Below are positions 1 through 20,000 of a DNA stretch of 20,000 nucleotides, piece after piece. Both the position numbers and the translations under genes were made by a program. The stretch's first letter is position 1. Each line of letters begins with the position of its first letter. The notes beneath the pieces are model-generated. The model was not told where the DNA came from. It saw only the letters and a list, made by a program, of their open reading frames with translations, and ran no database searches. Source of the DNA: an uncultured virus (IMG/VR IMGVR_UViG_3300044639_000797) (Duplodnaviria; Heunggongvirae; Uroviricota; Caudoviricetes). The stretch lies in the IMG/VR virus record IMGVR_UViG_3300044639_000797, one strand, 5' to 3'.

Positions 1-1
1 T

Positions 2-1084
2 ACCCACACGTAGCTCGATGTTTGATAAGTCAGCACCTACTATTACCTGCCCTTGTGGGGCTACGATGGCTTCTTTTAATATCGACCCTCTAGGTAAGTT
101 CTGAAAGTTTACCTTCTGCCCACTACCTGCAGCCCATCTACCTGTCGCCGCCCCATAGTATTTTAGAGGGATAGGGAGGCTACCCATTCTATTAGCTATA
201 TTCATAAACCGAATTGTTCGAGTCTCTTCTAATGTACTCTTAACCCCCAACCTAGCTAGTGCTAGAGCTTGTACTGTAGGATTAGAATGTTCTAGTAGGG
301 CTTTAAACCCATCATCAGTTTTAGCAAATGCGTAGGTGTTCTCCCCTGTAGTAGGTGATACCTTCATAGGTACTTCTACCCCATGCTCCTCTAACAACTT
401 AGCAAACTTAGGGTTACTCATGAGCTCAGACTTATCTGCCGCTACAGTCGATAGCAACCTTTCTTTCTCATCCAAAACGTAGTCAAGATGGGCTTGTAGT
501 AACAGCATATCTACTTCCAGCTTGGCATCTGCACCCATCCTAATGGTCATGTCTATTAGGCTTAGCTCTGTCGAGTTAAAGTGGGGTGTTAGTTTCTGCA
601 GTAACTTATAAGTTAATTCTGTGTCGTTAATACAATACTCGCCGTACCTAGCTAACTCCTCCTTAGTAAAGTCTTTACGGTATTTACCCATAGCATCGAC
701 AACCTCAGTGCCCTTAACCCCAAGCTCATAATGCTCTGCCAGCTTAGCTAAGCTACCTCCTACCGATATACCATGTACAGCACGTGCCATAGATAGAGTG
801 TCCATATACCTAGCTGGAAAGATACCAAAGTAAAGGCTAAGGATAGATGCATCAAAGAAACAGTTGTGTGCTACTAAAGTAATGTCGTTCCAATCATATC
901 TATTAAGTATATTAGTTATCTGTAATCGACTGCCTGTATGCCACTTAGTACGGGCTTTGCCTAACTTAATAGATACTCCAATAACTTCAAACGCATCATC
1001 ATTTATATACTCTTCTGTTGTTAATTTAGATAGGCTGTATGATTTCGAGTAAAAAGTTTCGAAGTCTATTGTCATTAGTTGCAT
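2..1084 (-). CDS. polA: Family A DNA polymerase (3'-5' exonuclease plus polymerase), truncated by the window edge
   Basis: Not in the ORF track because it is open-ended. Translated by hand from ATG 1084, which overlaps the upstream TAA (TAATG): [27 protein letters not shown]... (Exo I DxE motif), TGRWAAG..KVNFQNLPR, ending in motif A IVGADLSNIELRVG at the edge. Confidence 0.93.
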   Translation of the reverse strand, partial: MQLMTIDFETFYSKSYSLSKLTTEEYINDDAFEVIGVSIKLGKARTKWHTGSRLQITNILNRYDWNDITLVAHNCFFDASILSLYFGIFPARYMDTLSMARAVHGISVGGSLAKLAEHYELGVKGTEVVDAMGKYRKDFTKEELARYGEYCINDTELTYKLLQKLTPHFNSTELSLIDMTIRMGADAKLEVDMLLLQAHLDYVLDEKERLLSTVAADKSELMSNPKFAKLLEEHGVEVPMKVSPTTGENTYAFAKTDDGFKALLEHSNPTVQALALARLGVKSTLEETRTIRFMNIANRMGSLPIPLKYYGAATGRWAAGSGQKVNFQNLPRGSILKEAIVAPQGQVIVGADLSNIELRVG

Positions 1085-1488
1085 TACCTACCCCGCTCCT
1101 TTAAAGCTAAGCCCCTAAGAGTAAGCATATCTTTTATCTCACGTAGAGTATGTTTACCTAAGTTAGGTGTTTTTAATAGCTCAACTTCAGTCCGTTGAAC
1201 TAAGTCTTCAATAGATACTATCCCCTCTGCTTTTAAACAGTTTTGGGCACGTGTGGTAAGATCAAGGTCTCTTATCAAAAATTTAAGGTGTGGGTTAGGT
1301 GCCTCCTCTAGTTTGTTCCTCTCCGCCAGCTCCCTTCTTTTTTTCTCTATTATCATTGCATCAGCTATATCATATGACCACATTGCTATCCTCATAGGGT
1401 CTTGTGCAAATTCCTGTAAATCCCAAGTCTTCTTAGTCATTAACCCATTCATAGCCGCTATAGCTATCTTATCTCTTGTATTCATCAC
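1084..1488 (-). CDS. Fusion of a small phage 'RD..A..AM.GL...AY..ADAM' domain to an RNA polymerase alpha subunit C-terminal domain
   Basis: C-terminus [58 protein letters not shown] aligns by eye with E. coli RpoA CTD ([58 protein letters not shown]). Confidence 0.9.
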
Positions 1489-1660
1489 TCTTCTCCCTCT
1501 CTGCTAACATCGCATCGGCATAGGCATATGCTGACTTACTTAGAGCATGTTTATTTTTCTGCTCTCTTTTTGGGTATAATAAATCTTCAGGATCGCACCC
1601 CATATATTGAATAAACCCCTGCAGTACAGCTGTTGCTATCGTATCTCTTAGTTCAGTCAT
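1469..1660 (-). CDS. Small phage protein of the 'LRD..A.A.LQG...[11 protein letters not shown]' family
   Basis: ORF track; motif shared with both neighbours; overlapping start/stop junctions. Confidence 0.8.
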
Positions 1661-1919
1661 CTTTCTTCACCCTCTCTGCTAACATTGCGTCTGCTATTTG
1701 GTAAGCCGCCTTTGGTAATGAATCTATTCCCAGCTTATGTGCTATTAACCCCTGCATAGCCATGCCAGCAAAATGGTCTCTTAAAGTTCTTTCTGGGGGA
1801 GCTGTATAAAGAGGTTCACATGTCAACCCTTTCAATTCCTCAGCATGATAGCTCCAAGTTTCTGTAGTAGGGTTCCATCTTCTCCATACCACAGGCCATT
1901 CATTTAATAATTTACTCAT
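1653..1919 (-). CDS. Small phage protein; PLYTAPP module fused to an 'LRDHFAGMAMQGL...[12 protein letters not shown]' module
   Basis: ORF track; GGAGG-type RBS; ATGA overlap with the upstream gene. Confidence 0.8.
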   Translation of the reverse strand: MSKLLNEWPVVWRRWNPTTETWSYHAEELKGLTCEPLYTAPPERTLRDHFAGMAMQGLIAHKLGIDSLPKAAYQIADAMLAERVKKDD

Positions 1920-2245
1920 TCCCCACCTCCAATGCCGTGTGCTTTTTCTATTGCTTTAACAAAGTCTGTTATTGGGTTTACGCTATCGTAAGTATCTGTA
2001 AAAAATTTCATATACTGCTCTTTATTCAAAGGCTCACGTTTTGGTGGTGATGTATATAGCGGTATTACTTCAAACATATCTTTATTATACAAATCTGGAA
2101 AAAGACTCACTTGTATCCTATAGCCAGTATCTCTATTAACTATTATCCACGCTTCAGGTTGTTGCTCAGGTTGGGCGAGCAGTTCTTTATATCTAGTAAC
2201 TATAGAATTAGGCACTGCATCTGTGTATTTTATTTCTTTACTCAC
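1916..2245 (-). CDS. Hypothetical phage protein (QPEQ.P.AW ... PLYTSPPKREPL ... AIEKAHGIG family)
   Basis: ORF track; GTG start with GGAG RBS; coupled to neighbours. Confidence 0.75.
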   Translation of the reverse strand: MSKEIKYTDAVPNSIVTRYKELLAQPEQQPEAWIIVNRDTGYRIQVSLFPDLYNKDMFEVIPLYTSPPKREPLNKEQYMKFFTDTYDSVNPITDFVKAIEKAHGIGGGE

Positions 2246-2594
2246 CTTTATTCTCCAGTTCTTTTACATAGTCGTTTAGCTTAGACTCAATAATCTTTTT
2301 AACTTTGATACCAATATCAGATTGCATAACATCTCTACCCATTGCTGTACCTGCCACCATGTATATGGTTTGTTGTGATGGTATAAAAAAACATATCACT
2401 ACAATTATTGCACTTATACGCCCTACTTTTTTACAATAGTCTATCGTTTTAGAGTTATCGTCATACGTATCCGCCATATTTACCCCAGCAACAATTAAAG
2501 CGCCAATAATAACTATGACGGCGATACCTATAATAGCTGGAACTCTGTTAGCTAAATCCGCAACATAAATCAATAGTTCAATACTCATACTCAT
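2238..2594 (-). CDS. Hypothetical membrane protein
   Basis: Two hydrophobic segments (IIGIAVIVIIGALIVAGV; ISAIIVVICFFIP). Confidence 0.75.
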   Translation of the reverse strand: MSMSIELLIYVADLANRVPAIIGIAVIVIIGALIVAGVNMADTYDDNSKTIDYCKKVGRISAIIVVICFFIPSQQTIYMVAGTAMGRDVMQSDIGIKVKKIIESKLNDYVKELENKGE

Positions 2595-2812
2595 TCCCCG
2601 TCTAAACTAATATCAAAAACTGAATTTATTTCCCAAATTATGAACCTTATTTGTTCTTCTAAATATTGACGACTGGGTGTATGCCCCATGCAATCTATAA
2701 CCTCAGAACATTTCCTTAGTTTTTTGATTAGTTTTAAACGTAACTCATTATCTATCACTCGTCTGTCAAGATACGCTTGCTCGTCTTCATCTATTATTCT
2801 TTCTTTACTCAT
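2591..2812 (-). CDS. Hypothetical protein
   Basis: ORF track; GGAGAAG RBS; ATGA overlap with the downstream gene. Confidence 0.7.
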   Translation of the reverse strand: MSKERIIDEDEQAYLDRRVIDNELRLKLIKKLRKCSEVIDCMGHTPSRQYLEEQIRFIIWEINSVFDISLDGE

Positions 2813-2826
2813 CTTTCTTCTCCACT

Positions 2827-3036
2827 TTAATTATATGAGATGCAATTTATCATTATTTGTCTTATTCTTTCCTCGTCAATAGTATCTTTTAACGTTTGTT
2901 CAAGTTCAGATTCTTTATTAACATATATCTCATTTAAGTAATCTTTTACCTCATCAGCTAACCATTCGTATTGCTTGTCGTCCTCTAGAATCCTCGCTAC
3001 TTTTTTAAATAAGTTTATTACTACTTCCTCGTTCAT
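2827..3036 (-). CDS. Hypothetical protein
   Basis: ORF track; GGAGAAG RBS; ATGA overlap. Confidence 0.7.
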   Translation of the reverse strand: MNEEVVINLFKKVARILEDDKQYEWLADEVKDYLNEIYVNKESELEQTLKDTIDEERIRQIMINCISYN

Positions 3037-3302
3037 TTCTCTTCTCCTTTATTTGTCCAACCTAAAACCCTAAATAGTTTCTTAGCAGCTACATCAGCAG
3101 TAAATAGACTCTCTTCATTTGACTCTTTATAAAATCTAAAGCTTATCCCGTAAGTTTTTCGTTCGGCATCGTATCTTTCTTTAATACCGTTATGTATCTC
3201 TATACCAGCTGCATCTGCAAACTCTCTCAATGCCCATATAACTGTATGAAGCTCACGTTGTTTAAACCCTTGTAGTCCTAGTGTCTTCAGCTCTTTACTC
3301 AT
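3033..3302 (-). CDS. Hypothetical protein (MSKELK...)
   Basis: Start moved to ATG 3302, which overlaps the upstream stop (TGATG). Confidence 0.7.
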   Translation of the reverse strand: MSKELKTLGLQGFKQRELHTVIWALREFADAAGIEIHNGIKERYDAERKTYGISFRFYKESNEESLFTADVAAKKLFRVLGWTNKGEEK

Positions 3303-3499
3303 CACACACCCCACTCAATAAAAAAGTCACATATCTCGTCATCATCTATTTCTTTCTTTACGTCCATATGCCACACGTAGTTCTGTGTGTCTATCTCAAT
3401 GGTCAGGTATCTCTGACATAGGTTCTTCTGGTTGCAGTTAGTACCCATACATCTGGCACTGGTTGTTGGCAGTGGATACTGCATTTGGTGTAGTTTCAT
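3302..3499 (-). CDS. Small Cys-rich hypothetical protein (C-x4-C-x5-C-xRY)
   Basis: Start moved to ATG 3499 behind GGAGG; MKLHQMQYPLPTTSARCMGTNCNQKNLCQRY. Confidence 0.7.
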   Translation of the reverse strand: MKLHQMQYPLPTTSARCMGTNCNQKNLCQRYLTIEIDTQNYVWHMDVKKEIDDDEICDFFIEWGV

Positions 3500-3501
3500 T
3501 T

Positions 3502-3645
3502 CTACCTCCCCAAAGGTTTTAATAGATTCCCAAGTAATGCTAAGGGTACAAACACGGCTATAAAGATACTGCTTACTACGAACACCACCCCTACTAACAA
3601 CCAAAAGCACAGCCCTTCTAACTTACTTGTACCTTTCGCATACAT
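3502..3645 (-). CDS. Small membrane protein, 47 aa (not in the ORF track)
   Basis: [52 protein letters not shown] just upstream; fills the gap between neighbours. Confidence 0.6.
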   Translation of the reverse strand: MYAKGTSKLEGLCFWLLVGVVFVVSSIFIAVFVPLALLGNLLKPLGR

Positions 3646-3946
3646 TTTCCTCACCATTTGACATTCTCCTCAAGTGCTCAACTAATTTATCTACGTTCGT
3701 AGCGTTTATGCAGATGCCAGCCCCACCACTCTGAATGATTCTATCTAGCTCACGTTGTTGGATTGCCGTAGGCTTTAAGTCATTTGCCTTACACTCAATA
3801 GCTAAGAACTTACCCTGCACACAACATATTATATCTGGTATAGCTGACCTGCCATACCCATTAGCCGCTGGAAAGAAGTGCCATACACCTGCATCAATTA
3901 GTGCCTTCTTAACTTTATCTTTAACCTCACCTTCTTTAGTCCTCAT
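3623..3946 (-). CDS. VRR-NUC domain nuclease (PD-(D/E)xK, Holliday-junction resolvase-like)
   Basis: EGEVK...[29 protein letters not shown] pattern. Confidence 0.88.
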
Positions 3947-4628
3947 CTACAAGCTCCTTACTACTTCTGTATTCTAAAAACGCCAAGTCATCTGCTAGTT
4001 TTTCTTCTGCTATTTTTGTAGCACTCCAAATGCGGGACATGTCAACTTCGTCCTCCCCCAAACAAACACGAACTCTATTAAATCTAGAAGGGTGTCTTAG
4101 CTTCCTAAGAGCCTTAGCTTCTATCTGTCTTACACGTTCTCTTGTTACTCCTATTACGTCTCCCACCTGCTCTAATGATAAAGGGTCTCCTTCAAACCCA
4201 AACCTTAACTTTAATACATTAGATTCTCTAGGGGTTAATTTTGTGTCTAAGGTAAAGTCTATAACCTCTTTTAGTTGGTCGCTCTCAAGACTTAGTATAG
4301 GGTCAGAGATATTCTCAAGTCGTGTTAGCTCATGGTAGGAGAACTCAAGCTCTCGTGTATTAGACTCTATAGGGGTAAGCTGTTCTAATGACCATACTTC
4401 TTCAACACATTTACCAAAATAAGAACATATCTTCTGCGCTGTTTCTTTTACAATGCCTTTTGGGTTTAAGGGGGATTCAGACATATTGATATATTTACTT
4501 AACACAGCGTATGAAATACCCGCCTCCTTAGCCGCCACATACCCAGCTACTCCCTTAGCCTCAATCAAATTAAGTATATTGTTATTCCTTACTCGTACCG
4601 TTACTCGGTAATCTTTATGCTCATTCAT
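3936..4628 (-). CDS. XRE-like HTH plus sigma70 region 4 protein
   Basis: C-terminal [14 protein letters not shown]...[32 protein letters not shown] resembles RpoD region 4.2; N-terminal [17 protein letters not shown] is HTH-like; no sigma region 2 recognised. Confidence 0.85.
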
Positions 4629-4869
4629 CTGTAAATTCTCCTACATCTATATAGTCCCCTATACGTGGTGGGGATTCGCCTGTCGCTTTAAGCCAGTAAT
4701 CTAGCATCGCTATACCTTCTAACCACCCTGCTGGTGGGGCTTTAGTTTCTTGTTTAACACAACTCAGTGTACCCATAGCTGTATCAGTCTTTCTAGCTAT
4801 ATCAGCTAGTGTGTGCCCTCTCTTATACAACACTTTTAACATCAGCGCGAAGTCAAGCTGTCTAACCAT
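4621..4869 (-). CDS. Small HTH DNA-binding protein (Cro-like)
   Basis: [22 protein letters not shown] helix-turn-helix pattern. Confidence 0.6.
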
Positions 4870-5474
4870 AAACCCCTCAATCTAGTTCGTTCTTTATCAC
4901 AGTGAGCTATTACTTTTTTATTCTTACGCATGAAATTAACTATGTGTACTGCATCTCCTGATAATGTTATGCGGGCTTTCTTATGTGCTGACGGGTCAAA
5001 TGCTAATAGGTCTACAATATAGGGAAGCCAGTCATCTATCTCTTTTTTGTTATATAACTTACTGCCATCTAACCTAGTGTACATATGGGCTGGCATCATA
5101 TACCGCTTATCCTTTGCTATCCTAGAACGTAGCCTCTCGTATGTTATACCTATCATCTTGGCTATATCTATCATGGTATAAGCACCGTTATCTCCATCAA
5201 GCGGTGGTACAGGGTCAAACACACTTGTAGGCTTGGTACGTCTAGGCACTCTTTTGCGTTTGATTGGAGCGGGCTCGACAGCTTTAAAGGAAACAGGTTT
5301 CGGATTCAGAGTCATTTGAGCTTGTACCTCCTCCATTTTTAACGCTCGTTTGTTTTCGTTAAGCCGCTCTTTATTCTTATGGTAATACTCTAAAGCTTTC
5401 GCCCTATACTTTTCTCTATTGAGCTGATAATAATCTTTGCGGTATTGCATATCTGTGGTATCTTTGTCTTGCAT
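4842..5474 (-). CDS. Basic hypothetical protein with a C-terminal HTH (excisionase/AlpA-like)
   Basis: Start moved to ATG 5474 behind AAGGA; YTMIDIAKMIGITYERLR...LYNKKEIDDW; N-terminal YY..NRE/YY.KNKE repeats. Confidence 0.6.
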   Translation of the reverse strand: MQDKDTTDMQYRKDYYQLNREKYRAKALEYYHKNKERLNENKRALKMEEVQAQMTLNPKPVSFKAVEPAPIKRKRVPRRTKPTSVFDPVPPLDGDNGAYTMIDIAKMIGITYERLRSRIAKDKRYMMPAHMYTRLDGSKLYNKKEIDDWLPYIVDLLAFDPSAHKKARITLSGDAVHIVNFMRKNKKVIAHCDKERTRLRGLWLDSLTSR

Positions 5475-5522
5475 AATGTGTTTCCTTTTATTGTTATTGG
5501 TTGGGTTGGTTTTGCGCTCATA

Positions 5523-5547
5523 GGGGTTACGGTAAATACGTAACCCC
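5523..5547. other. Intergenic 9-bp-stem hairpin
   Basis: GGGGTTACG-gtaaata-CGTAACCCC; the T-run follows on the + strand only. Confidence 0.5.
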
Positions 5548-5552
5548 ATTTT

Positions 5553-5645
5553 TTAATGAACACCCTTTACTACATCTACCAATATAATTAATACTTGTCC
5601 TACGATTACAACTATTCCCAAGCTATACCAAACTATCTTGTTCAT
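5553..5645 (-). CDS. 30-aa single-transmembrane peptide (not in the ORF track)
   Basis: MNKIVWYSLGIVVIVGQVLIILVDVVKGVH*; ATGA overlap with the upstream stop. Confidence 0.55.
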   Translation of the reverse strand: MNKIVWYSLGIVVIVGQVLIILVDVVKGVH

Positions 5646-6265
5646 GAGTATTCAGCAGCGTCTGCTTTACTCATCTCCTTAAGGGCATCTTCCACAAGCT
5701 TAACAATATACTCTGGTCTATCCTGAGAAACTAATGTCCTAACCCAAGTATCAATCCATGCTCGTGCCTCTCTATCAGCTACAATCTGTGGGTGGTCTCG
5801 TCCAATACCTACATCTGCTAAGAGTTGGTAGTCAATACAATCAAGAGACTTTTCTAATCTTCTATGCTCCCTCAATATAGCTTTAATACTTTTACTAGCA
5901 CTGATTGAGAAGTGGTCTTTAGGATGTACTAACAAATACCCTTTTGATTTTACAGATTGTAAGAGACGACTACCCCTTTCACGTACCAAGTGTATTATGG
6001 CACTTTTATGAGTGCCGTATGATTTGTTAAAGGTGTTATGGTTTTCCATAGTATCTACGTATTGAAACGTAAGACCTACTTCCTTCTGTATCCACTTGTG
6101 TGGTACTAACTCTCCTACATTAAATGTCCTTAATAGCTTATCGGCTATACCTTTTCGCATCTCACGGAGAATTTGTTTATCCGTCTTTTCATCTTCCTCT
6201 TCCTCTTCTCCTTCCTCTTCATATATAGCACTTTGCATTTCTTCTTCAGACATATCATTTTGCAT
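5642..6265 (-). CDS. Hypothetical protein with an acidic N-terminus
   Basis: Start moved to ATG 6265 behind GAGGA. Confidence 0.7.
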   Translation of the reverse strand: MQNDMSEEEMQSAIYEEEGEEEEEDEKTDKQILREMRKGIADKLLRTFNVGELVPHKWIQKEVGLTFQYVDTMENHNTFNKSYGTHKSAIIHLVRERGSRLLQSVKSKGYLLVHPKDHFSISASKSIKAILREHRRLEKSLDCIDYQLLADVGIGRDHPQIVADREARAWIDTWVRTLVSQDRPEYIVKLVEDALKEMSKADAAEYS

Positions 6266-6311
6266 TTTTACTTCCTCTTTAAATAGCCCCTGAAAGGCAG
6301 GGGCGTAACCT

Positions 6312-6527
6312 TTACATCTCATTCACTACATAGGTATGCTCGTCTATCCGCATACCAATACCTTCTACATGCTCCCCATGAGGGCTTAACTTAAGTAGTG
6401 CCACCCTCTCTGGCACTGGGGGGTCTAGCTCAGAGACATCACTAAACGATATGACATCTCCCTCCTTCAGAACCACGTTATCTAAATGAGTAGCTTTATT
6501 GGAAGTTAAATCTATTCGTATTGTCAT
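6312..6527 (-). CDS. Hypothetical phage protein (RVALLKL...VEGIG.R family)
   Basis: ORF track; TAATG overlap with the VWA gene. Confidence 0.7.
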   Translation of the reverse strand: MTIRIDLTSNKATHLDNVVLKEGDVISFSDVSELDPPVPERVALLKLSPHGEHVEGIGMRIDEHTYVVNEM

Positions 6528-7681
6528 TAGTCCACCCGTATTACTGAGCCAAATGGAGGCACAGTTGTTGTATTACCCACCATTACCCAGATAGTAGGGT
6601 ACAGTGGGGCTGTCTGTGGAAACTCAATCCATCCGTCTGTAATCATTACAATGCACTGTGGCTCTAACTTATTCTTAACGACATAGTCAAATACACACAG
6701 GGAACTAGAGCCACCTCCACCTTTAGGCTTGGTAGATGTGAGTAACCCACTGTAATTCTCTTCACGATACTGCTCGTGAGCGGCAACCTCTGTATCCCAG
6801 TAAAGTAAATCTACTTTTTCGGGAGTTGTATTATCACATATACTAACTAACTCTGCCAATGCTTTTGCAATATCTTCGCCTGATATACTGCCTGATGTAT
6901 CTATACCTACACAGATACTACCAATGCTCTCACTGATTTGACTAGGCATATACACATCATGCTGTAACCAGCGTCTATTAGGCTTAGCCCATGTGCTATC
7001 ACCCTTACCTGCACATACTGTCGATACGAACTCACGTAACTGCTCAGCCCAATTAACCTTAGACTGCATCACAGCATCAAAGCTACGGTCTACCTCACCG
7101 CCTTGCTTACCTGCTAACAGTGCACCAGTACGTACAGCACTATCTATCTCCTTAGCTAACGCCTCCTTCTCTGCCTCGTCTAAACTCTTAGCACCGTCCC
7201 AGTCATGCTCGTCCAGTGGCTTACCGCCGTTGCCCTTACCGTTCTTCTTATCTTCCTTCAACCTAGCGAACACCTCGCCGCTATCTAGCCCTCGATACAT
7301 CTCATCTACTAACCCACCCTCTGGCATAACAAGGAAGTCGCCCCACTTGTTAAGGTCTTGTATCTCTAGGTTAATAACGTAATCACATGCTTGGTTAGCC
7401 AACCAAGCATCTTCCTCATGAATCTTACGCCACACAAATAGATGCTGATATAACTTGTGCTTGGTCTCATGTAGTATAAGAAACCGTAACTCACTATCCT
7501 TAAGGCTCTCAACAAAGGCACGACCGTATATAACATCACGCCCATTGGTACATGCTGTAGGGCAGTCATCTTTCACCTCTACCTTACCTACCATCAACAA
7601 CCCTGAGTATGCTAGGGTACGCTTGTCTTGCATCAAAGCTATGTGAGCTTTGGTTATTCTATCCTCTGCACTTAGTACCAT
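6527..7681 (-). CDS. DUF2201-type protein: N-terminal metallopeptidase-like domain plus C-terminal VWA domain
   Basis: TACTNG, HETKH (HExxH), NQACDYVIN, MIDAS motif DTSGS, GGGGS, MITDG. Confidence 0.88.
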   Translation of the reverse strand: MVLSAEDRITKAHIALMQDKRTLAYSGLLMVGKVEVKDDCPTACTNGRDVIYGRAFVESLKDSELRFLILHETKHKLYQHLFVWRKIHEEDAWLANQACDYVINLEIQDLNKWGDFLVMPEGGLVDEMYRGLDSGEVFARLKEDKKNGKGNGGKPLDEHDWDGAKSLDEAEKEALAKEIDSAVRTGALLAGKQGGEVDRSFDAVMQSKVNWAEQLREFVSTVCAGKGDSTWAKPNRRWLQHDVYMPSQISESIGSICVGIDTSGSISGEDIAKALAELVSICDNTTPEKVDLLYWDTEVAAHEQYREENYSGLLTSTKPKGGGGSSSLCVFDYVVKNKLEPQCIVMITDGWIEFPQTAPLYPTIWVMVGNTTTVPPFGSVIRVD

Positions 7682-7694
7682 CTCACTCTCCTAT

Positions 7695-7708
7695 GGGTAC
7701 ATGTACCC
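7695..7708. repeat. Palindrome copy 1, GGGTACATGTACCC
   Basis: Between the ATPase stop and the VWA RBS. Confidence 0.95.
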
Positions 7709-8784
7709 TAATTAAAAAGGTAGCCATTGTTCACAGCCCATTCAGTAAAGACCCTATTAGTAACTGCTATGCTACGCTTAGGGGACTTACTACTCATAAC
7801 ACTCATAGCGAACAGAGCCTGTGCTTCTTTAGACAGTCGTGCCATATACTGCATCCAGCTACCAAAGGTAGTATCTTCTACGTTACTTAGTGCCTTTGAT
7901 ACTATCAAGCAGGTGGACGCACCGTTATGTGGGACTACAGTAGTAGTCGGGTTATTAATAATCTCAGCCCAGCTAGGCATGGTGTTGCTTAACTTCAAGA
8001 CATTCATCATATCCATCGTAGCCCTCTCACCTATCACACCGAACAGAGCATGAGTCAGTACATCTTCTGGCATATCACGGCACATCTTAAGTATGTCAGA
8101 TGCTTTCTCTAATGAACGTGGCGTAACGAACGCCGCTCTTGGTACACGTGGGTCATTGATGTACTCATTCATATCAGGACGCTCATAGTCCTCGAATGAT
8201 GCCAGCATAGCTGGATACTCTATAGCTGTAGCTATTACTACAGGGTCAACCCCTGCGTTCTGTGCATAGTCCCATCGCCATTGCTCCGCAGTAGGCTTAC
8301 TCATCTTTACAATACACACCCTGTTACGTGCATGGGGTGGTATGTTGTCGCCTATACCCTCTACTGCTAGGTTAGTAGTAGCAAATACAATAGACCCCTC
8401 TGGCAGTGAGTGAATACCCAGCTTACGTTCAAGCATAAGTCTAAGACATGCGTTCATCACAGCCTTACCTGCCTTACCTACTTCATCAAGCATAAGTATC
8501 AGAGGTTTGTTTAAGTGAAAGCCAAACTCCTCATTGGGTATGAATGAGCAGACAGGTGTACCATCTATGGTACGTATCTGTGGAACTAAGAAGTCACCCA
8601 CATCTTTAGTAGTGATGTCTATGTAGCATGGGATATGGTTGGGGTGGGACTCTGATAGAGTCTTAAGTATAGATGACTTGCCTATCCCCATCTCTCCCTG
8701 TACAAGGACAGTGAGCCGCTCACCTACTGAGCTGATAAGTTTGATAGTATCTTGCATAGTGATTGAACTATATGGTTTTTTCAT
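7708..8784 (-). CDS. AAA+ ATPase (MoxR/CbbQ/dynein-related type)
   Basis: Walker A GEMGIGKS, Walker B LMLDE, ATTN sensor, RNR arginine finger, TPRS. Confidence 0.88.
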   Translation of the reverse strand: MKKPYSSITMQDTIKLISSVGERLTVLVQGEMGIGKSSILKTLSESHPNHIPCYIDITTKDVGDFLVPQIRTIDGTPVCSFIPNEEFGFHLNKPLILMLDEVGKAGKAVMNACLRLMLERKLGIHSLPEGSIVFATTNLAVEGIGDNIPPHARNRVCIVKMSKPTAEQWRWDYAQNAGVDPVVIATAIEYPAMLASFEDYERPDMNEYINDPRVPRAAFVTPRSLEKASDILKMCRDMPEDVLTHALFGVIGERATMDMMNVLKLSNTMPSWAEIINNPTTTVVPHNGASTCLIVSKALSNVEDTTFGSWMQYMARLSKEAQALFAMSVMSSKSPKRSIAVTNRVFTEWAVNNGYLFN

Positions 8785-8808
8785 TGTCTTATCCTAATTG
8801 TTTGGTAT

Positions 8809-8822
8809 GGGTACTTGTACCC
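8809..8822. repeat. Palindrome copy 2, GGGTACTTGTACCC
   Basis: 25 nt upstream of ATG 8784. Confidence 0.95.
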
Positions 8823-8871
8823 GAAATGTCAGCCCCTTAAGGGAGCGATGCTTTACTTCAACTGCAGGTAT

Positions 8872-8900
8872 ATTATACGCTGTATGCTACGCTGTGTCCA
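8872..8900 (-). promoter_or_regulatory. Sigma70 promoter
   Basis: TGGACA-17 nt-TATAAT on the minus strand. Confidence 0.8.
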
Positions 8901-9294
8901 GCGTCTCCCCTATGGGGTATGGTTCGCCTTCTGTTTCTACATATATGTACTGAGTGGGGGATACTATATCAGGGGAATCTATATGCTTCCCATTGTCATC
9001 TGTACCATACTCCCTATCATAAACTATATCTCCTATATCCTCACCTACTCTACAAAATTCATATGAACAGCCTTGTGCTGAAGCATCTATAAGTATCTGG
9101 CTATGTTGTTTAACATCTTCATATTCATCGTACCATTTAAGACCGCTCTTATTAAATAGAATAGTTGTGTCATCTATTAATGAGAAGTCCTCTGGCTTAA
9201 TCCACTCATTCATAAACTGTACTGCCATAAACCTAACTCTATGTTCTTTTGTTTTAAAGCGTATGCAATACGCTACCTCACTACGGTATCCCAT
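8887..9294 (-). CDS. Hypothetical phage protein (MGYRSEV...KWY...RVGED family)
   Basis: ORF track; AGGAG RBS. Confidence 0.8.
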   Translation of the reverse strand: MGYRSEVAYCIRFKTKEHRVRFMAVQFMNEWIKPEDFSLIDDTTILFNKSGLKWYDEYEDVKQHSQILIDASAQGCSYEFCRVGEDIGDIVYDREYGTDDNGKHIDSPDIVSPTQYIYVETEGEPYPIGETLDTA

Positions 9295-9304
9295 CTCTCT
9301 TCTC

Positions 9305-9475
9305 CTATGTTTTATTAATTACTTTCCAAGCACTATACTTTTTAAATGGTACAGCTTGCTCACGATTCCACATCCAAATGCTACCCCCATGTCTTGAGGT
9401 TCTTAATGTCCAAGCAAGATTTCTAATACCGTACTTGCGTTTGTCTAACTTCCAAGCTACTACACCGTGTAACAT
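9305..9475 (-). CDS. 56-aa basic, Trp-rich protein (not in the ORF track)
   Basis: AGGAGG RBS; MLHGVVAWKLDKRKYGIRNLAWTLRTSRHGGSIWMWNREQAVPFKKYSAWKVINKT*; fills the gap. Confidence 0.7.
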   Translation of the reverse strand: MLHGVVAWKLDKRKYGIRNLAWTLRTSRHGGSIWMWNREQAVPFKKYSAWKVINKT

Positions 9476-9483
9476 ATAACCTC

Positions 9484-10356
9484 CTAAAATAAGTCCAGTA
9501 TGGCATCTACGTCACGCTTCAAGGTAACACGTACATAGTCGCTATCTTTAATGTCTTTACTATCAATACCAGTAAAGCTGTCCTCTAACTTAATACGCAT
9601 AGCCTCTAGCTGTGTGTCGCCCTTGATATTGAAATGCGTAAGCAACCCACACAACTCACGTGTGTTCTCCAACACACTATCGTATATCTTGCCCTTACTG
9701 CCGTCCTCATTAGTACGCAACCCAAAGCTAAGCTGAGTAAGTATCCTGTGCAACCTGTCGTATGCGTCAGCATGTACCTTCTCTATGTTTGCATTGTACA
9801 TTGCATCGTACTGGTCTTTCAGGTCGTTAAGCCCCTCGTTACCTATATCAATACGCCAGTCGCCTGACTCTGGCAATGGGTTGTACCGTACTACAAAGCC
9901 GAACTTGCTTATAACCTCCTGTGCATCAGGATACTCAGCTCTATCAAAGAGCGTACCTAACTGGAACGCCGCCGCACTTACCCTTAAGTTGTAATCTGCA
10001 ATAAAGTCATTCACTAAGCCCCAATACTGCTTCTCAAGTCGTGCCATCTCACTCTTATAAATGAAGAACTGAGCAGTCGTAAGCAACCTATCGCCATTGT
10101 CATTCCACGGTGATGTCTGTGTCATGTGGTAAGTACGAATTAACCCTGCCAGCTTTTGGATTGCCGCAAGTGAGTCATCACCTGCTAACAAGTTCTTGTG
10201 GTAGTTCCCCGCCTTAGTACGTGTTGAGTTACTGATGTCTACATCATTGCTGACTTTCTTATCCAGCTTGCGAGCTGTCCACAAAGAGATTGAAAGAGAT
10301 ACCAGCATAGCTGAACTGCTTAATGATTTTACGTTTGTATTTGTATTTGATGTCAT
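9484..10356 (-). CDS. DUF3150-like phage protein
   Basis: Start moved to ATG 10356 behind GGAG; AMLVSLSISLWTARKLDK, T.PW...G.RLL, LGTLFD..EYP pattern recalled for this family, which often lies beside AAA/VWA genes. Confidence 0.65.
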   Translation of the reverse strand: MTSNTNTNVKSLSSSAMLVSLSISLWTARKLDKKVSNDVDISNSTRTKAGNYHKNLLAGDDSLAAIQKLAGLIRTYHMTQTSPWNDNGDRLLTTAQFFIYKSEMARLEKQYWGLVNDFIADYNLRVSAAAFQLGTLFDRAEYPDAQEVISKFGFVVRYNPLPESGDWRIDIGNEGLNDLKDQYDAMYNANIEKVHADAYDRLHRILTQLSFGLRTNEDGSKGKIYDSVLENTRELCGLLTHFNIKGDTQLEAMRIKLEDSFTGIDSKDIKDSDYVRVTLKRDVDAILDLF

Positions 10357-10379
10357 GATGTTCTCCAAAATTAAAAGGT

Positions 10380-10393
10380 GGGTACTTGTACCC
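10380..10393. repeat. Palindrome copy 3, GGGTACTTGTACCC
   Basis: 24 nt upstream of ATG 10356. Confidence 0.95.
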
Positions 10394-10413
10394 AATAAAA
10401 AGAAACCTGTTGC

Positions 10414-10737
10414 TTAACTTATATATGTGGCAACCTTTACTGCATCACCACACTCGCTATACTTCACTAGCACTCCACTAAAAAATGAATCGTTGTGGTA
10501 TCCGTCCCACCCTTTGAAAGGTATGTTCTCTTTGAAAGGCGCGTTGTAATTTACTCGCATGAAGTCCCCCAGAAAGTAACACCACTTCCTATATCTAAAG
10601 AACGAACAATCGTTTACATCTTCTCCGCTCTCGCTGTCATTAAGATACGCATACTCCTCCTGCTCTTTTGGCAATAGGTCGTACCAATACAACACAGGGC
10701 GGTATTTGTTATCAGTTATAATCTTTAACTCGCTCAT
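10414..10737 (-). CDS. Hypothetical phage protein (WDGY..DSFFSGVLVK family)
   Basis: Start at ATG 10737 (ATGA overlap). Confidence 0.78.
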   Translation of the reverse strand: MSELKIITDNKYRPVLYWYDLLPKEQEEYAYLNDSESGEDVNDCSFFRYRKWCYFLGDFMRVNYNAPFKENIPFKGWDGYHNDSFFSGVLVKYSECGDAVKVATYIS

Positions 10738-11030
10738 GACATACACCCAATAATAATATTCTCACCGTCCCAATACTCACCGTTTAAATACCAAACTCCT
10801 TTTTTCTGTACTATGCTCACACCAGCTAACCCATTCAACCGTTCCTTAGTAGTGGGTGTGAACCAACCGCAGTTGGTGATGGTATAAGCTAGAGGTGTAC
10901 GCTGTGCTATGCAGTTGCCATGCAATAACAATTTAATTACGTTACCTTCTACAGTAACCTTTGTATTACCCCGACTAAAATATGCCCCACTATGAAAGTG
11001 GTCAGCCGCTAATGATGTTATGTTTCTCAT
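10734..11030 (-). CDS. Hypothetical phage protein (LHGNCIA...GW.T.TTKERLN family)
   Basis: ORF track; AGGAG RBS. Confidence 0.8.
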   Translation of the reverse strand: MRNITSLAADHFHSGAYFSRGNTKVTVEGNVIKLLLHGNCIAQRTPLAYTITNCGWFTPTTKERLNGLAGVSIVQKKGVWYLNGEYWDGENIIIGCMS

Positions 11031-11051
11031 TTGATTCTCCTAAAGGTTATG

Positions 11052-11065
11052 GGGTACTTGTACCC
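11052..11065. repeat. Palindrome copy 4, GGGTACTTGTACCC
   Basis: 22 nt upstream of ATG 11030. Confidence 0.95.
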
Positions 11066-11115
11066 GATTCGTCAGCCCCTTAAGGGGGCGAGGCTTTACT
11101 CAACTACTGGTACAT

Positions 11116-11144
11116 ATTATACAGTAAAACTCCTTATATGTCAA
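11116..11144 (-). promoter_or_regulatory. Consensus sigma70 promoter
   Basis: TTGACA-17 nt-TATAAT on the minus strand. Confidence 0.9.
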
Positions 11145-11422
11145 GGGGTTAGAACATATTGTTCACCTCCTTTCTTAACTTTCTCAACCTTAGCCATTTG
11201 CACAGGCTTCTCACAAGGCTTACTTAAATAGTACAGGCAATACCCTGCACCTGATAGGGATAACACAAGGGCTAACACCAACCCTGCACAGATGTTTCTA
11301 TAGTGGTCTACATAGTCTGCCAGTATGTCCACCTCTTCCTCATGTTGTTTCATAATGCGGTTCAATGCCTCACTACGTAGGCGTGTTTCTTGTTCTGTTC
11401 GTATCTCTTGTTGTGCTTTCAT
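11141..11422 (-). CDS. Hypothetical single-transmembrane protein
   Basis: ICAGLVLALVLSLSGAGYCLYYL; AGGA RBS. Confidence 0.7.
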   Translation of the reverse strand: MKAQQEIRTEQETRLRSEALNRIMKQHEEEVDILADYVDHYRNICAGLVLALVLSLSGAGYCLYYLSKPCEKPVQMAKVEKVKKGGEQYVLTP

Positions 11423-11448
11423 GTTTTTATCCTGTTAGTTGTGTGGTT

Positions 11449-11462
11449 GGGTACAAGTACCC
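11449..11462. repeat. Palindrome copy 5, GGGTACAAGTACCC
   Basis: 27 nt upstream of ATG 11422; flanks extend the symmetry (TT...AA). Confidence 0.95.
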
Positions 11463-11605
11463 AATGGTTGGGGTGTATCAGCACAAGGCGGTAAAACGTA
11501 CATATAATAGGCTGCCCTGCCTGATACCTCTGCGGTTAATTCAAACGCCCACTCACAGATATACGGCGTCTGGGCTTATTCACCTACCCAGCTTAGGTCA
11601 CACAT

Positions 11606-11731
11606 TTAACTATTTTTTAATGCTAACATTTCTTGGTACGTTCCTGTCGCTATAATTCTATAGCTGTTTCTTACATCTGTTCCTTTGCACACTATGATGT
11701 TACCGTGTGCGTTCTGTTGTGCTGAGTACAT
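11606..11731 (-). CDS. 41-aa hypothetical protein (not in the ORF track)
   Basis: AAGGA RBS; MYSAQQNAHGNIIVCKGTDVRNSYRIIATGTYQEMLALKNS*. Confidence 0.7.
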   Translation of the reverse strand: MYSAQQNAHGNIIVCKGTDVRNSYRIIATGTYQEMLALKNS

Positions 11732-11906
11732 AGGGGTTTCCTTTTAGTAGTAGGGTTAATAAGGTTTCATCTGTTTTAGTTGCTATAAAGTTTTTACACC
11801 GCTCAGTAAATTCCGTTTCATCAGCTATGGGGGCATAGCTATTCGCTGCTTTTAGCATACGCTCTAATAACATCTCTGATATTTTCTCACGCTCTTCACT
11901 TGTCAT
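11700..11906 (-). CDS. Hypothetical protein, paralog of 11896-12081
   Basis: MTSEEREKISEMLLERML. Confidence 0.72.
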   Translation of the reverse strand: MTSEEREKISEMLLERMLKAANSYAPIADETEFTERCKNFIATKTDETLLTLLLKGNPYVLSTTERTR

Positions 11907-12081
11907 CGTCTACTCCCAATAGCTCAGCTATCAGTTTTTCATCGCTATATTTGTTTAGATAAAATCTTATATACAAGTCAGTCTTAAGGTCAATACTAAG
12001 GTCAGACCATGCTATACTATTCTCTTCTAGCATACGCTCTATCAATATATCTGATATTTTCTCACGCTCTTCCTTAGTCAT
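11896..12081 (-). CDS. Hypothetical protein, paralog of 11700-11906
   Basis: MTKEEREKISDILIERML. Confidence 0.72.
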   Translation of the reverse strand: MTKEEREKISDILIERMLEENSIAWSDLSIDLKTDLYIRFYLNKYSDEKLIAELLGVDDDK

Positions 12082-12659
12082 GATAGCGACCCGTCCTCTT
12101 CAAAGTCCATGTATTCCACACCTTCAAAGAAGTTATCCATAGAAAACTCATACTCATAAGCGTTCTCCAGCTCACGGTACAGTTGCCGCATATGCTCTCT
12201 GCATTGCTCTAATATGTCAGGCTCAGCCTGAGTCATTATGTCATCGAACTTACCTAAGTCATTAGTCCATATCTCCCACTCAAGCGTTATAGTGTTCTCG
12301 TGGTAATAACTATGGTGCTGTGTTTTTCGTAAGAGTAAGGTGTACTCACCATAGTCGTCTGACAATGTATCAAACGGTACTGTGCTTAGGTACAGCTCAG
12401 CATGATTCTTCTTTAAATCAGGGTGTGCCTCAAGAAACTCTTTTAAGTTTATAACACCTTCAAAACTAGCACCATCTCCCTGTGAGTGAAAGCCTGTGAA
12501 GTGCATATCATACACCTCCGTATCAATGCCTATTGCTCCTAGCCTTTCCACCCAGTCTTCGAGCACATGATGTGCCCAATGGTTGTCATAGAGCTCCCTG
12601 TTTTTAAAGCTCTCAAAGGCATGTTCCTTTGCCTCGTCTGATAATTCGTTATAGTTCAT
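12078..12659 (-). CDS. Acidic hypothetical phage protein (ELSDEAK..A / F.GF.SQGDGASF family)
   Basis: ORF track; AGGAG RBS. Confidence 0.8.
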   Translation of the reverse strand: MNYNELSDEAKEHAFESFKNRELYDNHWAHHVLEDWVERLGAIGIDTEVYDMHFTGFHSQGDGASFEGVINLKEFLEAHPDLKKNHAELYLSTVPFDTLSDDYGEYTLLLRKTQHHSYYHENTITLEWEIWTNDLGKFDDIMTQAEPDILEQCREHMRQLYRELENAYEYEFSMDNFFEGVEYMDFEEDGSLS

Positions 12660-12668
12660 CGTTTGCTC

Positions 12669-12836
12669 CTACGCATACCATTTAGGTAATGCTTTATACT
12701 CTTTTACTAAGTTGGGGTACTCAGCTTCAAGCAATTTGCACAGCAGTCTGTCTGCATATAAGTGTACGCTCTCTATGTCCCCTTTATGTTCATCACATAA
12801 AGTTTTTAATTGTTCTAATGCTTGTTGCTCATTCAT
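12669..12836 (-). CDS. Hypothetical protein (DIESVH..AD.LLC...KWYA)
   Basis: Start moved to ATG 12836 behind AGGA. Confidence 0.72.
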   Translation of the reverse strand: MNEQQALEQLKTLCDEHKGDIESVHLYADRLLCKLLEAEYPNLVKEYKALPKWYA

Positions 12837-12863
12837 TGTCTGTGTCCTATTAAGTGTTGTTAT

Positions 12864-12877
12864 GGGTACTTGTACCC
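12864..12877. repeat. Palindrome copy 6, GGGTACTTGTACCC
   Basis: 28 nt upstream of ATG 12836. Confidence 0.95.
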
Positions 12878-13000
12878 AACTTATTCTTCTTCCATCTCTA
12901 CAGTAAAGAACGCACACACGTCCCAATACTCCCACTCTTCTTCTGTTTGTGGTGTTTCTAAGCGACTGTTTCTTTGTATGTGTTACTACGCTGGTTAGGG

Positions 13001-13261
13001 TTATACCTCCAATACAATTTCCTCCTTGTTTTCGTCCCATACATAATATCCATATTTAATCTCCTTCCACTCTTCCATGAGATGGTCGTGTTGGGTTCCC
13101 CAACCACAGTAAACCGTAGATGAATCCCTTCTTTCATTTAGAATGTCCGCTTCTAAAGCCTTAATCTCACCGTCAATACGGTGAAGTTCTGATGCTCTTT
13201 CAGCATCGTTTTTTCTGTTCATTGCTTTTATTAAAGCAGTTACTGAATTTTTTGTTTTCAT
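13001..13261 (-). CDS. Hypothetical protein
   Basis: ORF track; first gene behind the 13366-13394 promoter. Confidence 0.72.
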   Translation of the reverse strand: MKTKNSVTALIKAMNRKNDAERASELHRIDGEIKALEADILNERRDSSTVYCGWGTQHDHLMEEWKEIKYGYYVWDENKEEIVLEV

Positions 13262-13288
13262 TGTCGTATTCCTATTAATAAGTGTTAT

Positions 13289-13302
13289 GGGTACTTGTAC
13301 CC
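13289..13302. repeat. Palindrome copy 7, GGGTACTTGTACCC
   Basis: 28 nt upstream of ATG 13261. Confidence 0.95.
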
Positions 13303-13365
13303 GAGTTAGTGGTCAGCTCCTTAAGGGAGCGAATCTTTCTTCTCTTTCTTCAAACTACAGGACAT

Positions 13366-13394
13366 ATTATACGCCCTTTCCTAGTGTGTGTCAA
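13366..13394 (-). promoter_or_regulatory. Consensus sigma70 promoter with an overlapping IHF-consensus site
   Basis: TTGACA-17 nt-TATAAT; AATCAAGGACTTG (WATCAANNNNTTR) at 13392-13404 on the minus strand. Confidence 0.9.
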
Positions 13395-13420
13395 GTCCTT
13401 GATTTATTTAGCTTTTATTT

Positions 13421-13440
13421 AGGGGAATGGGGATTCCCCT
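13421..13440. terminator. Terminator-like hairpin just downstream of the 13445-14722 gene
   Basis: AGGGGAAT-gggg-ATTCCCCT; the T-run is on the + strand side, so the direction is uncertain. Confidence 0.4.
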
Positions 13441-13444
13441 GTTT

Positions 13445-14722
13445 TTACTTGCTTTCTTTAGAGACCTGTTTCTTTGTCACCAATATGTCGCCGTTCCTTA
13501 GCTTCTGTTTGAACCCTTTCAGCTTAGCTACTCGTTTCTCGAACTCTCGTATGGCATCAGCCTCACTCCACGCATAAAAGTCAGGTATCTTGCCTCTCTC
13601 TACCACTCCTTGCACCACCCATTGCCCTTTAATATGCTTTATGTTGCGTGTGTGCCCATACACTCTCTTACACGCACGTGCGCGCACCTGCTTCTTTAAT
13701 GTAGGGTCTTTAGTTATAGTCGCCGTACTGACAGCGTCAGGCTTGATGTTGTCCCATCTTAAGTTGAGTGGGTCGCCGTCCCTGCATGGCTTGCGTCTGG
13801 GCTTGTTGGTCTTGTGGTCGTATAGCTTCAGACCCTCTGGTGCTATGGTGGTATTTACCCTGTATGCGTTATCAATGCCGCGAGTGTAGTTCCAGTCGCC
13901 TCCTGCACCCATATAAAGGTATGCTAGTTGATTGGCAGTGTATTCTTTCCCTAACAACACTATGCGTACGTATGGATTGTTCTTTTTAAGGTAGTATGGC
14001 ACTCTTATCAGCTCGTCTGTCGCTCCTTGTGGTGCTTTCTTTGCATAGAACAGTCGGTATATGTCCGTTTGGGGTTCTTTCTGGTTCTGGTTCTGATTCT
14101 GTGCTTGTGCTTGTGCTTGTGCTTGTGCTGTTAAATACGCCTCCTCATTCACCATATGATAACCTGACAACCTTGCTGGCTTGCGTGGTAGTTTGCTCTT
14201 GTCCTTTGCCTTTGCATTGGGCTGTTTTGTATGCTTACTTGGTGGCTTAGTTGGTGGCATTACTACTCTACCTGCTCTTTTACCTGCTAGTGAGCCTGTT
14301 TGCCACTCAAATGTGCCTTCCTCTGGGTCGTAGTATAAGTGGTGCTTCAGTTGCTCTTGTGTTAGTGGTTGCGCTCGTGCTTGCAGTCGCCGTTCTTTGT
14401 CTTGGGTACGTGTACCCGATATTGCATCTTCTATCGCCGTCTTTACGTAATGTTTAAGTAGTAGGGTCTCTTTGCCAGTGTTAGGGTTAGTGTATATATA
14501 GTTAGCCAGTGCTGTTAGTTCATCTATTACTGCATTACGTCTATCTCTTTTCTCTATCTGTTCTTGCATCGACAGTCTTTTTTGCAGCTCTTTCTTTTCC
14601 CTCTCTGCTTGTTTGCTTAAAGCGTATTTATACCGTCTGTATTCATTCGCATGAATTCTATTTAATCTTGATGCTTCAGATAGTCCTAAGTAGTATTGTG
14701 CTGTTCTTTTTATAGGTTGCAT
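13445..14722 (-). CDS. Large basic protein built on a degenerate HNH homing-endonuclease scaffold
   Basis: LTQEQLKHHLYYDPEEGTFEW..AGKRAG, YVRIVLLGKEYTANQLAYLYMG and CRDGDPLNLRWDNI match HNH_3-type segments in order, separated by insertions. Confidence 0.7.
   Translation of the reverse strand: MQPIKRTAQYYLGLSEASRLNRIHANEYRRYKYALSKQAEREKKELQKRLSMQEQIEKRDRRNAVIDELTALANYIYTNPNTGKETLLLKHYVKTAIEDAISGTRTQDKERRLQARAQPLTQEQLKHHLYYDPEEGTFEWQTGSLAGKRAGRVVMPPTKPPSKHTKQPNAKAKDKSKLPRKPARLSGYHMVNEEAYLTAQAQAQAQAQNQNQNQKEPQTDIYRLFYAKKAPQGATDELIRVPYYLKKNNPYVRIVLLGKEYTANQLAYLYMGAGGDWNYTRGIDNAYRVNTTIAPEGLKLYDHKTNKPRRKPCRDGDPLNLRWDNIKPDAVSTATITKDPTLKKQVRARACKRVYGHTRNIKHIKGQWVVQGVVERGKIPDFYAWSEADAIREFEKRVAKLKGFKQKLRNGDILVTKKQVSKESK
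14082..14129. repeat. In-frame hexamer microsatellite, (TGGTTC/TGATTC)x3 plus (TGTGCT)x5
   Basis: Encodes AQAQAQAQAQNQNQNQ on the minus strand. Confidence 0.9.
14404..14417. repeat. Palindrome copy 8, GGGTACGTGTACCC (intragenic)
   Basis: Inside 13445-14722, read as S-G-T-R-T-Q. Confidence 0.95.
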
Positions 14723-14756
14723 TTGATTTGTCCTTTTGGGGTGTTTTGAGGCTGTA

Positions 14757-14786
14757 ATTGTAGTACACGTGTCACATAAAAATCAA
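14757..14786 (-). promoter_or_regulatory. Possible weaker sigma70 promoter for 13445-14722
   Basis: TTGATT-18 nt-TACAAT on the minus strand. Confidence 0.4.
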
Positions 14787-14794
14787 GATATACG

Positions 14795-15086
14795 TTGACA
14801 ATGAACAACTAAAAATTCTGTAAGGGCACGTAGAATGGGCTTGTGACGGAGTAGGTAAGGCAAAAAATAGCGTTATTAAAGATTTGGAATTATGAGAGAG
14901 GAAGAACAAAAAGAAGTAAAAAAACATATATTCCCCTGTGACACCTACTACACAGGGAAAAAGAAGAAATTTTGAAAAACTTTTCTCTCTATATATATAT
15001 TATAATAATAATAATAATAATAAGACCTTTTTTTTCTACCCCTCACCACTGCTGGGCTCACAGGAATTTTAGTTGTTCATTGTCAA
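14795..15086. repeat. 30-bp imperfect inverted repeats (14795-14824 / 15057-15086) around an AT-rich core
   Basis: TTGACAATGAACAACTAAAA (20 bp) is identical in both arms; the core has (CT)n, (AT)n and (ATA)n runs. Confidence 0.85.
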
Positions 15087-15336
15087 TGCATTGCGCCCTA
15101 TTTTCTGTTACACGAGTTTCTCACCTACTCACTATCCTTATGCTAAACATCACCATCACGCATACACATTACAGACAACTAGCATGTTCTTTATAAAGCG
15201 ATTTAAGGCTCATTTAGGGCAATGTAGCACTTTTTTATTATCGACGCGTAAAGGGCATGCTACTTCGCTTAAATCGCATAGCTTAGTTTAGTAAAAGAAA
15301 CAGGTATCAAATTCGGCGCGTGGCTGAATTTTAGAC

Positions 15337-15362
15337 AAAAAAAAGCCCTCTTTCGAGGGCTT
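15337..15362 (-). terminator. Rho-independent terminator
   Basis: Minus strand AAGCCCTC-GAAA-GAGGGC-TTTTTTTT, just after the 15383 stop. Confidence 0.9.
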
Positions 15363-15369
15363 GGTGTTC

Positions 15370-15383
15370 GGGTACGTGTACCC
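15370..15383. repeat. Palindrome copy 9, GGGTACGTGTACCC
   Basis: Overlaps the TAG stop, just before the terminator. Confidence 0.95.
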
Positions 15384-16024
15384 TATTTTGTTTCACGCTC
15401 CACGTAGGCGTTTATATCTTTTGCCAGAACTAGCAGTTCTGGTAGACTCAGATACTTAACAAGGCTGTTAAGGCTTGCATCAACCTTTTTCTGGCTAGCA
15501 TCACCTATTTTAAGGTCAGGTTTGAGTGCAACCTTAGTTGGTTGCTCAACAGTGTTTTTACTGGCTGGTGTAGCGTCATGGGTACTTGTACCCGAAACTT
15601 CAGCTTTTATCCTATCTTGTACGGCTTGTAACTCTTTTTCGGTTAGTGCCTTGCTTGCCTTTTCAGCCTTAACAAATGCCGCCTTCTTAACCGCTAGCTC
15701 TTCAATACTAAGCAAGCGCACTTTTTCAATAGTGCTAGTGCTATCGAGGTATGATGCAAAGTTTTTGGCGCGTGTCCCATTACTATCTAGCCAATTACAA
15801 TATACGGTCGATAGTTCAAAAGCTTGTACTCGCTTGTGGTCGGTATATAGTCCTTTTGCGATACTGCGAATTGCGTCGCGGGTTGGATTGGTTGCCATAA
15901 TAGCAAGACTTTCTTTTTTAAACAGCTCAATATCCTTGTTATCAAACAGCCTATTGGCTATAAGGCTTAAAGCAGTTAGTTTAATAGTTAAAGTTTCAGT
16001 TTGTTTTTTAGTGTTAGTAGTCAT
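15383..16024 (-). CDS. Hypothetical Lys/Ala-rich protein; first gene of the leftward arm, monocistronic
   Basis: Start moved to ATG 16024 behind AGGA; has its own promoter and terminator. Confidence 0.8.
   Translation of the reverse strand: MTTNTKKQTETLTIKLTALSLIANRLFDNKDIELFKKESLAIMATNPTRDAIRSIAKGLYTDHKRVQAFELSTVYCNWLDSNGTRAKNFASYLDSTSTIEKVRLLSIEELAVKKAAFVKAEKASKALTEKELQAVQDRIKAEVSGTSTHDATPASKNTVEQPTKVALKPDLKIGDASQKKVDASLNSLVKYLSLPELLVLAKDINAYVERETK
15580..15593. repeat. Palindrome copy 10, GGGTACTTGTACCC (intragenic)
   Basis: Inside 15383-16024, read as S-G-T-S-T-H. Confidence 0.95.
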
Positions 16025-16049
16025 TTGATTAAGTCCTATTAAGATGGTT

Positions 16050-16063
16050 GGGTACATGTACCC
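16050..16063. repeat. Palindrome copy 11, GGGTACATGTACCC
   Basis: 26 nt upstream of ATG 16024. Confidence 0.95.
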
Positions 16064-16100
16064 TAAAAATGTTGAACCGTTATTGATTCAACTGGTAACT

Positions 16101-16129
16101 ATTATACTCGCAATGTGTCATCGTGTCAA
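16101..16129 (-). promoter_or_regulatory. Consensus sigma70 promoter
   Basis: TTGACA-17 nt-TATAAT on the minus strand. Confidence 0.9.
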
Positions 16130-16198
16130 CTATTGATTCATTGTGTTTCTAACGGTCTATATTATAAGGAGTAGAATAAACTAATAAAACTCTATAAA

Positions 16199-16211
16199 AA
16201 TCAATGACTTA
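16199..16211 (+). promoter_or_regulatory. IHF-consensus site
   Basis: AATCAATGACTTA matches WATCAANNNNTTR, with an A-rich 5' flank. Confidence 0.55.
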
Positions 16212-16364
16212 CGAAGGGTACGGGGTGGGCAACCCCCCTTTTCAATTAGGAGTCCCTATTTTGTACTATACTATGTTACACACAAACAATTCCTAATTTC
16301 CTCAAAAACACCTAGCCCCTTAGTACTAACCCATTCAAATTCCCCTTGACCCCCAATTTATTTT

Positions 16365-16390
16365 TTGATAAGCTGTGCACAGCTTATCAA
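16365..16390. repeat. Perfect 26-bp palindrome
   Basis: TTGATAAGCTGTG|CACAGCTTATCAA. Confidence 0.9.
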
Positions 16391-16528
16391 TTTTCACCGC
16401 CTCCCGCCAAAACACCCCCCGTCACTAAATAAAGTGCCAAAGCAAAAAATTTTTTCTACAAAAATTTAGAAAATCATGATAGGCTAGAGACTATCTGGAC
16501 CTTTGAGTTCTGCGCATACTGGTATATT

Positions 16529-17116
16529 ATGGATCCTGAATTAGAAACAATTCTAGAATTAGAAGCCCTTTTAGCTCCATCCGAGCGAAGTGCTGAGAGC
16601 ACCTTTTTACAAGCCCAAGAAGTGTTTGCCGACAGAGCATTCTTACTGAACAACGGCGTACCTTATACAAAACTCCCCCCTGAATTTACAGCCCAAGAAA
16701 AGAACGAAGCCTTGAGCATTTTTCTTGAACAGCCCGATGCACCTCTAGCACCTACTACATCCGGCGCCGCGAAAGCCCTTGAGAAACTATTAAAACGGTT
16801 CGACTATAATCTCCCCAATGCAACAAACAAGATGCGGCAGTATCTAATCTTTAAGATGTTTGAATTGGCAGAGAGTGAAGATCCTAAGTTAGCTATAAAA
16901 GCCCTAGAGATGCTAGGTAAGGTGTCAGAGATTGGGTTGTTCAGTACCAAAATAGAAATAGCAACGACTGATAAGCCTACAAAAGAGTTAGAGACAGAGC
17001 TTTCAAGCTTATTAGCCACATATTCACTAGGGGATTTAGTTGCTAGAGAGGTTAAAGAAGCCCCACAAGAGATTACTGACGAAGAATTACGAGGAGAAGT
17101 GCATGAGGATGGATGA
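16529..17116 (+). CDS. Putative terminase small subunit
   Basis: Lies upstream of terL; helical C-terminal half with AIKALEMLGK..EIGLF..KIEI. The call is mainly positional. Confidence 0.55.
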   Translation: MDPELETILELEALLAPSERSAESTFLQAQEVFADRAFLLNNGVPYTKLPPEFTAQEKNEALSIFLEQPDAPLAPTTSGAAKALEKLLKRFDYNLPNATNKMRQYLIFKMFELAESEDPKLAIKALEMLGKVSEIGLFSTKIEIATTDKPTKELETELSSLLATYSLGDLVAREVKEAPQEITDEELRGEVHEDG

Positions 17117-17213
17117 GGCTAATTGGACAGTAGTTATTGTTTGGGGCCTAATGTCAATAGGTATAGGGTTAGTTGTTTTTACCTGTTATTTTACCCATAT
17201 ATTTCAGTGTTAA
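17109..17213 (+). CDS. 34-aa single-transmembrane peptide (not in the ORF track)
   Basis: MDEANWTVVIVWGLMSIGIGLVVFTCYFTHIFQC*; overlaps the upstream stop. Confidence 0.5.
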   Translation: MDEANWTVVIVWGLMSIGIGLVVFTCYFTHIFQC

Positions 17214-17227
17214 TGGAGGAGAAGTGC

Positions 17228-17329
17228 ATGATGAGGCCTGAAGATGACGTACGTTTAGCGATTATAAGTTGGGCGGTATTAGTTGCAGGGCTTGTTGCCC
17301 TTTATTTTAACCCTCTAATGCATTGTTGA
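17228..17329 (+). CDS. 33-aa single-transmembrane peptide
   Basis: GGAGGAG RBS; MMRPEDDVRLAIISWAVLVAGLVALYFNPLMHC*; TGATG coupling to terL. Confidence 0.6.
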   Translation: MMRPEDDVRLAIISWAVLVAGLVALYFNPLMHC

Positions 17330-18813
17330 TGAAAGATAAACTAGCAGCTTTACCTGAATCTGACCGTATACACCTTGCGCAGCTTATAAAAGAGCTAAAA
17401 AAGCGTAAGGCTAGGGAAGATGCACAGACAAGCTTCTTATCTTTTGTGCAGGAAGTGTGGCCTAGTTTTATTTATGGGCGGCACCATGCGCGTATAGCGA
17501 AAGAATTTGAACGAGTGGCTAATGGTGAGTGCAAAAGACTGATTATTAACTTAGGTCCTCGTCATACTAAGAGTGAGTTCTCTTCTTACTTGTTACCTGC
17601 GTGGTTTTTAGGGCGCTTTCCAGAGAAAAAGGTCATTCAGTGTTCGCATACGGCAGAGCTTGCGGTAGGTTTTGGTCGTAAGGTACGTAACTTAGTAGGG
17701 TCGGACGAGTATCAGTCCATATTTCCGGGTGTAGGGCTACAAACAGACTCTAAAGCAGCGGGGCGATGGAACACAAACGCGGGAGGGGACTATTTCGCTA
17801 TCGGTATCAGTGGTGCTGTAACGGGTAAAGGTGCGGATCTGTTGATAATTGACGACCCTCACTCAGAAGGCGATGCGGTTATAGCTCAGTACAATCCTGA
17901 AGTGTACGATAAGGTGTATAGTTGGTACTCATCTGGTCCTCGTCAGCGGTTACAGCCCGGTGGGGCTATTGTTATAGTTATGACTCGTTGGAGTCTACGT
18001 GACTTGACAGGGCAGATATTAGAGTCTGCAGCAATGGGTGGCGACAAGTGGGAGGTGATTGAGTTCCCAGCTATATTACCTAGTGGTAAGCCGTTATGGC
18101 CTGAGTTCTGGCCCATTGAAGAGTTAATGGCGGTAAAGGCTGAGATACCTAGCGGCAAATGGCAAGCACAGTACCAGCAGCAGCCCACATCTGAGTCTAC
18201 GGCTATCGTTAAGAGAGAGTGGTGGCGAGAGTGGGAGGGGAAAGAGCCACCTGACTGTGACTTCCTGTTGATGTCGATGGATACGGCGTTTGAGAAAAAG
18301 ACCAGTGCTGACTATAGTGCCATCGTGATATTTGGTGTGTGGAACAACCCAGAGGATGGGGACCAACCGAACTTAATACTGTTAGAGGCTTGGCGAGAAC
18401 GGCTAGAGTTCCCTGATTTAAAGCAACGGACATTAGAGTTTTATCAAGAGTGGGAGCCAGATGGTGTTATTATTGAGAAGAAAGCATCAGGAGCTCCACT
18501 AATATATGAACTAAGACGTATGGGCATTCCTGTACAAGAGTTTACACCATCACGCGGACAAGATAAGATATCACGACTTAATGCAGTATCTGATATGTTT
18601 GCTTCAGGTAAAGTCTGGGCACCGTCTACACGCTGGGCTGAAGAAGTGATTGACGAGGTGGCTTCGTTTCCATCGGGTAGGAATGATGACTTTGTAGATG
18701 CTGTAACATTAGCCCTTGCACGGTTTAGGTCTGGGGGCTTCATTGGCTCCGCTAAAGATAAGGATATTGATGAGGACAGCTGGCTGATAAAGAAACGCGC
18801 TAACTATTATTAA
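17329..18813 (+). CDS. terL: Terminase large subunit (Terminase_6-type)
   Basis: RLIINLGPRHTKSE (Walker A), LLIIDDP (Walker B), MTRW, YQQQP, nuclease acidic motifs SMDTA, IIEKKASG and DDFVDA. Confidence 0.95.
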   Translation: MKDKLAALPESDRIHLAQLIKELKKRKAREDAQTSFLSFVQEVWPSFIYGRHHARIAKEFERVANGECKRLIINLGPRHTKSEFSSYLLPAWFLGRFPEKKVIQCSHTAELAVGFGRKVRNLVGSDEYQSIFPGVGLQTDSKAAGRWNTNAGGDYFAIGISGAVTGKGADLLIIDDPHSEGDAVIAQYNPEVYDKVYSWYSSGPRQRLQPGGAIVIVMTRWSLRDLTGQILESAAMGGDKWEVIEFPAILPSGKPLWPEFWPIEELMAVKAEIPSGKWQAQYQQQPTSESTAIVKREWWREWEGKEPPDCDFLLMSMDTAFEKKTSADYSAIVIFGVWNNPEDGDQPNLILLEAWRERLEFPDLKQRTLEFYQEWEPDGVIIEKKASGAPLIYELRRMGIPVQEFTPSRGQDKISRLNAVSDMFASGKVWAPSTRWAEEVIDEVASFPSGRNDDFVDAVTLALARFRSGGFIGSAKDKDIDEDSWLIKKRANYY

Positions 18814-18837
18814 CGAACACAACTTAAGGATCTACAG

Positions 18838-20000
18838 ATGGCTGAAGTCCCAAACAACATATTTAAGGCAATGCAACCGCAGAGTCCCTTTTTAACAGAA
18901 GATGATGAAGCACCAATAGAGGTTAATATAGGGGATCCTATGGATCCTATTGATACTGAAGTTGATGTAGAGATGGAACAAGAGCCGGGGTTTGATGCGA
19001 ACCTCGCGGAGTACATGGATGAGGCGGATATGGCCTCGTTAGTAGCTGATTTGATGGATGACTTTAACAATGACAAGAACGCTCGTAAAGAGTGGGAGTC
19101 TACCTATATAGACGGCTTAGATTTGTTAGGTTTAAAAATTGAAGAGCGTTCAGAACCTTGGCAAGGCGCTTGTGGTGTATACCACCCCATGCTAACAGAA
19201 GCGGCTATCCGCTTTCAGTCTGAGATGATCTCTGAAACATTTCCTGCTCAGGGACCTGTAAAAGCCCGAATAATCGGTAAAGATGACCCTGATACCCAGA
19301 AGTCTGCGGAACGTGTTGTAGAAGACATGAACTACCAGCTTACGGAAAAAATGACTGAGTTTAGACCTGAACACGAAAAGATGTTGTGGTCCTTAGCATT
19401 GGCAGGAGCCGCGTTTAAGAAAGTATATTTTGACCCCTCACTAAACCGTCAGGTAAGTATGTTTGTACCTGCAGAAGATCTTTATATACCCTATGGAGCC
19501 TCTGATGCACGTACTTCAGAGCGACTGACTCATGTCATGCGTAAAACCAAGAATGATGTTAAGAAGCTACAGTATGCGGAGTTCTATCGTGATATAGACC
19601 TTGGTGAACCAACAAAAGACCTTGACGATATTCAGAAGCGCAAAGACGAAGCTGATGGGTATAAAGCCACATATGACAACCGCTATAGACTCCTAGAGAT
19701 GCAGGTTGAGTTAGATCTTGTTGGGTTTGAAGATGTTGATGACGACTCAGGTGAAGAGACAGGCATAGCCCTGCCGTATGTTGTGACCATTGAACAAGGT
19801 ACACAAGAGATTTTATCCATTAGACGTAACTGGGATGAACATGACCCTCTTAAACAAGCTAAGCAACACTTTGTACAGTATACTTATATCCCCGGTTTCG
19901 GTGCTTATGGCTACGGGCTTATTCATCTTATTGGTGGCTTTGCTAAATCTGCAACTTCTATTGTCAGACAGTTAATTGATGCAGGTACACTAAGTAACCT
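18838..20000 (+). CDS. Portal protein (5' part, truncated by the window edge)
   Basis: Open frame from ATG 18838 behind AAGGA: MAEVPNNIFK...RKEWESTYIDGLDLLG...PWQGACGVYHPMLTEAAIRFQ...GAAFKKVYFDP; directly follows terL. Confidence 0.85.
   Translation, partial: MAEVPNNIFKAMQPQSPFLTEDDEAPIEVNIGDPMDPIDTEVDVEMEQEPGFDANLAEYMDEADMASLVADLMDDFNNDKNARKEWESTYIDGLDLLGLKIEERSEPWQGACGVYHPMLTEAAIRFQSEMISETFPAQGPVKARIIGKDDPDTQKSAERVVEDMNYQLTEKMTEFRPEHEKMLWSLALAGAAFKKVYFDPSLNRQVSMFVPAEDLYIPYGASDARTSERLTHVMRKTKNDVKKLQYAEFYRDIDLGEPTKDLDDIQKRKDEADGYKATYDNRYRLLEMQVELDLVGFEDVDDDSGEETGIALPYVVTIEQGTQEILSIRRNWDEHDPLKQAKQHFVQYTYIPGFGAYGYGLIHLIGGFAKSATSIVRQLIDAGTLSN

Follow-up and report, generated by a model that had tools for sequence, protein, structure and literature searches.

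A palindrome array in the early arm of an uncultured phage, and its first early gene as candidate partner

Palindrome arrays in the early regions of phages are already known, and the protein that binds them is mostly either unidentified, as in Cluster O mycobacteriophages, or the repressor of a temperate phage, as in Cluster A. Cluster O phages such as Corndog carry 17-bp palindromic repeats; there are 34 copies across the genome, and all five phages share a single sequence. A dimeric binder is proposed but none is identified, and some deletions are attributed to recombination between copies (PMC4351075). The sites of Cluster A, known as stoperators (L5 gp71, TipsytheTRex), are asymmetric 13-mers oriented with transcription; in these temperate phages a monomeric HTH repressor binds them, and a block to elongation has been proposed (PMC6550527, PMC9283540). 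A third kind of early repeat is the PeSL cassette of T4-type phages, each of which combines a promoter with a terminator-like stem that includes G-T pairs (PMC2839356).

The array in the early arm

The DNA analysed here (the window) is a stretch of 20,000 nt from an uncultured virus, whose genome is one contig of 64,369 bases with ends that overlap by 127 bases; the assembly is probably circular. Relatives of its terminase, 48–57% identical, are found in HTVC023P/027P, DSL-LC04 and MinM2. The early arm codes for a DUF3150-like protein, a MoxR-type ATPase and a VWA protein, and then for a family-A polymerase, a helicase and a primase. Scans of 78 ORFs against PHROGs, which covered the small ORFs in part, identified no integrase or partition protein. 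A relative whose ATPase is 79% identical sits in a Methylophilaceae bin; because bins may contain foreign contigs, this is a weak hint of the host.

An earlier note on this DNA had reported eleven copies of a 14-bp palindrome, GGGTAC-NN-GTACCC (here called type A). An exact pattern scan of the window reproduced all 11 at the same positions, with the same plus-strand centres (TT in six, AT in two, GT in two and AA in one). Shuffled windows contained a mean of 0.01 copies and at most 1, and none of 200 shuffles reached 11. The array is a genuine feature. All 11 copies fall in the early arm, which is on the minus strand and diverges from the terminase genes, and they span 8.4 kb of it. This confinement, noted before for the window, holds for the whole genome, since the 64,369 bases contain only these 11 exact copies, no copy with a single mismatch and one with two mismatches (window position 368). 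In a scan that listed 80 of at least 125 viral stretches, loci with multiple copies of the commonest type-A variant are confined, among those listed, to the lineage of the window, which agrees with the note's description of a phage-specific site array.

The features of the early arm are listed below, starting from the first early gene. Types B, C and D are palindromes of relatives.

16101..16129, minus strand: sigma-70 promoter of the first gene, 12/12 consensus (consensus match)
16050..16063, no strand: type-A palindrome in the first-gene leader, 37 nt past the -10 hexamer and 25 nt before the ATG
15383..16024, minus strand: first early gene, 213 aa, inferred candidate for the palindrome binder
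15580..15593, no strand: palindrome in the linker-coding part of the first gene, in the same place in relatives L037 and L131
15370..15383, no strand: palindrome on the first-gene stop, directly before the terminator
15343..15362, minus strand: intrinsic-terminator-like stem and T tract, end of the first-gene unit (consensus match)
14404..14417, no strand: palindrome within the 425-aa ORF 13445-14722
13366..13394, minus strand: sigma-70 promoter, 12/12 consensus (consensus match)
13289..13302, no strand: palindrome 5' of the 86-aa gene 13001-13261
12864..12877, no strand: palindrome 5' of the 55-aa gene 12669-12836
11449..11462, no strand: palindrome 5' of a 93-aa gene, the sole copy with an inverted centre
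11116..11144, minus strand: sigma-70 promoter, 12/12 consensus (consensus match)
11052..11065, no strand: palindrome 5' of a 98-aa gene; relative L057 has a type-B site instead
10380..10393, no strand: palindrome 5' of the DUF3150-like gene 9484-10356, kept in several B and D genomes
8872..8900, minus strand: sigma-70 promoter, 11/12 consensus (consensus match)
8809..8822, no strand: palindrome 5' of the MoxR-type ATPase gene 7708-8784; relatives have B, D plus B, or C sites there
7695..7708, no strand: palindrome on the ATPase stop, 5' of the VWA (DUF2201) gene

Eight of the 11 copies end 13–27 nt 5' of an ATG (14–28 nt in the note, which counted by a different convention), and eight are directly 5' of ribosome-binding sites. 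As described before, two copies overlap stop codons, that at 7695 the stop of the ATPase gene and that at 15370 the stop of the first gene, and two, at 14404 and 15580, are within ORFs. The early arm has four sigma-70 consensus promoters against 11 sites, and no site overlaps a consensus sigma-70 promoter in the window; the four promoter-proximal copies start 37–63 nt downstream of the -10 hexamer. A scan of the window against Rfam at the gathering threshold gave no matches.

Exchange of palindromes between relatives

The array was compared across 77 loci around relatives of the ATPase, consisting of 76 new ones among the best 80 of 393 and one from a separate search, a set that includes several near-duplicates or partial loci. 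A palindrome is present at 3–12 copies in 56 of the 77, whereas all 25 simulated controls only reach 1–2 copies. At least 15 types of palindrome occur among the relatives. Contigs whose terminase small subunit and DUF3150-like protein are 98–99% identical to those of the window have another and longer palindrome (type B) at the corresponding positions, and other relatives bear types C and D. Within the orthologue of the 425-aa ORF, B, C and D genomes each have their own palindrome in the same place.

Alignment blocks between the window lineage and the type-B genome L057, 74–99% identical (five of them 90–99%), end at the sites, showing that the sites change singly and not en bloc, and replacement often takes place within DNA that is 90–98% identical. 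Two sites are missing in type-B relatives, 7695 through a 17-nt indel and 11449 through a 21-nt indel, flanked by direct repeats of 4 and 8 nt. Between L120 and L122, five sites are each altered symmetrically within flanks 89–95% identical, and two sites of the old type persist, each carrying substitutions. The B/D genomes L059, L060, L007 and L011 have both site types in tandem, with either first-gene allele present. The keeping of tandem B and D sites shows that the sites are preserved to serve the genome that carries them, and this is consistent either with repression or with a protective coating.

The DUF3150/MoxR/VWA early arm is also present in the cultured phage MinM2 (OQ594354), to which Pag-Yong1 and Pra-JY27 are equal in length and match scores. 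MinM2 has a 15-bp palindrome of its own, with 17 exact copies in the 61 kb covered of its 65 kb, or 36 copies if up to two mismatches are allowed; these are densest in the early arm, yet reach the late genes. By BLAST, the first gene of MinM2 matches none of the first genes considered here, and no array was seen in stretches of HTVC023P, HTVC027P and DSL-LC04.

Recombination between sites does occur. In the type-A genome L131, an exact junction takes the place of the 1,069 bp that separate sites 11449 and 10380, the left flank of 11449 (39/40) being joined to the right flank of 10380 (40/40). A second junction, at which the 86-aa gene is absent, is ambiguous, although it is compatible with a site-to-site deletion. 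These junctions, together with the gain and loss of sites as short indels with flanking direct repeats, could mean that the sites are joints for recombination, or very small mobile elements, by which single-gene cassettes are shuffled, and that the first gene codes for their recombinase or spreader. Against this, of 80 breakpoints in 16 pairs, counting indels of 100 bp or more, only 9 fall within 20 nt of a site, and such positions make up 6.6% of the region. Moreover, two sites are within genes, the unequal flanking repeats (4 vs 8 nt) would suit slippage better than a transposase footprint, and the first-gene protein has no recombinase among the matches listed. We thus consider this explanation very unlikely. 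The idea of crossover sites, raised in the earlier note, holds for one exact junction and not for breakpoints in general, and with so few of them near sites, recombination is probably a by-product of the repeated sequence.

The first early gene and its palindromes

The first-gene unit has a regular order: promoter, site before the ribosome-binding site, site in the linker-coding region, site on the stop codon, terminator. In the relatives, the positional counterparts of the first gene are flanked by the palindrome of their own genome. The cognate site is the nearest upstream feature in 24 of 27 distinct loci, as counted by eye on the locus map with no distance limit (the misses being L057, L069 and L102), and a cognate site is often found on the first-gene stop codon.

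One comparison is between the window (type A) and L057 (type B), in which the terminase small subunit is 98% and the DUF3150-like protein 99% identical. The first-gene protein has no tblastn hit in L057, while the other 11 of 12 window proteins are 71–100% identical; in the type-A genome L131 it is 84% identical. Four further candidates for the binder had been proposed (13445-14722, 4621-4869, 3936-4628 and 4842-5474), and they fall within this 71–100% range in L057, which counts against them. Similar swaps are seen elsewhere. Between L059 and L060, the ATPases have a similarity of 0.98–0.99 and the first-gene N-domains one of 0.04–0.07, and the types differ. The group of L065, L066 and L069 compared with L067 likewise has near-identical cores, unrelated first genes and different types (the ranges are pooled over both comparisons). 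In L120/L122, where the types also differ, the similarity is 0.95 for the C-domain of the first gene and 0.58 for its N-domain.

The N-domain of the first gene predicts the palindrome type better than the core genes do. Among the 27 distinct loci, the nearest neighbour by N-domain has the same type in 18/21 cases, compared with 13/21 by ATPase, 12/21 by VWA, 14/21 by DUF3150, 11/18 by TerL, 9/15 by TerS and 12/21 by the C-domain of the first gene; these counts exclude duplicated contigs, array-less loci and loci that lack a first gene. The partial rank correlation between N-domain and type, controlled for each of four core genes, is 0.34–0.55 (p=0.001, from a permutation that ignores relatedness among loci). 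Within one family of 17 members, 8 label changes, the minimum, suffice on the N-domain tree, against 9 on each of three core trees and 10 on the C-domain tree, and type Q forms one clade on the N-domain tree only (96/94). The C and D first-gene proteins are 42% identical, and related first-gene proteins accompany related palindromes. There are exceptions and points against: type N is found in two subfamilies, the type-I clade has no visible large first gene, in L010 the palindrome around the first gene is B-like and the array is of type D, and the first-gene families have no detectable homology to one another.

The mismatch in L010 could be read as a sign that the sites are bound by a host factor, or are decoys for host defence, and that the types follow the hosts and not a phage gene. 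However, the types differ between phages with 98–99% identical terminase and early genes, and the change of type coincides with replacement of one phage gene, which makes a host factor extremely improbable. Since relatives change the first gene along with the palindrome, the palindromes are likely docking sites for the first-gene protein.

The protein itself is modelled as a helical N-domain (approximately residues 1-144), a disordered linker (144-170) and a C-terminal two-helix hairpin. The N-domain is basic (pI 9.5) and is predicted to be a helical bundle, with pLDDT mostly around 90 over residues 11-120. The window's first-gene family is small, with 8 hits in one search and 15 in another. 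Searches by sequence and by fold gave no relative, HTH or recombinase among the matches listed, and for this reason the case for DNA binding and for a dimer comes from the genetics alone.

Probable mode of action and comparison with known arrays

The sites could be read as DNA or as RNA. Each type-A copy can form a hairpin with a 5-bp stem and a 4-nt loop (-4.6 kcal/mol), which remains folded in all four leaders tested, and the majority of sites are transcribed and adjoin a ribosome-binding site. They might be RNA hairpins in early leaders through which an RNA-binding protein or a nuclease, conceivably the first-gene product itself, brings about translation control, processing or antitermination. 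The variable spacer (loop) length of types B and D and the strand bias of the centres in types A, P, Q and N2 are in keeping with this, but in types N, J, M and I the centres occur in both orientations. In seven types the centre is 1 nt and the innermost arm bases are invariant, although they cannot pair across such a loop in a hairpin. The 18 one-mismatch variants found beside 174 perfect sites comprise 5 G-U, 5 A-C and 8 other changes, so G-U is not in excess, in a test of small n and low power. Some sites are also outside the predicted transcripts: in L067 and L120/L122 they precede the promoter, and in L065/66/69 they follow the terminator. The phages of this group also have, close by, a leader hairpin whose stem varies around a near-fixed loop; this is the behaviour of an RNA element, and contrasts with the invariant arms of the palindromes. 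The one-base spacers, the lack of G-U bias and the sites outside predicted transcripts favour recognition of duplex DNA, and the stem-loop suggested in the earlier note thus appears quite unlikely.

On balance, we think it probable that the palindromes are double-stranded DNA sites of the 15383-16024 protein, and that this protein is a dimeric repressor or roadblock that closes the early arm. Of the functions and five candidate proteins put forward in the earlier note, the operator or roadblock fits best and this one protein stands out, as judged from comparative sequence. The first gene would be expressed ahead of the other early genes, and its product would bind dyads in leaders and within genes. 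It would damp its own gene, and so limit itself, and the bound product would then end transcription of the early arm. What the sequences show directly is the array with its confinement, the exchange of palindromes at fixed positions, the sites around the first gene and the change of its N-domain with the type; recognition of DNA and not RNA, direct binding, the dimer, and repression from sites downstream of promoters and within genes are inferred.

The same protein on the same sites might instead have a positive role, coating or organising the first-expressed DNA against nucleases or silencers, or aiding its expression. The tandem B and D sites, kept under either first-gene allele, look as if binding helps the genome; the sites that lie in ORFs, ahead of promoters or beyond terminators are as compatible with coverage as with regulation; and the long flexible linker could bridge sites. 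Coating was also among the options of the earlier note, and sequence does not by itself separate it from an operator or roadblock. Against it, the position of 8/11 sites directly 5' of the ribosome-binding site suggests gene-by-gene control, the sites around the first gene resemble autoregulation, and a coat has no obvious need for a sequence that differs between 99%-identical phages. We regard it as unlikely, though less so than the RNA reading.

Returning to the repressor or roadblock, it is tempting to speculate that the first-gene protein silences co-infecting phages of the same type, and that kin exclusion drives turnover: a new pair of protein and site would escape silencing and spread, which might explain why the palindromes turn over fast. 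A tentative and rather doubtful extension is that this is an immunity-type system without lysogeny in a large family of apparently lytic aquatic phages, in which kin competition has again and again replaced the protein together with all its sites. The first injected gene would code for a DNA-binding protein from one of several unrelated, uncharacterised families, and any genome with the cognate palindrome would be silenced, the phage's own on schedule and that of co-infecting kin prematurely.

It is worth adding that the natural swaps provide matched protein–site pairs from several families without a known sequence or fold relative, and that in some pairs the sites differ by just one or two bases per arm. 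Binding, specificity and function are thus directly testable with synthetic DNA. New folds for sequence-specific DNA binding and an orthogonal set of regulators might come to light in these pairs, which also raise the question of how one phage rewrites 5–12 sites together. MinM2 offers an analogous array in a cultured phage.

We found no description of the palindrome array of this phage group in the literature searched. The array is like that of Cluster O in its invariant arms, variable short centre and many copies between and within genes; the Cluster O repeats are also concentrated in one operon block, and the site-to-site deletion in L131 resembles the deletions between them (PMC4351075). 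It differs in having 11 copies in the early arm only, at least 15 types and a co-varying candidate gene, and it is not Corndog's repeat, being 14 bp and not 17 bp, with other arms, in a phage whose terminase kin are HTVC023P/MinM2-like (PMC4351075). With the Cluster A sites it shares many non-promoter sites in short intergenic spaces, and a lineage-specific consensus that follows the sequence of the binder (here the N-domain, with exceptions). Unlike them, the sites are palindromic and not oriented with transcription, and whole unrelated genes are swapped (PMC6550527, PMC9283540). The matches listed for the candidate include no HTH, and the 78 ORF scans gave no integrase. The PeSLs are similar in that repeats lie ahead of small early genes, with strong sigma-70 promoters nearby and recombination between copies, but here a promoter precedes only 4/11 sites, the arms are invariant and some sites are within ORFs (PMC2839356). 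The array thus appears to act like the Cluster A stoperators and to resemble the Cluster O repeats, yet to belong to neither, nor to the PeSLs; what seems to be new is that natural swaps point to a candidate partner gene.

Exchange of palindromes and genes

The early arm contains a module that is kept throughout the whole phage group:
6527-10356, minus strand: early module of DUF3150-like, MoxR ATPase and DUF2201 VWA genes

The palindromes around it are not of a single type in every genome. In four relatives (L059, L060, L007 and L011) the same leaders hold type D and type B palindromes in tandem, and the first gene, the candidate palindrome binder, comes from either family. In L131, a genome otherwise of type A like the window, the ATPase and VWA genes flank a stretch (L131 11174-11669) that holds a 153-aa gene with a type D site, and the same arrangement is seen in L006 and L011. 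This 153-aa gene of L131 is a mosaic import. Within one clade (L090-L097), two different palindromes are interleaved among very small early ORFs, and no large first gene was seen on the locus map.

A leftover site of another type recurs before the DUF3150-like gene, where the window has its copy 10380-10393: it is found in L057, L060, L007 and L008, and in L122 (at 3792). Because it is repeatedly at this gene that such a site lies, the observation suggests that the DUF3150-like gene and its leader sweep together between palindrome types.

The record of the cultured phage MinM2 (L051/L053, OQ594354) is one of three in GenBank that are each of 65,014 bp and have equal match scores. The cyanobacterial host named differs in each of these equal-length records, and the host assignment may be questionable.

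Proteins related to transcription

Two predicted proteins match domains associated with transcription:
1084-1488, minus strand: RNA polymerase alpha C-terminal domain fused to a phage protein (Pfam, E 1e-20)
3936-4628, minus strand: protein matching sigma-70 region 4 (Pfam, E 1e-18)

The alpha-CTD fusion is possibly a decoy or modulator of transcription. The N-terminal half of the sigma-70 region 4 protein has a weak PHROG match to a regulator; its gene is present in some close relatives and missing from L004.

A hairpin in the leaders

A second element is positioned between promoter and palindrome in minus-strand leaders:
13316-13330, minus strand: leader hairpin
about 11075-11089, minus strand: leader hairpin
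8832-8846, minus strand: leader hairpin

Among relatives its 5-bp stem varies, while the 5-nt loop is near-fixed. The hairpin resembles boxB and probably acts at the RNA level.
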